NCBI GenBank assembly: GCA_903842085.1
Contig: CAIMLA010000043.1
Location: 1,563 to 65,562 of the forward strand
Direction: 5' to 3'
Length of the DNA: 64,000 bases
From: an uncultured bacterium
GTDB lineage: Bacteria > Patescibacteriota > CPR2 > UBA1875 > CAIMLA01
Part shown: positions 1-64,000 of the stretch, piece by piece
Layout of the letters: every line of letters begins with the position of its first letter
Position numbering within the stretch: the first letter of the stretch is position 1
Translations under genes and position numbers: made by a program
Notes under the pieces: model-generated
Seen by the model: only the letters and a program-made list of their open reading frames with translations
Database searches by the model: none
Told to the model about the DNA's origin: nothing

Positions 1-647
1 TTAAATACAACAACGAACAATTGCTGTTAACTGCGCTCACACATCGTTCTTATCTAAATGAACACCACAATATCAAAGAGCACAATGAACGATTAGAATT
101 TTTAGGAGATGCAGTCTTAGAGCTGGTTGTGACTGAATATTTATATAAAAATTATAAGAACCCTGAAGGCGATCTAACCAATTGGCGAAGTGCCTTGGTT
201 AAAACAGAGACCATCTCTGAGGTGGCAAAAGAACTTGGTGTGGAGCAGTATATTTTGATGAGCCGAGGTGAAGCAAAAAGTCTTGGTCGGAGCCGTCAAT
301 TAATCCTAGCTAATATTTTTGAAGCCATCATCGGAAGCATCTATTTGGACCAAGGGTTAGATTCAGCGAAAAAGTTTATTCATGAACAGTTGATTGTCAA
401 ACTCGATAAAATCTTATCAGACAAATTATACATAGATCCAAAAAGTTTATTCCAAGAACTTGTCCAAGACAAAGAAGGGATTACTCCTTATTATGAAGTC
501 ATTGAAGAGGAGGGACCTGATCATGACAAGTTATTTACCGTTGGTGTCTTTGTCGGTGAAAAAAATTGGGGAGAGGGCAAAGGCCCCTCAAAACAAGCCG
601 CTCAAGCTGGGGCAGCGATCAAAGCCATTGAAAAGTACAAAAAATAA
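1..647 (+). CDS. rnc: Ribonuclease III (5' end truncated by window edge; reading frame continues from position 3)
   Basis: RNase III catalytic signature ERLEFLGDAVLELVV preceded by ALTHRSY, with a C-terminal dsRBD-like segment. Upstream in-frame codons encode KYNNEQLLLTALTHRS, so the true start lies left of the window. Confidence 0.85.
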   Translation, partial: KYNNEQLLLTALTHRSYLNEHHNIKEHNERLEFLGDAVLELVVTEYLYKNYKNPEGDLTNWRSALVKTETISEVAKELGVEQYILMSRGEAKSLGRSRQLILANIFEAIIGSIYLDQGLDSAKKFIHEQLIVKLDKILSDKLYIDPKSLFQELVQDKEGITPYYEVIEEEGPDHDKLFTVGVFVGEKNWGEGKGPSKQAAQAGAAIKAIEKYKK

Positions 648-712
648 AAATCGTTATAACATAAATTAAAGCGTTGCTACAAGTGGCGCTTTTTTTGTAC
701 AATTATGCTGTT

Positions 713-3700
713 ATGTATTTAAAGAAACTAGAAATATACGGTTTTAAATCCTTTGGCTCAAAAAGTGTCTTGGACTTTGAGCCGGATTGTGGAGCTGCTG
801 AAATTACGGCAATCGTTGGCCCGAACGGATCAGGGAAAAGTAATGTCGCCGATGCGATCAGATGGGTCTTGGGAGAGCAAAGCAATAATATCCTTAGAAG
901 TAAAAAGAGCGAGGATGTTATTTTTTGTGGTAGTGAATTAAAAAGTCGTTCTTCATTCGCTGAAGTTGTAATCACGCTATCACAAGAAAAAGAAATTATC
1001 ATCGAGATAAATAACAAAAAACATTCATTTCCCGAAATCTCGGTTAGCAGAAGGCTCTACAGAAGCGGGGAAAGCGAATACTTTATTAATCATAAAAAGG
1101 TTAGATTGCTCGATATCCAAGAGACCTTGGCTTTTCTCGGGTTTGGTCAATCAACCTATACCGTGATCGGCCAAGGGATGGTCGATCGACTCCTTTTTTT
1201 CAATGCGGCTGAACGGAAAACCTTATTTGATGAAGCTGCTGGAATAAGGCAGTATAAAATAAAAAGAGACCAATCACTAAAAAGGCTTGTGAGCACAGAG
1301 AGTAATTTAATTCGTCTGAATGATATTCTAAAAGAACTCGAACCACGAGTTGTCAACTTGAGAAGACTAGTCAAAAGGGCCGAAGGACGGAAAGAAATAG
1401 ACCTCCAGCTTGAGGCTTTACAAAGGAAGTACTATGGATCATGTTTCTTCGAAATAGACCAGAAAATCGCTCAATATGATCAAGAAAAGACCCAGATCGA
1501 AAAAGCAATTGAAGAGCTCCGAGCCGTTATAGACCACAATCACCAGCGAAAAACAAATACAGGCGAGAAGGACAGTTTCGGCAAAGAGGAGCTCGCCTGT
1601 AATCTGGAGTTAGATAAGCTATATAGCGATCGAGATAAGCTTATTAGAGAGATTGCTTATCAAGAAGGCCTGAAGGTCGAGAGCGAAAACCAAAAAGAGG
1701 CCAAAAAGCAGCAAAAAAAACGTTTAGACAGGGAGAGAACTCAATACGAAGAAAAGGAGACCCATCTTTGTGCCTTGATCGGAAAAAATCAAAAAGAGAT
1801 CCAAGCGTTGGAAGTAGTCGTAAGTGAGGTTGAAGCAAAAATAGAAAAATTAAAACAGAGCGAAAAGCTACTTGAGTTAAATCAGATAAAAAAATCTGAA
1901 AGTGAACAAACTCAAGCGATCGCAATGATTGAAGATAAAATTGGAAAATTGGAAAGCGATAAAGCCGAACTGAAAGAACAAGCCTTTATCTTGGCCAAGG
2001 ATGAGGAGCGGTCAAGAAAGCTAAAGGCAGATCAAGAACAGCTTTCAAATCAAAAAGAAGCCTCTTTAAGACAAATTAACGAGGTTGAAGAGAAGCAGGC
2101 CGAGACAATGAGAAAGAAAAATAATCTCAAGCGAGAGATTGACCAATTAGAAGAGTTGATCAAAATAATTGTACAAAATATCAAAAGCACCGAGGAGGAA
2201 ATACTAAAGACCAGCGATCATATAAGTGAAAAGAACCTGAAAGAAGTCGAAGACACTTTGATAAAGCTTGAAAGAGAAAAGGAATCATTATTTCAAGTAT
2301 TTTCTAGTACTGACAAAGTAAAAGCCACAACCACTTTTGATTTATTCTCAAGGCTTTTTTCTAAAGCGATGGATCAAATAAAACGACTAACCGACTCCTT
2401 GGATGCACGTAAAAGAGGTGAGAAGGAAAGTAAATTAAATAATTTACGGCAAGAGATGGATCACCAAAAAGAGGCGCTGACTGACTTAATCCTGGCCTTT
2501 GGGAAACTTAGCTCCGATATCGATAATTTTGAGAATAAACAAATCGAATTAACGGATCTTATTAACAATTTGGAGGGTGAGTTAAAATCACTTTCTCTTG
2601 AATTAGCGAAAAAAGACGGGCCAGGGAGGATAGAGGTGATAAGCGGAAAAATTCAGTCAATCGAAAAGGAACTTATTTTGTTAGAAAGAGACAAAAAACC
2701 TTATCTAGACAATGATTTAGAAATACAAAAAAATTATTTAACCAAGAAAAATGAAATACAGAAAAATATATCAGATTTAAATCAAGAACTTTACCATGAG
2801 AACTTGCTTTTAGCCAGAACGAAAAATATTTTAGAAAATCAACAAAAGGAGAAAGAGCTCTCCGTGGAAAAACTAGTTGAAATTGGGCAAGACCTGTCAA
2901 CTCACTTTGGGTCAGAGAATAATACCGTTCAAATACAAGATTCATCGCAACAAAAAGAAAAATTGGAGCAAGTCGAAGGACAAATAAAAGACTATAAGGA
3001 CAAGTTAGATAAGATCTATCTGAAAAAGAAGGAAACCGAAGCGGAAGACAGAAAAGCAGAACAAGAGGCCCATCAATATGAAAGCAAGGTAGTCGAATTT
3101 AGTAAAAAGCTCAACGAAGTCATTATGAGTCTTAGCCACTATCAAACAAAAAAAGAAAGTCTCAACGAAGAAGTTGGAAGCCTGAATAAATTTAATGACT
3201 CTAAGATGGCGCCAGCGGTCTTATCGCAGGAAGAAAAGGATTTGTTAAAAGCCAAAATCGAAAATCTAAAGCGAAAAAAAGAAATAATTGGGGGAGTCGA
3301 TCCTGAAACTATTAGTGAATTCGAGGAGCTTGATCAGAGAGAAACGGTGATGAGGCAGCAAGTTAATGATTTGGTTGTGGCCAAAAGCGACCTGGAAAAA
3401 ATTATTCAAGAATTAGATCAAAAAATTAAGAACAAATTTACTCAGACTTTCTCCGAGATCGCAAAACAATTTAATTATTATTTTTCAGTTTTGTTCAATG
3501 GTGGTTCCTCAAAACTGGAATTTGGTGAAGACGACCAAAACAATCTAGGCGTAGAAATTTCTGCCAGTCCGCCTGGGAAAAAAGTTCAAAGTTTGAATGT
3601 CTTATCAGGAGGGGAGAGAACCTTAACCTCTTTGGCCCTGTTATTCGCAATCCTGTCAGTTAATCCAAGTCCATTTTGTGTCCTAGATGAAGTCGATGCC

Positions 3701-3907
3701 GCCCTTGATGAATCTAACACGATTCGCTTCCTCAATATCCTTAAAAAGTTAAAAGCAAAAACACAATTTATCGTTATCACTCACAATCGAGAGACAATGA
3801 ATGTTGCAAACCTTTTATATGGTGTGACGATGGCAGAAAATCACATCTCAAAATTAATTTCTGTTCAACTTCAAGACGCCAAAGAGATGTCTCACGCCGA
3901 ACATTAA
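713..3907 (+). CDS. smc: Chromosome segregation protein SMC
   Basis: N-terminal Walker A GPNGSGKSN, about 700 aa of coiled-coil (E/K/Q-rich), C-terminal signature LSGGERTLTSLALLFAI and Walker B VLDEVDAALD. Start chosen at the in-frame ATG giving MYLKKLEIYGFKSFG (typical SMC N-terminus). The ORF track's 674 start is an upstream TTG. Confidence 0.9.
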   Translation: MYLKKLEIYGFKSFGSKSVLDFEPDCGAAEITAIVGPNGSGKSNVADAIRWVLGEQSNNILRSKKSEDVIFCGSELKSRSSFAEVVITLSQEKEIIIEINNKKHSFPEISVSRRLYRSGESEYFINHKKVRLLDIQETLAFLGFGQSTYTVIGQGMVDRLLFFNAAERKTLFDEAAGIRQYKIKRDQSLKRLVSTESNLIRLNDILKELEPRVVNLRRLVKRAEGRKEIDLQLEALQRKYYGSCFFEIDQKIAQYDQEKTQIEKAIEELRAVIDHNHQRKTNTGEKDSFGKEELACNLELDKLYSDRDKLIREIAYQEGLKVESENQKEAKKQQKKRLDRERTQYEEKETHLCALIGKNQKEIQALEVVVSEVEAKIEKLKQSEKLLELNQIKKSESEQTQAIAMIEDKIGKLESDKAELKEQAFILAKDEERSRKLKADQEQLSNQKEASLRQINEVEEKQAETMRKKNNLKREIDQLEELIKIIVQNIKSTEEEILKTSDHISEKNLKEVEDTLIKLEREKESLFQVFSSTDKVKATTTFDLFSRLFSKAMDQIKRLTDSLDARKRGEKESKLNNLRQEMDHQKEALTDLILAFGKLSSDIDNFENKQIELTDLINNLEGELKSLSLELAKKDGPGRIEVISGKIQSIEKELILLERDKKPYLDNDLEIQKNYLTKKNEIQKNISDLNQELYHENLLLARTKNILENQQKEKELSVEKLVEIGQDLSTHFGSENNTVQIQDSSQQKEKLEQVEGQIKDYKDKLDKIYLKKKETEAEDRKAEQEAHQYESKVVEFSKKLNEVIMSLSHYQTKKESLNEEVGSLNKFNDSKMAPAVLSQEEKDLLKAKIENLKRKKEIIGGVDPETISEFEELDQRETVMRQQVNDLVVAKSDLEKIIQELDQKIKNKFTQTFSEIAKQFNYYFSVLFNGGSSKLEFGEDDQNNLGVEISASPPGKKVQSLNVLSGGERTLTSLALLFAILSVNPSPFCVLDEVDAALDESNTIRFLNILKKLKAKTQFIVITHNRETMNVANLLYGVTMAENHISKLISVQLQDAKEMSHAEH

Positions 3908-3927
3908 GGTAGATCGATAACAAGCGA

Positions 3928-3956
3928 TTGACAAAAAGTGATATTTTTATTAATAT
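3928..3956 (+). promoter_or_regulatory. Sigma-70-type promoter for the rpsP operon (TTGACA, 17-nt spacer, TAATAT)
   Basis: TTGACA at 3928-3933, 17-nt spacer, TAATAT at 3951-3956, about 40 nt upstream of the rpsP GTG start that has an AAGGAG RBS. Confidence 0.55.
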
Positions 3957-3995
3957 TAGCAAAGTTATTATACAGTTTAACCGTAAGGAGAGAGA

Positions 3996-4430
3996 GTGGT
4001 AGTAATCAGATTATCCCGAGTTGGGAAAAAAAAGCAAGCCTTCTATCGTGTCGTAGTGGCAGATTCAAGACGACCAGTAACGGCAAAATTTATTGAAATA
4101 TTGGGTTGGTATAATCCCCATACTAAAGAACTGAATGTGAAAAAAGAAAAAATCGAAACCTGGTTTAGTCATGGCGCCAAACCATCTAACTCAGTCGCTA
4201 TTCTATTTGAAAAAAATAAGATCGCTTTACCGAGTTGGGTGAAGATTGAAAAGAAGAGTAAAAAACCAAAGAAAGAAGTCGAAATGGCTGAACCAGCCAA
4301 AGAAACTCCCGCCCCGGTAGAGCCACCAGAGGAGCCTCAAAGCCCCGAACAAGCTTCCGACGAAGTTGCACTAGACGATAAGAAACAGAATAATATAGAC
4401 AATACAAAAGTATCGGCTGACGATAAATAA
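3996..4430 (+). CDS. rpsP: 30S ribosomal protein S16 with a long acidic/Pro-rich C-terminal extension
   Basis: MVVIRLSRVGKKKQAFYRVVVADSRRPVTAKFIEILGWYNP matches the S16 N-terminal consensus. GTG start with AAGGAG RBS. The C-terminal 60 aa are low-complexity (E/P/K-rich). Confidence 0.9.
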   Translation: MVVIRLSRVGKKKQAFYRVVVADSRRPVTAKFIEILGWYNPHTKELNVKKEKIETWFSHGAKPSNSVAILFEKNKIALPSWVKIEKKSKKPKKEVEMAEPAKETPAPVEPPEEPQSPEQASDEVALDDKKQNNIDNTKVSADDK

Positions 4431-4444
4431 AAAAGGAGAGTCTT

Positions 4445-4831
4445 ATGCCAGCAAAAGAAGCAGATCAAGAGTTTGTAGAGTACATTGTTAAACAACTAGT
4501 TACCCAGCCCGACAAGGTTCAAACGACTCGTAAAATTGACGAGCTAGGAGTTCTTGTGGAGCTTATCGTAGATCGAGATGATATGGGGGTTGTTATTGGC
4601 AAAGAAGGCAAAACAGCCAAAGCCATTAGAACTTTACTGAGAGTCATGGGAGCAAAAAACGACGCTCGGATTAACCTTAAAATTATTGAGCCTGATGGTG
4701 ATAGCAAGAGAGAAGAAAAGGTCCCAGAAAAAATTGAAGAAACCGAAGAAGTAGAAAAAGAAGAGGTTGCTAAAGCCGAGGATGAGCCAGAGAAGGAAGA
4801 CGAAGCGCCAATGGCAGACTTAGAACTTTAG
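4445..4831 (+). CDS. KH-domain RNA-binding protein (YlqC/KhpA-like) with acidic C-terminal tail
   Basis: KH motif VVIGKEGKTAKAIRTLL. Sits immediately downstream of rpsP, as in Firmicute rpsP-ylqC synteny. E-rich C-terminal tail. Confidence 0.75.
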   Translation: MPAKEADQEFVEYIVKQLVTQPDKVQTTRKIDELGVLVELIVDRDDMGVVIGKEGKTAKAIRTLLRVMGAKNDARINLKIIEPDGDSKREEKVPEKIEETEEVEKEEVAKAEDEPEKEDEAPMADLEL

Positions 4832-4856
4832 TTTTAGGGAATAAAAGGATACAATA

Positions 4857-4885
4857 ATGGAGCCACTTTGTGGCTCCATTTATAT
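4857..4885 (+). terminator. Intrinsic terminator-like hairpin (10-bp stem ATGGAGCCAC/GTGGCTCCAT, loop TTT) followed by a T-rich tract
   Basis: Perfect 10-bp inverted repeat directly after the KH-protein stop, followed by TTATAT. Confidence 0.5.
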
Positions 4886-4890
4886 AAAAT

Positions 4891-5568
4891 ATGAAATTCA
4901 TTATCATCACCCTATTTCCTGAAATGTTCAAAGGCCCCTTGACCGAAAGTATTTTACCAAGAGCTCAAAAGAACGGCTTGGTTCATTTTGATTTTCTTAA
5001 TCTCCGAGACTTTGGTCTTGGTTCAAGAAAAAAAGTCGATGACACCCCTTATGGGGGTGGCGCCGGCATGGTCTTAAGAGTTGATGTGATGGCGGAAGCG
5101 ATCGCGGCGGCCAAATCAAAAATAAAGAATCAGAAGTCAAAGGTTATCCTTTTGACACCTCAGGGTAAAGTATTCAATCATTCAAAGGCGGTTGAACTGT
5201 CCCAAAAATACGAAGCTCTGATCTTGGTTTGTGGTCATTACGAGGGTTTTGATGAGAGAATAAGAAACCTAGTAGACGAAGAGATCTCGATTGGCGAATA
5301 TGTCCTAACTGGAGGAGAGATACCGGCAATGGTTTTAATCGACAGTATCAGCCGCTTATTGCCAGGTGTTCTTGGAACTACCGAATCGCTTAATGCCGAA
5401 TCATTTACCGATGGCCAATTATTGGAATATCCTCAATATACTAGGCCAGACGACTATGACAACCTGACGGTGCCAGAGATCCTAAAATCAGGTAATCATG
5501 CAGAAATTGAGACTTGGAGAAAAGCCCAATCGATTGCAAAAAGCCAAATTTACAAAAAAAGAAATTGA
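4891..5568 (+). CDS. trmD: tRNA (guanine37-N1)-methyltransferase
   Basis: MKFIIITLFPEMF... and PYGGGAGMV motifs typical of the TrmD SPOUT fold. About 225 aa. Confidence 0.9.
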   Translation: MKFIIITLFPEMFKGPLTESILPRAQKNGLVHFDFLNLRDFGLGSRKKVDDTPYGGGAGMVLRVDVMAEAIAAAKSKIKNQKSKVILLTPQGKVFNHSKAVELSQKYEALILVCGHYEGFDERIRNLVDEEISIGEYVLTGGEIPAMVLIDSISRLLPGVLGTTESLNAESFTDGQLLEYPQYTRPDDYDNLTVPEILKSGNHAEIETWRKAQSIAKSQIYKKRN

Positions 5569-5618
5569 TGGTTTATCATTAATTATTTTGATATTATGTT
5601 AATAAGAAAAGGAGAAAA

Positions 5619-5798
5619 ATGGCAAAATTTAAGGTCAATCAAGAAGTGTGTATTGGTTGTGGAACTTGCGTGAGCTTATGTCCAGATTGTTTTGAACTGA
5701 ATGATGAAGGTAAGTCGCATGTTATTTTAGAAGAATGTGATTGTGACTCCGCTGAAATTGTAAATGACTGTCCGGTTCGAGCTATAACTGTAGAATAA
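5619..5798 (+). CDS. Small 4Fe-4S ferredoxin (59 aa)
   Basis: Not in the ORF track (under 60 aa). ATG with GGAGAAAAA RBS. CIGCGTCVSLCP plus C..C..C...CP cysteine clusters characteristic of a small ferredoxin. Confidence 0.7.
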   Translation: MAKFKVNQEVCIGCGTCVSLCPDCFELNDEGKSHVILEECDCDSAEIVNDCPVRAITVE

Positions 5799-5799
5799 A

Positions 5800-6480
5800 A
5801 TGGATGATTTTGACGAAAAGACGGGCTCTAATGATAAGATTTGGAAAATAATCACTGCTTTGGCTGTCGTTCTTTTTGTCGTTGCAATAGTCTTTGTCAT
5901 TATCTTTGGTCTTCGGGTTCAAAGTAATAATAAGATAAAAGACCAAGAAATCTCCGCCAATCTTAAAGCTCAGGAAAAGGTCTTAAGAAATGAATTTCTG
6001 CAAGAAACAGAGTCAGATGATATTCAATATACAACCTCTCCTTACTTTGGCAGTCTAAAATTTAGTTATCCAAAAATTTGGTCAACAAATATTGCGATCA
6101 ATGAAGGCTCAGGAGAAGAATTCATCTTTATGGCTGACCCCAACTTGATCGAAATAAATGAAAAAGCTGCCTATACCCCAACTGCGCTTAAAGTAACCAT
6201 CAATAAAGACCGTTATGAGACCGTTTTGAAAAAGCTTGAGGACAAAAATAAAAGCGCCAAAGCGCCGTATAAGTGGACTGAAGCCGATACAGTTGTTTCA
6301 GAAATAAAAGGAAAGGTTTTCTCTGGATTGTACAGCAAGGAGAACCCAAACCGCTATATTATGGTTTTGGTTCCGTATCGAGACAAGACCTTGATCATTA
6401 GCACTGATGGTAGCACCACCGAGGATACCTATAAGAGCCAATTTGAAAAGACCTTAAGCTCATTTGAACTCAGAAAATAA
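5800..6480 (+). CDS. Hypothetical N-terminally membrane-anchored protein (paralog family member 1)
   Basis: Single N-terminal TM helix. Extracytoplasmic domain begins with YFGSLKFSYPKIW, a motif shared with the ORFs at 19233 and 46396. Confidence 0.6.
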   Translation: MDDFDEKTGSNDKIWKIITALAVVLFVVAIVFVIIFGLRVQSNNKIKDQEISANLKAQEKVLRNEFLQETESDDIQYTTSPYFGSLKFSYPKIWSTNIAINEGSGEEFIFMADPNLIEINEKAAYTPTALKVTINKDRYETVLKKLEDKNKSAKAPYKWTEADTVVSEIKGKVFSGLYSKENPNRYIMVLVPYRDKTLIISTDGSTTEDTYKSQFEKTLSSFELRK

Positions 6481-6521
6481 ATATTATATAATAGAGCACT
6501 CATAAACTCCGAGATTTTAAG

Positions 6522-8597
6522 ATGGAGCAAAACATTTTTAAATTAAAAAGTAACTTTGAACCACAAGGCGATCAGGGCCAAGCGATCGCTAAACTTAATC
6601 GTGGTTTAGAAAATAACTTCAGATATCAGACTCTCCTGGGGGTGACTGGTTCTGGGAAGACCTTTACTATGGCCAAGGTTGTCGAAAAAATACAGAAGCC
6701 AACCCTGATTATTTCTCATAATAAAACCTTAGCCGCCCAGCTTTATAGTGAATTTAAAGAATTTTTCCCAAACAACGCTGTTCATTACTTTGTCAGCTAT
6801 TATGACTACTACCAACCGGAAGCATATATACCAAGGACAGACACCTACATTGAAAAAGACGCTTCCATCAATGAAGAAATTGATCGTCTCCGGAATGCTG
6901 CCACGAGTGCCCTATTATCAAGGCAAGACACTCTGATTGTCGCGAGTGTTTCTTGTATCTATGGCTTGGGGGATCCAGAAGATTACAATACTTTAGCTTT
7001 GTCTTTAGAGCTAGGAGAAGAACGGAGTCGAGATAAGATCATTAGAAGACTAATTGACATCCAATATAACCGGAATGATAAGGTTTTTGAGCGAAGTAAC
7101 TTTAGGGTTAGGGGTGAGACAATTGATATTTGGCCAAGTTATGAAGAAGAAGGCATTAGATTGGAATTAGATAGTAATAATAGAATTTGTGTTATAAAAA
7201 AATTTAACCCCTTAACCGGAGAATTTTTGTCGAAGCTGAATTCGGTGACAATTTTTCCAGCCAAACATTTCGTAACGACGAAAGAGCGGATTAAAGAAGC
7301 GACCATAAAAATTAAGAGTGAACTGGAAGAGAGAATAACCGACTTAAAGAATGACAGTAAATTGCTCGAAGCCGAACGGCTGTCGCAAAGAACCAACTAT
7401 GATATGGAAATGCTCGAGGAGGTCGGATACTGCTCAGGGATAGAAAACTATTCTCGTCACCTGACAAATCGTCCACCAGGCGTCCAGCCAGCCACCCTGA
7501 TTGATTATTTCCCAGAGGATTACCTTCTCATGGTTGACGAATCTCATATGACCATACCTCAAATCAGGGGGATGTTTCACGGGGATTATTCGCGGAAGAA
7601 AACCTTGATCGACTTTGGCTTTAGACTGCCGAGCGCCTTTGATAATAGACCACTGAAATTTCATGAATTTGAGGATCATATTAAAAATGCTATTTTCGTT
7701 TCGGCAACGCCAGGTAGCTATGAGATTGAGAAAAGCACCGATGGGCAAGTACTAACCGCTGAGGAGTACTACCTGGCAGTTAAAAAAGGGAGAGACTTTG
7801 CCAAAATTAGTGAACAGGTCATTAGGCCAACCGGGTTATTAGATCCAATGATTGAGGTTAGAAAAACGGCTAATCAAATAGATGATCTAATCGCCGAGAT
7901 TAGAAGAGTCATCAAAACCAAGCAAAGGGTTTTGATTACGACCCTAACTAAAAAAATGGCAGAGGAACTGGCACAGTATTTGGCGGAGATGAATATTAGG
8001 GTCAAATATTTGCATTCTGAAATTCATACTTTAGATCGGCCCGAAATCATCCGAGAACTAAGATTGGGTATCTATGATGTTTTAGTAGGAATCAACCTGC
8101 TGAGAGAAGGCATCGATCTGCCCGAGGTTTCTTTGGTTGCAATCTTAGATGCGGATAAAGAAGGTTTTCTAAGAAGCGAGCAAGCGTTAATTCAAACTAT
8201 AGGCCGAGCGGCTCGTCACAGTCAAGGGCGAGTTATCATGTACGCTGACCAAAGAACTGGATCAATGGAAAGAGCAATCTTTGAAACAAATAGACGCCGA
8301 GAAATTCAAGAAAAATATAACCAGCTAAACAATATAACGCCGATAACAATCAAGAAAAAAATTGCGGACTCAATGGCTTCTCCTAAAAAAGGTGAAAATA
8401 ATGATGGTAAGTTCGAGATTTCTGGAATACCAAGAGATGAACTTGAAAGATTAATTAGAGATCTTGAAAAAAAGATGAATCTGGCCGCTAAAAATTTGGA
8501 GTTTGAAAAAGCCTCGGAATTCCGCGATCAAATAAGGTTGATCCGAACTGAATTAGAAAAAAACGATTTTAAGAAGAAAATTAAAAAACTTAGTTAG
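6522..8597 (+). CDS. uvrB: Excinuclease ABC subunit B
   Basis: Helicase motif [14 protein letters not shown] box (MVDESHMT), C-terminal UVR domain ([15 protein letters not shown]). About 690 aa. Confidence 0.92.
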
Positions 8598-8633
8598 ATT
8601 AGTTATAGTTGTCCTGCCGATCAGGACATAGCC

Positions 8634-9092
8634 CTAATCGGCAGGTTTTGGTTTGAGTTTTTTTACAGCAGGAACTTTGATCGTGGTAACGTAATTGTTG
8701 CCTTCTTTTTTCAGATTAATTGTGCCACCGATGCGGGCCAGAAGTTTTTTGGCGATCATTAAACCCCGACCGTGACAACGAAGCTCGTCTCCGGGCTTGT
8801 CTTCTTCTTTGACGCAATCTAGGCCATTGCCATTAGGTGAGTCTGGGTTGATAATTTGTACCGTTAACCCCGCATCATCTCTAACAATAGTGGCTGAAAC
8901 ATCACAGCCGCCATAGAGAAGGCCATTACTGACCGCCTCACTAACAGGGACGGTTACGCAAAGCACGTCTTTTGGATTAATGATACTTAGGGCCTCTTCT
9001 GCCGCCGCATCTCTTATAATGGCCATTGGACTTTGACCGGTTTCGTTTTCTTCTGAGTGTAAATCTAGCTTATAACGACGGGTGATAATCAC
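8634..9092 (-). CDS. GHKL/HATPase-type anti-sigma regulatory factor-like serine kinase (RsbW/SpoIIAB-like)
   Basis: 152 aa. N-box-like SEAVSNGLL, then RDDAGL, then G2-box HGRGLMIAKKL, in the GHKL order. Size matches RsbW/SpoIIAB. No adjacent STAS or sigma-factor gene. Confidence 0.55.
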   Translation of the reverse strand: MIITRRYKLDLHSEENETGQSPMAIIRDAAAEEALSIINPKDVLCVTVPVSEAVSNGLLYGGCDVSATIVRDDAGLTVQIINPDSPNGNGLDCVKEEDKPGDELRCHGRGLMIAKKLLARIGGTINLKKEGNNYVTTIKVPAVKKLKPKPAD

Positions 9093-9178
9093 GAGAATCG
9101 CTCCTCAGTAAACTGATTTTTAATGTTCAAACCTATCCCTATTGTCTCCCATGGAATGAAATTGTCAAATCAAAATGC

Positions 9179-9207
9179 TTGAAATGTGGCTAAAAAAAGA
9201 GTACAAT
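9179..9207 (+). promoter_or_regulatory. Sigma-70-type promoter upstream of uvrA (TTGAAA, 17-nt spacer, TACAAT)
   Basis: TTGAAA at 9179-9184, 17-nt spacer, TACAAT at 9202-9207. GAGGGG RBS before the ATG at 9241. Confidence 0.5.
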
Positions 9208-9240
9208 TTTAAAGTTTCTGACGCTAATTGAGGGGATTAA

Positions 9241-12054
9241 ATGCATAACAATATTGTTATTACTGGCGCACGTGAGCATAATTTAAAAAATATAAATGTG
9301 GCTATTCCACGTGATAAGCTGGTCGTAATTACTGGCTTGTCAGGATCTGGCAAATCATCTTTAGCCTTTGATACAATCTATGCCGAAGGTCAAAGACGGT
9401 ATGTCGAGAGTCTCTCAAGTTATGCGCGTCAATTTTTAGGCTTAATGGAAAAGCCTGATGTTGATCAAATCGAAGGTCTTTCGCCAGCAATTTCGATTGA
9501 TCAGAAATCAACGACTAAAAATCCTCGTTCAACTGTTGGCACTGTCACTGAAATATATGATTATTTGAGGTTGCTCTATGCCCGAATTGGTATCCCACAT
9601 TGCCCAATTTGTGGTCGCGAAATTACCAAACAAACAGTTTCACAAATAGTTGAGCAAATATTATCAAAAGACTCGGGAACCAAATTTATGATACTGGCTC
9701 CAATCATTAAGGATAAAAAGGGTGTACATAAATATGTATTTGAAGGTCTAAAAAAGGCTGGCTATGCTCGCGTCAGAGTGGATAATAAAATATTCGATAT
9801 TGATGAAGAGATAACCTTAGATAAAAATAAAAAGCACACCATAGATGCGGTCATTGATCGCTTAATTGTGGGTAGTGAAATTGGCAAACGATTAATTGAA
9901 TCAGTCGAGGCGGCCCTCAATCTGGGTGAAGGAGTGATGATTTATTTTGACAATGATAGTCAAGAAGAGGAAGTCTATTCCCAAAACTTTGCTTGTCCTA
10001 ACTGCCATATTAGCTTGCCCGAGATTTCTCCAAGGAGTTTTTCATTTAATAGTCCTCATGGTGCCTGTCCAGTCTGCACTGGCCTTGGTTCTAGGCTTGA
10101 GATAGACCCAGAACTGGTCGTCCCTAATAAAAAACTGACTATTGCCGAAGGAGCGATTCGGTATTGGAATCGAACAACGGACAAATTAAATTGGTATACC
10201 CGCCTTTTGAAAACAGTCGGCGAGAAATACGACTTTACGGTTGATCAGCCGATCAGTACCATTACGGAAAAATCATTGAATATTATTATGTATGGTAGTG
10301 GAGATGAGCTTTTTAACTTTCAGCTTGGTTCAAGATCTTATGAAGCGACCTATGAAGGCGTTGTGGCCAATCTAGAAAGAAGATATCTAGAAACAGATTC
10401 AGATTATATCCGGAACGAAATTAGAAAATACATGGGCGAGAAAATCTGCCCAAAATGCCAAGGAAAAAGGTTGAAGCCCGAATTTTTGGCCGTTACAATT
10501 GTCGGCCGGTCGATTGTTGATTTGACAAATTATCCAATCAATGAGGCTTTTGATTATTTCAATAAGTTAGAGTTGAGTAGTCGAGACAATAACATCGCAA
10601 AGCAGATTTTGAAGGAGATTAAAGCTCGTCTACGTTTCTTAATAAATGTTGGCCTAGATTATCTAACGCTAGATCGGAGTGCCAGTACCCTCTCTGGTGG
10701 TGAAGCTCAGAGAATCAGACTAGCCACCCAGATTGGATCTTCATTGATGGGGGTAATTTATATCTTAGATGAGCCTTCAATCGGTTTGCATCAGCGCGAT
10801 AATTATCGCCTGATTGATACTCTGAAGAATTTAAGAGATTTGGGAAATACAGTCATAGTTGTTGAACATGATAAAGACACGATGGAAGAAGCCGATTGGT
10901 TGATCGATGTTGGCCCAGGCGCGGGCGAAAAAGGCGGAGAGGTCATTGCGGCTGGGACACCAGATGAAGTAAAAAGGAATCCAAATTCACTTACGGGTCA
11001 ATACCTAAAGGGAGAGAAAAAGATCTTCTGTCCCACGAGTCGGAGAAAGGGAAACGGGAACGAAATAGTTGTGATTGAAGCAGAAGAGAATAATCTTAAA
11101 AAAATAAATGTCCCAATCCCTCTCGGAAAACTGGTCTTAGTGACCGGGGTCTCTGGCTCAGGTAAGTCCAGCCTAGTAAACGATGTTTTGGCTAAAAAGC
11201 TGGCTCAGATCTTTCATCGAGCCCAAGAGCCAGCAGGGAAACATAAAGAGATTATTGGCTTAAAAAATCTAGATAAAGTTATTAATATCGATCAGTCACC
11301 AATTGGCCGAACCCCACGATCTAATCCGGCCACTTATACTAAGGCCTTTGATGACATTAGAGAATTATTTTCGAATGTTCCTGAAGCCAAGATTAGAGGA
11401 TACAAAAAGGGCAGGTTTAGCTTCAATGCAAAGGGGGGCGGGCGTTGTGAAGTCTGCCGAGGTGAGGGGATATTAAAAATTGAAATGCATTTCTTGCCTG
11501 ATGTCTATATCACCTGCGAAGAATGTGGCGGGAAGAGATATAACAAAGAAGCCTTAGAGATACACTATAAGGCGAAAAATATCTCTGATGTTTTGAATAT
11601 GACGGTTGGGGAAGGGTATGAATTTTTTCACAATATTCCTCAAATAAAACGAAAACTAGAAACCCTGGTCGAGGTTGGCTTGGGCTATATTCGGCTCGGT
11701 CAACCAGCCACCACTTTATCTGGTGGCGAAGCTCAAAGAGTTAAACTAGCCTCTGAATTAGCCAGACGTTCTACAGGGAAGACCCTTTATATTTTAGATG
11801 AGCCAACGACGGGACTCCACTTTGATGACGTCAATCGCTTAATGCATGTCTTGAATAAGCTTGTTGATATCGGCAATACCGTTTTAGTGATCGAGCACAA
11901 TCTAGAAGTTATTAAATGTGCCGATTGGATTATCGATCTAGGGCCAGAAGGTGGAAACAAGGGGGGTGAGATTCTGGCGCAGGGAACACCAGAACAATTA
12001 GTTAAAGAAAAAAAATCATATACTGGGCAATATCTGTCTAAAGTTTTAGCCTAA
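9241..12054 (+). CDS. uvrA: Excinuclease ABC subunit A
   Basis: Two ABC ATPase modules ([10 protein letters not shown] and [10 protein letters not shown] Walker A; LSGGEAQR signatures) with zinc-finger Cys clusters. 937 aa. Confidence 0.93.
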
Positions 12055-12058
12055 GACT

Positions 12059-13486
12059 ATGGATCCATTGAACAAAAATATTGTTCAAAAGATAAAGAAT
12101 CTCCCTCAGACACCTGGAGTCTACATCTTTCGTAATGAGAAAAGAAAGGTTATTTATGTTGGCAAGGCGATCAAGCTGAAGACTAGGGTTGGGAGCTATT
12201 TCCAAAATAAAAACCATGACATCAAAACTCAAAAATTGATAGAAAAAATTGCTGATTTAGAATATCTCAATTGTGCTTCCGAGATCGAGGCGCTAGTCGT
12301 AGAATCAGAGCTGATCAAACGCTATAAGCCTAGATATAATATCATCTGGAAAGATGATAAAAATTATTCATATATTAAAATTACGGGTGAGGCTTATCCG
12401 AGGGTTTTTGTGGTTAGAGATACCTCTGATGCCGAGAGTCAATATATCGGACCTTTTGTCGATGCGGTTGCTCTAAAAAATTCTCTCAAGCATATCCGTA
12501 AAATATTTCCTTTTTGTACTTGTTATAAGCCGAAGGACCAGGTTTGCCTATATTATCATCTAAAACTTTGTCTTGGACACGGGGAGGAAGCGAAGAAAAA
12601 AGAATATGGGAAGAACATAAAAGCGCTCTCTCGATTTTTTTCTGGGGACACCGCTAAAATTATTGCTGATTTAAAAAAAGAGATGAAGCTATCGGCCCAA
12701 AACCAAGACTTTGAGGCTGCTGCTAGAGCGAGGGATCGATTATTAAATTTAGAAAACCTCAAATATGTTCCGATAGAGAGCCAGAATCACGATCAAATGC
12801 ACGATCAAGCCTTAATTGACCTACAAATTATGACCGGCTTGGATAAAATGCCGAAGCGGATCGAATGTTTCGATATTTCGCATATCTCGGGGCATTTACC
12901 GGTTGGCTCAATGGTCGTTTTTACCAATGGTTTGCCAGATAAAAATAGCTATCGGAGATTTAAGATAAAAGGGGTTAAGCAGATTGATGATTTTGCGATG
13001 TTGAATGAAGCGGTTGGAAGAAGATTGAAAAATCTTGATCGTAAAAAGGACAAGTCGTTTGAGCTAAATCCAGATTTAATTATCATAGATGGCGGGAAAG
13101 GTCAACTTTCAACGATTATGAAATCATACCAGAGCCAATACCCATCAATTTGTTTTCTCTCAATCGCGAAAAAAAATGAGGAGCTCTATCTCTCTAGAAA
13201 TAACCGGATCGAGAAACTCCCCTTGATTGAAAATTCTCAAACAATGTTTCTCTTGCAGAGAATTAGAGATGAAGCCCATAGATTTGCCATTACCTACCAT
13301 CGCCACCTCCGGAAAAATGAAATAACAACCTCGGCCCTTGATTTAATTCCAGGAGTCGGTCCAAAAACAAAACGAGCGCTTCTCAAAAAGTTTGGTACAA
13401 TTGAGGGAATCAAAAGCGCTGACCTTTCGGAAATAGCGATATTGGTCGGCCTAAAAAAGGGGGAAAGGATCAAGGAAAATTTATGA
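12059..13486 (+). CDS. uvrC: Excinuclease ABC subunit C (compact, 475 aa)
   Basis: N-terminal GIY-YIG (PGVYIFRN...VIYVGKA), UVR domain (FEAAARARDRL), endonuclease core, C-terminal HhH (LIPGVGPKTKRALLKKFG). Shorter than the typical roughly 600 aa. Confidence 0.85.
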   Translation: MDPLNKNIVQKIKNLPQTPGVYIFRNEKRKVIYVGKAIKLKTRVGSYFQNKNHDIKTQKLIEKIADLEYLNCASEIEALVVESELIKRYKPRYNIIWKDDKNYSYIKITGEAYPRVFVVRDTSDAESQYIGPFVDAVALKNSLKHIRKIFPFCTCYKPKDQVCLYYHLKLCLGHGEEAKKKEYGKNIKALSRFFSGDTAKIIADLKKEMKLSAQNQDFEAAARARDRLLNLENLKYVPIESQNHDQMHDQALIDLQIMTGLDKMPKRIECFDISHISGHLPVGSMVVFTNGLPDKNSYRRFKIKGVKQIDDFAMLNEAVGRRLKNLDRKKDKSFELNPDLIIIDGGKGQLSTIMKSYQSQYPSICFLSIAKKNEELYLSRNNRIEKLPLIENSQTMFLLQRIRDEAHRFAITYHRHLRKNEITTSALDLIPGVGPKTKRALLKKFGTIEGIKSADLSEIAILVGLKKGERIKENL

Positions 13487-14409
13487 AAAAAGTTGTGGCA
13501 ATAGGTGGCGGCTCCGGACTGTCAACCATCTTGAGAGCGATCCGTGACTACCCGATAGAGATTACGGCCATCGTCACGATGACTGATGATGGTCAGAGTA
13601 CTGGTCGTTTGCGTAAAGACTTTAATCTCTTACCACCTGGCGATATTAGAAAGTGCATTGCGGCATTGTCAGATAATGAGGATATCCTTCTTGACCTTTG
13701 GCAATACCGGTTCAAAAAAGGGGTCGGTTTGAAAGGGCACTCTTTGGGAAATCTTATCATCAGTGCGGCTCAGGATTTGTATAACGGCAGCTTTGAAAAG
13801 GCCATAGAAGGGATGTGTGATCTTTTCTCGACTCGAGGCAAGGTTCTCCCCTCTACGCTTGAAGATGTCAACCTCTTAGCTACTTTTAGGGATGGAAAGA
13901 AAATAAAAGGGGAATCTAAAATAAGAAAATATGGCTATAAGGAACAAATAGAGCGACTTTATATTGACGGAAAGGTAAAAGCCAATCCAAAAGCTCTTAT
14001 TGCCATAGAAAAAGCAGATTATATCTTGATTGGACCCGGAAGTCTTTACACGAGTATTATTCCCAACTTTTTATTACCAGAGATTGTCAGAGCCTACAGT
14101 CTTTCGAAAGCAAAAAAATATTATATCTGCAATGTTTCAACTGAGAGAGGCGAGACAGAAGGTTATACTAGTCTTGACCACATTAGAGCTTTGGAGCAAT
14201 ACCAAATATTTGTCGATCTAGTTTTGGTTAACAGCAAAAAATTTAGAAAAGGCTCGGGAGATGGCTATGTCATCCCAGTCTCCTTGGGGGCAAAAACTAG
14301 AGACTTATATCATATTTCGGAAAACGATTTAGTCAGCCAGGCTAATCCTCTTTATCATGACGTCGATAAACTTGGTCAAGTGATTTGGCAGTTAATCATT
14401 AAGAGATAG
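13483..14409 (+). CDS. YvcK/CofD-like protein (UPF0052 gluconeogenesis-factor family)
   Basis: MKKVVAIGGGSGLSTILRAIRDYPIEITAIVTMTDDGQSTGRLRK closely matches the YvcK N-terminus. Overlaps the uvrC stop (ATGA). Confidence 0.75.
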   Translation: MKKVVAIGGGSGLSTILRAIRDYPIEITAIVTMTDDGQSTGRLRKDFNLLPPGDIRKCIAALSDNEDILLDLWQYRFKKGVGLKGHSLGNLIISAAQDLYNGSFEKAIEGMCDLFSTRGKVLPSTLEDVNLLATFRDGKKIKGESKIRKYGYKEQIERLYIDGKVKANPKALIAIEKADYILIGPGSLYTSIIPNFLLPEIVRAYSLSKAKKYYICNVSTERGETEGYTSLDHIRALEQYQIFVDLVLVNSKKFRKGSGDGYVIPVSLGAKTRDLYHISENDLVSQANPLYHDVDKLGQVIWQLIIKR

Positions 14410-14466
14410 TTAGCTTTTCTTTTTGTTCGTTTTGTAGTAAAATAAGCGGGCAAAAGAAAGGGAAAA

Positions 14467-14685
14467 ATGCGAACGATTGTAACTATAGTTTTACTCGTGG
14501 CCGCCTTCTTGCTAATCGCCGCGGTTTTGTTGCAGCAGAAGGGAAGCGGTCTCTCAGGTATATTTGGAGGAGATAGTGCTTCATATCTGACAAAAAGAGG
14601 AGCTGAAAAGTTTCTAACAATTTTTACGGTTTTGTCAGCGGCTATTTTTATAGCCTCAGCTCTATCGTTATTAATTATTAAATAA
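14467..14685 (+). CDS. secG: Preprotein translocase subunit SecG (probable)
   Basis: 72 aa with two TM segments and the SecG-like LLQQKGSGLSGIFGG loop. Confidence 0.6.
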   Translation: MRTIVTIVLLVAAFLLIAAVLLQQKGSGLSGIFGGDSASYLTKRGAEKFLTIFTVLSAAIFIASALSLLIIK

Positions 14686-16445
14686 TGAAAACTCGCAGAG
14701 TTGGTATTAAGCTTCGCTTGGTGCTGAAAAAATTCTATCTAGACCTCAAGCAAACCCATTTAAAAGATTTACGTAATGGTTTTTTTCATTACCTGAAGAA
14801 ACTTCCAGATATTATCCATTTAAAGAATATGATCTTAGTGATTATTATTCTCTCAGGGGTAACTTTGATAATGTTTTTTCAAAGATTCTCGGCCCTTGGA
14901 CAATATTTTGAAGTGAGAACGCCGAGTTATGGTGGCACCTATACAGAAGGCGTTATCGGCCAAATTGATAAAATAAATCCACTTTTTATTAATAGTGAAG
15001 CTGAGGCATCAGCGAACAAATTGGTCTTTTCAGGCCTAGTAAAAGTAATGCCAAATGACGTCATAACGCCTGATTTAGCGGAGAGTTGGACTGTTCAGGA
15101 AGAAGGTAAAGTCTATACTTTTAAGTTAAGGAAAAACCTTAAATGGCATGATAACAAAGAAGTCACCGCTGACGATATTCTCTTTACCATAGATTTAATC
15201 CAAAATCCTGATACCAGAACTAGTCTAAACGCCGTGTGGCAAAATGTTGAAGTGGTTAAAAATAATAAATATGAAGTAAAATTCACTTTGCCAAATAATT
15301 ATAGTGATTTTTTAAGAGTGGCAGCACAGCCGATCTTGCCGCAACATTTATTAAAAGACACCGATCCGAGCAGTATCAAGGTGGCTGAGTTTAATACAAA
15401 GCCGATTGGCTCAGGCCCTTACAAATTTACTCGTTTTGACCAAACGGGAGAGGAAACGATCGCAATCTTTGATGCAAATGGGAATTACTATCCTCACAAA
15501 CCATATATCAATAAAGTACGCCTGAGATTGTACGAAAATTTTTCCGATCTATATTCTGCCGTCCTTCGAAAACAAGTTAATGGCATCAGCCAGATCCCAT
15601 ATAACAAAATTGATGCGATGAAGAATATAGGTTCACTCAACGCTTATAATCAATATTTGCCTCGATATAAGGTCTTGCTTTTTAATTTAAAGAACGAACT
15701 CTTGGCGAATGCGGAAATCCGACAAGCGCTTTCAAAAGCGATTAATAGAAGCGAGATAATCGCGAAAGGGTTAGACGACAAAGCTATGCCAGTTTACGCC
15801 CCAATTCTTCCTGGCAAAGAAGGCTATGATAAAAAGTTAAACACCAATCTTTTTGATGTCAACAAAGCCAACGAAGAACTTGATAAAGCCGGTTGGATCA
15901 AGGGAAAGAACGGAATTAGAGAAAAAGACGGGAAAAAATTATCTTTCAAATTGGTGGTCAATGATGACGATGAAGGTAAAAAGGTTGGTGAAATCATAAA
16001 AACCGAATTTGAGAAAATAGGAGTAGACACAAATTTAATTGTATCAGACAAAGATCTCTTCCAGGCAGATTATATTAGACCAAGAAACTTTGATCTGGTT
16101 ATCGTTGGTCAAAACGTTGGCACCACGACTGATTTATACAGCTTCTGGCATTCGTCTCAAGTAAACGACCCAGGGCTCAACTTGAGTGGCTTAAAAGATC
16201 GAAAGATTGATAAGCTTATTGAACTTGGGAGAAAGAGTAACGATAAAAAATATCGGGATGACAAATATCGACAAGCTCAGGAAGCGATCATGTCAGTGTC
16301 ACCAGCGGTCTACCTTTATGACCCAATCTACTCTTTTGCGGTCACAAAAAATATTAAAGGGTTTGACCAAGGCAAAATTACGACCCCAGTTGATCATTTG
16401 AATGATATTTCGAACTGGTATGTCTACGACAAAGTTAAAAATTAA
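14685..16445 (+). CDS. ABC transporter substrate-binding protein, family 5 (peptide/nickel type), N-terminally membrane-anchored; orphan
   Basis: 586 aa with SBP_bac_5-like motifs (PIGSGPYKF...). N-terminal hydrophobic anchor. No permease or ATPase genes nearby. Confidence 0.7.
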   Translation: MKTRRVGIKLRLVLKKFYLDLKQTHLKDLRNGFFHYLKKLPDIIHLKNMILVIIILSGVTLIMFFQRFSALGQYFEVRTPSYGGTYTEGVIGQIDKINPLFINSEAEASANKLVFSGLVKVMPNDVITPDLAESWTVQEEGKVYTFKLRKNLKWHDNKEVTADDILFTIDLIQNPDTRTSLNAVWQNVEVVKNNKYEVKFTLPNNYSDFLRVAAQPILPQHLLKDTDPSSIKVAEFNTKPIGSGPYKFTRFDQTGEETIAIFDANGNYYPHKPYINKVRLRLYENFSDLYSAVLRKQVNGISQIPYNKIDAMKNIGSLNAYNQYLPRYKVLLFNLKNELLANAEIRQALSKAINRSEIIAKGLDDKAMPVYAPILPGKEGYDKKLNTNLFDVNKANEELDKAGWIKGKNGIREKDGKKLSFKLVVNDDDEGKKVGEIIKTEFEKIGVDTNLIVSDKDLFQADYIRPRNFDLVIVGQNVGTTTDLYSFWHSSQVNDPGLNLSGLKDRKIDKLIELGRKSNDKKYRDDKYRQAQEAIMSVSPAVYLYDPIYSFAVTKNIKGFDQGKITTPVDHLNDISNWYVYDKVKN

Positions 16446-16465
16446 TCTTTAATTTGATAGGTAAG

Positions 16466-16493
16466 AAAAAACTCCATAACTATGGAGTTTTTT
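16466..16493. terminator. Bidirectional intrinsic terminator (A5-ACTCCATA-AC-TATGGAGT-T6)
   Basis: Perfect hairpin flanked by an A-run and a T-run, placed between the convergent SBP gene (+) and the tRNA operon (-). Confidence 0.65.
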
Positions 16494-16579
16494 GGTGCCC
16501 GAGGCGGGACTCGAACCCGCAAGATGTCACCACCAACGGATTTTAAGTCCGTCGCGTATACCAATTCCGCCACCCGGGC
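16494..16579 (-). tRNA. tRNA-Leu (anticodon TAA), long variable arm, CCA encoded
   Basis: Reverse complement GCCCGGGTGGCGGAATTGGTATACGCGACGGACTTAAAATCCGT...GGGTTCGAGTCCCGCCTCGGGCACCA. Anticodon loop CTTAAAA. Confidence 0.85.
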
Positions 16580-16624
16580 ATTAGATTTAAGCAAAACCAA
16601 ACGAATCAGGAAGCCCCATCAATC

Positions 16625-16699
16625 TGGAGGCCTCGCCCGGAATTGAACCGGGGTGAACGGTTTTGCAGACCGCTGCGTAAACCACTCCGCCACGAGGCC
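16625..16699 (-). tRNA. tRNA-Cys (anticodon GCA), CCA encoded
   Basis: Reverse complement GGCCTCGTGGCGGAGTGG...GCGGTCTGCAAAACCGT...CCCGGTTCAATTCCGGGCGAGGCCTCCA. Anticodon loop CTGCAAA. Confidence 0.85.
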
Positions 16700-16706
16700 A
16701 TTTATA

Positions 16707-16782
16707 TGGAGCGAGAGACGGGGCTCGAACCCGCGACCTCAACCTTGGCAAGGTTGCGCTCTACCAGCTAAGCTACTCTCGC
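16707..16782 (-). tRNA. tRNA-Gly (anticodon GCC), CCA encoded
   Basis: Reverse complement GCGAGAGTAGCTTAGCTGGTAGAGCGCAACCTTGCCAAGGTTGAGGTCGCGGGTTCGAGCCCCGTCTCTCGCTCCA. Confidence 0.88.
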
Positions 16783-16819
16783 AAACACACGTGGACTAGA
16801 TTACGTCGAGATTGATTTA

Positions 16820-16895
<76 letters not shown>

Positions 16896-16963
16896 TTATT
16901 TTCTTTTTCTTCTTACTAAGATTCTTCTGGCGATAAATAACGTCCAGATCAATCTTGGTAAAA

Positions 16964-17040
16964 TGGTGGGCGATGGGGGATTCGAACCCGCGACCTCCTC
17001 GGTGTAAACGAGATGCTCTAACCAGCTGAGCTAATCGCCC
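16964..17040 (-). tRNA. tRNA-Val (anticodon TAC), CCA encoded (exact 5' end +/-1 nt)
   Basis: Reverse complement GGGCGATTAGCTCAGCTGGTTAGAGCATCTCGTTTACACCGAGGAGGTCGCGGGTTCGAATCCCCCATCGCCCACCA. Anticodon loop TTTACAC. One apparent C/C mismatch in the T-stem. Confidence 0.75.
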
Positions 17041-17077
17041 CGATATCAATGTTCAATTGACTCGTATCCCTTAACTT

Positions 17078-17164
17078 TGGTGCGGACGAGAGGACTTGAA
17101 CCTCCAAGACCTTTCGGTCACTAGCACCTCATGCTAGCGCGTATACCAATTCCGCCACGTCCGC
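17078..17164 (-). tRNA. tRNA-Leu (anticodon GAG), long variable arm, CCA encoded
   Basis: Reverse complement GCGGACGTGGCGGAATTGGTATACGCGCTAGCATGAGGTGCTAGTGACCGAAAGGTCTTGGAGGTTCAAGTCCTCTCGTCCGCACCA. Confidence 0.8.
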
Positions 17165-17197
17165 TTGGTATAAAAAAAGCGTGCCAAGCGCTCAAAT

Positions 17198-17226
17198 ATT
17201 ATAGAATTATAAGAGGGATAAGTCAA
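17198..17226 (-). promoter_or_regulatory. Consensus sigma-70 promoter (minus strand) driving the six-tRNA operon: TTGACT, 17-nt spacer, TATAAT
   Basis: On the minus strand: TTGACT (complement of 17221-17226), 17-nt spacer, TATAAT (complement of 17198-17203). Predicted TSS about 25 nt upstream of the tRNA-Leu(GAG) 5' end. Confidence 0.65.
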
Positions 17227-17275
17227 TCTCAAATCTCTATCAAAAATTATATAAAAGTTGTATAATGATCAAGCA

Positions 17276-17749
17276 ATGCCAAATGAAGAAAACAAAGAGA
17301 CGCTAGGTGTAAATCTATCAAATGATTTTCAGCAAGAGCTTAAAAACAAGAAGCGGAAAGTCAATTGGCTTGGTGTAGTTAGTGCAACTTCTCTGGCCGT
17401 AATCGTCATTGTGGTTCTGGGCCTTGGATCTTATGAAATCTTTTTTAAGAAAGAATCAATCAAGCAGGATGCCGACACAAAGATAGAATCAAAACCAGTC
17501 GCAACCGATGAAAAAGCGAGTAGTGAGCCTGAGACAGAGGAGAAAACGACTGCGACCACTCCAGCGCCAACCCCAGCTCCAGCTCCGACCGCTCCATCAA
17601 CGACACAAGAATATGTTATTGCTGATGGTGATAACCTTGGTGCAATTGCGGTCAAATTTGAGACTACCGTCGAAAAGTTGAAAGCGGCAAATAATATTCA
17701 AGATGAAACATTGCTACAAATAGGACAAAAGATTAAAATAGTTAAGTAA
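17276..17749 (+). CDS. LysM-domain protein with N-terminal TM anchor and Pro/Thr-rich linker
   Basis: C-terminal LysM (YVIADGDNLGAIAVKFETTVEKLKAANNIQ...GQKIKIV). TPAPTPAPAPTAPSTT linker. Start placed at ATG 17276, 9 nt downstream of TGTATAAT; the ORF track's 17258 is a TTG. Confidence 0.75.
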   Translation: MPNEENKETLGVNLSNDFQQELKNKKRKVNWLGVVSATSLAVIVIVVLGLGSYEIFFKKESIKQDADTKIESKPVATDEKASSEPETEEKTTATTPAPTPAPAPTAPSTTQEYVIADGDNLGAIAVKFETTVEKLKAANNIQDETLLQIGQKIKIVK

Positions 17750-17762
17750 GAAAGGAGAACAT

Positions 17763-18308
17763 ATGTTTATGTGGATTATTTTAGGGATTATCGTGCTAGT
17801 CGCGGTTTTTGTGATTATTACTTATAACGGACTGATCAAGCTGAAAAATAGAGTTCAAGAGGCCGATAGTGATATTGACGTACAATTGAAAAGACGTTAC
17901 GAATTGATCCCGAATTTGATTGAGACAGTCAAAGGCTATGCTAAGCATGAGAAAGAATTATTTGAAAAAGTCACTAAAGAACGATCTAGTCTTGTCACGG
18001 GTTCTACTGCTGAAAAGGTCGAGGCGAGCAACGCTTTAACCGACACCCTTAAGTCTATCTTTGCTGTAGCAGAAAACTATCCAGAGCTGAAAGCAAATCA
18101 GAACTTTTTACAGCTGCAAACCGATCTAACAGATACTCAAGATAAGATTATGGCGGCTCAGAGATTCTACAATGGAAACGTTCGTGACTTTAACACAAAA
18201 CTTCAAGTTTTCCCAACAAATCTTTATGCAAAGATGCTAGGTTTTAGCGAATTTGGCTTTATTGAAGCTGGAGAAACTGAGAAAAAGAACGTCGAAGTAA
18301 AGTTCTAA
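17763..18308 (+). CDS. lemA: LemA family membrane protein
   Basis: N-terminal TM followed by YNGLIKLKNRVQEA... and an overall LemA-like helical domain. GGAG RBS. Confidence 0.75.
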   Translation: MFMWIILGIIVLVAVFVIITYNGLIKLKNRVQEADSDIDVQLKRRYELIPNLIETVKGYAKHEKELFEKVTKERSSLVTGSTAEKVEASNALTDTLKSIFAVAENYPELKANQNFLQLQTDLTDTQDKIMAAQRFYNGNVRDFNTKLQVFPTNLYAKMLGFSEFGFIEAGETEKKNVEVKF

Positions 18309-18314
18309 TTTATC

Positions 18315-19208
18315 ATGGCAACGGCCTATACTTACGCAAACTCTAATAAAAGAAAGACATGGTTTTGGCTAATTGGCTTTGTCCTTTTTGTGATCGTTGT
18401 CGGGTACATCTTTAGTCGAGCCCTAGATATGCCGTGGATATTGCCTTTGGCGGTCACAATTGCAATCATTCAGTCGGGGCTTTCATACTGGAGCAGCGAT
18501 AAAATTGTCCTATCAATCTCTAGGGCAAAAGAAATAGATAAAACCACAAACCAAACTCTATTTCGTTTAGTTGAAAATCTGTCCATCGCTTCTGGCTTAC
18601 CGATGCCCAAAATATATATCATTGATGATAGTGCTCCAAATGCCTTTGCGACAGGGAGAGATCCAAAGCATGCGGTTATTTGTGTTACAACCGGCCTATT
18701 GAACAAGCTTGATAAACAAGAGCTTGAAGGGGTCTTGGCTCATGAGTTTTCTCATATTGGAAATTATGACATTAGGCTCCAAACGATTATTGTTATTTTG
18801 GTTGGGTTAATCGCTCTCTTGGCGGATTGGTTTGTTTATTTGCGGTTTTTTGGCGGTGACGATGACAACGGAAATTGGGTATTTGTTTTAATTGGCTTTG
18901 CTCTCGCTTTGCTCTCTCCTTTGGTAGCATCTTTGATTCAACTTGCCATTTCTAGGAAAAGAGAGTTTCTGGCTGATGCGGATGGGGCTTTGCTCACTAG
19001 GAACCCTGACGGTTTGGCAAGAGCCTTGGAAGACATCTCAAAAGATAAAGAGCCGCTCGAGGTCGCGAATAAAGCCACGGCTCATTTATATATCACAAAT
19101 CCACTCAAAGATCAGACCGATTCTAAAAAAAGTCGGTTTTCTGGGCTTTTTGATACTCATCCACCAATTGAGGAGCGAGTGAAAGCCTTGCGTGACATGG
19201 CCTTATAA
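18315..19208 (+). CDS. HtpX-like M48 family zinc metalloprotease (membrane)
   Basis: HEFSHIGNYD (HExxH), downstream REFLADADG glutamate, multiple TM segments. Classic LemA/M48 gene pair. Confidence 0.8.
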   Translation: MATAYTYANSNKRKTWFWLIGFVLFVIVVGYIFSRALDMPWILPLAVTIAIIQSGLSYWSSDKIVLSISRAKEIDKTTNQTLFRLVENLSIASGLPMPKIYIIDDSAPNAFATGRDPKHAVICVTTGLLNKLDKQELEGVLAHEFSHIGNYDIRLQTIIVILVGLIALLADWFVYLRFFGGDDDNGNWVFVLIGFALALLSPLVASLIQLAISRKREFLADADGALLTRNPDGLARALEDISKDKEPLEVANKATAHLYITNPLKDQTDSKKSRFSGLFDTHPPIEERVKALRDMAL

Positions 19209-19232
19209 CGTTTTTTAAATAAAAGGGGTAAA

Positions 19233-19913
19233 ATGGAAGAAACTAAAGAAAAAGTGAATTTAAGAAGATTAGTCATCACGATTGTTTTGGTCTTGATAAC
19301 CGCGATCGTGGTCGGTGGTTTGGTTTGGTTTTTGATGGATAGGCAAGCAAAGCAAACGCAGTCAGATAATGAAAAGTCACTTAAAGAGTTAGAAAACACT
19401 ATCGGAAAGACAAAGACACAAGAAAATGAACCCGAAACGGTGGTTACGGATGAGTTTGCATCTTGGAAAACTTTCTATGGACCTGGCTTCACCATAAAAT
19501 ATCCGGGGGAGTGGAAAATTGAAGAAAACTCAACGAATACCAACTTAGTATTCGCAAAAACAAACGTAGTTTTTACTAATATACCAAAAAATTATTCCAT
19601 ATCATTAAATTATGGAGAATTATATGGACGTGGTGGGTCATGTGTTATGCGAAACATAAATTATGAAGCTAAAGAAGTTGTAAATAAAATCGTATTAGAA
19701 CCAAAGGGTGACATTTCAACTGTTTCCTTACCTGACGGCGAGATGTGTGGTGGCCAAGTCCTAAAAGGATTTGTTATTTCTACAAACTGGTTTAATTACA
19801 GCAATAAAGAATTATTTGGCTATTCATATGGCGCGAGTAGTGATAAATCGCTCTCAGACGAAGCAAATGTATATTTTAAAAAAATAATCGAAACTTTGTC
19901 TAAATCTTCGTGA
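19233..19913 (+). CDS. Hypothetical N-terminally membrane-anchored protein (paralog family member 2)
   Basis: N-terminal TM, then WKTFYGPGFTIKYPGEWKIEE motif and a C-terminal YFKKIIETLSKS shared with the ORFs at 5800 and 46396. Confidence 0.6.
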   Translation: MEETKEKVNLRRLVITIVLVLITAIVVGGLVWFLMDRQAKQTQSDNEKSLKELENTIGKTKTQENEPETVVTDEFASWKTFYGPGFTIKYPGEWKIEENSTNTNLVFAKTNVVFTNIPKNYSISLNYGELYGRGGSCVMRNINYEAKEVVNKIVLEPKGDISTVSLPDGEMCGGQVLKGFVISTNWFNYSNKELFGYSYGASSDKSLSDEANVYFKKIIETLSKSS

Positions 19914-19923
19914 AGGAATAAAG

Positions 19924-19951
19924 AAAAAAGGCCTGATCTGGGGCCTTTTTT
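19924..19951. terminator. Intrinsic terminator-like hairpin (A6-GGCC...GGCC-T6)
   Basis: AAAAAAGGCCTGATCTGGGGCCTTTTTT directly after the 19233 ORF stop. Confidence 0.55.
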
Positions 19952-19953
19952 GA

Positions 19954-21954
<2,001 letters not shown>

Positions 21955-21996
21955 TTCTTGGCTAAAACAAGCTTAAATGATATACTAATGACGTTT

Positions 21997-22290
21997 ATGA
22001 GAAAAATTACCAAAGAGCAGGTGGAAGATCTAGCAAAATTAGCTCGTCTTGGGCTAACAGATGCAGAGAAAACTTCATTGGCAAGAGAAATGACGGTGAT
22101 TTTGGAGTATTCAATGTTACTCGACGAGGTTGACACAAAGGGGGTGCAACCAACAAGCCAAACCACGGAACTTAAAAATATTTTTCGTAAAGATTGTAAA
22201 GTTATTTCAGATATTGATATCAATGAAAAGTTACAAAATGCCCCTGTCAAAGAAAAAAGCTTTATCAAAGTAAAAAAAGTATTAGAGTAA
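21997..22290 (+). CDS. gatC: Asp/Glu-tRNA(Asn/Gln) amidotransferase subunit C
   Basis: MRKITKEQVEDLAKLARLGLTDAEK matches the GatC N-terminus. Lies immediately upstream of gatA. Start uncertain among ATG 21988, ATG 21997 and the track's TTG at 21958. Confidence 0.8.
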   Translation: MRKITKEQVEDLAKLARLGLTDAEKTSLAREMTVILEYSMLLDEVDTKGVQPTSQTTELKNIFRKDCKVISDIDINEKLQNAPVKEKSFIKVKKVLE

Positions 22291-22296
22291 GATAAG

Positions 22297-23760
22297 ATGG
22301 CTAACCGAACAATCATCGAACTGAATAATAAGATTGAACAAAAGACGATAACTCCTTCTCAAATATTGCAGGAGTGTTCTCAAGAGATCGATAGAGCGGA
22401 GGATGAACTAAACGCTTTTGTGACAGTCTTGCCGAAAGAAAGCTTAGAAGCGGCTAAAAAATCTGGAAAAAGAGCAGAATTAGGCAAAAGGCTGAGCAAG
22501 CTCGACGGCATACCCGTAGGGATAAAGGATGTCTTTTGTACTAAAGGAATCAGAACAACCGCCTCCAGTAAAATGCTAGACGACTTTATTCCTATCTATG
22601 ACGCGACAGTCGTCAAAAAAATAACCGACGCTGGAGCGGTCATGATCGGAAAAAATAATTGTGATGCCTGGGCACACGGAGCTTCAACAGAAAATTCTGA
22701 CTATGGAGTAACGAAAAACCCTTGGGATTTAAGCCGAGTCCCGGGAGGCTCTTCAGGCGGTTCAGCGGCGGCAGTCGCAGCCGGAGAATGTCTTTTTTCG
22801 ATTGGGAGCGATACTGGCGGATCGATCCGACAGCCAGCTGGATTCTGTGGCGTCGTTGGTTTAAAACCAACCTATGGTCGGGTCTCAAGATACGGCCTAA
22901 TTGCGATGGGATCATCCTTAGATTGCGTTGGACCAATTGCCATGACGACAGAAGATGTTGCCTTGATCTTAGAAGTAATCGCCGGTCATGATGAAAAGGA
23001 TGCAACCAGTCTTAATCTCCCAGTTCCAAAATATAGTGACAAACTCACTAAGTCGATCAAAGGCAAGAAAATTGGATGGGTCAATGAGTTCTATGAGACG
23101 GGCTTAAATGATGAGATTATAAAAGCCTTAGAGGCGGTTCGTGAAGTCTACGCCAGCTTAGGCGCGGACTTCATTGAGATTAAACTTCCCCATGCCAAAT
23201 ATAGCATCCCAGTTTATTATTTAATCCAACCGGCTGAAGTTAGCTCAAATCTTGGCCGATACGACGGAATAAAATATGGTCATAGTGCCGCCAAGAGTGA
23301 AAATTTAATAGATCATTATTTTAGATCTCGAGACGAAGGGCTAGGCGCTGAAGCAAAACGAAGAATTATGCTGGGCACTTTTGTTTTGTCCGCTGGCTAC
23401 TATGATGCTTACTACAAGAAGGCAATGCAGGTTCGAACTTTGATCAAGCAGGACTTTGAAAAAGCATTTGAGAGTGTTGATATTATTTTAGCGCCAGTAG
23501 CACCAACAACGGCCTTTAAGATTGGGGAAAAAGTTGACAATCCTCTTCAGATGTATCTAGCGGATGTCTTTACAGCCATGGTCAATCTATCAGGTAATCC
23601 CGCCCTGTCACTACCATGCGCTTTTGATAAGCAAAAATTGCCAATCGGGATGCAACTAATAGGCAAACACTTTGAAGAAGAAACAGTCTTAAATTTTGGT
23701 CATCAATACGAAAAAGCAACCGAAAAAGTTGTTTGGCGGAATAATAAAACAGTCATTTAG
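22297..23760 (+). CDS. gatA: Asp/Glu-tRNA(Asn/Gln) amidotransferase subunit A (amidase)
   Basis: Amidase signature GGSSGGSAAAVAAG...GSDTGGSIRQPA. 487 aa. Confidence 0.92.
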   Translation: MANRTIIELNNKIEQKTITPSQILQECSQEIDRAEDELNAFVTVLPKESLEAAKKSGKRAELGKRLSKLDGIPVGIKDVFCTKGIRTTASSKMLDDFIPIYDATVVKKITDAGAVMIGKNNCDAWAHGASTENSDYGVTKNPWDLSRVPGGSSGGSAAAVAAGECLFSIGSDTGGSIRQPAGFCGVVGLKPTYGRVSRYGLIAMGSSLDCVGPIAMTTEDVALILEVIAGHDEKDATSLNLPVPKYSDKLTKSIKGKKIGWVNEFYETGLNDEIIKALEAVREVYASLGADFIEIKLPHAKYSIPVYYLIQPAEVSSNLGRYDGIKYGHSAAKSENLIDHYFRSRDEGLGAEAKRRIMLGTFVLSAGYYDAYYKKAMQVRTLIKQDFEKAFESVDIILAPVAPTTAFKIGEKVDNPLQMYLADVFTAMVNLSGNPALSLPCAFDKQKLPIGMQLIGKHFEEETVLNFGHQYEKATEKVVWRNNKTVI

Positions 23761-23767
23761 GAGGAGC

Positions 23768-24526
23768 ATGGGGAGAGCACAGAAATTAAAAGAACAAAGG
23801 AAAATTGAAAAAGCGAAAAATCTTGAACGAAAGAAAAGAAGAAAAGTCCTTTTGTTCAGAGGGATCGCGATAACGGCTGGGCTAGTCATTGTTGGCAGTC
23901 TAGGATTTTACGGTGTGGCTTTGGCCAAAAATCGCTGGTTTAGTAATAATAAAGTTTCACAAGGAGAGGATCTCAAAGTGGATAAAGTAAAAAATAGCAA
24001 TAAGACCTATGCCAAAGCCCCAGAGATGAAGATTGATCCTAGTAAAAAATATATTGCTAAGATTGATACTAACAAGGGGAGCTTTGAGGCTGAATTAGAC
24101 GCAAAAAATGTTCCGATTACAGTCAATAATTTTGTTTCTCTATCAAAGGATAAGTTTTATGACGGCTTATCTTTTCACCGGATCGTTAAAGATTTTATGA
24201 TCCAGGGAGGGGATCCAAAAGGGGATGGCACTGGAGGGCCGGGGTATAAATTTAATGACGAACCAATCGTCGGCGATTACACCCCAGGGACTTTAGCAAT
24301 GGCAAACTCTGGTCAAAATTCAAACGGTTCGCAATTTTTTGTGATGACAGGAGATTATTCGAGCGGGAAACTCCCTAAAAATTATGTTATTTTTGGTAAA
24401 GTCATTTCTGGTATGGACGTAGTCCAGAAAATTGGCGCAACTCCAACGACAAATGGTGGTCAGGGAGAGCAATCAAAACCAACCGAAGTCGTTACGATTA
24501 ATAATATTACGATTGAGGAAAAATAA
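23768..24526 (+). CDS. Cyclophilin-type peptidyl-prolyl cis-trans isomerase with basic N-terminus and TM anchor
   Basis: FHRIVKDFMIQGGDPKGDGTGGPGYKFNDE cyclophilin core. Start taken at ATG 23768 after a GGAGG RBS; the track's 23696 overlaps gatA. Confidence 0.85.
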   Translation: MGRAQKLKEQRKIEKAKNLERKKRRKVLLFRGIAITAGLVIVGSLGFYGVALAKNRWFSNNKVSQGEDLKVDKVKNSNKTYAKAPEMKIDPSKKYIAKIDTNKGSFEAELDAKNVPITVNNFVSLSKDKFYDGLSFHRIVKDFMIQGGDPKGDGTGGPGYKFNDEPIVGDYTPGTLAMANSGQNSNGSQFFVMTGDYSSGKLPKNYVIFGKVISGMDVVQKIGATPTTNGGQGEQSKPTEVVTINNITIEEK

Positions 24527-24973
24527 ATGTTCCAAACGATTGTCGTCGCTTTAATCGCTTTTCTCCTAGCCTATATAATGGCCTTAGCGATTTTGCGAAA
24601 CAGAAATAGAAAAATAATTAAATCTGGTCAATCAACAATAATGAATAAAAAGTTTGTTCAAGAAAAATGGTCTGAGATCGAGCAGACTTTCGGACTCGGC
24701 GGACCAAGTCATTTTAAGGCCAGCATTATGGAAGCGGACAAATTAGTTGATTATGCTCTCAAAGGTAAAGGCATCAAGGGAAATACCTTTGGTGAGAGAC
24801 TAAAAAATGCCAAATCACAATTTTCTAGTTATTCTGATTATGATAATCTTTGGTTTGCCCACAAAGTCAGGAACAATATTGCTCACGAATCAACCCATGA
24901 TCTGAATTCTGCCGAGGCAAAAAAGGCGATTGAATATTACAAAAAAGCCTTATTAGAAATGAAGGTACTATAA
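24527..24973 (+). CDS. Hypothetical membrane-anchored protein (148 aa)
   Basis: N-terminal TM, then a helical domain with a C-terminal R-x4-H motif (KVRNNIAHE). Inserted inside the gatCAB cluster. Confidence 0.55.
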   Translation: MFQTIVVALIAFLLAYIMALAILRNRNRKIIKSGQSTIMNKKFVQEKWSEIEQTFGLGGPSHFKASIMEADKLVDYALKGKGIKGNTFGERLKNAKSQFSSYSDYDNLWFAHKVRNNIAHESTHDLNSAEAKKAIEYYKKALLEMKVL

Positions 24974-26455
24974 ATGATTAAATACGAAACTGTCATCGGT
25001 TTAGAGATACACGCTCAACTAAAGACTGAGAGTAAGATGTTTTGTTCTTGTGATAATTATTCAGTTGACGCTAAGCCAAACGAAAATACTTGTCCAATCT
25101 GTCTTGGTATGCCCGGAACCTTGCCTGTTCCAAACAAAAAAGCAATCGAATGGGTATACTTGCTGGGGCTTGCCTTGAATGGCAAAATTGCCGAAAAGTT
25201 TAATTTTGAACGAAAAAATTACTTTTATCCAGATTTGCCGAAAGCGTATCAGATTACCTCGAGTACTAAGCCACCGGTTATTGGAGGCAGAGTAGAAATA
25301 GAAACTGAAGGGGTAATACAAAACATTAGGATAAATCATATCCATCTTGAGGAAGACGCTGGAAAACTCATTCACCCGAAGCTTGGAGAATACAGCCTGG
25401 TGGATTTAAACCGAGCCGGAACGCCTTTACTCGAAATAGTGACTGAGCCCGATATGAGAGCTCCTAGAGAGGCCAGAATCTTTATGCAAGACCTCCGCTC
25501 GATTTTACGTTATCTCAGTATCTCTGATGCTAATATGGAGCAAGGGAATCTAAGATGTGACGCCAATATATCTTTACGCCCAGTCGGCCAGAAAGAGCTT
25601 GGCACAAAAGTTGAAATAAAGAATATTAATTCTTTTAAGATGATTGAGCGAGCCATTGAGTATGAAGTCGAAAGACAAATGGAATTGCTTGGTGAGAACA
25701 AAAAAGTTGTTCAAGAAACCAGAGGCTGGGATGAGTCAAAAGGAAAAACTTTAGGTCAGAGAAGTAAGGAGGAGGCTAACGACTATCGATACTTTCCTGA
25801 GCCCGATATTCCCCCCCTTGAACCTTATTCTGGAAAAGAGATTGATTTTGACGAGATTAAAGCATGGCTCCCCGAATTACAGAAGGAGAAAAGTCAAAGA
25901 TTCATCAATGAATACAACCTATCGACTCAGGATGCAGAGATATTGACCAGCGACTTGGAGTTGTCGAGATATTTCGAACAAACTTTGGAAGAACTGCCCG
26001 ATATAACCAAAAACGATGAAATAAAGAAACAAAAAGCAAAAAAAGTCTCAAACTGGATTATTAGTGAGGTCTTAGCGAAATTGAATTTAGCGGGTATTTC
26101 TATTAGCGATTGTAAGGTCAACCATAAAGACTTAGCCGAACTTTTGGATAAAGCCGATCACGGTGAGATAAGTGGAAAAATTGCCAAAGAAATCTTTGCT
26201 GAAATGTTCGAGACCGGGAAGAACTCAGAACAAATCATCAAGGCCAAGGGTCTCTCCCAAATCAGCGATACTGGTGCGGTCAAGGTGATGATCACTGAGG
26301 TGATAAAAGAGAACCAAGGTCCAGTCTCTGATTTTAAAGCTGGTAAGGAAAAAGCCTTTGGCTATTTAATTGGTCAAGTGATGGCCAAATCACGGGGTCA
26401 AGCCAACCCTCAGGTCGTGAACGAAATATTAAAAGATTTATTAGATAAGGAGTAA
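24974..26455 (+). CDS. gatB: Asp/Glu-tRNA(Asn/Gln) amidotransferase subunit B
   Basis: MIKYETVIGLEIHAQL... N-terminus and C..C..C..C Zn site typical of GatB. 493 aa. Confidence 0.92.
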   Translation: MIKYETVIGLEIHAQLKTESKMFCSCDNYSVDAKPNENTCPICLGMPGTLPVPNKKAIEWVYLLGLALNGKIAEKFNFERKNYFYPDLPKAYQITSSTKPPVIGGRVEIETEGVIQNIRINHIHLEEDAGKLIHPKLGEYSLVDLNRAGTPLLEIVTEPDMRAPREARIFMQDLRSILRYLSISDANMEQGNLRCDANISLRPVGQKELGTKVEIKNINSFKMIERAIEYEVERQMELLGENKKVVQETRGWDESKGKTLGQRSKEEANDYRYFPEPDIPPLEPYSGKEIDFDEIKAWLPELQKEKSQRFINEYNLSTQDAEILTSDLELSRYFEQTLEELPDITKNDEIKKQKAKKVSNWIISEVLAKLNLAGISISDCKVNHKDLAELLDKADHGEISGKIAKEIFAEMFETGKNSEQIIKAKGLSQISDTGAVKVMITEVIKENQGPVSDFKAGKEKAFGYLIGQVMAKSRGQANPQVVNEILKDLLDKE

Positions 26456-26457
26456 GC

Positions 26458-27006
26458 ATGGAGATTGTAAATGCCTTTATTCAGCCCTTTCTTTTGTTAG
26501 CTCCCAAGATTCCAATTACGATAATTAGCTTTATCATCGGTTATGTTATTATTTGGGTCTTAATATTGATTTTGAAAAAATCAATTGCTTATCTCCGACT
26601 GACAAAATCGGTCCGGGGTCTGATTGTCGGCTGTGCCAGTGCGTTTTTGTGGGCTTTTTTGATCATGCACCTTCTAGAAATATTAGGATTAAGCAGTCTC
26701 ATTGTCCTTATTTCAGGGTCCGCCGTTTTTTTAGGCTTTATCCTAAATCAAGGCTTAGCTCAAACGATTAGTGACATCGCTTCTAGTATCTCTTTAGCTC
26801 AAGACAAGGATTTTAAAATTGGCTCGATCGTTTCGTTAAATGAAGGAAAAACAATTGGCGAGATAATTTCACTTGATATGAGAAAAGTTAGAATTATGGA
26901 CAAAAAAGGAAAATTACATGTCGTGCCAAATTCAATGATAGATAAAGGCGAGTGGATTCTTATGGAAAAACCAGTAAAGCATGAAAGTTATAAATCAAAA
27001 AAATGA
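26458..27006 (+). CDS. Small-conductance mechanosensitive channel-like membrane protein (truncated MscS architecture)
   Basis: Three TM helices followed by an MscS-like beta domain (KIGSIVSLNEGKTIGEIISLDMRKVRIMDKKGKLHVVPNSMI). Confidence 0.45.
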   Translation: MEIVNAFIQPFLLLAPKIPITIISFIIGYVIIWVLILILKKSIAYLRLTKSVRGLIVGCASAFLWAFLIMHLLEILGLSSLIVLISGSAVFLGFILNQGLAQTISDIASSISLAQDKDFKIGSIVSLNEGKTIGEIISLDMRKVRIMDKKGKLHVVPNSMIDKGEWILMEKPVKHESYKSKK

Positions 27007-27613
27007 TAACCTCTGGCTAGAGGTTGAGCGGGCCTATGACGAAGAGACACCGTCTGGCTATAAAATGGCCTGCATTGAAGCTGAGAAGGCGTTCAAAAAT
27101 GCTTTGAAAGAAAAGGGCTATCCTTATCGTGATGTTGGACAAACTCTATCACGTTTTAGTTGGAAGTTTTCGAATCGAGAAGATCTGAAAAAGGCGATTA
27201 CAAAAACCGAGCAAATAAAAGAAACCTTTGATTATCAACTTTCAAGCTTTGAGACAGAGGACATCATTGCTGCCTATAAACAATCAATAAAAGATATCGC
27301 CGAAAAAAAACCACTTTCGTGGAAGAAAAAAGCGGTTTGGTTCTACCAAGATTATTTATCTTTCAAAGCGTCGTTCATTAAAAAATTGATTATCGGCACC
27401 CTCATATTCTTTTTGATCATCAAATTTTTAGCAAAGACCTCCCTCGGGCAAAACTTAGTGGCTTTTTTGGTCTCTTTCTCGGACCTTATTTATTCGTGGT
27501 TTATGCTCTTTATAATTCTAATCATCGGAATTGGAATATTAGTGATTATAGTTTTTGCTTATCTAGAAGGTAAAAGAACCAAGATCGAAAATAATGATCA
27601 AAAAAGGACTTGA
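26981..27613 (+). CDS. Hypothetical membrane protein (C-terminal TM helices)
   Basis: 210-aa ORF overlapping the previous gene by 26 nt. Soluble N-terminal part with two hydrophobic C-terminal helices. Confidence 0.5.
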   Translation: MKVINQKNDNLWLEVERAYDEETPSGYKMACIEAEKAFKNALKEKGYPYRDVGQTLSRFSWKFSNREDLKKAITKTEQIKETFDYQLSSFETEDIIAAYKQSIKDIAEKKPLSWKKKAVWFYQDYLSFKASFIKKLIIGTLIFFLIIKFLAKTSLGQNLVAFLVSFSDLIYSWFMLFIILIIGIGILVIIVFAYLEGKRTKIENNDQKRT

Positions 27614-27716
27614 GACAACCGTCATTCCTCTATAAAATGATAGTAGTTGGGGCGATTTGATCATTAATAAAAGGCCGTTTTTTTGAGTGAGGCCTTTTTG
27701 ATTTATAAGAGGGGAT

Positions 27717-30700
27717 TTGAATACATTGGCAAAAACTAAAACAAAATTTATCCATCTGCACGTTCATACCCATTATTCTTTACTCGATGGGATGGGTAAA
27801 ATTCCAGATTATTTAGATAAAGCCCAAAAATTAGGCATGGACTCCTTGGCGATTACTGACCACGGGGTGATGTACGGAGCGATAGAATTTTATAAGGAAG
27901 CAAAAAAGCGCAACATTAAGCCGATTATCGGCTGTGAATGTTATGTTGCTCCGAGAAAACTAACTGACAAAACGGCTAGAATTGATACTAAGCCGTTTCA
28001 TTTGATTTTGTTGGCCAAGGATTTTACGGGCTATCAAAATTTGATGCAATTAGTCACGACTGCTCATTTGGTTGGCTATTACTATAAGCCTAGGGTTGAT
28101 AAAGATTTGTTGAGATTACATTCAGCTGGTTTAATCGGACTCTCAGCTTGTCTGCAAGGGGAGGTCGCTTCCCAGATTGTGAACGTTAATCGTGAAGCAG
28201 CCAAAAAGGCCGCGCTTCAATATAATGAAATATTTGGACAGGATAATTTTTATTTAGAATTACAGGATCATCCTGACCTTCCTGAACAGAAATTAGTTAA
28301 TGCTGAATTGATAAAATTGTCTAAAGAGACTGGCATCCCGCTAGTCGCCACGAACGATGTTCATTATGCCAACCTTGATGACGCTGAGGCGCAAGATGTC
28401 TTGATTTGCGTCCAGACAGGCCGACTTGTCGCTGATGAAGACCGAATGCACATGACGACGGACAATAGTCTTCGTGATATCGAAAACATGGAATTAGCTT
28501 TTGGCCATGTCCCAGAGGCTCTCGAGAATACTCTTAAGATTGCGGACAAGTGTAATTTGGAGCTAAATTTAGGTGGAATATTGATTCCTGATTTTCCAGT
28601 GCCAGACGGTTACACTCTACGTTCTTACCTCGAAAAATTAGTTGATAAGGGGATCAAGGAGCGCTATGAGGTTATCTCGCCTGAGATTGATGAGCGAATA
28701 AAATATGAACTCTCGGTTATCGAGAAGATGGCTTATGAAGGGTATTTTTTGATTGTTGCTGATTACGTCAATTGGGCTAAGGACAACGGGATTGTGGTCG
28801 GTCCAGGTCGTGGCTCTGGAGCCGGCTCTATTATTGCTTATGCTTTAAAGATTGTCGACATTGATCCGATAAAATATGACCTTCTCTTTGAGCGCTTTTT
28901 GAATCCAGATCGAATCTCCATGCCCGATTTTGATATAGATTTTGCCGATGATCGAAGGCATGAAGTCATCACCTATGTCACCGGAAAATATGGCCAAGAT
29001 CACGTTGCTCAAATTATAACCTTTGGTACGATGGCCGCTCGAAACGCAATTCGTGATGTTGGCAGAGTTTTGGGAATTAGCTATGGAGAGGTCGACAAAA
29101 TCGCAAAGTCAGTTCCTGAGAAAATGAATCTCAAAGAAGCCCTCGTTAGCTCGTCTGAACTGGCAGCCTTTACTCGAGAAAGTGATATTTATAATAAATT
29201 GATTGGTTTAGCTACTAAGCTTGAGGGAGTGGCTCGACATTCTTCGACCCATGCTGCTGGTGTTGTTATTTCAAAAGAACCGCTGGTCGAATACGCACCA
29301 CTTCAGAAAGCAACCAAGGGGGAACTAGCGATAAACACCCAATATGACATGGGGAGCTTGGAAAGTATTGGGCTTCTGAAAATGGACTTTTTGGGTCTTT
29401 CGAATCTTACCATCATTAAAAATACGATGAGAATTGTTAAAAAAGTTTATGGTGAAGAGATTGATCTTTATCATATCCCAATGGATGACAAAAAAACCTT
29501 TGACCTTCTAAGCCGAGGCGATACGACTGGAGTCTTCCAACTTGAGTCGGCCGGGATGAAGCGATATATTAAGGAGCTGAAACCAACCGTCTTTGAAGAT
29601 ATCATCGCGATGGTCGCACTTTACCGACCAGGCCCGATGCAGTTTATCGACGATTTTATCTCACGAAAGCATGGGCGAAAAAAACTTCATTATGATCATC
29701 CCTTGATGGAAAACGCACTTTCAAATACCTACGGGATTATTGTTTACCAAGAACAGCTCATGCAGGTCGCAAAAGATATGGCTGGTTTTTCAGGAGGGGA
29801 TGCGGATACATTGAGGAAGGCAATGGGAAAGAAAATTGCTGACCTAATGAAAAAAATGAGAGAGAAGTTTATCCAAGGATCAATAAAAAACGGAGTCGAA
29901 GAAAAAACCGCTATAAAAATCTTTAATGATTTTGAAAATTTTGCTCAATATGCTTTTAATAAATCGCATGCATCTTGCTACGCCCTTATTGCTTACTGGA
30001 CGGGCTACTTAAAGGCTCATTATCCGGCCTCATTTATGGCGGCCTTGTTGACGAGTGACTACGGAAACTCTGATCGAATTGCCATTGAAATAGCGGAATG
30101 CCAAAGAATGAAAATAGAGGTTTTACCACCAGATGTGAATGAATCTTTTTCTGAATTTGGAGTAGTTAAAGAGACTGGGAAAATTCGGTTTGGCTTATCG
30201 GCGGTCAAAAATGTTGGGATGGGGGTAATTGACGCCATTCTGAAAGCGAGGGGAGAAGGGGGCAAATTTAATAGTATTGAGGATTTTGCTCGTCGAGTTG
30301 GCGCTGGGGAGCTTAATAAGAAAGTTATGGAGAGCTTGATGAAGTGCGGGGCTTTTGATTCTCTCGGGGAAAGGCAAATTCTGTTGTTTAATATGGAAAA
30401 AATAATAAGTTTTGCTGGGCTAGCCCAAGGCCATGCTGCAAACGGACAAATTGATTTATTTGGCGGGAGCGGAGTCAGTCTGCCTCCATTAAAGCTTGAA
30501 AAGCCTGATCACGAATTAACAATGAGAGAGAAATTAAACTGGGAAAAAGAACTTCTGGGGATATATATCTCAGAACACCCCACCAGTGAATATGCCGATT
30601 ATTTTTTGCGAGCAGGGGCAAAGCCGATTCTTGAGATTACGGAGAATCTTTCCAACCAGATGATTCTAACGGGTGGGGTTATTACTTCAATTCAAAAGAT

Positions 30701-31199
30701 ACAAACCAGGACTAAGGAAACAATGTATTTTGTGATATTTGAAGATACTACAGCCAGAATAGAGTTAATTGTTTTTCCAAAAGTGATTAAACAGTACCCG
30801 GAGATATGGGAGGTTGGTCGGTTATTATTAGTTTCGGGCAAAGTTAATACCAAAGACAGCCAAGGGAATCAAAACAATCAAATAAAAATAATTGTAGAAA
30901 AAATAAAAGAAGTGGAGGCGAACTTGGAAGAATTAGATACAAAAATAACAGACCCTTTGATTACGCAATCTGTCAAGGAGGATAAGGATGGGACGATTAG
31001 TATCTATATCCCGAGAGGCACGGCAGCTGAAGCCTTGAATGATATCAAGCGGCAATTGGCTAATAATAAAGGTGAGCATGCTGTCGTTGTCTATGTCCCA
31101 AACGGGGCGAGTGGTCCAAAAAAGGTTCGATTGCCCCATGGGATTAATTACAATGCCAAAATAGCCGAAGATATTTGCAAACGGCTTGCTCGTAATTAG
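27717..31199 (+). CDS. dnaE: DNA polymerase III alpha subunit
   Basis: N-terminal PHP domain (IHLHVHTHYSLLDG), polymerase core, C-terminal OB. 1160 aa. Likely TTG start after a GAGGGGA RBS. Confidence 0.92.
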   Translation: MNTLAKTKTKFIHLHVHTHYSLLDGMGKIPDYLDKAQKLGMDSLAITDHGVMYGAIEFYKEAKKRNIKPIIGCECYVAPRKLTDKTARIDTKPFHLILLAKDFTGYQNLMQLVTTAHLVGYYYKPRVDKDLLRLHSAGLIGLSACLQGEVASQIVNVNREAAKKAALQYNEIFGQDNFYLELQDHPDLPEQKLVNAELIKLSKETGIPLVATNDVHYANLDDAEAQDVLICVQTGRLVADEDRMHMTTDNSLRDIENMELAFGHVPEALENTLKIADKCNLELNLGGILIPDFPVPDGYTLRSYLEKLVDKGIKERYEVISPEIDERIKYELSVIEKMAYEGYFLIVADYVNWAKDNGIVVGPGRGSGAGSIIAYALKIVDIDPIKYDLLFERFLNPDRISMPDFDIDFADDRRHEVITYVTGKYGQDHVAQIITFGTMAARNAIRDVGRVLGISYGEVDKIAKSVPEKMNLKEALVSSSELAAFTRESDIYNKLIGLATKLEGVARHSSTHAAGVVISKEPLVEYAPLQKATKGELAINTQYDMGSLESIGLLKMDFLGLSNLTIIKNTMRIVKKVYGEEIDLYHIPMDDKKTFDLLSRGDTTGVFQLESAGMKRYIKELKPTVFEDIIAMVALYRPGPMQFIDDFISRKHGRKKLHYDHPLMENALSNTYGIIVYQEQLMQVAKDMAGFSGGDADTLRKAMGKKIADLMKKMREKFIQGSIKNGVEEKTAIKIFNDFENFAQYAFNKSHASCYALIAYWTGYLKAHYPASFMAALLTSDYGNSDRIAIEIAECQRMKIEVLPPDVNESFSEFGVVKETGKIRFGLSAVKNVGMGVIDAILKARGEGGKFNSIEDFARRVGAGELNKKVMESLMKCGAFDSLGERQILLFNMEKIISFAGLAQGHAANGQIDLFGGSGVSLPPLKLEKPDHELTMREKLNWEKELLGIYISEHPTSEYADYFLRAGAKPILEITENLSNQMILTGGVITSIQKIQTRTKETMYFVIFEDTTARIELIVFPKVIKQYPEIWEVGRLLLVSGKVNTKDSQGNQNNQIKIIVEKIKEVEANLEELDTKITDPLITQSVKEDKDGTISIYIPRGTAAEALNDIKRQLANNKGEHAVVVYVPNGASGPKKVRLPHGINYNAKIAEDICKRLARN

Positions 31200-31212
31200 T
31201 TTATTAATGTTG

Positions 31213-31241
31213 TTGACTGAAAAACAATATTTAGCTATAAT
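31213..31241 (+). promoter_or_regulatory. Consensus sigma-70 promoter for rplS (TTGACT, 17-nt spacer, TATAAT)
   Basis: TTGACT at 31213-31218, 17-nt spacer, TATAAT at 31236-31241. Confidence 0.6.
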
Positions 31242-31282
31242 TAGTCTCGCGTTTAAGCATTTCTTTGTTAACGCTGGTTTAT

Positions 31283-31942
31283 ATGAAAGGCGATGAGATG
31301 ATCGGTAAAATAAATGATAAACAACTAAAAAACGTTCCACAACTAGCCCCCGGTGACACTGTTCGTGTTCACGCGAAAATTATTGAAGGCAGCAAAGAGC
31401 GTATCCAGATATTTGAAGGAGTCGTCTTAAGAGTCAAAGGGGATGGCATCAATACCTCATTTACGGTTAGAAAAATATCTTATGGTGTTGGGGTAGAGAG
31501 ACTATTTTTATTGCACTCTCCGAAACTAGCTAAAGTTCAGGTTGTCAAAAGAGCTAAAGTCCGCCGAGCCTATTTGACCTATCTAAGAGAATTGAGAGGC
31601 AAGAGTGCTAAACTTCGGGATAAACAATTTGATGCTTTAGCGGTAAACATTAAAGAAGAAGAGCTAAAACCAGAGGACTTGGCACCACCAAAGATTGAGG
31701 AAGCAGAAGAAACTCAGAGCCAACCCAGTGAATCAATCAACATCTCGTTAGCGGAGAGTACTGAAGAAATCGCTGAGGAAGAGACAAGATTAGACGAAAC
31801 CGCTGAACTGGCAGATATGGATGAGTCAGAAGCCCCTGAAGTGGAAGTCACTGAAGGCTTAGCCGAAGCACAGAAAGATATTGAAAATGCAGAAGCACTT
31901 GAGGGCAAACAAGCCGAAAAAAAAGTTGAAGAACTTACATAA
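31283..31942 (+). CDS. rplS: 50S ribosomal protein L19 with about 100-aa acidic C-terminal extension
   Basis: [59 protein letters not shown] matches the L19 core. The C-terminal half is E/A/T-rich low complexity. Start may be ATG 31283 or ATG 31298. Confidence 0.88.
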
Positions 31943-31946
31943 ACAA

Positions 31947-31972
31947 TAAAAAGAACCGAAAGGTTCTTTTTT
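31947..31972. terminator. Bidirectional intrinsic terminator (A5-GAACC-GAAA-GGTTC-T6)
   Basis: Perfect 5-bp GC-containing stem with a GAAA tetraloop, flanked by an A-run and a T-run after the rplS stop. Confidence 0.6.
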
Positions 31973-32013
31973 CTTATTCGGTCGATATCGACAGATAGTA
32001 GTATAATTTCAAT

Positions 32014-32634
32014 ATGAAGAAAATTATTCCTAGTTTGGACTATGAAAGTGAACTTTGGCAAAACGGAGAGAAGATTGTGGCCGGCATCGATGAAGTTGGA
32101 CGTGGAGCTTGGGCAGGTCCAGTTGTTGCTGCGGCCGTTGTTTTTAAACCAGATCACAAACAAATAGATTTAGTCAAAGATTCGAAGATGCTGACACCCA
32201 GTCAAAGAGCCCGGCTAAATGAACAAATTCAAAGTTCATGTAAAAGTTACGGGATCGGCGTCGTTGATAATGTCATGATCGATCAGGTTAATATTGGAAC
32301 CGCCACTAAGCTAGCGATGCAGAAAGCCATCGAAAGTTTAGAAAACTACCCTGATTATATTTTAGTTGATGCGATGGAGTTAGATGGCTACTGCAACTGT
32401 CGATATCAGGCGGTTATCAAAGGTGATCAAATAATTTATTCAATATCATGTGCATCGATTGTGGCAAAAGTGGCTCGAGATAACATGATGTCAAAATTGG
32501 ACAAGAAATATGAACAGTATTTTTTTGACGTTCACAAAGGCTATGGTACCCAGAAACATCAGCAAGCCCTTCAAGAGCATGGCCCTTGCGACTTGCACAG
32601 ATATTCTTATAAGCCAGTCGGTAGAATGATCTAA
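32014..32634 (+). CDS. rnhB: Ribonuclease HII
   Basis: DEVGRGAWAGPVVAAAVV catalytic motif. 206 aa. TATAAT sits 6 nt upstream of the ATG. Confidence 0.9.
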   Translation: MKKIIPSLDYESELWQNGEKIVAGIDEVGRGAWAGPVVAAAVVFKPDHKQIDLVKDSKMLTPSQRARLNEQIQSSCKSYGIGVVDNVMIDQVNIGTATKLAMQKAIESLENYPDYILVDAMELDGYCNCRYQAVIKGDQIIYSISCASIVAKVARDNMMSKLDKKYEQYFFDVHKGYGTQKHQQALQEHGPCDLHRYSYKPVGRMI

Positions 32635-32730
32635 GGAAAACGATTGGAGGTAAAGGTGAAAGTTCCTAGCCAACGCTTTTAGATTGATAAGGGCCGGAAA
32701 AGACCACGAAGAGCTGGTGCCAACAAAGGC

Positions 32731-32759
32731 TTGACACAAATGATGCGAATGGCTATAAT
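32731..32759 (+). promoter_or_regulatory. Consensus sigma-70 promoter for nusA (TTGACA, 17-nt spacer, TATAAT)
   Basis: TTGACA at 32731-32736, 17-nt spacer, TATAAT at 32754-32759. Followed by a hairpin plus T6 tract in the leader. Confidence 0.65.
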
Positions 32760-32817
32760 TAAATAGCAGTCGGATTTCGTGTCAGAAATACGACTTTTTT
32801 GTTAAAAAGGAGTGAAA

Positions 32818-34530
32818 ATGGATAAACAATTTACGTCAGCAATTGAGCAGATTTGTTCAGAAAAAAACCTATCTAAGGAAACGGTCTTATTAACCATACA
32901 GGACGCTTTAGCCGCTGCTTATAAAAAAGATTATGGGAATAAAAAACAAGAGGTCAGAGTAGAAATTACCGAAGACGGGGCCATTGTGGCGTTTATTAGC
33001 AAAGAGATAGTAGAGGACGTTGAGGACGAGACAATCCAAATTAGCCTTACTGACGCTTATAAATTTAAAAAAGATGCCAAGGCTGGAGACTTTATCGAAA
33101 TCAAAGATATTCCAAACGATTTTGGAAGAATCGCCGCCCAAACCGCAAAACAGGTTATTATTCAGAGAATTCGAGAAGCTGAAAGAGACATGGTTTTTGG
33201 TGAATACAAAGACAAAGAAGGAGAAGTCGTTAATGGCATAGTTCAAAGGATAGAAGGGAGCAATGTCATCATTGATCTAGGCAAGGCGACAGGCATTTTG
33301 TTTCCAAACGAACAAATCAGGGATGAACGCTATTATGTCGGTCAGAGATTAAAATTTTTTATAGTCAGGGTTGAACAAAGTGCCCGAGGCCCACAAATTG
33401 TTATTTCAAGGTCACATCCAGGGTTGGTAAAAAGATTATTTGAGCTTGAAGTCCCAGAGATTCTCTCTGGTGTGGTCGAGCTTAAATCAATTGCTCGCGA
33501 AGCAGGCGAGAGGACCAAGATTGCAGTTACCAGTAACCAAGACGGAGTCGATCCTGTTGGTTCTTGTGTTGGGCAAAGAGGGGTCCGGGTCCAGGCTGTC
33601 ATGTCAGAGATAGGGGAAGAAAAAATTGATATTATTTTGTGGAACGAAGATCCACGAGTTTATATAGCGAATGCTTTATCTCCTGCAAAGGTGAGTGAAA
33701 TAAAAATCGATGAAGTCGAGAAAAAGGCTGAGGTGATGGTCGCCGAAGATCAATTATCGTTAGCGATCGGTCGCAAAGGCCAGAATGTTAGATTGGCCGC
33801 GAAATTAGTTGGCTGGAATGTCGATATCCAAGGCGGAGACGAAGCTGGTGTGGAGGCAACTGCAAAAATGATGCATCCTGTCGAGGACAAAAGAGATCTT
33901 GAAGATGAAATCTTAAAAGCGGTGGAATCGTCAGACGGCTCAAACAGTCCCGCTGGGGCTAAAAAGGGTGCTCTGAAATCTAATCAAAAAGAAATAGTTG
34001 ATACACCAAAGGCCCCCGAGAAAGGGATAACTCTGGACATTCAGTCAGAAACTGAAGTCAAAACCGAGGACAAAACCTTAAAAATGGGGGAATCGTTAGA
34101 AGATACAAACAGTCCAACTGAGGTTGAGGAGACGGCCGCAGCATCTAATCAAAAAGAAACAAGCGTTAAATCAAGGACACCCGAGAAAGAGATGACGCCA
34201 GAGATTCAGCCAGAAGCTGAAACTAAAACCGAGAATAATAACAACATAGACGAAATTGCAGAAATTATTGAAGAAGAAAGCTCTTCAAAAAAACAAGACG
34301 AGGGAGCCAGCTCAGAAAAAAAGGAATTAACTCCAGACGTGATACAGCAAGAGACAGCGGCAGTTATTACCGAGAACGACCCTCAGTCTACCACTAATAA
34401 AATTCATGACTTTCACTCTAGTATCGACGAAGGAACTCCCGCACCAGTTGTAACAGAAAGCATTGCCACTGAGGACAGTGATGACATTGCTGCTATTTTA
34501 GACAAAGAAAAGGGCCAGAAACCCTCCTAA
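32818..34530 (+). CDS. nusA: Transcription termination/antitermination factor NusA with about 200-aa acidic C-terminal extension
   Basis: NusA N-terminal domain, S1 and two KH domains (GRKGQNVRLAAKLVGW). C-terminal third is E/T/S-rich low complexity. ATG 32818 follows an AAGGAG RBS. Confidence 0.9.
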   Translation: MDKQFTSAIEQICSEKNLSKETVLLTIQDALAAAYKKDYGNKKQEVRVEITEDGAIVAFISKEIVEDVEDETIQISLTDAYKFKKDAKAGDFIEIKDIPNDFGRIAAQTAKQVIIQRIREAERDMVFGEYKDKEGEVVNGIVQRIEGSNVIIDLGKATGILFPNEQIRDERYYVGQRLKFFIVRVEQSARGPQIVISRSHPGLVKRLFELEVPEILSGVVELKSIAREAGERTKIAVTSNQDGVDPVGSCVGQRGVRVQAVMSEIGEEKIDIILWNEDPRVYIANALSPAKVSEIKIDEVEKKAEVMVAEDQLSLAIGRKGQNVRLAAKLVGWNVDIQGGDEAGVEATAKMMHPVEDKRDLEDEILKAVESSDGSNSPAGAKKGALKSNQKEIVDTPKAPEKGITLDIQSETEVKTEDKTLKMGESLEDTNSPTEVEETAAASNQKETSVKSRTPEKEMTPEIQPEAETKTENNNNIDEIAEIIEEESSSKKQDEGASSEKKELTPDVIQQETAAVITENDPQSTTNKIHDFHSSIDEGTPAPVVTESIATEDSDDIAAILDKEKGQKPS

Positions 34531-34549
34531 AAAAATAGAGGTGAGCAAT

Positions 34550-37042
34550 ATGAATAATCAATTTGATCGTTTTAGCGAAAACGCTAAAAAAAGCTTAATC
34601 TATGCACAAGAAATAGCAAGCCAAGGTAGTACTAATATTGATACCGCGATGATACTATTTGGTTTTTTGAGTAATCCAAATAGTACAGCCTGTGAAATTC
34701 TGGTTCACGCTGGTGTTAAAAAAGATAAAGTATTAGAAAATATTGTTCCTGGACAAACCGTCAAAACTACATCAGAACCAAAAAACGGCTTGAGCTATCA
34801 AGCCCAGAAGACTTTGGAGAGTGCTCTTGCCTTCGCTCATCGAAATGGTGATAGCGTCGTTGGCACTGAGCATATTTTATATTCGATCATGAATCAAAAA
34901 AAATCAGAAGGCTTGCAGCTTCTGGAAAAATTAAACGTTCCAATTGAAAAGATAAACCTTCAACTTGATGATTTATTCCAAGAGGTTGATGCCGAGGGAA
35001 CCTTTCCAGGGCTTGACTTAGATGAGATCGGAATGCAGCCAAGGAAAAAAAATAAACAAGAATCAAGCCTCGAGAAGTTTAGCACTAATATAACGAAGCA
35101 AGCTCAAGAAGGGAAACTGGATCCGGTTATCGGTCGAGAAAAAGAAGAGTCACGAATAATCTCAATCTTAAACAGAAGGACCAAGAATAACCCAGTCCTA
35201 ATAGGTGAGCCAGGGGTTGGCAAAACTGCGATTATTGAGGGCTTGGCACAGCGAATTGTGGCCGAACACGTCCCAGAGATGCTTTTGAATAAAAAAGTTC
35301 TAATCTTGGATTTGGCTGGAGTTGTCGCCGGAACAAAATACCGAGGCGAATTTGAAGAACGACTGATGAATATTATTCGCGAAGCCAAGGCCGACAAAAA
35401 TGCGATCCTTTTTATTGACGAATTGCATAATTTAGTCGGTACTGGAGCGGCCGAAGGAGCCATCGACGCGGCAAATATCTTAAAACCCGCTTTATCCAGA
35501 GGGGAAATTCAGGTTATTGGAGCAACGACCTTGGATGAATACCGAAAGTATATAGAAAAAGATGCAGCCCTAGAAAGGCGTTTTCAGCCGATCCTTGTAG
35601 CCGAACCGACGGTTGAAGAGACATTAAAGATATTACAAGGGGTAAGATCAAAATTTGAGGAATATCACAAAGTAAAGATAACTGATGATGCTCTTGAGGA
35701 GGCGGCTCGTTCGTCCAGTCGCTACATCTCTGATCGGTTCTTGCCAGATAAGGCAATTGATTTAATCGACGAGGCAGCGAGCTTGCAGCGAATAAAAAAG
35801 GGGAATCTTTCAAAAAATATTCTCAGAGCTCAAAAGGAAATTAAAACTGTCATTGGCAAAAAGGAAGAAGCGGTAATCAATGAAAACTTTGAATATGCGG
35901 CTGAGTTAAAACAGAAAGAAAGCATTCTAAATACCAAATTAAATAACCTAAGGAAAAGGGAAGGGCTAAATGAAAGTTCCTTACCTGTCATTGATCGTGA
36001 AAACATCGCGGAAGTGATATCTATTTCAACTGGGATACCTGTCACAAGGTTAATTCAGAAAGAGTCAGAAAGCTTATTGAACCTAGAAGCATCTCTTAGG
36101 AAAAATATTATTGGCCAAGACGAAGCCACCCAAGTTGTCGCTAGTGCAATAAGACGATCTCGAACCGGTGTTTCTGACACCAAAAGACCGATCGGATCTT
36201 TTATGTTTTTGGGACCGACTGGAGTTGGTAAAACAGAGCTTGCTAAAGTTCTAGCACGAGAAGTTTTTGGGAATGAAGAGGCTTTGGTCAAAGTTGATAT
36301 GTCCGAATTTATGGAAAAACATAATGTTTCCAGGTTGGTTGGCGCTCCTGCCGGTTATGTCGGCTATGAAGAAAGCGGACAGTTAACAGAAACTATCAGA
36401 CGGAAGCCGTACTGTGTTGTCTTGATGGATGAAATAGAAAAAGCTCATCCTGATGTTTTTAACCTTTTATTACAAATATTAGAAGACGGATACCTCACTG
36501 ATGCTAAAGGTTTGAAAGTTGATTTTCGGAATACGATTATTATTATGACCTCAAATGTAGGCGCTTCGCGGCTAAACAAAGAAGTCAAATTAGGTTTTTC
36601 GGCCAGTGCCAAAAACTTTGAGCATGAACTTGAGGAAGAGCACCAAAAAAACACAGAATTTATTATGGAAGATCTTAAAAAACAATTCAAGCCGGAGTTT
36701 ATTAATCGTCTTGATAAGATCGTTGTTTTTCGGGCCTTGACTCATCTAAATATGAAAAAGATAGTGAATCTGCAGCTGATGGATTTAGCAAAAAGGCTTG
36801 AGAACAAAAAGATATATCTAAAAGTTGCTGAATCGGCTAAGGCACTTTTAGTTATCCGTGGGTATGATCAAGAAAATGGGGCACGACCCTTACGACGAGT
36901 TATTCAGAATTTAATTGAGGATCCATTAGCAAATGGGATCCTTTCAAAGGAATTTGTAAATGGGGATACGATCTCGGTTTTAAAAGAAAAGGATGATCTC
37001 CGTCTATTTGTCCAAGAGACCGCGACAAAACAAAAAAATTAA
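34550..37042 (+). CDS. clpC: ATP-dependent Clp protease ATP-binding subunit ClpC (class I Clp/Hsp100)
   Basis: Two Clp_N repeats, two AAA+ modules (GEPGVGKTA and GPTGVGKTE Walker A), short middle domain, and ClpP-interaction-loop region. 830 aa. Confidence 0.9.
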   Translation: MNNQFDRFSENAKKSLIYAQEIASQGSTNIDTAMILFGFLSNPNSTACEILVHAGVKKDKVLENIVPGQTVKTTSEPKNGLSYQAQKTLESALAFAHRNGDSVVGTEHILYSIMNQKKSEGLQLLEKLNVPIEKINLQLDDLFQEVDAEGTFPGLDLDEIGMQPRKKNKQESSLEKFSTNITKQAQEGKLDPVIGREKEESRIISILNRRTKNNPVLIGEPGVGKTAIIEGLAQRIVAEHVPEMLLNKKVLILDLAGVVAGTKYRGEFEERLMNIIREAKADKNAILFIDELHNLVGTGAAEGAIDAANILKPALSRGEIQVIGATTLDEYRKYIEKDAALERRFQPILVAEPTVEETLKILQGVRSKFEEYHKVKITDDALEEAARSSSRYISDRFLPDKAIDLIDEAASLQRIKKGNLSKNILRAQKEIKTVIGKKEEAVINENFEYAAELKQKESILNTKLNNLRKREGLNESSLPVIDRENIAEVISISTGIPVTRLIQKESESLLNLEASLRKNIIGQDEATQVVASAIRRSRTGVSDTKRPIGSFMFLGPTGVGKTELAKVLAREVFGNEEALVKVDMSEFMEKHNVSRLVGAPAGYVGYEESGQLTETIRRKPYCVVLMDEIEKAHPDVFNLLLQILEDGYLTDAKGLKVDFRNTIIIMTSNVGASRLNKEVKLGFSASAKNFEHELEEEHQKNTEFIMEDLKKQFKPEFINRLDKIVVFRALTHLNMKKIVNLQLMDLAKRLENKKIYLKVAESAKALLVIRGYDQENGARPLRRVIQNLIEDPLANGILSKEFVNGDTISVLKEKDDLRLFVQETATKQKN

Positions 37043-37087
37043 TCGTAAATGATTAATATGGTATAATAAAATTGTCCGTGGAGGACA

Positions 37088-38023
37088 ATGAATACTTTGT
37101 TTGTCTTTATCGCGATAACTCTCGTAGTTATGGCCATTATCTTTGAACTTATTGAGCGGGTAGCTAAGCTTTCTATGCGCAGTTTTTTTATTGTATTATC
37201 AGCGGCGTTTGTTGGGCTTGTGATGGGAGCCTTATTGACCCTTCCTCTTAGCAAAACACCTGGCTATTTAGGTGAATGGTTACCTCTCGTTTTTACAGTC
37301 TTATTAGTTTTTGGTTTTGTCACTTTTTTTTGGCGGCAGAAGGAGGCAGTCAACAAATGGTTTGATGCCATCAATAAATCTCTGTCAGTCCTAAAAAACG
37401 TTGGCGCTCAAACACACCCGCAAAACAGTGTGGCGGTTGTTGATACTTCAGTTTTAATTGATGGTCGCATCTCTGACATCATTCGGACTGGGTTTTGGTT
37501 CTACAAAATAATAATACCTAGATTTATTTTGGCAGAGTTACAAACAATTGCTGATTCAACTGATTCAGATCGAAGAGCTAAAGGTCGAAGAGGGCTTGAT
37601 ATTATTGGGACCTTACGCAAAAGCAAGGAAGTAAAAGTAGAAATTAGCAATCTCGATTTTCCAGAAATTGGCGAGGTTGATGCAAAACTAGTGGCGATAG
37701 CAAAAAAACAGAATTTATTATTGTTAACGACTGATTTTAACCTAAATAAAGTTGCCAAGGCCGAGGGACTGAAGGTTTTAAATATTAATGAGCTTGCTCA
37801 AGGATTACGGCCAGTAATCTTGCCGGGCGAAGAATTAGAATTAAAGCTCGTTCATTTGGGTAAAGAAAAAAGCCAAGGAGTCGGGTACCTTCCTGACGGC
37901 ACTATGATTGTTGTTGAAAGGGGAGGAAGTCTCATTGATAAAACAGTTAAGGTTAAAATTACCAGAACTCTCCAAACGGCAGCTGGTAAAATGTTTTTTT
38001 CAAAGATAGTCGATGCTAAATAA
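37088..38023 (+). CDS. PIN/TRAM domain-containing membrane protein (YacL-like)
   Basis: N-terminal TM helices, PIN domain (VVDTSVLIDGRISDI...), C-terminal TRAM-like beta domain (GTMIVVERGGSLIDKTVKVKITR). Confidence 0.7.
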   Translation: MNTLFVFIAITLVVMAIIFELIERVAKLSMRSFFIVLSAAFVGLVMGALLTLPLSKTPGYLGEWLPLVFTVLLVFGFVTFFWRQKEAVNKWFDAINKSLSVLKNVGAQTHPQNSVAVVDTSVLIDGRISDIIRTGFWFYKIIIPRFILAELQTIADSTDSDRRAKGRRGLDIIGTLRKSKEVKVEISNLDFPEIGEVDAKLVAIAKKQNLLLLTTDFNLNKVAKAEGLKVLNINELAQGLRPVILPGEELELKLVHLGKEKSQGVGYLPDGTMIVVERGGSLIDKTVKVKITRTLQTAAGKMFFSKIVDAK

Positions 38024-38912
38024 TTTACAAAAAAGCGTAACTCTCGCACCCTATACGACTTATAGAATTGGAGGTAACGCTGATTATTTTTTTGTCGCAA
38101 AAACAAAAGAAGCCTTAATCGAGGCTTTGGCGTGGGCGAGCAAGGAGGGGATAGCTTATGTCATAATCGGCGGGGGAAGCAATCTTTTAATCTCAGACGC
38201 AGGTTTCCGTGGCTTAGTTATATTAAATCGATCAAATAAATACTCAATATCTGATGGTCTGGTGATATCAGAGAGTGGGATGATTTTATCAACCCTGGCT
38301 CGAAAAACAGTTGATTTAAGTTTAAGTAATTTGGATTTTGCGATGAATATTCCGGGTACCGTTGGCGGAGCGGTTGTTGGTAATGCGGGAGCTTACGGTA
38401 AAGAAATCTCTAATTCCTTAGATTCAGCCCTGGTTTGGTCTGCCAAAGAAGGACTAAAAAAACATCTGAAGGAGGATTTAGGGTTTGCTTATCGATCGTC
38501 GACCTTAAAAAACAACCATGAATCGGTTTTAATCGAAGCCGAATTTCAAATGCAAAAAGAAGATAAGGAGCTGATGCTTGAAAAAGCTAAAAGCGATTTA
38601 GAAAAAAGAAAACATGACTATCAAGGTTTATCCTGTGGTAGCTATTTCAAAAACCCAATCAATAAAAAAATAAATTTAAACAAAGAAACGATTGATAACC
38701 CCTCAGCTGGATTATTAATTGATAGTTTAGGCTTAAAAGGGCTCTCTGTTGGTGGAGCGAGTGTTAGTAAATATCATGCTAATGTTATCGTCAATAAAAA
38801 CAAAGCAACTGCAAAAGATATTATAAATCTTGAGAAATTAATTATTAAAAAAGTGAAAGAGAGATATGATATCGAGCTACAATCAGAGGTGACAAAAATA
38901 GGTATAGTTTAG
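38013..38912 (+). CDS. murB: UDP-N-acetylenolpyruvoylglucosamine reductase
   Basis: FAD-binding N-terminus ITLAPYTTYRIGGNADYFF, GGGSNLL, and a C-terminal MurB domain. 299 aa. Confidence 0.88.
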   Translation: MLNNLQKSVTLAPYTTYRIGGNADYFFVAKTKEALIEALAWASKEGIAYVIIGGGSNLLISDAGFRGLVILNRSNKYSISDGLVISESGMILSTLARKTVDLSLSNLDFAMNIPGTVGGAVVGNAGAYGKEISNSLDSALVWSAKEGLKKHLKEDLGFAYRSSTLKNNHESVLIEAEFQMQKEDKELMLEKAKSDLEKRKHDYQGLSCGSYFKNPINKKINLNKETIDNPSAGLLIDSLGLKGLSVGGASVSKYHANVIVNKNKATAKDIINLEKLIIKKVKERYDIELQSEVTKIGIV

Positions 38913-38930
38913 TAATTTTATTTATCTTGG

Positions 38931-38966
38931 AAACAAAAAGGGTGCCGATTGGCACTCTCTATTTAT
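38931..38966 (+). terminator. Intrinsic terminator-like hairpin after murB (GTGCC-GATT-GGCAC followed by a T-rich tract)
   Basis: 5-bp GC stem followed by TCTCTATTTATTGTT. Confidence 0.45.
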
Positions 38967-38994
38967 TGTTACTAAATATTTTTCATTAGAGTTA

Positions 38995-39009
38995 TGACAA
39001 AGCAAGGTT
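38995..39009. repeat. Left copy of perfect 15-bp inverted repeat TGACAAAGCAAGGTT bounding the GC-rich island
   Basis: Its exact reverse complement occurs at 39718-39732. Confidence 0.8.
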
Positions 39010-39078
39010 GGTAAAGTATGTTGGGAGGGCGGAGCGCACAGAATGTGTGCACTCCGCCCAATGTGCGCGTTTTAAAGG

Positions 39079-39624
39079 CTAGGCCTTGGCGCGAGCCCGC
39101 TTCTTGGCGTTTTTGGTTTTGCCCCCGGCGGGGGCCGGCTTGGCCCCGCTGGACCCCTTCTCAGGGCCGGCCGTCGATGTGGCGAGCTTCCTCGCCCTCT
39201 GGGCGGCTTTTCGAGCCTCCAGAGTTTGGGGGTCGGCTTTGGCCCGCTGTGGCCGATTCAGGTTCCGGAGAACCCGAACGGCTTCAGCAAGAAAGAGGGG
39301 ATTGAGGTACCTCTCGGCACTCTCGACCCCGTGTTCCCGACAGAGGTAAAATGCTACCTCTGCGAGGAACCGTCTTGTCTGATTGAATTCTCCGTCCAAA
39401 ATCGCGGTTTTCACCGCGGAAAAATGGACGTGGTAAGCTTTCAAAGCCATGACTCGTCTCGACACCGAGTCGATCTTGACTCGGCCCTGGTTGGATATGA
39501 AGACCAACCAGCTTTCGAGGCAGCCCATCAGGGCCTCCTCAGAGTCGATGTTGAGTGCCGTTTCGAACTCCTGGTAACGCTGGGCATTCGGCCCAACGGT
39601 TATGGTGATGACGACGTCCGACAT
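39079..39624 (-). CDS. Hypothetical protein with basic Lys/Ala/Arg-rich (histone-H1-like) C-terminal tail, encoded in the GC-rich island; likely horizontally acquired
   Basis: 181-aa ORF with an AAAGGAG RBS 5 nt upstream of the ATG. Codons are GC3-rich, unlike the rest of the window. C-terminal AKKRARAKA / KPAPAGGKTKNAKK tail. A GC-rich hairpin (39024-39058) follows the stop. Confidence 0.6.
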   Translation of the reverse strand: MSDVVITITVGPNAQRYQEFETALNIDSEEALMGCLESWLVFISNQGRVKIDSVSRRVMALKAYHVHFSAVKTAILDGEFNQTRRFLAEVAFYLCREHGVESAERYLNPLFLAEAVRVLRNLNRPQRAKADPQTLEARKAAQRARKLATSTAGPEKGSSGAKPAPAGGKTKNAKKRARAKA

Positions 39625-39717
39625 CTCGACTCCTTTTGCGTGGTTTTAAGAACAAAAATATACTTTAAGGCTTTTAGAACACTACTATTTTGCAATAGAG
39701 TGACTTTAGCCTAGGAT

Positions 39718-39732
39718 AACCTTGCTTTGTCA
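39718..39732. repeat. Right copy (reverse complement) of 15-bp inverted repeat AACCTTGCTTTGTCA
   Basis: Perfect reverse complement of 38995-39009. Confidence 0.8.
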
Positions 39733-40173
39733 ATGAGCTTTGGTACTTCGAAAAAGTTTAACTCTCTCGAACAGCGAATATAATAGCATAAACAGAGCTA
39801 ATAGTCAAGTGTTTTGTGGAGACTAATTGAGAAGATATATTGCAGATAAAACAAGAAGCCGCTCGATTGACATATTCGCGAAAACACATCTCACTTGCGG
39901 CTCCAACTATAGTTTAACAACACGCCTAATTTTAGGCAGCTTGTTGTATTCAGCTATAGTCCCTCCTTTGCTAAGCCTTCAAAATACAGACTGAGTCCGT
40001 AGCTCTATTAACGCACTAGATAGCTTCTTTTATTCACTATCTAATTTGTCATAGTCGAGCGCGTAGCTCAAGCCTTGGCATCTGTATCTCTCCAGTTTAA
40101 CCGGGAGGGAGAAAAAATCGTCTTTGTGATTATTTCTCTCTCACGATTAAAGGTAAAATCATTATAACATCTT

Positions 40174-42780
40174 TTATTTTACTGTCACAGTAACATTGCT
40201 GCTAGCAGTTTGTCCAATCTTATCGGTGACTGTTGCGATAATATCAGCTGAAGCCCCTGATGGTTTATCAAAAGTTGCGACATAATTAGTCCCGTCTAGA
40301 GTTGCTTCTTTGGATTGACTGCCAATTTTGATCGTCACAGATTGAACCCCATTTGGAGCAGTTATCGTCACACTAACACTATACGGTGTCGCGAAATCGT
40401 CACTCGCTTTTAGGGTCGTAAAAGATATTGTCGGGGCGCCTTGGTTAATTGGACAGGTATCCTGGCCAATTTGTTCTGATCCAGAAGTTGAATAACCGCT
40501 ACTTGCTGTCCAAGCTCCGATCGGAGCAAACCATCTGCCATAAGAGGCATCGGTCGAAGGAATCTCGGCCGTGACGACGTTGATCGTTCTCGTCTCAATT
40601 TGAGCTGGGTCTGGAGGACAACTGTTGTTAACAAGTTTACCTGAAAGTTTATTAATTTTAAGTTCTGTAGCGGCCACAGCGTCTTGAATATTATACCAAG
40701 ATGGGAAAATATCTGTTACCGTTTTGCTCCCAGCGACTGGTTTTTTACCGGTGACGGCGTCTAGAGTCACCGTTTTTATCCCACTGGGTCTGGTAAATTG
40801 TTCATTGGGAGTCCCGTTGAGGGCGTTAATCATATAATCGTGCCAAATTGGGGCAGCCGCAATCGAACCACCGGCTTTTGTCATGGGGGTTCCATCATTA
40901 TTACCAGCCCAAACGCCTGTTACTAAGCTTGGGGTGTAACCAAGCGTCCAAGCGTCTTTGTAATCATTGGTAGTTCCGGTTTTGGCGGCGACTGGGCGAC
41001 CATGGAGCGTTAGGGGGCCACCGGTACCAAAGACATCTGCTCGGGCGTAATCATCAGATAAAACATTGCTTATCAGATATGTAATTTGTGAATCTAAGAC
41101 TTTTTTACCAGCATTTTCTTTGTATTCATCAATTGTTTTTCCTTTCGCGTCTTCAACTTTAATATACCAACTTGGGTCTTGTTTGACGCCACTATTAGCA
41201 AAAACCCCATAAGCATTGACCATATCTAAAAGCTTAACCTCTCCAGCGCCCAAGACAAGGGATAGGCCGTAAAGGCTTTTATCGTTTAAAGTTGTAATCC
41301 CCATTGCGTGGACGGTATCGATAACGTTATCAAGGCCAGCGATATAAAGTGTTTTTACCGCTGGGATATTGAGTGAGTTTTGCAAGGCGCTTCTCATCGT
41401 GACCGGTCCGCGAAATCGGCCATCATAATTACTGGGCACATAACCGCCGCCAAAATCAGTCTTTAGATCAAAGAGCACACTTCCAGGACCCCAATTATTT
41501 AACTTCCAAGCAGTTGCATAGGCAAAAGGTTTGAAAGAGGAACCAGGCTGACGATCCATAACCGCAACATTGACATTGCCATCTATATCAGGATTAAAGA
41601 AATCACGACTGCCAACCATGGCCAAGATTTGACCAGTTTTCGGATCCATCGAAACTAAGGATGCATTTGAGGCATTGTAAGCAGTCCGATTTTTGTCAAC
41701 GTTGGTTGCAACTGCCTCCTCGGCATATTGCTGTTTCGTGATATCTAAAGTGGTATAAACCTTTAAACCGCCTTCATTGACCAGTTTTTCACCGTATTTT
41801 TCGACTAGTTTTTCTTTGACATACATTACAAAGTGAGGTGCCGTGATGGAGCCATAAGGATTTTGCGAGAAGGCAACTTCTTTTTTCATGGCAGCTTCAG
41901 CATCCTTGGTCGTAATAAATTTTTGAGCGGCCATATCTTTTAAGACTTGATCTTTTCTTTTTAAGAGCAAAGCTTTATTTGTCCCGTAAGGAGAATAATA
42001 AGTTGGAGCTTGAGGCAGGGCGGCCAAGGTCGAACATTCTTCTAAACTTAAATCTTTTAAATCTTTATTAAAATAAGTTTTTGCGGCAACTTTAATCCCA
42101 TAAGCATTAGAGCCATATGGAATTTCATTGAGATACATTTTTAAAATATCGTCTTTCTTGTACATCTGTTCTATTTCGATTGAAAGGATGATCTCTTTAA
42201 TCTTGCGAGAATAAGACCTCTCGGTTGTTAGGAGGGCGTTCCGTACAAATTGTTGGGTGATTGTTGAGCCACCGCCTTTGGTGCGATCACCAGTAATAAT
42301 ACCGGAAAAAGCTCTGGCAATACCGCGGACACTAAAACCACTGTGCTTATAAAAATCTTTGTCCTCAATCGCGATCGTGGCATTTTTACAATTTTGAGGA
42401 ATCTCATCCCAGCCAGCCATGAGCCGATTTTTGTCGCCGTGGATCTCATAGAGAAGTTTTCCGTTTCGATCAAAAATCTGAGTCGATTGAGCCGAAATAC
42501 GAGCATTTATTTTGTTTGGAGTTGGTAAATCCTTGGCATACCAGGCAAAAACACCAAAGAGGAGGCCCAGAAAAACTACGGTAACGAGGCCGATTTTCTT
42601 CCAACCACTTTTTGTCGTAAAAAGTGACTTTAATGATTCTTTAAAGCCTGAGAAATTTAAATTCTTAAAGGAGAATCCCTTTTTTTGTCGAGACCGAACG
42701 GCTGTCTTGGCAGAACGAGGACGCGAAAAAGTTCGATAACTTTGTCTTGAGCGTCGCTTTCTCGGTTTATATAAAGGCAT
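40174..42780 (-). CDS. Class A penicillin-binding protein (PBP1A-type bifunctional transglycosylase/transpeptidase) with C-terminal beta-rich extension
   Basis: Basic cytoplasmic N-terminus, TM, GT51 motifs (ATIAIEDKDFYKHSGFS...RNALL), transpeptidase SSFKP, SLN and KTGTT motifs, plus about 170 aa of extra Thr/Ser/Val-rich C-terminus. GGAGAAAAA RBS. Confidence 0.9.
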   Translation of the reverse strand: MPLYKPRKRRSRQSYRTFSRPRSAKTAVRSRQKKGFSFKNLNFSGFKESLKSLFTTKSGWKKIGLVTVVFLGLLFGVFAWYAKDLPTPNKINARISAQSTQIFDRNGKLLYEIHGDKNRLMAGWDEIPQNCKNATIAIEDKDFYKHSGFSVRGIARAFSGIITGDRTKGGGSTITQQFVRNALLTTERSYSRKIKEIILSIEIEQMYKKDDILKMYLNEIPYGSNAYGIKVAAKTYFNKDLKDLSLEECSTLAALPQAPTYYSPYGTNKALLLKRKDQVLKDMAAQKFITTKDAEAAMKKEVAFSQNPYGSITAPHFVMYVKEKLVEKYGEKLVNEGGLKVYTTLDITKQQYAEEAVATNVDKNRTAYNASNASLVSMDPKTGQILAMVGSRDFFNPDIDGNVNVAVMDRQPGSSFKPFAYATAWKLNNWGPGSVLFDLKTDFGGGYVPSNYDGRFRGPVTMRSALQNSLNIPAVKTLYIAGLDNVIDTVHAMGITTLNDKSLYGLSLVLGAGEVKLLDMVNAYGVFANSGVKQDPSWYIKVEDAKGKTIDEYKENAGKKVLDSQITYLISNVLSDDYARADVFGTGGPLTLHGRPVAAKTGTTNDYKDAWTLGYTPSLVTGVWAGNNDGTPMTKAGGSIAAAPIWHDYMINALNGTPNEQFTRPSGIKTVTLDAVTGKKPVAGSKTVTDIFPSWYNIQDAVAATELKINKLSGKLVNNSCPPDPAQIETRTINVVTAEIPSTDASYGRWFAPIGAWTASSGYSTSGSEQIGQDTCPINQGAPTISFTTLKASDDFATPYSVSVTITAPNGVQSVTIKIGSQSKEATLDGTNYVATFDKPSGASADIIATVTDKIGQTASSNVTVTVK

Positions 42781-42897
42781 TTTTTCTCCAATTAATTTGA
42801 ATTATACCTAAAAAAGTGTATATTAGTTAAGTAATTTATAAAAAATTCAACACACAAATTATAAATATATTTGTTAAAATTGTCAAGGAAGGACAAG

Positions 42898-44091
42898 ATG
42901 AACAAAATAAATGAGATCTTAAATCGTGGCGTCGAAGAAGTTTATATAAAGAAAGAACTCGAAGCTGCCCTAAAATCAGAGAAGAAACTAAGGATCTATT
43001 ATGGAGTTGATCCTTCAGGAGTCGAGATTCATCTTGGTCACGCGATTTGTCTTAGAAAATTACAATATTTACAACAATTGGGCCATAAAATAATTTTTCT
43101 AATCGGGGATTTTACGGGCATGATTGGCGACCCGACCGATAAATCGGCCATCCGACAACCGCTAACAAGAGAGCAAGTTTTAACAAATGCTAAAACCTAT
43201 AAGGAACAAATCAAAAGTTTCCTCGACTTTTCGGGTAAAAATCCTGCCGAAATTAGATTCAATAGTGAATGGAATGACAATCTGACCTTTAGGAATATTA
43301 TCGAGCTTTCAGGACGGTTTACGGTCCAACAACTGTTAGAACGAGATATGTTCCAACAAAGATTATCAAACAATAAACCGATTGGTTTACATGAATTTTT
43401 GTATCCTCTTGTCCAAGGATATGATGCCGTCATGCTTGAGGCGGACCTACAGATTGGTGGGACTGATCAGATTTTCAATATGCTTCAAGGTCGAGGTCTG
43501 ATGAAATCTCTCAAGAATAAAACGCAGATGGTTCTGGCCGTTAGCCTTTTGGAGGGTGTCGATGGTCGTAAAATGTCGAAAAGCTTTGGTAATTTTATTG
43601 CCATCAATGATCTACCAAATGAGATGTATGGTAAGGCCATGTCAATTAAGGACGAATTAATTATCCGTTATTTTAGCCTCTGTACGGAATTGGCAGAAAA
43701 AGAGATCGAAAAACTTCAAGATCAATTAGATGATGGTCAAAATCCGAGAAAGATCAAGGCGAAACTTGCCTACGAATTGGTCCGACTTTATCATGACGAA
43801 CCTGCCGCCAAAGCGGCCGAGTTAAATTTTGACAAAACTTTTGTCAAAAAAGAAATTCCTGATGAAATTGCAGAAATATTGATTTTAGATAAAAATTGGC
43901 CTTTGGCTGATCTGATGGTCTATACAAAGATTGCAACCTCTAAATCAGATGCCAAGCGACTGATTGATCAAGGCGGGGTGAGGGTTGATGGGGCCGTCAT
44001 CGGCGATCGGGCAGAAGTCATAAGGCCGATTAATGGGACGGTCATCCAGGCAGGAAAAAGAAAGTTTGTTCGTCTTAAGCTTGATCGATAA
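42898..44091 (+). CDS. tyrS: Tyrosine--tRNA ligase
   Basis: HIGH motif (HLGHAICL), KMSKS, C-terminal S4-like domain. ATG 42898 follows a GGAAGGA RBS; the track's 42871 start is less likely. Confidence 0.9.
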   Translation: MNKINEILNRGVEEVYIKKELEAALKSEKKLRIYYGVDPSGVEIHLGHAICLRKLQYLQQLGHKIIFLIGDFTGMIGDPTDKSAIRQPLTREQVLTNAKTYKEQIKSFLDFSGKNPAEIRFNSEWNDNLTFRNIIELSGRFTVQQLLERDMFQQRLSNNKPIGLHEFLYPLVQGYDAVMLEADLQIGGTDQIFNMLQGRGLMKSLKNKTQMVLAVSLLEGVDGRKMSKSFGNFIAINDLPNEMYGKAMSIKDELIIRYFSLCTELAEKEIEKLQDQLDDGQNPRKIKAKLAYELVRLYHDEPAAKAAELNFDKTFVKKEIPDEIAEILILDKNWPLADLMVYTKIATSKSDAKRLIDQGGVRVDGAVIGDRAEVIRPINGTVIQAGKRKFVRLKLDR

Positions 44092-46151
44092 TGAATTTAC
44101 GAACTCCAATTTCAGAGTTAACCGGCGTCGGTGACCATTATGCCAGAAAATTAGAAAAACTTGGTATAAAAAATTACGAAGACTTGCTTTGGTATTTGCC
44201 GCGACGGTGGGATGACTATTCGCATCTGGTCCCGATTAACGAAATCCGACCAGACGAGATGGTGAGTGTTAAAGGGAAGATCTGGGAAATCAGCAACAAG
44301 AGAGCTAAAAGCGGGATGAACATAACCGAAGCCATCATCGCAGATGATACGGGGACGATTAAAGCCACTTGGTTCAATCAACCTTTTTTAACGACCACTT
44401 TAAAAGCCGATGATGAGATTTGTTTAGCGGGTAAATTAGAATGGAATAGAAACTCAGTGGGGATGATTTCGCCTGCTTTTGAAAAGATTAACTCAGAAAA
44501 TGAGGCAGAGCTAACTCATGTTGGACGGATTGTCCCTGTCTATGCTGAGACAGAAGGCATTTCATCTAAATGGCTTCGCTCCAAGATCAAGCCTTTGATG
44601 AAACTGATCTATTCGATTAGGGACTATTTGCCAGAAGAGATTAAAAAAGAACACAATTTAATAGACTTACCCGCCGCCATACGCCAAATGCACTTTCCAG
44701 AGAATTCTTCCCAATTGAAGAAAGCCAAAGATCGGCTCGATTTTGATGAAATGTTTTTATTACAACTTGCTGTCTTGAATTCACGGAAAAAGCTTAATCG
44801 CGAACGAGCGATCGCCATTCCATTCAATGAAGCCTTGATAAAAGGGTTTGTTCAAGATCTACCGTTTGACCTCACGAATGCACAGCGAAAATCTACCTGG
44901 GAGATCTTACAAGACTTAACGAAAGTAGCGCCGATGAACCGACTTCTTCAAGGAGATGTCGGAAGCGGCAAGACTGTCGTCGCGGCTATGGCCATGATAA
45001 ACACTGTCATCTCAGGCAATCAAGCCGTTTTATTATGCCCCACCGAAATTTTAGCAAAACAACATTTCGATAATGTCCAAACCCTTTTAAAGCCTTATGG
45101 CATGGACTGCTTTCTCCTAACTGGATCGACCAGTAAAGCCGAGAAAGAAGATTTATACAATAAGATAAGAGAAGGGGAGGCCAAGCTTATTATTGGGACT
45201 CACGCCATTTTGGAAAAGGGGCTAGAATTTTGGAGATTAGGTCTTGCCATTGTGGACGAACAACACCGCTTTGGGGTCGGCCAGAGAGCTGCCCTTCGAA
45301 AAGAAAGTCTCTCGACGAAAACGCTTCCTCACTTTCTAACGATGACGGCCACCCCAATTCCAAGGACCCTTTCGTTAACCATCTTTGGTGATTTGGATAT
45401 TTCTCTCTTGAATGAATTACCGCCGGGCAGAAAGACAATCATAACCAGGCTTGTCCCAAACGAGAAAAGACAGGATGGCTATCAATTTGTTCGAGCAGAA
45501 ATCAGTAAAGGTCGCCAAGTTTTTGTGATCTGTCCGCTAATAGGAGAAGAAGCGAGCGAAGAGATGGACAAAAAAACAGTTATGGCTGAATATCAGAATC
45601 TTACTAAAAATGTTTATCCTGATTTAAAGATTGTCTATATCCACGGGAAAATGAAGCCAGCAGAAAAAGAGGAAATTATGACCAACTTTAGGGCTGGCAA
45701 ATTTGATATCTTGGTCTCAACTTCGTTAATAGAAGTTGGAGTCGACATTCCAAACTCAACGGTCATGGTGATCGAGGCTGCTGATAAATTTGGCTTGTCC
45801 CAGCTCCATCAATTTAGAGGGCGAGTGGGCCGATCGACACATCAGTCATTTTGTTTCTTGTTTACAAAATCAAGTAACGAACAGACTTTAAAGAGATTAT
45901 ATGCCCTTGTTAATACTAATGATGGTTTCAAATTAGCTGAAGCTGACCTTGAGATCAGGGGGCCAGGAGACTTCGTTGGCACTCGTCAACACGGTTTACC
46001 TGATATCAAGATGTCAAATTTAATGAACCTAGTTTTAATAAAAAAATGTCGTGAGGCCGCGGTTAAGTTTTTGGCTAAAAACAATTTAGAAAGCCAAACC
46101 GCTTTATATGAAAAAACAGCCATGTATGACTCGATTCTATCTTTGGAGTAA
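44091..46151 (+). CDS. recG: ATP-dependent DNA helicase RecG
   Basis: Wedge domain, helicase motifs GDVGSGKT and DEQHRFG, TRG motif region. 686 aa. Confidence 0.9.
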   Translation: MNLRTPISELTGVGDHYARKLEKLGIKNYEDLLWYLPRRWDDYSHLVPINEIRPDEMVSVKGKIWEISNKRAKSGMNITEAIIADDTGTIKATWFNQPFLTTTLKADDEICLAGKLEWNRNSVGMISPAFEKINSENEAELTHVGRIVPVYAETEGISSKWLRSKIKPLMKLIYSIRDYLPEEIKKEHNLIDLPAAIRQMHFPENSSQLKKAKDRLDFDEMFLLQLAVLNSRKKLNRERAIAIPFNEALIKGFVQDLPFDLTNAQRKSTWEILQDLTKVAPMNRLLQGDVGSGKTVVAAMAMINTVISGNQAVLLCPTEILAKQHFDNVQTLLKPYGMDCFLLTGSTSKAEKEDLYNKIREGEAKLIIGTHAILEKGLEFWRLGLAIVDEQHRFGVGQRAALRKESLSTKTLPHFLTMTATPIPRTLSLTIFGDLDISLLNELPPGRKTIITRLVPNEKRQDGYQFVRAEISKGRQVFVICPLIGEEASEEMDKKTVMAEYQNLTKNVYPDLKIVYIHGKMKPAEKEEIMTNFRAGKFDILVSTSLIEVGVDIPNSTVMVIEAADKFGLSQLHQFRGRVGRSTHQSFCFLFTKSSNEQTLKRLYALVNTNDGFKLAEADLEIRGPGDFVGTRQHGLPDIKMSNLMNLVLIKKCREAAVKFLAKNNLESQTALYEKTAMYDSILSLE

Positions 46152-46395
46152 AAAATTGATAGGAGCCAATCAAAGCAACAGTTAGGGGTTATTCTGGCCT
46201 TATCAAGCCGTCACAGAGATTGGCGAACTTATTGCTCAAAGGGCTATTAGATTGAATCGATTTAAGGACATGGATAAGTTAGCGGGGCTTTGTTAAAAGG
46301 AAAAATAACATTCAATAATACGAAGGATTTAGTAGGGGTAAAAATTTGTTTATTTTCAATTGTTTCTGATATAATTAAATAAAATAGGAGGGAAA

Positions 46396-47307
46396 TTGGC
46401 TAAAAAAACAACGAACAACAAACAAAGAGTAGAACCAAAAAACAAACCGACGGTTAAAGACGATCAAGCCGGGAAACCAGAGGACGACGATGGTGAAGTC
46501 GATCCAGCGGCGACCGAGAAAGCGTTTGCGGATGAACTTGGAACGATAGAAACAGAAGAGGAAGCAGATGGTGGGCCATTGAAATTCGATCCAGAGGCGA
46601 ACGACGAGCCAGAAGAAATTGCCAAAAAAGAAGCTCAGATGGTAACGGTACCGACACGAAAAGCGGTTCGACCTGCAATCTTTGGGCTAGGGGTCTTGAG
46701 CGGCATTATTATCGCTATGATTATTTTTGGTATTTATTATTACATGGTTGGCCAGGAGGTTTGTGATAGTTATAATAGCGTTACAAATTCTGAAAAAAAA
46801 TTAACTAGCTTAATCACGTCTCAAAATAATCGAGAAACAAAGATATCTGATGCTTGCCCAACAGTTCTAACAGAAACTGATAATCTAGAAATAGCAAATT
46901 GGAAAACCTACAAAAACGAAAAGTCTGGTTTGTCTTTTTTGATCCCAGCCGATTGGCAGGAGTCTAAACCGGCCACGACTAATCAATTTTTCTTTAAAGC
47001 ACCAGGAGATGTTGCAGCGACGCTTAATGTCGGGATTGGGGAGGCGGCTTCGATCACAACGGTCGATGGCTATATTTTGAAAACAACCTCAACAGAAAAA
47101 GTTGCCTGTAATGCGGCCAAAGTAAAAACTTATGTTGATAGTAATCAAAACGAAGCAAACCGTATTAAAACAGCGACTTTTACGGCTTCTAGCACTCCTT
47201 ATCTATTTGAATACGCCTGGCAGACAAATATGGGAGCATCCGTCTCAAGCGACTATTCTGATCTCTTTGATTTGATCTTAAAGACAGTTAGTATCACAAA
47301 AGTGTAA
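46396..47307 (+). CDS. Hypothetical membrane-anchored protein with acidic N-terminal region (paralog family member 3)
   Basis: TTG start with AGGAGGG RBS. D/E-rich N-terminus, one TM, then NWKTYKNEKSGLSFLIPADWQE and C-terminal LFDLILKTVS motifs shared with the ORFs at 5800 and 19233. Confidence 0.6.
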   Translation: MAKKTTNNKQRVEPKNKPTVKDDQAGKPEDDDGEVDPAATEKAFADELGTIETEEEADGGPLKFDPEANDEPEEIAKKEAQMVTVPTRKAVRPAIFGLGVLSGIIIAMIIFGIYYYMVGQEVCDSYNSVTNSEKKLTSLITSQNNRETKISDACPTVLTETDNLEIANWKTYKNEKSGLSFLIPADWQESKPATTNQFFFKAPGDVAATLNVGIGEAASITTVDGYILKTTSTEKVACNAAKVKTYVDSNQNEANRIKTATFTASSTPYLFEYAWQTNMGASVSSDYSDLFDLILKTVSITKV

Positions 47308-47316
47308 AAAAGAACT

Positions 47317-47357
47317 CAGCCCGAGCAAAGGTGATTCCTTTGCTCGGGCTGTTTTAT
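47317..47357. terminator. Bidirectional intrinsic terminator (14-15-bp stem CAGCCCGAGCAAAGG / CTTTGCTCGGGCTG followed by a T-run)
   Basis: Long perfect inverted repeat between the convergent 46396 gene and the small minus-strand peptide gene. Confidence 0.65.
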
Positions 47358-47393
47358 GATTAGGCGAAAATCTATCGTCTGATTTTAGTTTTA

Positions 47394-47519
47394 TTAGCTT
47401 GGAAGTGGGGTTAGAATGATCAAGGCCAGAGAAAGTCCGATGATCAAAACGATAGCAGAAAGGCAGAGGATCCGACCGAAAACAACGTCACTACGATGGT
47501 TCTTTGCGTCATCAGACAT
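47394..47519 (-). CDS. Small hydrophobic membrane peptide (41 aa: MSDDAKNHRSDVVFGRILCLSAIVLIIGLSLALIILTPLPS)
   Basis: Not in the ORF track (under 60 aa). GGAGG RBS 6 nt upstream of the ATG. A consensus promoter lies upstream (minus strand) and a strong terminator downstream. Single predicted TM helix. Confidence 0.45.
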   Translation of the reverse strand: MSDDAKNHRSDVVFGRILCLSAIVLIIGLSLALIILTPLPS

Positions 47520-47588
47520 AAAACGCCTCCATTCGACGAATCGACATTCTGAAAAAAAACGACTAGCTTTTTCCTAATACGAAAACAA

Positions 47589-47616
47589 ATTATAAACACT
47601 TTACATAATATGTCAA
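47589..47616 (-). promoter_or_regulatory. Near-consensus sigma-70 promoter on the minus strand (TTGACA, 16-nt spacer, TATAAT) upstream of the small peptide gene
   Basis: Minus-strand TTGACA (complement of 47611-47616) and TATAAT (complement of 47589-47594). Confidence 0.55.
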
Positions 47617-47715
47617 GAACTAGACGGTTGATTATCTTAATTAAATAAAAGATATACGGTAAAAGAAGACCAGAGTTAAGTTTATAAGCCACTCAAAAAA
47701 GAAGGCGTGATAGGA

Positions 47716-47744
47716 TTGAAATAAACAATAATTTGTACTAAAAT
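47716..47744 (+). promoter_or_regulatory. Sigma-70-type promoter for tRNA-Leu(TAG) (TTGAAA, 17-nt spacer, TAAAAT)
   Basis: TTGAAA at 47716-47721 and TAAAAT at 47739-47744, about 15 nt upstream of the tRNA 5' end. Confidence 0.5.
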
Positions 47745-47759
47745 GACAGAGTCTTGTTA

Positions 47760-47846
47760 GCCCGGGTGGCGGAATTGGTATACGCGCTAGTCTTAGGAAC
47801 TAGTGCCAGAAATGGCTTGCGAGTTCGAGTCTCGCCTCGGGCACCA
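47760..47846 (+). tRNA. tRNA-Leu (anticodon TAG), long variable arm, CCA encoded
   Basis: GCCCGGGTGGCGGAATTGGTATACGCGCTAGTCTTAGGAACTAG...GCGAGTTCGAGTCTCGCCTCGGGCACCA. Acceptor and D arm are the same as in tRNA-Leu(TAA). Confidence 0.85.
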
Positions 47847-47875
47847 GAACCAACATCATAAATGAAGGAGGAAAA

Positions 47876-48196
47876 ATGGAAGTTGAACACTTAAAAGAAG
47901 AGGATTTTGATCAAAAAGTAATTCAGTCTAAAAAACCGGTCATTGTGGATTATTTTGCCAGCTGGTGCGGTCCATGCAAAGCGATGGCACCAATTTTTGA
48001 AGAGACAGGTAAGAAGTACCAAGACCGGGTTGATTTTTTTAAGGTTGATGTTGACGAATGCCAGAAAGTTGCTCAGGATTACGGTGTTATGAGTATCCCG
48101 ACTTTAATCGTTTTTAAAGACGGGAAAGTAATTAAGACTCTAGTGGGGCTTCAAGACGGTGACAGCATCGCGGCGGCAGTAGAAGAAGCTGAATAA
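47876..48196 (+). CDS. trxA: Thioredoxin
   Basis: WCGPCK active site. 106 aa. GGAGG RBS. Confidence 0.9.
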   Translation: MEVEHLKEEDFDQKVIQSKKPVIVDYFASWCGPCKAMAPIFEETGKKYQDRVDFFKVDVDECQKVAQDYGVMSIPTLIVFKDGKVIKTLVGLQDGDSIAAAVEEAE

Positions 48197-48211
48197 AGTC
48201 AGAGAAAGAAG

Positions 48212-49501
48212 GTGTTTTTGAAAGTAAAAATAGAGAAATCAGAAGGCAAAACAAAGTTAACAATCGAGGTTGAAGCAGCGCAGTTAAAAGTGGCGACTGA
48301 GGACGCCTACAAAAAACTTTCCAAAGAGGTCAAAGTTGATGGTTTTCGTCCAGGGAAAGCCCCTCGACACATTATCGAAAAAGAAATCGGTCAAGAGAGA
48401 ATAAATGCAGAAGTCTTAGATAAAATTATACCTGAAACATATTACGAAGCAGTTATCCAGGAAAAACTTAACCCAATCGGTCCGCCAGAAGTAAAAATGG
48501 TAAAATTCGTTCCAACAGATGGTCTAGTCTATGAGGCCTCAATCGAGCTATTACCTGAGATTAAAGTACCGGCTCTAAAAGAAATTAAAATCAAACGAGA
48601 AAAACCAACCGTTTCCGCAAAAGAAATAAATGAAGTCTTGGACGATCTGGCAAAGCAACTGGCAAAATATTCTCGGGTGGATAGAGCGGCAAAGACAGGA
48701 GATCAAATCCAAATAGATTATGATGGTTTTGTCGATGGGTTGCCTTTCGAGGGCGGGAAAAGTGAAAAATACCCATTTATTCTTGGCCAAGGGCAGATGA
48801 TTCCTGGATTTGAGGATCAGATTGTCGGCATGAAAGAAGCCGAAGAAAGAGAAATAGAAGTCACCTTTCCCAAGGGATATCACGCACATAATCTAGCGGG
48901 AAAGCAAGCTAAGTTTAAAATTAAATTACACGAAGTAAATGAGGTTATTTTACCAGCAATCAATGATGATTTTGCCTCAAAAGTTGGTCCTTTTAGTGGT
49001 TTAGAAAACTTACGGATCGATATTGAAAAAGAATTGTTAAAAACAAAAACAATCCAAGAAAGAAACAGAGTTGAATCAGCAATCTTAGAAAAAATTGTCC
49101 AAGTCACTAAGGTAAATTCACCCGAAAGCTTAATTTACCAAGAAGTGCACAGATTGATGCACGAAGCTGAACAAAATATCGCTCAACAAGGGTTAACGAT
49201 TGAAAAGTATTTGGGGGCCACCAAAAAAACTAAGGAAGACCTGGAGAAAGAACTCGAACCAGAGGCAGACAAAAGAGTAAAAATTGGCTTAGTCCTCTCC
49301 GAGATCGCAAAAGATAATAAATTTGAAGCTAGCGAAAAAGAAGTTCACCATGAAATCGAGGTAAGGCTAGAAAGAACTAAGCCTGAAGAGAAAAAACAAG
49401 CCGAGGATTTCTATGATACTCATGAAGGTCATCACCAAATTGAGAATTTGCTGATTGGGGAAAAAGTCTTGAAATATCTCTACGAAACCTGCTCAGCGTA
49501 A
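48212..49501 (+). CDS. tig: Trigger factor
   Basis: N-terminal ribosome-binding domain (GFRPGKAPRHIIEKE), FKBP-type PPIase middle domain, C-terminal arm. Start is GTG 48212 or in-frame TTG 48218. Confidence 0.85.
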   Translation: MFLKVKIEKSEGKTKLTIEVEAAQLKVATEDAYKKLSKEVKVDGFRPGKAPRHIIEKEIGQERINAEVLDKIIPETYYEAVIQEKLNPIGPPEVKMVKFVPTDGLVYEASIELLPEIKVPALKEIKIKREKPTVSAKEINEVLDDLAKQLAKYSRVDRAAKTGDQIQIDYDGFVDGLPFEGGKSEKYPFILGQGQMIPGFEDQIVGMKEAEEREIEVTFPKGYHAHNLAGKQAKFKIKLHEVNEVILPAINDDFASKVGPFSGLENLRIDIEKELLKTKTIQERNRVESAILEKIVQVTKVNSPESLIYQEVHRLMHEAEQNIAQQGLTIEKYLGATKKTKEDLEKELEPEADKRVKIGLVLSEIAKDNKFEASEKEVHHEIEVRLERTKPEEKKQAEDFYDTHEGHHQIENLLIGEKVLKYLYETCSA

Positions 49502-49693
49502 CTTAATGAAAATTTGGTATCGTGGCCGAAAACAACTATTTATACTGGGTGGTTTGTTAAAAAGGAAGATTTAAAGATGTCCTAAGACCATCGCTGAAAT
49601 TGTGGCTTTTCCTGTCGATGACTCATCTTGAGGGCGGAGTCGATCCCAAAAACGAACCTGAGTTCTGTTATAATAAAAGAAGAGGAGAAAAAA

Positions 49694-50296
49694 ATGGAAG
49701 AAAAAAATCAAGTTTTAATCCCGAGTGTTATTGAGCGAACGAATCTGGGCGAGAGAGTCTATGATATATATTCAAGGTTGTTAGAAGATAGGATTGTTTT
49801 TTTAGGGATGCCGATCGACGATATTGCTGCAAACACGGTTATTGCTCAATTGTTGTTTCTTGAACATACTGATAGCAAAAAAGACATTACAATGTATGTT
49901 AATAGTCCAGGAGGTAATGTGACAAGTGCGATGGCGATCTATGACACTATTCAATATGTCAAACCTGATGTTTCGACAGTCTGTGTTGGCATGGCAGCAA
50001 GTGCGGCTGCCTTGATCTTGACCTCTGGAGCGAAAAATAAACGTTTTGCGCTACCGAATACAAAAATTATGATTCATCAACCCATCGTGACTGGAATGGA
50101 AGGCCAAGCGACTGACATTGAAATACATGCAAAAGAATTACTGCGAACAAAAAAGCAATTAAATGAAATTCTATCTAAGCATACTGGTCAAAAAATAGAT
50201 AAAATAAATACTGATGTTGAAAGAGATTTTTTCATGACGGCCAAAGAGGCTAAAGCATATGGCATTATTGATACTATTATTGAGAGCAAAAAATAA
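49694..50296 (+). CDS. clpP: ATP-dependent Clp protease proteolytic subunit
   Basis: Catalytic Ser (GMAASAAA), His (MIHQP) and Asp (DVERDFF). ATG 49694 follows a GAGGAG RBS and a TGTTATAAT extended -10; the track's 49628 start is upstream. Confidence 0.9.
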
Positions 50297-50300
50297 ATGT

Positions 50301-50329
50301 TGACAAAATGAACAAATTAATGTAAATTT
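50301..50329 (+). promoter_or_regulatory. Sigma-70-type promoter upstream of rpoB (TTGACA, 17-nt spacer, TAAATT), followed by about 145-nt leader
   Basis: TTGACA at 50301-50306 and TAAATT at 50324-50329. Confidence 0.45.
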
Positions 50330-50475
50330 GTGAGTACGACTTTATTGGAAGATTGATAAACATTAATTTTTCGAGAAGCTCTAAAGATAAGCTGAAAAGC
50401 TAGATCAGAAAAATGTGAATAGGAAACTCCTCAAAGAGTAATATTTTTTAATTAATATAAGGAGCGGGTATTTTT

Positions 50476-53400
50476 ATGGCCAAAGAAAAAATTCCTTTCG
50501 TTGCCACGACCAGAGCCGGTCGAAAGTACTTAAATAAATCACCGAACTCACTAGTTCTACCTAATCTAATCGAAGTCCAGACCCAAAGTTTTGATTGGTT
50601 TATCAAGGATGGCTTGCAAGAGCTGTTTGATGAACTTTTCCCAATTGTAGATTACACTGGGAAGATTATGTCATTGGATGTCAAGGATTATTGGTTAGGA
50701 GAGGCTAAATATACAGAAAAAGTCGCTAAAGACAAAAAAGTATCTTACGAAGCTCCACTTAAAGCAAATGTCGAACTAACAAACGTTGAAACTGGAAAGA
50801 AAAAAATCCAAGAAGTTTTTTTGGGCGATATGCCCGTCATGACTGCTCGAGGAACCTTTATCATTAATGGGGTTGAACGAGTTGTGGTTTCACAGTTAAT
50901 CAGATCGCCAGGAGTTTTCTTCAATTCTGACACTTCGGGAAGTCGAGAACTTTTTGGTGCAAAAATCATTCCAGGGAGAGGGGCCTGGCTTGAGATTGAG
51001 ACCTCGGCCCAGAATGTCTTATATGCCAAGATCGATCGAAAAAGAAAAATTCCTATCACAACCTTGCTCCGAACGTTTGGTTTCTCTACAAACGAACAAA
51101 TCATCAATCTTTTTAAGGATGTTAACACTGATCCTGATCGGGATTATATTAAAAATGCTCTCGAGAAAGATCCTTCCGTAACTGCTGGAGAGGCCTTTGT
51201 TGAGGTCTATAAAAGAATAAGGCCTGGAGATCTAGCGACGGTTGAGAATGCTCAAAGCTATATCGAAGGTTTGTTTTTTGATATTAAAAAATATGATTTA
51301 TCGAGGGTTGGACGATACAAGATGAATAAACGTCTTGACCTTGAAGTCAAAAATGTTCGAGCAAATTATATTCTAAGGCCAGAAGATCTTATCGAAATAA
51401 TCAAAGAAGTGATTCGCCTCAATAATGGCAATGGCGTCGCTGACGATATTGACAACTTAGGCAATCGCCGCGTGAAAACAGTCGGAGAGCTTCTACAAAA
51501 TAAGTTCCGAATGGGGCTGTTGAGAGTGGAGAGAATAATCAGAGACAGAATGAGCACAAATGATCCTAACATTGTTTCTGCTAGTCAGCTGATCAATGTC
51601 CGTCCAATTGTCGCCGCGGTCAGAGAATTTTTTGCCAGTTCACAGTTATCACAATTTATGGACCAAACGAATCCTTTAAGCGAGCTGGCGCACAAACGAA
51701 AATTAAGTGCTATGGGACCAGGAGGCTTGACTAGGGAGAGAGCCGGCTTTGAAGTTCGTGATGTTCACAAAACCCATTATGGACGAATCTGTCCGATCGA
51801 AACCCCAGAAGGTCCAAATATTGGCCTGGTTAGTTCCTTATCTTCATTTTCAAGAATCAATGAATATGGCTTTATCGAGACACCATATCGAAAAGTCTTA
51901 AATAAAGTCAAAAATGACGGCAAGTCAGCCGTTGGTTACAAAGCCCTTAAAGATATCACTGACAGCAAAGAAAAAGTCTTGGTTAAGGCTGGCGTTAAAA
52001 TAGCGGCAACGGTCGCTAAAAGCGCTGCCGATAATGGTGATGATTATCTTTTAATTGAGCCAATAGCGACCAAGGAAATAGTCTACCAAACTGCCGATGA
52101 AGAAAGTCGGTTTATTATTGCTCAGGCAAAAACTGCGGTTGACGAAGAAGGAAACTTCTTAACCGACTTTGCCATTGCTAGACGAAAAGGTGAGGCAGAT
52201 GAAGTTTCAATTAGTGAGATTGACTATATTGACGTTGCCACGGAGCAACCAGTGGGAATTTCAGCCTCTTTGATTCCCTTCCTTGAACATGACGATGCGA
52301 AACGGGCCTTAATGGGTTCTAATATGCAACGTCAAGCGGTCCCTTTAATAAGGCCGGAAGCACCCTTGGTCGGGACCGGGGTAGAAGCTAAGGTTGCTGA
52401 AGACACAGGCCAAACCGTTGTCGCAAAAAAAGATGGGGAAGTAACATCTGTTACTGCCAATCAACTGATCGTGAAATACAAAGATGGTAAAGATGAAATA
52501 CATCTGCTCCATAAATTTGAACAATCAAACACAGACACTTGTATCAACCAAAAAACCGTCGTTGACAAAGGCCAGAAATTTAAAAAAGGAGACCTTCTTG
52601 TCGATGGAGCAGCGATGGAACTAGGCGAAGTTGCTCTGGGCCAAAACGTAGTGGCCGCTTTTATGTGTATGGAAGGGGGAACCTTCGAGGATGCTATCAT
52701 TATCTCTGAAAGACTGGTCAAAGATGATCGCTATACCTCTATTCACTTAGAAGAATTTCCAGTAGATGTTCGTGATACAAAATTAGGACCTGAAATTATT
52801 ACGAGAGATATCCCCAATGTTGGTGAGGAAGCATTAAAAGATTTGGATGAAGGTGGGATCGTCCGCATCGGCGCCGAAGTTGTGGCCGGAGATATCTTAG
52901 TTGGAAAGATTACGCCAAAAGGGGAGACCGAGCTAACCGCCGAAGAAAGATTACTCCGAGCGATCTTTGGTGAAAAAGCGAGAGACGTCAAAGACAGTTC
53001 TCTAAGGGTTTCGCCAGGCGTTCACGGCAAAGTTATTGAGATTAAGATAAAGAGTCGAGATAAAGGTGACGAATTGCCAGTCGGGGTTATCAGGCAAGTC
53101 TTTGTTACAATCGCTCAAATGAGAAAAATCGCGGTTGGGGATAAGATGGCTGGAAGGCATGGTAACAAGGGCGTTATCGCCAGTGTTTTACCAGAAGAAG
53201 AGATGCCTTACTTAGAAGACGGCCGACCTGTCGATATTATCCTAAATCCAATGGGGGTAATCTCTAGAATGAATTTCGGACAAGTCTTAGAAACCCATCT
53301 TGGTTGGGCCGCTAAAGCCCTTGGTCTTAAAATAGCGACGCCAGTATTTGATGGGGTCACAATAGAACAAATTAAAGGCTTGTTAAAAGAAGCAGGACTG

Positions 53401-54003
53401 CCAGAAGATGGTCGAGTCCAGCTCTATGATGGAAGATCAGGAGAACCATTTACAGAACGAACCGTCGTTGGTGTTAAATATATGTTGAAACTTCTTCATC
53501 TAGTCGAAGATAAGATACATGCCAGATCGATCGGACCATACGCGATGGTCACACAACAACCCTTGGGTGGTAAAGCCCAATTTGGTGGACAGAGATTTGG
53601 GGAGATGGAAGTGTGGGCTTTGGAAGCCTATGGGGCCGCTCATATTTTACAGGAAGTCTTAACGATTAAATCGGATGATGTTGTCGGACGATCAAAAGCC
53701 TACGAATCAGTCATTAAGGGCGAAGATATCAAAGAACCGCGCATTCCAGAATCGTTTAATGTCCTAGTAAAAGAACTCCAAGGCCTTGGTCTGGCTGTTG
53801 AATTAGTCCAAGAAGAAGGAGACAAGATAAAGGAGATTGAGGCAGAAGAGATAATCGAAGAAATTTACGAAGAAAACATAGAAGCCTTGAAGAACACAGA
53901 CTTAATCGTCGGGAACGAAGCCGAAAAGAAACTTCCCATGGTCGACATCACTGACGAAGAAGCAAAAGATGATTTTGAAATTTTGGAAAAAGTTGATGAA
54001 TAA
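50476..54003 (+). CDS. rpoB: DNA-directed RNA polymerase subunit beta
   Basis: Conserved beta motifs ([28 protein letters not shown]). 1175 aa. Confidence 0.95.
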
Positions 54004-54015
54004 AAGAGGTGCAAA

Positions 54016-57000
54016 GTGATAATAAACGAGACAAAAAACGATAATTTCCAAGCCGTCAAATTGATGGTTGCTTCCCCGGAGCATATCTTGCAATGGTCAC
54101 GAGGAGAAATTACCAAACCTGAAACTATAAACTATAGAACCCTCAAACCGGAAAAAGATGGTTTATTTTGCGAAAGAATCTTCGGCCCGTCGAGAGACTG
54201 GGAATGCTATTGCGGTAAATATAAACGAATTAGGTATAAGGGCGTTGTGTGTGAGCGTTGCGGGGTAGAAGTAACCCGATCTATTGTTAGAAGAGAAAGA
54301 ATGGGTCATATTAAATTATCTGTACCGGTCACTCATATTTGGTTTTTACGAGGCACTCCAAGCTCGATTGGACTAACTTTAAATTTATCAGTTCGTGATC
54401 TTGAAAAAGTGGTTTATTTTGCAAATTTTGTTGTTTTAGACGTGAACGAAGAAGCAAAAGCAAATGCTCTAAAACAAATTAACGAAGAGTTCAAAAAGAG
54501 AAAAACTGAGCTTGAAAACAAGACCCAAGATCAAGCGGAGCTTCTGACAATGGTTGAGGACCTAGAGCAATATCGAGATAGTGCTCATGAAGAATTAAAT
54601 CAACTCCAAGTCATGGAAATAATTTCAGAATCACGTTTTCGAGAGCTATCGATGAAATATGGGGAAGTCTTCCGTGCCGGAATTGGTGCAGAAGCGATCC
54701 AAGAACTTTTAACTAAAATCGACCTCGATTCATTAGCAAAAACCTTAAAATATGAAGTTGATAACTCACAAGGAGTCAAACGGAAAAAGTCACTCAAAAG
54801 GTTGAAGCTAATCGAGGGCTTTGTTAATGCCAAGATCCGTCCTGAATGGATGATTTTAACGGTTTTACCAGTCATTCCACCAGATCTAAGACCGATGGTT
54901 CAACTTGATGGTGGTCGTTTTGCTACCTCAGACTTAAATGATTTATACCGTCGGGTCATCAATCGAAATAATCGTCTTAAGAGATTATTAGATATGGATG
55001 CGCCAGAGGTTATCTGTCGGAATGAAAAGCGAATGTTACAAGAAGCCGTCGATGCTTTGATCGATAATGGGGCCAGAAGAGACAAAAATGTCGCGACTGC
55101 AACCTCTCGAAGAAAACTCCGTTCTCTGGCTGATATGTTAAAAGGGAAACAGGGCCGATTTAGGCAGAATCTATTAGGAAAACGTGTTGATTATTCGGGC
55201 AGGTCAGTGATTGTGGTCGGGCCGGAATTAAAGCTACATGAATGTGGTTTGCCTAAAATGATGGCGCTAGAACTCTTCAAGCCGTTTGTCATGTCAAAAT
55301 TAATTGTTGGTGGCTTTGCTCATAACGTCAAAAGTGCGAGCCGAATGATAGAACGGAGTAAAAACGAAGTCTGGGATGCCCTCGACGAAGTAATCACCGA
55401 TAAATACGTTTTATTAAATCGAGCACCAACTTTACATCGACTCGGAATTCAAGCTTTTAAACCTGTCTTAATCGAAGGTAAAGCGATCCAAATTCATCCT
55501 TTAGTCTGCGCTGCCTTTAATGCTGACTTTGACGGAGATCAAATGGCCGTTCATGTGCCTTTATCGCAAGCGGCCCAAAAAGAAGCCAAGGAAATAATGC
55601 TTTCAACCAATAATCTCCTCAAGCCAGCCGCTGGGGAGCCAGTCGTAAAGCCAAGTCAGGATATGGTTCTTGGAATCTATTGGATGACGATTGCCGAAGA
55701 ATCAGATCCTAAAGAGCTTAAATCATATAGTGATAAAGAAGAAGCGATTACAGCCTACGATGATCGTCAATTATCATTAAGAAAAATTATCAGGATTAAG
55801 GTCAATGAGGACTTTATCGAAACAACAGTCGGTCGTTTGATCTTTAATGATATTATGCCAAAAGAGATCGGTTATATTAACGAGGCTCTAGATTCAAAGA
55901 AGCTTAGTCAGATCGTCGATCGTGTCTACAAAATTTGTGGTCAGGAAGCGACGGTTACTCTTGTAGATCAAATCAAATTACTAGGGTTTCGCTATTCGAC
56001 AAAATCAGGGCTTTCATTTTCTATGGACGATCTAGAGATACCCGCAGATAAAAAGCAAACCTTAAAAGAGTTTGAAGAAAAAGAAAACCATATCCATCAA
56101 CAGTACTTCCAAGGGCTTATTACCGAAGAGGAAAAGACGACCAAGGTTATTGAGATTTGGACTGAAGCTCGAGAAAAGCTGCAAAAAGATATGGAAATAC
56201 AAATGGATCATAACGGTAGCTCATATCTAATGATGGCTTCTGGGGCTAGAGGAAAAATGGGTCAATTTTCGCAGATGGCCGGGATGAAAGGCTTAGTCGT
56301 GAATGCTGTCGGGCGTATTATTGAGCTTCCAATCAAGTCTAACTTTAAAGAAGGCTTGTCTTCGCTAGAATTTTTCATCTCAACTCATGGGGCGAGAAAG
56401 GGGCTATCGGATACAGCCTTGAAAACTTCAGATTCAGGCTATTTGACTCGACGACTAGTCGATGTTTCCCAAGACGTGATCGTGACCGAAAAAGATTGCG
56501 GCAGTAAAGAATCAGCGGTCATTTCCAGAGCAGAATCTAAAATGATCGGTGAAGATTTTTCTTTCAGAATCAAAGGCCGGGTTTTGGCCAAAAATGTCGT
56601 TAACGACAAAAATGGGGAAATTGTGGCCAAGAAGGGCACAATGATTGACGATGAGATTTTTGCGAAGATAGACAATGCCAATATTGACGAAGTCTTTATC
56701 CGCTCTGTCTCTGGCTGTCATTCAACCTGGGGTATTTGTCAACAGTGTTATGGGGTTGATTTAGCCAAAGGCTGGTTGATTCATCTTGGTGAAGCTGTCG
56801 GCATTATCGCGGCTCAATCCATTGGTGAGCCTGGAACTCAGTTAACGATGAGAACTTTCCATGCTGGTGGTGTCGCCGGGGCTGATATTACCCAGGGTTT
56901 GCCTAGGGTTGAAGAGCTTTTTGAAGCCAGAACGCCAAAAGGCCAAGCAATCTTATCGGAAATTGAAGGCCGAGTTCATATTGAACGAAACCATGATAAA

Positions 57001-57765
57001 AAAATGTTAGAAGTCATGTCCCTTGAGCTAAATGAAGAAGTCTACGATGCAACCGGGTATGAAATTGAGGTTAAGAACAATAAATTTGTTGAAATCAAAG
57101 ATATCTTAGCCACAAAAGATGGTAAAAAACCAATCAAGGCCAAAAGCGCCGGTACAATTAAAATCAAGGATCATGAAATACACTTGATCAAAGAGGCGGA
57201 CGCAAAGGTCTATGAACTCTCTAATCGGGTTGGACTACTCGTCTCCGATGGGGACACAGTTACTCGTGGTCAGGCTTTAACAGAGGGTTCCTGGAATTTG
57301 GGCGAGGCCTTAAAGCTTTTGGGGGAGCTGGCGATCCAACGTTATATTGTCAAAGAAGTCCAACAAATCTACGCCTCTGAGGGACAAACAATTAATGATA
57401 AGCACATTGAGATTATTATTAGACAAATGTTTAGTCGTTGTCGTATTGACGAAACCAATGATACCCCGTTTGTAGTCGGTGAAATCGTCTCACGAACCGC
57501 TTTGAATCGAGCCAATAAAGCGGCGGTAAAAAAAGGTGGAAAGCCAGCCGATTCAACGAACTTGTTACTCTCGATATCAAAGGTAGCTTTAACAACCGAT
57601 AGCTTTTTATCGGCTGCATCGTTCCAAGAAACCAGTAAAGTTCTGATTGGGGCGGCCGTGGCCGGTAAGGTCGACGACCTTCATGGTTTAAAAGAAAACG
57701 TAATTATTGGTAAACTTATCCCAGCTGGCACAGGTTTTAAAGAAACCTTGACGGAAAAGGAATAA
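54016..57765 (+). CDS. rpoC: DNA-directed RNA polymerase subunit beta'
   Basis: Zn-binding [23 protein letters not shown], catalytic [12 protein letters not shown], trigger loop. 1249 aa. Confidence 0.95.
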
Positions 57766-57798
57766 GTTGCTAAAATTCTTAGGATTTAAAGGAGAAAA

Positions 57799-58206
57799 AT
57801 GCCCACAATTAATCAATTAATCAAAAACCCGCGAAAGACAACAGTTAAAAAATCTAAGTCTCCAGCTTTGCAAAAAGGCTACAACGCGCTGAAAAATAAA
57901 GTGGTTCCGGCTGCCAGCCCTCAAAAAAGAGGGGTCTGCGTGAAAGTAACGACTCAAACGCCGAAGAAACCGAACTCAGCTTTACGAAAGATTGCCCGGG
58001 TTAGACTCTCAAATCAAATGGAAGTTACCGCCTATATTCCCGGGACAGGACATAACTTACAGGAACATAGCGTTGTTACGATTAGGGGCGGCAGGGTAAA
58101 AGATTTACCTGGGGTTCGTTATCATATCGTTCGAGGATCGCTCGATACCAGTGGTGTTGCAAATCGGAAACAAGGTCGAAGCAGATATGGAGCTAAAAAA
58201 AGTTAA
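57799..58206 (+). CDS. rpsL: 30S ribosomal protein S12
   Basis: [13 protein letters not shown]... and [10 protein letters not shown] motifs. Confidence 0.95.
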
Positions 58207-58215
58207 GGAGAATAA

Positions 58216-58692
58216 ATGCCAAGAGATCCTAGAAAAGTTGCCAAGAGAAAACTAGACCCAGATATGAAATACCAAAGTATCTTGGTCACAAAATTTATAA
58301 ATAAAATTATGCTAGATGGCAAAAAAGCCTTAGCCACAAATCTTGTCTATGGTGCTTTTGAACAAATCGAAAAAGATACTGGAAAACCAGCTCTAGAAAT
58401 TTTCGAACAAGCGATAAAAAATGTTTCGCCAGTTCTGCAAGTTAAATCACGCAGAATTGGTGGCGCCAATTATCAAGTCCCAATGGAAGTCAAAGGACAA
58501 AGACGACTTCACTACGGATTCGTCTGGATTAGAGAAGCGGCGAGAAGCCGTTCCGGCGTCTCTTATGATAAGGCCTTAGCCCAAGAAATCATTGATGCTT
58601 ATAAAAATACTGGTACCGCCATCAAGAAAAGAGAAGAGACACACAAGATGGCAGAGGCGAACAAAGCCTTTGCTCACTTTGCTCGGTACTAA
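58216..58692 (+). CDS. rpsG: 30S ribosomal protein S7
   Basis: MPRDPRKVAKRKLDPDMKYQS...LVTKFINKIMLDGKK. 158 aa. Confidence 0.93.
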   Translation: MPRDPRKVAKRKLDPDMKYQSILVTKFINKIMLDGKKALATNLVYGAFEQIEKDTGKPALEIFEQAIKNVSPVLQVKSRRIGGANYQVPMEVKGQRRLHYGFVWIREAARSRSGVSYDKALAQEIIDAYKNTGTAIKKREETHKMAEANKAFAHFARY

Positions 58693-58745
58693 AAAACAGG
58701 GAAAATAAAAAAGAAATGATCTTTTAGATTTGGAAAGAGGAATAA

Positions 58746-60845
58746 ATGGCGCGAGAATACAGCTTAGAAAAAACTAGAAATATCGGGACAATCGCTCACA
58801 TTGATGCGGGCAAAACAACGGTTACCGAGGGTATTTTGTATATTACTGGACGAGTCCACAAAATTGGTGAGGTCCACGAAGGTGAAGCCACGATGGATTG
58901 GATGGAACAGGAGCGAGAAAGAGGCATTACTATTACTTCAGCCGCGACCACTTGTTTTTGGAATAATCACCGGATTAACATTATTGATACACCAGGACAT
59001 GTTGATTTTACGGTTGAGGTTGAACGATCATTAAGGGTTTTGGACGGCGCTGTTGTTATCTTAGACGGGAAAATGGGCGTTGAGCCACAGAGTGAAACCG
59101 TCTGGCGCCAAGCCGATAAATATAATGTTCCTCGAATGTTTTTTGCAAATAAGATAAATCAAACCGGTGGCGATTTTTACAAAAGTCTTGCGTCAGTCCG
59201 GGAGCGATTATCTAAAAATGCCTATCCAATCCAATTACCGATTGGGTTTGAGCAAAGCATGTCTGGGGCGGTTGATCTAGTTGAAATGAAAGCCTATAAA
59301 TATAAAGAATATACTGATAAAAAACTAGAAGAAACCGAGATCCCAGCAGACATGCTTGATAAAGTCAAAAAATACCGTGAAGAATTAATCGAAAAAGTCG
59401 TCGAGTACGACGATGACGCGATGGAAAAATATCTAGCTGGAGAAGAACTCTCAGTCCCAGAGTTAAAAAAATTAATTCGTAAAGCCACCGTTTCAGGTGA
59501 ATTCTTCCCCTTATTAGGCGGAGATGGTCGAGGCGTGGTTGTCTCTTTACTTGTTGATGCGATTATTGATTACTTGCCATCACCACTTGAGGCTAAACCA
59601 GCGATGGCCACTGATCCAAAAACAGGCGAAGAGATAGAGATTAAGGCGAATGATGAAGAGCCTTTTGCGGCTCTTGCTTTCAAAGTTGCGGCAGACCCCT
59701 TTGTTGGGAAATTAATCTTTTTTAGAACCTATCGAGGGACTCTAAAAAAAGGTTCATATATCATTAATGCGACGACCGGCAATAAAGAAAGAATCGGACG
59801 AATCGTCCGATTACATTCAAATCATCGTGAAGAAGTTGAAGAAGTCTTTTCTGGTGAAATTGCGGCTGCGGTTGGTCTTGGGAAAACAACAACCGGTGAT
59901 ACTTTATGTGACGTAAATAATGTGGTCGTTTTAGAAAATATCGTTTTCCCAGAACCAGTTATCGAGATTGCGATTGAACCGAAGACAAAGGCCGACCAAG
60001 AAAAAATGGGATTAGCTCTTTCCAGATTAGCCGAAGAGGACCCAACTTTTAGAGTTAAAACTGATGATGAAACCAGCCAAACAATCATTTCTGGAATGGG
60101 GGAATTACACTTAGATATCATCGTTGATCGGATGAAGAGAGAATTTAAAGTTGAAGCTAATATTGGTAAACCACAAGTTGCTTATAGAGAAACGATTAAG
60201 TCTAAAGTTCAACAGGAAGGTAAATTTATTCGACAATCTGGTGGTCGTGGACAATATGGCCATGTTTGGCTTGAAATCGAACCTCAAGAAAAAGGTCTTG
60301 GTTATGAATTTATAAACAAGATTGTTGGTGGCTCAATTCCAAGAGAATATATCAATCCAGTCGAAAACGGCATTAAAGAAGCAATGGCAAATGGCGTTAT
60401 CGCCGGCTATCCGGTCGTCGATGTCAAAATAACCCTATATGATGGCTCATTCCATGAAGTTGATTCTTCGGAAATGGCCTTCAAAATCGCTGGTTCAATC
60501 GCCTTCCAAGAGGGAGTGCGAAAGGCCAAAGCGATCATCTTAGAACCGATTATGAAAGTTGAAGCCACGGTCCCAGAAGAATATATGGGTGATATTATGG
60601 GAGACCTAAATTCCAAACGAGGCCGAATTCAGCAAATGTCTGATCGAGGGAATGCCAAAGTGGTTGATGCTCTAGTCCCACTAGCTGAGATGTTTGGGTA
60701 TGCAACCAACCTACGTTCGATGACTCAAGGACGAGGTAACTACACGATGGAATTTGACCATTATGAAGAAGTACCAAGGAATGTCGCAGAAGAAATAATT
60801 GCCAAAAGAGGCAAGAAGCCAGTAGAAGCAGATGAAAAGTCATAA
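58746..60845 (+). CDS. fusA: Elongation factor G
   Basis: G domain [21 protein letters not shown]. 699 aa. Confidence 0.95.
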
Positions 60846-61008
60846 AAAACAGTTGCAGAAAAGTGAAAATTATAGTAAATTATGTGAGCGAGAATTAAAT
60901 AGCTAATGATCCACGCGGGTAGGGAGTGTGGGAAAATTTGTTTAGTCAAAAATATTAAAAAATACCGCAAAAAGAGCGGCTCGGCTATTGGCCGAAAAGG
61001 AGAACGAC

Positions 61009-62184
61009 ATGGCAGAAACATTTCAAAGAACTAAGCCACATGTCAATGTAGGAACCATTGGCCACGTTGATCATGGGAAGACAACCTTGACTGCCGCTAT
61101 TCTAAAAGTCCTTGGGGACAAAGGAATGGCTAAAGTTGAGAAATTTGAAGAAATTGATAGTGCACCCGAGGAAAGAGAACGTGGTATTACGATTGCGACT
61201 CATCACTCAGAATATGAGACAGAGAAACGCCATTATGCTCACGTTGACTGTCCAGGACATGCTGATTATGTTAAAAACATGATTACTGGAGCAGCTCAAA
61301 TGGACGGCGCAATCTTGGTTGTTGCAGCTACTGATGGTCCTATGCCTCAAACCAGAGAGCACTTACTCTTAGCTAAACAAGTTGGTGTACCAAAGATTGT
61401 CGTTTATATGAACAAAGTTGATCAGGTCTCTGATCCAGAAATGCTTGATCTAGTAGAAATGGAGATCAGGGAACTTTTGACAAAATATGAATATGACGGC
61501 GATAATGCGCCTATTATCAAAGGGTCTGCACTAAAAGCTTATGAAGGCGATGCAGAAGCCCAAAAATCAATTATGGAACTTTTAGATGCTCTTGATACTT
61601 ATATTCCAGAACCGGTTCGTGATATTTCTAAACCTTTCATGATGGCAGTAGAAGATGTTTTCTCGATCAAGGGACGAGGGACGGTTGCGACTGGTCGTAT
61701 CGAAAAAGGTGTAGTGAAAATTAACGAAGAAATTGAAATCGTTGGGATCAAACCAACCCGAAAAACTGTTGTTACCGGGATTGAAATGTTTAAAAAACAA
61801 CTTGATCAAGGTCAAGCGGGTGATAATGCCGGAGTTTTACTGCGAGGCATAGAAAAAGCAGATATCGAGCGTGGAATGGTTCTTGCAAAACCCGGCTCAA
61901 TTACACCCCATACAGAATTTGATGCAGAAGTATATATTCTAACCAAAGAAGAGGGTGGAAGACATACTCCATTCTTCAAAGGTTATAAACCTCAATTCTA
62001 CATTAGAACAACTGACGTTACCGGTGAGATCACTTTCGACGGCGAAATGATTATGCCTGGTGATCGAGTTAAGATGGGCGTCAAATTGATTCAACCAATT
62101 GCGATCGAAGAAGGATTAAACTTCGCGATTCGTGAAGGTGGTAGAACTGTAGGCTCAGGTATCGTAACAAAGATTAACAAATAA
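61009..62184 (+). CDS. tuf: Elongation factor Tu
   Basis: [41 protein letters not shown] 61009 follows an AAGGAG RBS; the track's 60988 is an upstream TTG. Confidence 0.95.
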
Positions 62185-62192
62185 TAATCATA

Positions 62193-62513
62193 ATGGCCGA
62201 AGAAAAAACAAAACAACGAATTAGGATAAAGCTTAAAGCCTATGACCACAAGATCATAGATCAATCTTCGGTTCAGATTATCGAAGCGGCTGAACGTAGT
62301 GGAGCCATCGTTATGGGTCCAATCCCTCTACCAACAGATCGTAGTCCGATTACGGTGTTACGAGCAAGTAATATCGATAAAGATTCTAGGGAGCAGTTTG
62401 AGATGAAAGTTCACAAAAGACTGATCGATATTACAGACTATACTAACAAAACCGTCGATGCTTTAATGAACATCAATCTTCCTGCCGGAGTCGATATCGA
62501 AATCAAAATGTAA
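62193..62513 (+). CDS. rpsJ: 30S ribosomal protein S10
   Basis: [41 protein letters not shown]. 106 aa. Confidence 0.93.
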
Positions 62514-62549
62514 AGAGCTTAAAACCTTTTATATTGTACGAACACTTGT

Positions 62550-63134
62550 TTGAATGATAAAACCGCTATTGGGGTCGTGACCGAAAAGATCTCAAACACA
62601 ACTGATCAATACCGAGTCCAATACGAAGGTAAAGCGATCGTCAAAGTCTCTATCGAAAATGGTGCTATCACCGCCGGCGATCTTCTTACGACTTCTGCCA
62701 CTAACCCAGGCACTGTCGTTAAAGCAACTGAGACCTCAACGGTCACTCTTGGCTTAGCCCTAGAATCAATCGCTGTGGATGGGGAAATGGCGATTATGTT
62801 ACGAACTTCGTATGTTACAGCAGCGGGTAACTCTGTTTTGTCTGAAACCCCTGGAGACGTCAAGGTAGCTGGTACTGGCAAACTATATTTTGGTGATGCC
62901 GAGACATATTATTTTTCTTTGAATGGCACTACGCTAGAATTAAATACGGCATTTAAAGCAAGTGGAGATTTTGAAACTTCTGGTTCTTTTTCACTCGGTG
63001 GTGGAATAACTTGGTCAAAGGGGGCTGGCGCGCCGACTGGAACTTGTACAACCGGGAGTATGTACAGTCGGGTTGACGGCTCTGCTGGATCAACACTCTA
63101 TGTTTGCGAAAAGGGCGCTTGGATTGCAAAGTAA
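62550..63134 (+). CDS. Hypothetical Gly/Thr/Ser-rich beta-type protein (fibre/adhesin-like C-terminus with Cys pair); possible gene remnant
   Basis: 194-aa ORF with a TTG start, no RBS, in the same frame as rpsJ. C-terminal GTCTTGSMYSRVDGSAGSTLYVCEKGAWI with two Cys 20 aa apart. Occupies the position where rplC is normally found. Confidence 0.4.
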   Translation: MNDKTAIGVVTEKISNTTDQYRVQYEGKAIVKVSIENGAITAGDLLTTSATNPGTVVKATETSTVTLGLALESIAVDGEMAIMLRTSYVTAAGNSVLSETPGDVKVAGTGKLYFGDAETYYFSLNGTTLELNTAFKASGDFETSGSFSLGGGITWSKGAGAPTGTCTTGSMYSRVDGSAGSTLYVCEKGAWIAK

Positions 63135-63485
63135 TTTTCTTAGACACTCTATCGATAGATCTTTTTAATAAGGACGAGGATGACAAAAAGCAGAAATCAA
63201 TTACTATGCTTTTCGACTTTTTTATCTCTGGGAAAAAAACCTAAAAACGGCTCATTTTATCTTTCTAGTCTGACGAGACCTGCAGACGACTGATTGATCG
63301 AGGCAATCGAGGACAGTTCTCCAACTTCTCGGCTCATTGCAGTCGTTCTAAGGATTAAGAGGTGCTATATAGTTTGAGACTATCGAGAGCCAATGAAGGG
63401 CTTATTCTTTTTACCGATACGACTTATTAAGTAATATGGTTAATATAATAATGTATAAAATTGACAGATATGATAAGATTTTTTT

Positions 63486-64000
63486 ATGGATAATATATCA
63501 GGAAGTGTAAATTCATCAGAATCAATGCCTGGGCTTGAACCGACCCTGCCTGGACAAGATGAAAAAGACTTGCGAATAGGAGAAGGCATAGAAGATTCAG
63601 AAAAAACGCTTATGGATTATGGGCAAAACAATAACCCTGAAGATCCCTCTTATTTAACGAGGCTAGGCATTGAACTAGTAAATGGCGATGATCCAGAAAA
63701 TGCAGATTATAGATTAAGTAAACCTACTTCCAAATGCGAAATGTCTTTGGTCATAGCCGCAAAGGATGAGGAAGAGAGAATTGGTCCAATGCTTGAATCT
63801 CTCTCTATCCAAGAAGGTTTAGCTGATAACCTCGATAGTTTTGAAGTGATTATTATTGTAAATAATTGTACTGATTCGACTATAGAGGCAGCTCAGTTAA
63901 AAATAGAAGAAATAAATAAAAAGCTTGGAGATGAGGGCCGAACGGATAGACTGCAGGTACACTTGATTGATGTTAAGTTTAAAGACGGTGAAGGAGGCGT
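63486..64000 (+). CDS. Family 2 glycosyltransferase (3' end truncated by window edge) with about 85-aa N-terminal extension
   Basis: MSLVIAAKDEEERIGPMLESL...FEVIIIVNNCTDST matches the GT2 N-terminal Rossmann motif (cf. VSVIIPAYNEE...EIIVVDDGSTD). Runs to the window end without a stop. Confidence 0.55.
   Translation, partial: MDNISGSVNSSESMPGLEPTLPGQDEKDLRIGEGIEDSEKTLMDYGQNNNPEDPSYLTRLGIELVNGDDPENADYRLSKPTSKCEMSLVIAAKDEEERIGPMLESLSIQEGLADNLDSFEVIIIVNNCTDSTIEAAQLKIEEINKKLGDEGRTDRLQVHLIDVKFKDGEGG

Follow-up and report, generated by a model that had tools for sequence, protein, structure and literature searches.

Three membrane-anchored proteins in a housekeeping region

The window (the whole 64,000-nt stretch of DNA analysed here) has a GC content of 40% and contains almost solely housekeeping genes, on the + strand. 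MAGs labelled Patescibacteria or 'Candidatus Saccharibacteria' are the nearest relatives in public data, and the genome is of the reduced, Patescibacteria type. Three ORFs, termed p1, p2 and p3, were singled out in an original prediction as a paralogous family of N-terminally anchored, extracytoplasmic proteins. All three lie where predicted, on the + strand, and the peptides quoted for them are present in the proteins. The features considered below are as follows.

5619–5798, + strand: single-cluster 4Fe-4S-type ferredoxin, 59 aa, with a strong Shine-Dalgarno sequence
5800–6480, + strand: p1, single-pass membrane protein, 226 aa
5848–5913, + strand: p1 TM helix (residues 17–38), following a short acidic N-tail
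5914–6009, + strand: p1 helical stalk (residues 39–70)
6010–6477, + strand: p1 domain with predicted Mog1/PsbP fold (residues 71–226)
6055–6081, + strand: p1 strand-turn motif LKFSYPKIW (residues 86–94; β strands 87–91 and 95–100 in the model)
19233–19913, + strand: p2, single-pass protein, 226 aa, opening with a conserved anchor module (residues 1–36) followed by a stalk
19269–19337, + strand: p2 TM helix (residues 13–35), within the anchor module
19342–19997, + strand: strain-variable cassette (p2 codons 37–226, a terminator/promoter spacer and the first ∼10 codons of ligA)
19488–19514, + strand: p2 ectodomain motif FTIKYPGEW
46396–47307, + strand: p3, 303 aa, TTG start, opening with an acidic, low-complexity N-tail of 93 aa, predicted to be disordered and cytoplasmic
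46675–46752, + strand: p3 TM helix (residues 94–119), followed by a highly conserved, Cys-containing juxtamembrane segment
46897–47229, + strand: p3 PsbP-family domain (residues 168–278), with the motif LSFLIPADW at 46930–46956

As had been proposed, each protein has one strongly hydrophobic segment, a TM helix of 22–26 residues preceded by a charged tail. The helix is N-terminal in p1 and p2 but not in p3, where the 93-aa tail comes first. Nor does the exported domain open right after the helix, as the prediction had it; a helical stalk of 35–60 aa intervenes, which in the p1 model is continuous with the TM segment (helix 12–70). Beyond the TM helix, p1 has no Cys, p2 has two that are conserved (137 and 172) and p3 has three that are invariant in its family (123, 154 and 238).

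The literal pattern said to unite the proteins, [FY]-x-G-[FL]-[ST]-[FI]-x-[YI]-P-x(2,3)-W, matches 0/3 of them. A relaxed form, [FYILVM]-x-[FYILVM]-x-[FYILVM]-P-x(2,3)-W, occurs in p1, p2 and p3 only (3/49 window ORFs), compared to 0.31 expected in residue shuffles, with P(≥3) = 0.003, an optimistic value given that the motif was set post hoc. This PxxW-type motif lies 50–65 residues past the TM helix in each protein. All three share the same order of elements, a TM helix followed by a Φ-x-Φ-x-Φ-P-x2-W strand motif and finally a helix at the C-terminus. The last of these elements agrees with the amphipathic C-terminal segment of the prediction, which corresponds to helix 212–220 in the p1 model and is aligned by hhalign between the p1 and p3 families.

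Fold and family of p1 and p3

Assignment to a named family had been thought impossible for all three proteins. For p3 this does not hold. Against Pfam PsbP (PF01789), p3 scored 26.4 bits at full length and 29.2 bits as the ectodomain alone (E = 1.1e-6), above the gathering score of 23.5, with the match spanning profile positions 2–109 of 155. Based on these scores, we assign p3 to Pfam PsbP. Its scores against PsbP_2 (PF18933), a bacterial PsbP-like model, were 17.5–22 bits, and that of its homolog P0009 was 26.7 bits; the gathering score of that model (27) is not reached by p1, p2 or p3. A syntenic, single-copy ortholog of p3 (P0116) is found in a sister MAG and is only about 50% identical, so p3 evolves faster than its neighbours. 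We also observed that the most conserved part of the p3 family (46396–46860, residues 1–155) is the TM helix and juxtamembrane region rather than the PsbP domain, with the conserved juxtamembrane segment reading IIFG..YY...EVC..YN....SEKKLTSLI.SQ.NR.

Word-indexed searches returned very few homologs of the three proteins. With a profile of the p1 ectodomain, an exhaustive search recovered 98 representatives of like architecture (E < 1e-3). The p1 family comprises at least 98 clusters at 50% identity, unannotated, in Patescibacteria, and is mostly missed by current Pfam models. In a Pfam search, p1 itself matched neither PF01789 nor PF18933. PsbP_2 is the sole Pfam model matched by family members (6/100 at E < 0.01, best 7e-6), and it is also matched by p2, by an ortholog of p2 and by P0009. 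A single TM helix is present in 96/100 members and the distance from this helix to the motif is conserved (median 61 aa). P91 and W94 of the motif are kept in at least 96% of members, and the family signature includes PKxWS, ALR, RDKT and TD.

An AF2 model of p1 based on an alignment of 4 close orthologs alone was not usable (pLDDT 37). With the 98-representative alignment, pLDDT rose to 92.9 and pTM was 0.79. In this model, the long helix of TM segment and stalk is followed by a β-rich domain with helices 139–151 and 212–220. Foldseek placed CyanoP and PsbP at the top of its PDB matches (E about 1e-5), followed by Apa, Tsi3, BT_1490, DcrB, MTC28, Mog1 and EagT6. An antiparallel β-sheet with flanking helices, together with significant similarity to several solved members, shows the modelled fold of p1 to be Mog1/PsbP-like. 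p1 founds an unannotated family inside this superfamily. Sequence-profile searches of the PDB with the p1, p2 and p3 alignments gave TM-type or chance matches only, and NCBIfam matches were FliL-like, confined to the TM anchor and far below cutoffs; these were set aside.

Diversifying selection had been raised as a possibility to check. In p1, selection is purifying instead, with dN/dS about 0.06 against an 86%-identical strain (dS being near saturation in this comparison). Its single-copy ortholog in the sister species is syntenic and 69% identical, inside the 57–90% range of the neighbouring genes, and its divergence rate is that of these housekeeping neighbours. Hence, p1 is a conserved gene under purifying selection.

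PsbP-like domains are well known in non-photosynthetic bacteria; our search of the literature found nothing on p1–p3 type proteins in Patescibacteria. Several features set the three proteins apart from characterized relatives. Compared to PsbP/CyanoP (PF01789; PDB 1v2b, 2xb3, 2lnj) and the PsbP-like NDH subunit PnsL1, they come from a non-photosynthetic Patescibacterium. PsbP/CyanoP is a soluble lumenal subunit or lipoprotein, whereas p1–p3 would have an uncleaved TM helix and a stalk, and sequence identity is 10–17%. None of the three is a functional PSII PsbP, since the score against the NCBIfam PSII_PsbP equivalog (14.2 bits for p3) falls below the cutoff of 60. DcrB (PDB 6e8a) and mycobacterial LpqN/Mtc28/Apa (6e5d, 4pws, 5zx9) have cleaved signal peptides and are either lipoproteins or secreted; p1–p3 differ from these too in their TM helix and stalk, show no sequence-level match to them, and have no lipobox-type N-terminus. 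The same fold occurs in T6SS immunity proteins and chaperones (Tsi3, TplEi, EagT6/SciW, PA0094), of which the Eag chaperones are soluble and cytoplasmic. No T6SS genes were found among the window ORFs.

Neighbourhood and membrane topology of p1

The stop codon of the ferredoxin gene lies 1 nt ahead of the p1 ATG, and hence the two genes are probably translationally coupled. No obvious Shine-Dalgarno sequence is seen just upstream of this ATG. The gene order trmD, small ferredoxin, p1, uvrB is shared with the sister species, L017 and 'Ca. Howlettbacteria', and the ferredoxin (Fer4)-to-p1 junction, with a spacing of 0–9 nt, recurs in five lineages (L001–3, L015/16, L017, L020 and L021). One caveat here is that gene spacing is tight throughout this genome, and the coupling may carry no functional meaning.

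Over 10 lineages, Fer4 is directly upstream of the p1-type gene in 5, a SOD/peroxiredoxin cluster is directly upstream in 2, and a sensor-less HK+REC pair is directly downstream in 2 (L018 and L019). The contexts of p1 relatives might reflect a redox- or stress-linked sensing or scaffolding role. We put this forward tentatively, because the five Fer4 contexts represent orthologous synteny and are not independent of each other.

Several details of these loci are worth recording. In L021, a DsbA-like gene precedes the Fer4-p1 junction. In L022 (575–2912) and L023 (53–2962), the p1-family gene sits directly downstream of a peroxiredoxin, methyltransferase, Fe/Mn-SOD (and redoxin) cluster, and the two p1-family proteins are 35% identical to one another. 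A HisKA match downstream of the L023 gene was below threshold and was left out of the counts. In L018 (3501–5411) and L019 (2535–4751), the genes of distant p1 relatives precede those of soluble histidine kinases, homologous to each other, that have no sensor and consist of DHp+CA only (about 228 aa); a solitary receiver domain and recO come next. The L018 relative (P0060/P0112) is a TM-less HTH_3 fusion, resembling a one-component regulator with a PsbP-like domain.

All three domains had been predicted to be extracytoplasmic. For p2 and p3, this placement is supported by an excess of K+R on the N-side flank of the TM helix and by conserved Cys residues beyond it. For p1, whose TM flanks carry equal numbers of K+R (3 vs 3), we infer an outward-facing domain (N-in/C-out), and consider this orientation likely. 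The opposite arrangement, a reverse signal anchor (N-out/C-in), would leave the PsbP-like domain in the cytoplasm, where it could bind, on the inner side of the membrane, redox proteins such as the co-translated ferredoxin. Net charge in p1 itself (−2 on the N flank, +1 on the C flank) does not favour N-in, and mean K+R across the family is the same on the two sides (2.60 vs 2.52). Moreover, every recurrent neighbour (Fer4, SOD, peroxiredoxin, soluble HK) is a cytoplasmic protein, and the soluble HTH fusion suggests that a p1-type domain can also act in the cytoplasm. Against this, the N side carries the more positive net charge across the family (+1.39, compared to +0.25 on the C side), and in 15/96 relatives the TM helix is preceded by tails of 50–170 aa, which are unlikely to be translocated; the 13 long-tailed relatives inspected have no hydrophobic segment at the N-terminus. 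The p1-family domain is also 8-fold depleted in Cys, as are exported proteins of Gram-positive-type cells, and most PsbP-like bacterial relatives, such as DcrB, LpqN and CyanoP, are extracytoplasmic. On balance, a cytoplasmic p1 domain seems unlikely, and we retain the outward orientation.

The HTH-fused relative was also considered as proof of the N-in orientation and rejected, as that protein lacks a TM helix. Among aligned members of the p1 family, 13/100 have long N-terminal tails rich in Q, P, N and G.

The p2 cassette and the relationship among the three proteins

In one strain (L006), both flanks of the p2 locus (htpX and ligA) are 97% identical to the window at the nucleotide level, and an unrelated sequence (L006 707–1242) replaces positions 19342–19997. 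On the left side, the break coincides exactly with the end of the TM helix, after p2 codon 36, and the replacement ectodomain (P0006, 187 aa) is without the PxxW motif. The ectodomain cassette of p2 has thus been swapped between strains. L013 (80–700), from a different genome, also encodes the p2 anchor module (MDETKEKLNWQRL...GGTVWYLMD), here in another genomic context, upstream of mraZ, and fused to a third ectodomain that is unrelated to the others, which suggests that a constant tail and TM module is combined with different outer domains. Neither alternative ectodomain matched a Pfam family. The slot between htpX and ligA is empty in the sister species L007 (4895–5120) and L008 (4895–4944), whose htpX genes are 90% and 77% identical, respectively, and is occupied in L009 (2409–3077; htpX 75%) by a syntenic p2 ortholog of 59% identity. 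Given these empty and ortholog-filled slots, p2 is an accessory gene of patchy presence. Among the three, the behaviour of a variable surface gene is seen in p2 alone. Scans of viral contigs revealed no relatives of p2 or p3.

To compare the outer domains, we relied on ectodomain-only hhalign runs, in which the L009 ortholog was added to the p2 profile and 100 column-shuffles served as controls. Full-length runs gave E-values of 4e-5 and 1e-6, which we discounted, as the TM helix and linker carried the score. The p2 ectodomain aligned with the p1 family at E = 6e-5 (z = 9.3) and with the p3 family at E = 6e-4 (z = 6.5), in each case over about 135 collinear columns at a low MAC threshold, from the motif to the C-terminal helix. 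For p3 versus the p1 family, the values were E = 3.8e-3 and z = 5.1, with the C-terminal helix as the best local match. All three scores exceeded those of 100/100 shuffled controls.

These alignments bear on the fold of p2, which we infer to be PsbP-like; we regard this as probable. In Pfam, PsbP_2 is the top non-TM match for p2 (15.0 bits, E = 0.025) and, independently, for its L009 ortholog (14.1 bits, E = 0.047), both under the gathering score. No match to PF01789 was found for p2. An alternative is that p2 is not PsbP-like and that its strand-turn motif (Φ-x-Φ-P-x-x-W) and anchor design are shared by convergence, so that relatedness would be limited to two of the three proteins. The p2 ectodomain alone, with the linker removed, gives no Pfam match and has almost no homologs in a word-indexed search, the first hhalign runs aligned the 16-residue motif alone, and the same anchor bears unrelated ectodomains in L006 and L013. 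Once the L009 ortholog was added, however, the alignment to the p1 family extended end to end (65% probability), and this result, the p3-family alignment, the shuffled controls and the concordant PsbP_2 matches make the alternative doubtful. The PsbP/DcrB-like fold, originally offered as a guess, is thus upheld by Pfam for p3 and by the model for p1, and probable for p2.

How closely the three proteins are related depends on the depth at which they are compared. By BLASTP, p1 and p2 matched at E = 0.041, mostly over the TM helix and linker, p2 and p3 at E = 6e-4, and p1 and p3 not at all; outside the TM helix and linker, no pair was significant. When each family HMM was run against 190 window ORFs, another of the three ranked second each time (E = 0.1–0.4), and no further members were detected in the window. 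The proposal of a paralogous family would therefore hold at most at superfamily depth, where the profile-profile E-values are all below 0.01, and not at the level of BLASTP with ectodomains or HMM-versus-sequence comparison. These sequence comparisons indicate that the similarity is real but of superfamily depth.

A recently expanded, lineage-specific family of cell-surface paralogs, perhaps under diversifying selection, would fit the common architecture, the equal length of p1 and p2, the start of the motif at residue 86 of each of these two proteins, the second-place HMM ranks and the profile scores above all shuffles, but is most improbable, because ectodomain similarity is at the detection limit, p1 and p3 each have their own syntenic, single-copy orthologs in other species (the p1-type slot reaching 'Ca. 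Howlettbacteria'), p1 shows average divergence and a low dN/dS, the 98 relatives from the p1 profile search include neither p2 nor p3, and a non-systematic look at the hhalign alignments did not reveal the p1 signature residues in p2 or p3.

We therefore favour, with moderate confidence, a reading in which p1, p2 and p3 belong separately to the Mog1/PsbP-like superfamily, having diverged from one another long ago, and serve as membrane-tethered binding or adaptor modules. Each would be held to the cytoplasmic membrane by one uncleaved TM helix and carried on a helical stalk of 35–60 residues. Patescibacteria are without an outer membrane, and the PsbP-like domain would act at the outer face of the membrane in this Gram-positive-type envelope. 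A binding or adaptor role is suggested because no characterized member of the fold is, to our knowledge, an enzyme or has a catalytic site; the same fold binds protein, lipid or ion in PsbP/CyanoP, DcrB, LpqN, Tsi3, the Eag chaperones and Mog1. p1, presumably co-expressed with the small ferredoxin, might feed in a signal of redox or envelope state or scaffold such a complex, and p2 would be an accessory protein of the cell surface, with a conserved anchor behind which recombination exchanges the ectodomain.

Two bolder ideas, which do not exclude each other, strike us as long shots. The p1-type PsbP-like domain could be an unrecognized module through which Patescibacteria take in signals linked to redox or oxidative stress, and p2 could belong to a surface-variation system with a constant anchor and exchangeable ectodomain, the 36-residue tail and TM module serving as recombination handle. 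The region is mostly ordinary apart from the p2 locus, where the outer domain is swapped between near-identical strains; both this cassette swap and the redox/kinase neighbourhoods deserve follow-up. The analysis gives a fold, at graded strength, to three 'hypothetical' proteins of the envelope, from a host-dependent lineage that is poorly understood, and the p2 locus illustrates concretely how the surface can vary among strains in a genome of episymbiont type. Should the associations with redox and kinase genes prove functional, the p1 family would be a starting point for learning how these minimal cells sense their environment.

Two other features of the window were noted. Between uvrB and uvrA lies a 152-aa ORF on the − strand (8634–9092), whose position and length are kept in the sister species (L001–L003) and whose counterpart there has no Pfam match on record. 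Six tRNA genes (Leu-taa, Cys, Gly, Phe, Val and Leu-gag) are clustered on the − strand at 16493–17164, in an otherwise ORF-free gap between an SBP_bac_5 gene and a LysM gene.

What the first reader, a model, noticed from the sequence alone, without database searches (positions are those of the whole stretch)
38995..39732. About 0.74-kb G+C-rich island bounded by a perfect 15-bp inverted repeat, carrying a single foreign-looking gene with a histone-H1-like basic tail
Between the murB terminator and the 3' end of the PBP gene lies a segment whose G+C is far above the AT-rich background (roughly 60% by eye; long runs such as GCCCCCGGCGGGGGCCGGCTTGGCCCCGCTGG). The segment is delimited by TGACAAAGCAAGGTT (38995-39009) and its exact reverse complement (39718-39732). 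The outer ends read TG...CA, as in many transposon termini. Inside is one minus-strand ORF of 181 aa. It has a good RBS (AAAGGAG) and GC3-dominated codons; its N-terminal domain could not be assigned to a family, and its C-terminal Lys/Ala/Arg-rich tail (…KPAPAGGKTKNAKKRARAKA) resembles H1/HU-extension nucleoid proteins. A GC-clamped hairpin follows the stop. A chance 15-nt perfect inverted repeat within under 1 kb is improbable in a 64-kb window (crude expectation about 0.05). Together with the compositional jump, this points to a horizontally acquired, possibly mobilisable cassette of unknown function, or to an assembly chimera. No transposase or integrase is present.
Basis: seen in the sequence. 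Interest (0 to 1): 0.78.

Follow-up and report, generated by a model that had tools for sequence, protein, structure and literature searches.

The report
Foreign GC-rich gene with end-paired mRNA
A real, anciently imported single gene sits in this AT-rich bacterial genome, and its "inverted repeat" most likely pairs the two ends of a very tightly folded messenger RNA that encodes a small, strongly basic protein from a rare, undescribed family.

Summary
A GC-rich segment (up to 0.66 GC against 0.40 for the window) holds a perfect 15-nt inverted repeat (38995-39009 / 39718-39732) and a genuine 181-aa gene (dN/dS 0.15-0.33).

It is not an assembly chimera. The same arrangement occurs in assemblies from ENA, JGI, NCBI and Logan, across at least five diverged lineages. 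The two nearest outgroups have an empty site, so about 930 bp was inserted between murB and a conserved non-coding RNA.

The repeat is unlikely to mark transposon ends:
- The promoter, a 5'-terminal hairpin and the terminator lie outside it but belong to the insert.
- There is no target-site duplication, no recombinase and no inverted copy.

Both arms are transcribed. They are predicted to pair with P about 0.97 in five homologues and carry two compensatory changes in a distant relative. The coding region is far more folded than synonymous-codon shuffles allow.

The protein has a confidently modelled helical domain with no detectable homologue by sequence or fold search. Its alleles are swapped between near-identical genomes. 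The 60-aa tail is conserved and carries a net charge of +13 to +17. Only about 15 relatives exist in 15 billion proteins; the three outside this clade whose upstream DNA could be read lie just downstream of tRNA genes.

GC3 is decaying, which indicates a foreign origin. Function is unknown; the best guess is a stable-mRNA module for a nucleic-acid-binding protein.

The parts
38913..39845 (-). Whole inserted segment (about 930 bp) relative to the empty site in outgroup genomes. It lies between the murB stop and the 3' end of a conserved non-coding RNA.
   Evidence: In L021/L022 (MurB 60% identical) the murB stop is followed within about 35 nt by the non-coding RNA block and then the PBP gene. 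L024 (MurB 52%) has that block between a DNA-glycosylase gene that follows murB and the PBP gene. None has the island. The boundaries are approximate.
39780..39808 (-). Sigma-70-type promoter TTGACT-17-TATTAT with a TG extended -10. It lies outside the inverted repeat.
   Evidence: Consensus scan gives 10 of 12 matches. It is nearly identical in L001, L007 and L014. Distant relatives L011 and L026 have their own good promoters at the same distance from the 5' arm, with different sequence.
39746..39772 (-). Stem-loop at the predicted 5' end of the transcript (GUUCGAGAGAG-UUAAA-CUUUUUCGAAG).
   Evidence: Predicted in the minimum-energy folds of all five full transcripts. RNAalifold helix 1 is 91% paired, with G.U/A-U alternations on the sense strand. 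L011 and L026 have a hairpin of different sequence at the same place.
39718..39732 (-). 5' arm of the inverted repeat (UGACAAAGCAAGGUU in the transcript), about 42 nt after the predicted start.
   Evidence: It is invariant in the clade. The motif TTGACAAAGCAAG(G/A)(G/T)T is kept in L011 and L026, whose proteins are 25-32% identical.
39668..39712 (-). Leader hairpin directly after the 5' arm, capped by a GNRA tetraloop.
   Evidence: The window has CUAUU-GCAA-AAUAG; L001, L007 and L014 have CUAUC-GAAA-GAUAG, a compensatory U-A to C-G change. L011 and L026 have an equivalent hairpin with compensatory changes in its outer stem.
39657..39667 (-). Possible second 5' segment of the closing helix (UAAAGUAUAU). 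It pairs with 39012-39022.
   Evidence: Inverted repeat I6, 11 nt, 91% complementary. It is in the minimum-energy fold of the window and L007 but not L001 or L014. A non-compensated change occurs in L014. Support is weak.
39630..39636 (-). Shine-Dalgarno sequence AAAGGAG, 5 nt before the ATG (39622-39624).
   Evidence: Read directly from the sequence.
39262..39624 (-). Codons 1-121: variable all-helical N-terminal domain.
39082..39261 (-). Codons 122-181: conserved basic tail (RPxR, ARKLATSxAGP, GGKTKNAKKR); stop codon at 39079-39081.
   Evidence: Net charge is +14 over 60 aa, pI 11.9. The motifs are conserved in relatives down to 21% identity. pLDDT is below 50 for residues 151-181.
39027..39059 (-). 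GC-rich hairpin just after the stop, with 14-nt arms (13 complementary plus one G.U wobble); it has no U-run and so is not an intrinsic terminator.
   Evidence: L014 has two compensatory pairs, and the window and L007 have U.G wobbles on the sense strand. L011, L010 and L025 have a hairpin of different sequence at the same place.
38995..39009 (-). 3' arm of the inverted repeat (AACCUUGCUUUGUCA in the transcript), about 40 nt before the terminator.
   Evidence: Predicted pairing with the 5' arm has mean P = 0.97-0.98 in full-length transcripts of the window, L001, L014, L007 and L011. L011 carries ACUC where the window has AACC, compensating GAGU for GGUU in the 5' arm.
38939..38958 (.). Bidirectional intrinsic terminator shared by murB (plus strand) and the island gene (minus strand).
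   Evidence: Terminator scan finds it on both strands. It is conserved in relatives.

Best explanation
The segment is an old, horizontally acquired single-gene expression module that this bacterial clade has since inherited vertically. It is not a transposon.

**Transcript architecture**
- A strong promoter drives a transcript of about 840 nt.
- A stem-loop sits at the predicted 5' end.
- The 15-nt inverted repeat is a long-range helix that pairs the 5' leader with the 3' untranslated region and closes the whole mRNA.
- The GC-rich coding region is packed with hairpins.
- A long GC hairpin follows the stop codon.

**Proposed mechanism**
- I infer that this architecture makes a compact, nuclease-resistant message, or one that is processed in the double-stranded stalk.
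- The message encodes a small protein: a variable helical N-terminal domain plus a conserved, highly basic, disordered tail.
- The tail most likely binds nucleic acid, possibly the conserved stem and leader of its own mRNA.
- The high GC is mainly a legacy of a GC-rich donor and is now eroding.

**Shown**
- The gene is real and under purifying selection.
- The segment is an insertion relative to outgroups, and its synteny in the clade is old.
- The pairing is conserved and covaries.
- Folding exceeds what synonymous-codon shuffles produce.
- Alleles are exchanged within the N-terminal coding region.

**Inferred**
- That the pairing acts in RNA rather than DNA.
- That its role is stability or processing.
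- That the protein binds nucleic acid.
For: **Real gene**
- dN/dS is 0.15-0.33 within allele type A.
- GC3 > GC1 > GC2.
- About 15 homologous clusters exist.

**Insertion, then vertical descent**
- Outgroups have empty sites.
- The same synteny is seen in five lineages.
- Island dS is 1.03 against 1.06 for murB, window versus L001.
- Third positions are decaying towards AT: 13:1 in the window and 25:2 in L025, with murB balanced.

**Both arms are transcribed**
- The promoter lies upstream of the 5' arm.
- The only U-run terminator lies downstream of the 3' arm.

**Pairing**
- P is 0.97-0.98 in five full-length transcripts, including L011, whose protein is about 32% identical.
- The helix is 97% paired with two compensatory pairs.
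- The structure has six compensatory pairs overall against 1.8 in shuffles (0 of 500 shuffles reach it).
- G.U wobbles fall on the sense strand.

**The functional unit extends outside the repeat**
- Leader length is 152-161 nt in all lineages.
- In all of them a promoter plus a 5' hairpin of unrelated sequence precede the conserved 5' arm.

**Excess mRNA structure**
- The whole transcript has z = -12.6.
- The coding region against synonymous-codon shuffles has z = -6.2 in the window copy and is negative in all 10 family members (mean about -3.3).
- Thirteen control genes from the window average -0.45.

**Protein**
- The helical domain is modelled with high confidence.
- The tail has net charge +11 to +17 and conserved motifs.
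Against: - There are no expression data. The promoter, the transcript ends and every RNA fold are predictions.
- The 15 nt are invariant in the close clade, so the covariation rests on one distant relative, L011. A DNA repeat recognised by one protein at both ends would covary in the same way.
- The sequence of the 5' arm is conserved across very distant members, not just its ability to pair. That suggests a sequence-specific partner, which the RNA-helix model alone does not explain.
- The hairpin-rich coding region folds about as well on the antisense strand.
- One family member, L010, has no closing helix.
- The nucleic-acid-binding role is inferred from charge alone.
- No known fold or family supports any specific function.
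Confidence: 0.5

Rival explanations
1. The inverted repeats are DNA-level termini of a small non-autonomous mobile cassette (MITE-like, or recombinase-dependent) that is moved in trans.
For: - The 15-nt repeat is perfect and has TG...CA ends.
- Between the two distant members L011 and L026, nucleotide homology begins exactly at the 5' arm.
- The family occurs in at least four unrelated genomic contexts with foreign composition.
- In L011 an 11-nt direct repeat of the tRNA 3' end brackets the island, as after site-specific integration.
Against: - There is no target-site duplication next to the arms.
- There is no other copy in the 64-kb window.
- No transposase or integrase lies in or beside the element in any locus.
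- The insert extends about 80-115 nt beyond each arm relative to the empty site. It includes a promoter, a 5' hairpin and a terminator, which are functionally conserved in every context.
- The att-like repeat in L011 lies outside the inverted repeat.
- Recombination breakpoints lie inside the coding region.
- There are no homologues in IMG/VR viral contigs, GenBank phages or PLSDB plasmids.
Confidence: 0.12
2. The repeat defines an invertible DNA switch. A recombinase encoded elsewhere flips the 708-bp segment and so uncouples the gene from the promoter, which lies outside the repeat (phase variation).
For: - The promoter is outside the repeat and the gene is inside it.
- Many contigs break at or near the locus, which would fit population heterogeneity.
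Against: - All contigs spanning a junction, from four repositories, show the same orientation relative to murB.
- The contig breaks are explained by co-existing divergent N-terminal alleles.
- No recombinase is nearby.
- A promoter-outside, whole-gene-inside design with a conserved 5' hairpin and leader is not that of known invertons.
Confidence: 0.05
3. The module is a hok-like addiction or toxin gene. The fold-back of the 3' end onto the 5' leader keeps a very stable mRNA inert until it is processed, and this selfishness explains its persistence and spread.
For: - A conserved 5'-3' fold-back with covariation and an unusually structured, probably long-lived mRNA.
- Patchy, selfish-looking distribution.
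- In the window copy, the Shine-Dalgarno sequence and the AUG are sequestered, with mean P(unpaired) of 0.11.
Against: - Sequestration of the translation start is not conserved. The four relatives score 0.42-0.58, the same as 12 control genes (mean 0.43).
- The product is a 181-aa soluble basic protein, not a small hydrophobic peptide.
- No antisense promoter is predicted in the leader.
- No toxin, antitoxin or defence model matches.
Confidence: 0.08
4. The two arms are DNA operator sites for one protein, possibly the gene's own product, which loops the DNA between +45 and the 3' end to repress the gene.
For: The arm sequence itself is conserved across distant members, not only its complementarity. 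The product is strongly basic.
Against: - Nothing distinguishes this from the RNA model except sequence conservation.
- The G.U wobbles in neighbouring helices, and the structural but not sequence conservation of the 5' hairpin, point to RNA-level selection across the leader.
- The protein shows no helix-turn-helix or other DNA-binding fold.
Confidence: 0.08
5. The feature is an artefact: an assembly chimera, a contaminant, or a spurious ORF in a GC-rich non-coding RNA.
For: In GC-rich DNA long ORFs arise easily. The codon-aligned antisense frame is also open.
Against: - Identical junctions occur in many independent assemblies.
- dN/dS is well below 1.
- GC3/GC1/GC2 periodicity is present.
- A profile search finds relatives with conserved motifs.
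- The AlphaFold2 domain model is confident from only 7 sequences.
Confidence: 0.01

Closest known systems
hok mRNA of the hok/sok family (fold-back inhibition: the 3' end pairs with the 5' end; covariation described by the Gerdes laboratory; recalled from my own knowledge)
   Same: A protein-coding mRNA is closed by a phylogenetically conserved, covarying 5'-3' long-range helix. The transcript is compact and highly structured, and the gene has a selfish-looking distribution.
   Different: The product here is a 181-aa soluble basic protein, not a roughly 50-aa membrane toxin. No antisense RNA promoter is predicted. Sequestration of the translation start is not conserved. No sequence relationship exists.
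RNase III processing stalks that bracket 16S and 23S rRNA and some phage mRNAs (recalled from my own knowledge)
   Same: Inverted repeats hundreds of nucleotides apart lie within one transcript and form a near-perfect duplex that brackets the functional RNA.
   Different: Here the duplex brackets an ORF, and it is 15 bp plus a weak 8-bp extension. Cleavage is untested. No rRNA or tRNA lies inside it.
5'-terminal stem-loop mRNA stabilisers (ompA leader in E. coli, aprE and SP82 leaders in Bacillus; recalled from my own knowledge)
   Same: A hairpin sits within a few nucleotides of the predicted transcript start. Its structure is conserved but its sequence is not.
   Different: In this locus it is combined with a 5'-3' closing helix and a hairpin-saturated coding region. 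The transcript start is predicted, not mapped.
Small integrative islets at the 3' end of tRNA, tmRNA or other stable-RNA genes
   Same: In all four contexts the gene lies just downstream of, and in the same orientation as, a stable-RNA gene: tRNA in L010, L011 and L026, and a ~290-nt non-coding RNA here. L011 has an 11-nt direct repeat of the tRNA 3' end on the far side.
   Different: No integrase is present in any locus. The islets are only about 0.9-1.3 kb. No att-like repeat is found in the window.
MITEs and transposons bounded by terminal inverted repeats; Hin/Gin-type invertible segments
   Same: A short perfect inverted repeat flanks a segment of about 0.7 kb.
   Different: There is no target-site duplication, no other copies, no transposase or invertase, and only one orientation is seen. 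The conserved functional unit extends outside the repeat.
Histone-H1-like and nucleoid-protein basic tails (chlamydial Hc1, mycobacterial HupB C-terminal extension, Lsr2/H-NS type two-domain silencers)
   Same: A small protein with a folded N-terminal domain and a flexible, very basic C-terminal region rich in Lys, Arg, Ala, Pro and Gly.
   Different: There are no K/A/P repeats. Instead, position-specific motifs are conserved over deep divergence. No Pfam or PDB similarity is found. DNA binding is untested.

Membership tests
Transposable element bounded by terminal inverted repeats / MITE | Terminal inverted repeats | tested here: met
   A 15-nt perfect repeat.
Transposable element bounded by terminal inverted repeats / MITE | Target-site duplication directly flanking the repeats | tested here: not met
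   In gene orientation the flanks read ...GCTCAT|TGACA... and ...TGTCA|TAACTC..., with no direct repeat.
Transposable element bounded by terminal inverted repeats / MITE | Element boundaries (occupied versus empty site) coincide with the repeats | tested here: not met
   The insert relative to L021, L022 and L024 is about 930 bp. It extends about 80 nt and about 115 nt beyond the arms and includes the promoter and the terminator.
Transposable element bounded by terminal inverted repeats / MITE | Transposase, or multiple dispersed copies | tested here: not met
   No recombinase domain is found. Only the two arms match in the 64-kb window. The rest of the genome was not available.
Invertible DNA switch (Hin/Gin/Fim type) | Both orientations present in populations | tested here: not met
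   All assembled contigs spanning a junction show one orientation. Reads could not be examined.
Invertible DNA switch (Hin/Gin/Fim type) | Site-specific recombinase encoded in or beside the segment | tested here: not met
   The ORF has no resolvase or integrase domain, and the neighbours are ClpC, PIN-TRAM, MurB, PBP1 and TyrRS.
hok-type fold-back mRNA (type I toxin-antitoxin) | Conserved, covarying pairing of the 5' and 3' ends of the mRNA | tested here: met
   P is 0.97-0.98 in five homologues, with two compensatory pairs. This rests on prediction only.
hok-type fold-back mRNA (type I toxin-antitoxin) | Small hydrophobic toxin ORF, antisense RNA, and a sequestered translation start | tested here: not met
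   The product is a 181-aa soluble protein. No antisense promoter is predicted. Start-site accessibility equals that of controls in 4 of 5 homologues.
H1 / Hc1 / HU-extension nucleoid proteins | Sequence membership (Pfam families) or K/A/P repeat tail | tested here: not met
   No Pfam hit for any of 18 family members scanned. The tail is basic (+14) but non-repetitive, with conserved motifs.
H1 / Hc1 / HU-extension nucleoid proteins | DNA binding and compaction | not testable with these tools
   This needs a gel shift or in-vivo localisation.
Integrative islet at the 3' end of a stable-RNA gene | Located immediately 3' of a tRNA or small-RNA gene, in the same orientation | tested here: met
   Downstream of a non-coding RNA in the window, tRNA-Gln in L010, a tRNA in L011 and a tRNA 3' end in L026.
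Integrative islet at the 3' end of a stable-RNA gene | att direct repeats and an integrase | tested here: inconclusive
   An 11-nt repeat of the tRNA 3' end brackets the L011 islet. None is found in the window or L010. No integrase is present anywhere.
RNase III processing stalk | Long-range duplex bracketing the mature RNA within one transcript | tested here: inconclusive
   A 15-bp perfect duplex is predicted, with a weak 8-bp extension. Cleavage is not testable here.
Known RNA families (Rfam 15) | Covariance-model match to the leader, untranslated regions or coding region | tested here: not met
   Nothing meaningful at E <= 10 in 38850-40250 (five chance-level microRNA, snoRNA and sRNA matches, all far below gathering score). 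Nothing beyond a tRNA and one chance-level snoRNA match at E <= 1 in L011, L026, L012, L025 and L014.

The most novel reading that the evidence does not exclude
The module may be an RNA-centred selfish element. On this reading, the unit under selection, and possibly the unit that is transferred, is a ribonucleoprotein. It would consist of the GC-rich, hairpin-saturated transcript with paired ends, bound by its own basic-tailed protein, somewhat like a capsid-less virus or delta-agent-like entity that has a DNA copy parked next to stable-RNA genes.

This reading would account for several observations together:
- The foreign composition in several unrelated AT-rich genomes.
- The co-conservation of the protein tail motifs with the RNA arm and leader motifs. 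Both are missing in L010.
- The excess structure at synonymous sites.
- The nearly stop-free codon-aligned antisense frame (5 stops observed against 21.8 expected).
- The rapid exchange of N-terminal alleles.
Probability: 0.06. Interest if true: 0.9.

Novelty: categorically new. Interest (0 to 1): 0.62.

Why it matters
**If the main reading is right**
- This is an undescribed protein family, with only about 15 clusters among roughly 15 billion predicted proteins.
- It travels with its own conserved RNA architecture: a 5' hairpin, a leader element and a 5'-3' closing helix.
- It would be a natural bacterial example of an mRNA built to be closed and hyper-structured. That makes it a testable model for how end-pairing controls mRNA stability or processing outside the hok paradigm.

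**Evolutionary points**
- A very small integrase-less islet has persisted through about one synonymous substitution per site.
- Its composition is still far from that of the host.
- Alleles of one protein domain are swapped between otherwise identical genomes. That pattern is usually associated with conflict or recognition functions.

**Practical points**
- The finding warns against reading "inverted repeat plus GC jump" as a transposon.
- A conserved, unclassified non-coding RNA lies next door and is a second lead.

Tried and rejected
**Homology and fold searches that found nothing**
- Pfam, PHROGs, NCBIfam and PADLOC for the ORF and for family members. One sub-threshold DUF4427 hit in a single member was ignored.
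- PDB sequence profile search.
- Rfam at gathering and E-value thresholds.
- IMG/VR viral contigs, GenBank phages and PLSDB plasmids.

**Searches with limited yield**
- The genome-collection scan found only one GTDB species. The metagenome scan added only clade members.
- Taxonomy of the host could not be established. NCBI labels the related genome only as "bacterium".

**Ideas considered and rejected**
- *Diversity-generating retroelement as the cause of the N-terminal hypervariability.* Rejected: no reverse transcriptase or template repeat is nearby, and the L007/L008 differences are mostly synonymous (dN/dS about 0.23), which fits imported alleles.
- *GC-richness actively maintained by selection.* Weakened: third-position changes are strongly directional towards AT. 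Excess structure at synonymous sites is real, however.
- *Conserved sequestration of the ribosome-binding site.* Rejected.
- *The 3' arm as a duplicated attachment site.* A 9-nt match (CCUUGCUUU) exists between the 3' arm and the non-coding RNA terminator of outgroup L021. I treated it as coincidence, because L011 and L026 keep the same arm next to unrelated tRNAs.
- *The antisense ORF as a second gene.* Not pursued: it has no start codon or ribosome-binding-site context, and avoidance of UA-ending codons in GC-rich genes could explain the open frame.

**Other notes**
- Two helices (3 and 5) in my hand-typed structure string for one search were one column out of register. Only helices 1, 2, 4 and 6 of that call are used.
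- Literature search gave nothing relevant. One query was malformed.
Full report
**1.

- GC in 200-nt windows rises to 0.64-0.66 at 39000-39300, against 0.28-0.43 on either side. It is the strongest GC peak in the window, whose mean is 0.403 with sd 0.041.
- TGACAAAGCAAGGTT (38995-39009) and its exact reverse complement (39718-39732) are the only matches in the window at up to 2 mismatches.
- A perfect inverted repeat of at least 15 nt within 1 kb is expected about 0.1 times per window. On its own it is only mildly surprising.
- The 181-aa minus-strand ORF (39079-39624) has a Shine-Dalgarno sequence and GC1/GC2/GC3 of 0.60/0.46/0.72. Other genes in the window have GC3 of 0.31-0.42.

**2. It is a real gene and not an assembly artefact**

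- The ORF has close relatives of 99%, 71-73% and 65% identity ("type A") and of 43-47% identity ("type B").
- Every one whose downstream flank could be aligned lies in the same place, convergent with murB; where the upstream DNA extends far enough (L001-L003, L006), the PBP1 gene follows. The contigs come from ENA, JGI, NCBI and Logan assemblies of different samples; L025 keeps the 3' arm but not an alignable downstream flank.
- dN/dS is 0.15-0.33 within type A.
- In those relatives the gene is even more GC-rich than here (GC 0.63-0.65, GC3 0.83-0.84), while the rest of each locus is 0.40.

**3. It is an old insertion**

- A MurB search shows that the lineages carrying the island have MurB 78-80% identical to the window's. 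The next relatives are at 60% and 52%.
- In the 60% relative (L021/L022) murB is followed within about 35 nt by a conserved ~290-nt non-coding block and then the PBP gene. In the 52% relative (L024) the block lies between a DNA-glycosylase gene that follows murB and the PBP gene. Neither has the island.
- The insert is therefore about 930 bp (roughly 38913-39845). It includes sequence outside both repeat arms.
- Synonymous divergence of the island between the window and L001 is 1.03, equal to that of murB at 1.06. The island was probably present before these lineages split.
- Its composition is not at equilibrium. Lineage-specific third-position changes run GC-to-AT versus AT-to-GC at 13:1 in the window copy and 25:2 in L025 (GC3 0.55). 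For murB they are balanced.
- The GC-richness is thus mainly a decaying legacy of a GC-rich source. One family member sits on a GC-rich contig (L012; gene GC 0.77, GC3 0.96).

**4. The repeat is functional, but it does not bound the unit**

- Alignment of the window with L001, L007, L008 and L014 shows a block that is more conserved than the neighbouring housekeeping genes. It comprises, in order:
  - a consensus promoter (39808-39780; TTGACT-17-TATTAT with an extended -10);
  - a hairpin at the predicted transcript start;
  - the 5' arm and a leader hairpin;
  - the last ~60 codons, a GC hairpin and the 3' arm.
- The only U-run terminator lies downstream of the 3' arm and is shared with murB. 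Both arms are therefore inside the predicted transcript.
- Full-length transcripts of the window, L001, L014, L007 and the distant L011 all pair the arms with mean probability 0.97-0.98.
- In L011 the arms read ...AAGAGU and ACUCUU..., against ...AAGGUU and AACCUU... here. These are two compensatory pairs.
- Other helices also covary:
  - the leader tetraloop stem changes from CUAUU-GCAA-AAUAG to CUAUC-GAAA-GAUAG;
  - the 3' hairpin has two compensatory pairs in L014;
  - G.U wobbles fall on the sense strand.
- Overall, six pairs show double changes against 1.8 in shuffles; 0 of 500 shuffles reach the observed value.

**5. Distant members show the same design in other genomic places**

- A profile search of 1.84 billion representatives found only ten hits. 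Contexts could be read for several of them:
  - L011 (P0015) and L026 (P0012) lie downstream of tRNA genes in AT-richer DNA, with GC3 of 0.92 and 0.83;
  - L010 (P0010) lies directly after tRNA-Gln.
- L011 and L026 each have their own strong promoter and a 5' hairpin of unrelated sequence. These are followed by the conserved TTGACAAAGCAAGAGT and an equivalent leader hairpin.
- The distance from the -10 box to the start codon is 152-161 nt in every lineage.
- The promoter and 5' hairpin are conserved in function but not in sequence, and they lie outside the repeat. That is what an RNA-level design predicts and what a transposon-end model does not.
- In all four contexts the gene follows a stable-RNA gene in the same orientation.
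- In L011 an 11-nt direct repeat of the tRNA 3' end reappears beyond the island. This hints at integrase-type insertion, although no integrase is present anywhere.

**6. The message is exceptionally structured**

- The 806-nt stretch spanning the transcript (38985-39790, minus strand) folds at -354.9 kcal/mol, against -258 for dinucleotide shuffles (z = -12.6).
- Shuffling synonymous codons within the coding region, which keeps the protein and the codon usage, gives z = -6.2 for the window copy. The value is negative for all ten family members (-1.3 to -6.2).
- Thirteen control genes from the window average -0.45. The only strong outlier is rpsG.
- Both strands fold about equally well, so this measure alone does not prove RNA.
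- The ribosome-binding site is buried only in the window copy (P unpaired 0.11). In relatives it is as open as in controls (0.42-0.58 against 0.43). A hok-like translational lock is therefore not a conserved feature.

**7. The protein**

- AlphaFold2, using seven sequences, gives a confident all-helical domain (block-mean pLDDT about 90 or above for residues 21-120) and a disordered tail.
- No fold match was found in PDB or BFVD, and no sequence match in PDB, Pfam or defence models.
- The N-terminal domain keeps only structural-looking invariant residues: E37, A63, F86 and L94.
- The last ~60 residues carry conserved motifs (LRNxxRP, ARKLATSxAGP, GGKTKNAKKR). They have net charge +11 to +17 and pI about 12.
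- One 429-aa member joins the same tail to a different N-terminal region.
- The tail is therefore a specific module and not a generic H1-like low-complexity tail. Nucleic-acid binding is an inference from charge.

**8. The N-terminal domain is a hotspot of allele exchange**

- L007 and L008 are identical over more than 2 kb of flank, the leader, the tail and the 3' untranslated region. They are only 76-88% identical over about 400 nt of N-terminal coding sequence (dS 0.58, dN 0.13).
- Type A (L014) and type B (L007) alleles occur in the same metagenome, with a 97% identical upstream flank.
- The breakpoints lie inside the gene, not at the repeat.
- This polymorphism explains why many contigs end at this locus.

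**9. Verdict**

- The segment is not recent, not a chimera, and probably not a cassette bounded by transposon ends.
- The best-supported reading is a self-contained, imported gene whose mRNA is closed by the "inverted repeat". The mRNA is built for stability or processing and encodes a small, probably nucleic-acid-binding protein of an undescribed, very rare family.
- Function remains unknown, and nothing here has expression or biochemical support.

Noticed in passing
window 39846-40140, minus strand: A conserved, structured non-coding RNA of about 290 nt lies between the PBP1 stop and the island promoter. On four sequences the minus strand gives a consensus fold of -76.5 kcal/mol with 83 pairs, 21 of them compensatory. 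The plus strand gives -37.4. It ends in a terminator-like hairpin and has invariant loops (GAAUAAAAGAAGC, UUUUCGCGAA). It is also present in the outgroups that lack the island. No Rfam family matches at E <= 10.
   Followed up: partly
L011 62-72 and 1402-1412: An 11-nt direct repeat, GGGTCACCATT, occurs at the 3' end of the upstream tRNA and again about 190 nt beyond the island's 3' arm. The two copies bracket a 1.3-kb islet like attL/attR, but no integrase is present.
   Followed up: partly
window 39079-39624, plus strand, codon-aligned antisense frame (also listed as ORF 39226-39714): The antisense frame has no stop across the whole coding region in 7 of 10 family members. Five stops are observed against 21.8 expected from the use of A at third positions in other codon families. 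This may only reflect avoidance of UUA, CUA and UCA in GC-rich genes.
   Followed up: partly
L004 1-133, against L001 5673-5805: Two contigs of the same species, with an identical island protein, have unrelated sequence immediately upstream of the -35 box. L007 and L014 have a third version. The upstream boundary of the module is therefore a structural-variation point, and contigs end shortly beyond it.
   Followed up: partly
window 58216-58692: The ribosomal protein S7 gene is the only control gene with strong excess mRNA structure at synonymous sites (z = -4.65). This may reflect an embedded regulatory structure.
   Followed up: no
window 26988-27001 and 27695-27708: A second long perfect inverted repeat (14 nt) brackets an ORF of 210 aa (26981-27613) that has no Pfam match. 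It is within chance expectation for the window but has the same geometry as the island repeat.
   Followed up: no
window 39082-39261, against L007 and L018: The tail-coding region of the window copy is closer at synonymous sites to the type B alleles (dS 0.66-0.71) than to the type A allele of L001 (dS 1.10). This suggests past recombination between allele types.
   Followed up: partly
L010 1415-2180: The family member P0010 lacks both the terminal GGxTxNAKKR motif and the 5'-3' closing helix. It keeps the position after a tRNA, a strong promoter and a 3' GC hairpin. This is a single case of the protein tail motif and the RNA arms being lost together.
   Followed up: partly

Follow-up and report, generated by a model that had tools for sequence, protein, structure and literature searches.

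The 194-codon open reading frame that separates rpsJ from a probable glycosyltransferase (GT) gene near the end of the analysed DNA, a stretch of 64,000 nucleotides from an uncultured bacterium (hereafter the window), is on balance probably a recent, truncated and mosaic remnant of fibre-type genes, lodged at a permissive boundary between two transcription units. Most likely the locus is an ordinary genome scar, left by an insertion that is specific to the lineage and lies between two operons. The fragment itself is probably transcribed without being a proper gene; it would be non-functional, or at best an accidental remnant, and would not be productively translated. The first-pass annotation of this DNA had proposed a rearrangement breakpoint, an insertion of surface or glycosylation genes, or a relic of a larger surface protein, and the last of these accounts best for the open reading frame.

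Toward the end of the window rpoB, rpoC, rpsL, rpsG, fusA, tuf and rpsJ all lie on the + strand. The tuf gene encoding EF-Tu (61009..62184, + strand), the final long gene of the rpsL-rpsG-fusA-tuf unit in the list of open reading frames, has a GGAG Shine–Dalgarno motif 5' of its ATG at 61009. Eight nucleotides past its stop codon begins rpsJ (62193..62513, + strand; 106 aa), which exceeds both curated cut-offs for ribosomal protein S10 over its full length (Pfam PF00338, Ribosomal_S10: E=5.4e-34, 116.8 bits against a cut-off of 21.2; NCBIfam NF001861, S10: E=1.6e-43, 147.1 bits against a cut-off of 85). With this gap and these profiles the tuf–rpsJ junction is canonical, as had been stated, and the reported loss of the rpsJ-rplC-rplD linkage holds within the window: rplC is not found directly 3' of rpsJ, where a canonical S10 operon would have it, and tblastn with the L3 and L4 proteins of the closest relative detected neither rplC nor rplD in the 64 kb, only 1487 nt of which follow the rpsJ stop. 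In the source genome rplC, with a promoter of its own, would follow at a greater distance downstream or be placed elsewhere. A candidate L3 protein of the same deposit, P0154, is encoded on a 40.8-kb contig. The genes of the region read normally in code 11 and the GC content is 0.40. Scanning of the whole window with Rfam returned tRNAs only, and a scan of its GC-rich islet gave no match.

The nearest species representatives are the MAGs 'bacterium ELA257' (L008), with S10, EF-Tu and RpoC proteins 97, 98 and 92% identical to those of the window, and 'uncultured Candidatus Saccharibacteria' (L009), with 95% identity in S10. Judging from these proteins, the host lineage appears to be Saccharibacteria-like (Patescibacteria). 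In L008, L098, L106 and L108, rplC lies directly 3' of rpsJ, with gaps of 207–341 nt. Our scan placed a terminator-like hairpin after rpsJ on the plus strand in L001 and L098, and in L008 a symmetric hairpin in the same place was called on the minus strand. In both loci scanned, L008 and L098, a consensus scan detected a TTGACT-17-TATAAT promoter 5' of rplC. A block of ~143 nt 5' of rplC is conserved at 86–98% in L008, L097, L098, L100 and L101, and in L100 and L101 the DNA upstream of the rplC promoter is not rpsJ. The conserved promoter and leader sequence reads TTGACTTTT...GAAATTGAATATAAT ... CAAGCGGGGATTAGAC. This strongly conserved element has no Rfam family: neither the rpsJ–rplC spacer of L008 nor the 1.5-kb gap of L009 gave an Rfam match.

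According to the consensus scans, rpsJ and rplC do not belong to one transcription unit in these relatives. As a terminator hairpin follows rpsJ and rplC is provided with a promoter and leader of its own, the rpsJ–rplC gap in the closest relatives is predicted to separate two transcription units. An rps10 gene retained in the str operon is also a feature of cyanobacteria and plastids. The earlier description of an interrupted S10 operon is consequently right about the broken linkage but overstates the interruption, and the missing rpsJ–rplC link should be taken neither as a misassembly nor as a remarkable operon disruption.

Among 80 species representatives, the gap between rpsJ and rplC measures 150–300 nt in most Patescibacteria. 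Several Saccharibacteria-like relatives depart from this, with large gaps of 703–3569 nt that hold unrelated genes: 703, 853 and 857 nt separate the two genes in L067, L073 and L079, respectively, 1501 nt in L009, 1645 nt in L074 (two small membrane proteins and a minus-strand frame that is HAD-phosphatase-like by eye), 2542 nt in L012 (three paralogous small anchored proteins) and 3569 nt in L010 (five open reading frames, including NUDIX-like and aminotransferase-like ones by eye). In L014, rplC is not found within 3 kb of rpsJ. Foreign DNA would be tolerated after rpsJ because the site lies between transcription units. The ribosomal supercluster of this Saccharibacteria-like clade thus appears to be cut into units after rpsJ, with the gap serving as a recurrent landing site for cargo. 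A gene order shared with relatives, which the first-pass annotation had allowed for, is seen only in part: L001 has the rpsJ–GT order without the fragment, and other relatives carry other cargo at the same gap.

In Gammaproteobacteria and Bacilli, small insertions of genes have been described between the concatenated ribosomal operons str and S10 (Brandis 2021, PMC8046335). There, as here, the cargo is lineage-specific, amounts to one to few genes and is found at a unit boundary of the rpoBC-str-S10-spc cluster; in both systems it differs from relative to relative, and some lineages are without the linkage altogether. In the present clade, however, the boundary lies one gene later, since rpsJ goes with tuf and the break falls between rpsJ and rplC, and part of the cargo is a gene fragment rather than a working gene.

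The limits of the insertion were defined by comparison with L001, which encodes the same S10 protein and shows 86–90% nucleotide identity over the aligned flanks. By blastn, positions 1–358 of L001 correspond to 62165–62523 of the window and positions 518–1007 to 63382–63871, and no counterpart of 62524–63381 is present. In L001, rpsJ and its terminator hairpin are followed by 159 nt and then by the GT gene of the window, whose upstream region is likewise shared, and the fragment is absent. Homology detected by blastn ends at 62523, and a patchy match by eye extends to ~62537. The remnant of the native rpsJ 3' flank (62514..62537, + strand) is missing the terminator hairpin of the relatives, and it is followed by an inserted segment of ~840 nt (62538..63381, + strand) that takes the place of the ~160 nt spacer of L001. 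No homologue of the fragment was found in the loci of 80 relatives. An insertion therefore fits the locus, as L001 has the same flanks without the fragment. Either the rpsJ–GT adjacency is older than the fragment or the fragment was later deleted in L001; we infer an insertion in the lineage of the window, and a deletion in L001 could instead be the event. Between 62513 and 63386 no terminator-like site was detected, and the loss of the rpsJ terminator would likely result in read-through transcription of the fragment.

The frame itself (62550..63134, + strand) opens with TTG at 62550, in the same frame as rpsJ, as had been noted, at a distance of 36 nt from the rpsJ stop rather than the 37 nt first given. 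Stop-codon read-through from rpsJ into the frame was rejected, given two in-frame TAA stops (62511-13 and 62520-22) and normal use of code 11. The first description of a 194-aa frame rich in G, T and S, with a TTG start and no ribosome-binding site, proved accurate: its product contains T28 G25 A20 S18, and no Shine–Dalgarno motif precedes the TTG, a GGAG-type motif being present at most genes of the window. The sole candidate signal near the start is a weak GGGG 5' of a GTG at 62577, and no in-frame ATG occurs before codon 81. The GC3 of the fragment, 0.37, falls inside the host range. No Pfam, NCBIfam or PHROGs model matched the frame, Pfam did not detect a Peptidase_S74 domain in it, and tblastn against 50,697 cultured-phage records gave no match.

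A HMMER search with the frame retrieved 406 representatives at E<=1e-3, of which the best 150 were parsed, and its homology to tail-fibre-like proteins bears out the fibre-type relationship suspected earlier. Similarity to the full-length relatives P0002 and P0004, in DNA and in protein, begins at 62553, the second codon of the frame, and the 30 nt upstream of this position are unrelated to the P0002 and P0004 genes. The full-length relatives are tail-fibre-like proteins of 300–1800 aa (P0002, 300 aa; P0004, 522 aa; P0017, 1822 aa) with hundreds of residues, Peptidase_S74 included, upstream of the homologous segment. The abrupt onset of homology, together with the absence of a Shine–Dalgarno motif and of any ATG for 80 codons, argues that the apparent start is a recombination junction and not a site of initiation. 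The TTG-start gene of the first-pass annotation is therefore probably not one, its 5' end being the point where homology to full-length genes begins.

The fragment consists of two modules of different origin. Module A, a beta-tulip-like domain (residues 2–103; 62553..62864, + strand), was delimited by its homology to internal domains of longer proteins and matches internal segments of P0002 (147–249/300), P0004 (319–417/522) and P0017 (1413–1507/1822). Peptidase_S74 lies upstream of it in P0002, P0004 and P0007, its three closest relatives, and is detected by Pfam in P0004 and P0007. Its similarity to the post-S74 domain is strong (E=6e-33 for P0002 and E=1.8e-30 for P0004; 69–72% identity). 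Peptidase_S74 tail-fibre-like proteins of Patescibacteria such as P0004 are among its closest known counterparts. Compared with them, the fragment is without the GNVGIGT-type repeats, S74 and all other upstream parts, and it has a different C-terminal module. P0004 is encoded by a chromosomal gene of the related MAG GCA_964593075.1, which keeps tuf-rpsJ-rplC. Among the best 150 of the 406 representatives, module A is often present twice per protein and is always internal, module B nearly always forms the C-terminal end, and none of the 149 representatives other than the fragment's own cluster combines the two.

A model of module A built from 28 homologous segments reached pLDDT values of 89–96 at residues 31–80, with low confidence in the N-terminal ~20 residues. 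The core of this predicted monomer is structurally similar to the beta-tulip fold of decoration proteins, and the sequence profile of the module touches 6qyy (E=0.0095). Module A may thus be compared with beta-tulip capsid decoration or cement proteins and with the base of the phi29 head-fibre protein gp8.5 (PDB 6qyy, 8qsy, 8phs). In contrast to these capsid proteins, its context is a cellular fibre-like protein, and the likeness is that of a predicted model.

The rest of the frame (62868..63134, + strand) is made up of a linker and module B, a C-x19-C domain that ends ...W-x-A-K-stop and has its core at ~62997-63131. Module B covers approximately residues 135–194, or 89–194 for its closest match P0003, with the last 105 residues of which it shares 71% amino acid identity; the nucleotide sequence of the region is ~70% identical to L089. 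In 104 of its 131 matches among the best 150 of 406 representatives, it ends no more than three residues (<=3) from the C-terminus. The motif W-x-G-x-G-A-P-x-G-x-C-x2-G-S-x-Y-x-R-x-D-G-x4-L-Y-V-C-E-x3-W-x-A-K is almost unchanged in proteins that otherwise differ widely; the spacing between the cysteines is 19 residues, and not the 20 of the Cys-x20-Cys motif originally reported.

Foldseek against BFVD matched module B to the C-terminal regions of pectate-lyase tailspikes and tail fibres from phages (E 2e-5 to 1e-2; 36–46% identity over ~55 residues). A protein-pattern scan of IMG/VR with the last 59 residues gave no match; a degenerate DNA pattern for T-L-Y-V-C-E-x3-W-x2-K gave four matches there, all four of them true module-B ends, in frames of 375–658 aa. 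The module-B protein of L104 (638 aa from ATG) has PHROG tailspike matches. In tailspikes and tail fibres of uncultured Caudovirales (pectate-lyase superfamily), as in the fragment, module B occupies the extreme C-terminus. Its core, like that of module A, has a confidently predicted fold. The domain is represented neither by a Pfam, NCBIfam or PHROG model nor by a solved structure, and the C-x19-C module can be regarded as an unannotated domain that is widespread in both phage tailspikes and fibre proteins of bacteria. Since the motif is highly conserved across very different fibres and tailspikes, module B may be a folding or trimerisation cap rather than a variable receptor-binding tip. The resemblance to receptor-binding tips drawn at first is accordingly disfavoured.

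The junction between rpsJ and the frame is identical in six independent short ENA contigs (L002–L007) from different samples and with two naming schemes, and its recurrence argues that it is not misassembled. The right-hand junction (63133–63381) is seen in the window only. A misjoin at 62.5–63.5 kb, the flaw that the first-pass annotation had considered, is consequently contradicted on the left, while on the right the join is known from the window alone. All fragment-bearing contigs are identical to the window up to 62725. This identity, together with the absence of the fragment from the loci of 80 relatives, suggests that the fragment is recent. No substitution within the frame was detected in L003, all differences of which lie in the 3' end of tuf.

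Downstream of 62725, co-existing strains differ. The zone of the allele switch (62726..62790, + strand) was defined by comparing the window with L005: the two are identical over 62166–62725, then show 11 differences, 10 of them synonymous, in the 61 nt to 62786, and are unrelated beyond. From ~62726 on, L004 behaves like L005, with these 11 differences followed by a sequence that resembles P0004. Of the two alleles, that of L005 is colinear with a P0004-type gene, and in that of the window a P0003-type C-terminus has taken the place of the 3' part. A ratio of 10 synonymous to 1 non-synonymous difference is typical of exchange with a functional paralogue.

The most likely scenario for the origin of the locus would begin with a lineage in which the GT gene already stood downstream of rpsJ. 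The site would have been tolerant, with the rpsL-rpsG-fusA-tuf-rpsJ unit ending in a terminator and the rplC-rplD... unit starting from its own promoter and leader. A piece of ~840 nt, carrying the 3' end of a chromosomal gene for a tail-fibre-like surface protein and beginning inside the post-Peptidase_S74 region, would then have lodged just downstream of rpsJ, between the two units, and removed the rpsJ terminator. Later, homologous recombination with another fibre-type gene would have swapped the 3' half of the fragment. Such an exchange would have generated both the present chimera of a beta-tulip-like module and a C-x19-C cap and the at least two alleles of the population.

Some observations do not favour a remnant. 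The frame is intact up to the native ...AK stop of the family, both alleles are open as far as sequenced, and both module cores have confidently predicted folds. Without the rpsJ terminator, transcription of the fragment is probably strong, and some translation from TTG or GTG may occur. These same features would be expected of a real small gene that gives a protein of ~185-194 aa, from TTG or from the GTG at 62577, on the abundant read-through transcript of rpsJ; its product might work on its own, probably as a trimer, in the manner of a fibre-tip or lectin-like module. Gene callers predict the frame in several assemblies (P0001, P0271), nothing resembling a terminator separates it from rpsJ, and many matches of module B are short proteins, though many of these come from cut contigs. 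We nevertheless consider such a gene unlikely. The start of the frame coincides with the homology breakpoint and has no ribosome-binding site, and the product would have neither a signal peptide or anchor nor any of the upstream parts of its relatives. The combination of the two modules is unique among the best 150 of 406 representatives, and the frame is missing from L001 as well as from the loci of 80 relatives. The intactness of the frame says little, because the fragment is very young. The "hypothetical protein" of 185-194 aa annotated in several assemblies is thus most likely a gene remnant.

A less probable reading, to which we give little credence, treats the fragment as a cassette that has no promoter and acts as donor or acceptor in a recombination system for varying the C-terminal ends of host-attachment fibres, by analogy with silent pilS, vls and tprK. 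Like those cassettes, it is a copy that has lost its 5' end and has no start signal, with mosaic differences between alleles: one population contains two alleles with an identical 5' part, a wholly different 3' part and a sharp switch at ~62726, the differences at the edge of the switch are mostly synonymous, and the family is modular, a single protein often containing module A twice. Unlike in the pilS, vls and tprK systems, neither an expression locus (in the window and the protein collections) nor a cassette array nor evidence of ongoing exchange was found. In 5.8 billion clustered proteins there is no full-length near-identical partner, the best protein match reaching 72% identity in module A (by BLASTP, 51% across 90% of the frame). 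The fragment is single, with neither an array nor a second copy in 64 kb, the list of open reading frames contains no recombinase-like frame in 62.5–64 kb, and the variation is seen in the fragment itself and not in any expression site. The most specific version of this idea is slightly more doubtful still: a start-less cassette behind one of the most highly transcribed genes of an episymbiotic Saccharibacteria-like cell would swap 3' modules with full-length host-attachment fibre genes. If a cassette did operate here, it would provide strain-level variation of fibre tips, and the two alleles would be snapshots of exchange.

Two other switching systems were rejected. For invertase-driven tail-fibre switching (Gin/Cin, shufflons), only one 10-bp inverted repeat (62879 / 63367) was found; by our own estimate it is due to chance, and inversion of the segment would, by eye, give a stop after three codons. 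For a diversity-generating retroelement target there is no template repeat, as blastn of 62520–63400 against the window finds only itself.

An assembly artefact, namely a chimeric join through a repeat, is very improbable: although the region assembles poorly in other samples, with many contigs of <1 kb ending inside the frame, the right-hand junction is without independent support and the foreign tuf 3' end of L003 indicates that graph chimeras occur nearby, the left junction recurs in contigs whose two naming schemes suggest different pipelines, no repeat is shared at the junction and the rpsJ–GT adjacency is independently seen in L001.

Downstream of the remnant, the spacer 63135–63485 measures 351 nt, in agreement with the ~350 bp of non-coding DNA first reported. 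It comprises the non-coding 3' part of the insert (63135..63381), which matches neither Rfam nor L001, and the native upstream region of the GT gene (63382..63485, + strand), with 86% nucleotide identity to positions 518–621 of L001. An Rfam scan of the spacer and the frame gave no real match. The 12-bp palindrome singled out earlier, TCTATCGATAGA, is present at 63148–63159 but was rejected as a notable element, as the window contains 17 perfect 12-bp palindromes against 17.9 expected from its composition.

The last frame (63486..64000, + strand) is the 5' part of a probable GT2 glycosyltransferase gene that runs off the window. Its match to PF00535 (E=0.0057, 17.1 bits against a cut-off of 23.3; residues 87–137) is weak, with the domain cut by the window end and only the first ~50 profile positions inside the window, and PF13641 likewise stays below its gathering score (E ~0.006-0.008 for the two profiles). 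No relatives of this frame were found in a word-indexed protein search, and JGI metagenomes contained only distant GT2 genes. The GT2 assignment made at first is thus probable, and the 85-aa N-terminal extension, described as unusual, is also conserved in L001, where the product of the gene downstream of rpsJ shows 82% amino acid identity over 128 aa.

In Saccharibacteria-like genomes, unrelated cargo genes have repeatedly landed in the gap between rpsJ and rplC. The gap spans 0.7 to 3.6 kb in these genomes, and part of the cargo lies on the opposite strand. Such regions extend over positions 8470-9970 of L009, a Saccharibacteria MAG, 10322-13890 of L010, 10316-12857 of L012 and 1292-2906 of L074; in L014, the 3 kb downstream of rpsJ (10316-13335) contain no rplC.

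Directly upstream of rplC, relatives carry a consensus promoter (TTGACT-17-TATAAT) followed by a leader of approximately 100 nt. This block is located at 10457-10592 in the nearest relative, bacterium ELA257 (L008), and at 60-202, 9818-9960, 120-262 and 151-291 in L097, L098, L100 and L101, respectively. Its conservation between relatives reaches 86-98%, as compared with 77-91% mutual identity of their L3 proteins, and the core of the block, ..ACGGGG..GACAAGTC..GAAACT.TC.., is partly retained in the more distant L010. An Rfam search with the promoter/leader block returned no match. Double changes were found in 4 of the 19 predicted pairs, the sequences being too alike for covariation. The leader is a candidate for autoregulation by a ribosomal protein.

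Module B, the C-terminal domain of the 194-codon frame downstream of rpsJ (window 62997-63131), is also present in proteins P0003-P0150. It spans about 45 residues, with invariant P, C, C and W and the ending W-x-A-K, and is widespread, being carried by bacterial fibre-like and viral tailspike-like proteins. Pfam, NCBIfam and PHROG contain no model of this domain and it has no solved structure; we consider it a candidate new domain family. Its closest relative, P0003 (L089 1239-5279), is unusually built: it begins with a pair of MerR/HTH_17 DNA-binding domains and also carries a predicted membrane helix, after which come some 1100 residues of GNVGIGT-type fibre repeats.

Nextera adaptor sequence is present at the 3' end of L088 and at positions 1-17 of L090. 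The adaptor, CTGTCTCTTATACACATCT, is translated as ...SYTHLTLPTILRV in P0002, a longer relative of the frame; the termini of P0002 are therefore artefactual, as possibly are those of P0004. The short contig L003, which shares the junction of rpsJ with the frame, differs from the window at 35 positions, all within 125 nt at the end of its tuf part (L003 1-125, window 62001-62124), and the 657 nt downstream are identical. This cluster stems from a recombination event inside tuf or, alternatively, from a graph chimera via this conserved gene.

Several genes of the window (4891, 19966, 32014 and 63486) have a TATAAT-like hexamer 6-8 nt ahead of the ATG and lack a Shine-Dalgarno motif, an arrangement that suggests leaderless mRNAs, possibly including that of the probable glycosyltransferase gene (63486). 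Six tRNA genes (Leu-taa, Cys, Gly, Phe, Val and Leu-gag) are clustered at 16493-17164 on the minus strand, whereas almost every protein gene in the window is encoded on the other strand.

A GC-rich islet (39000-39720; GC 0.51 versus 0.40 window-wide), without a match in Rfam, contains a 181-aa ORF with a lysine/alanine-rich tail (39079-39624, minus strand). By eye, the gene on one side of it (38013-38912) resembles murB and the gene on the other (40174-42780, minus strand) one for a class A penicillin-binding protein. The islet may represent foreign DNA.
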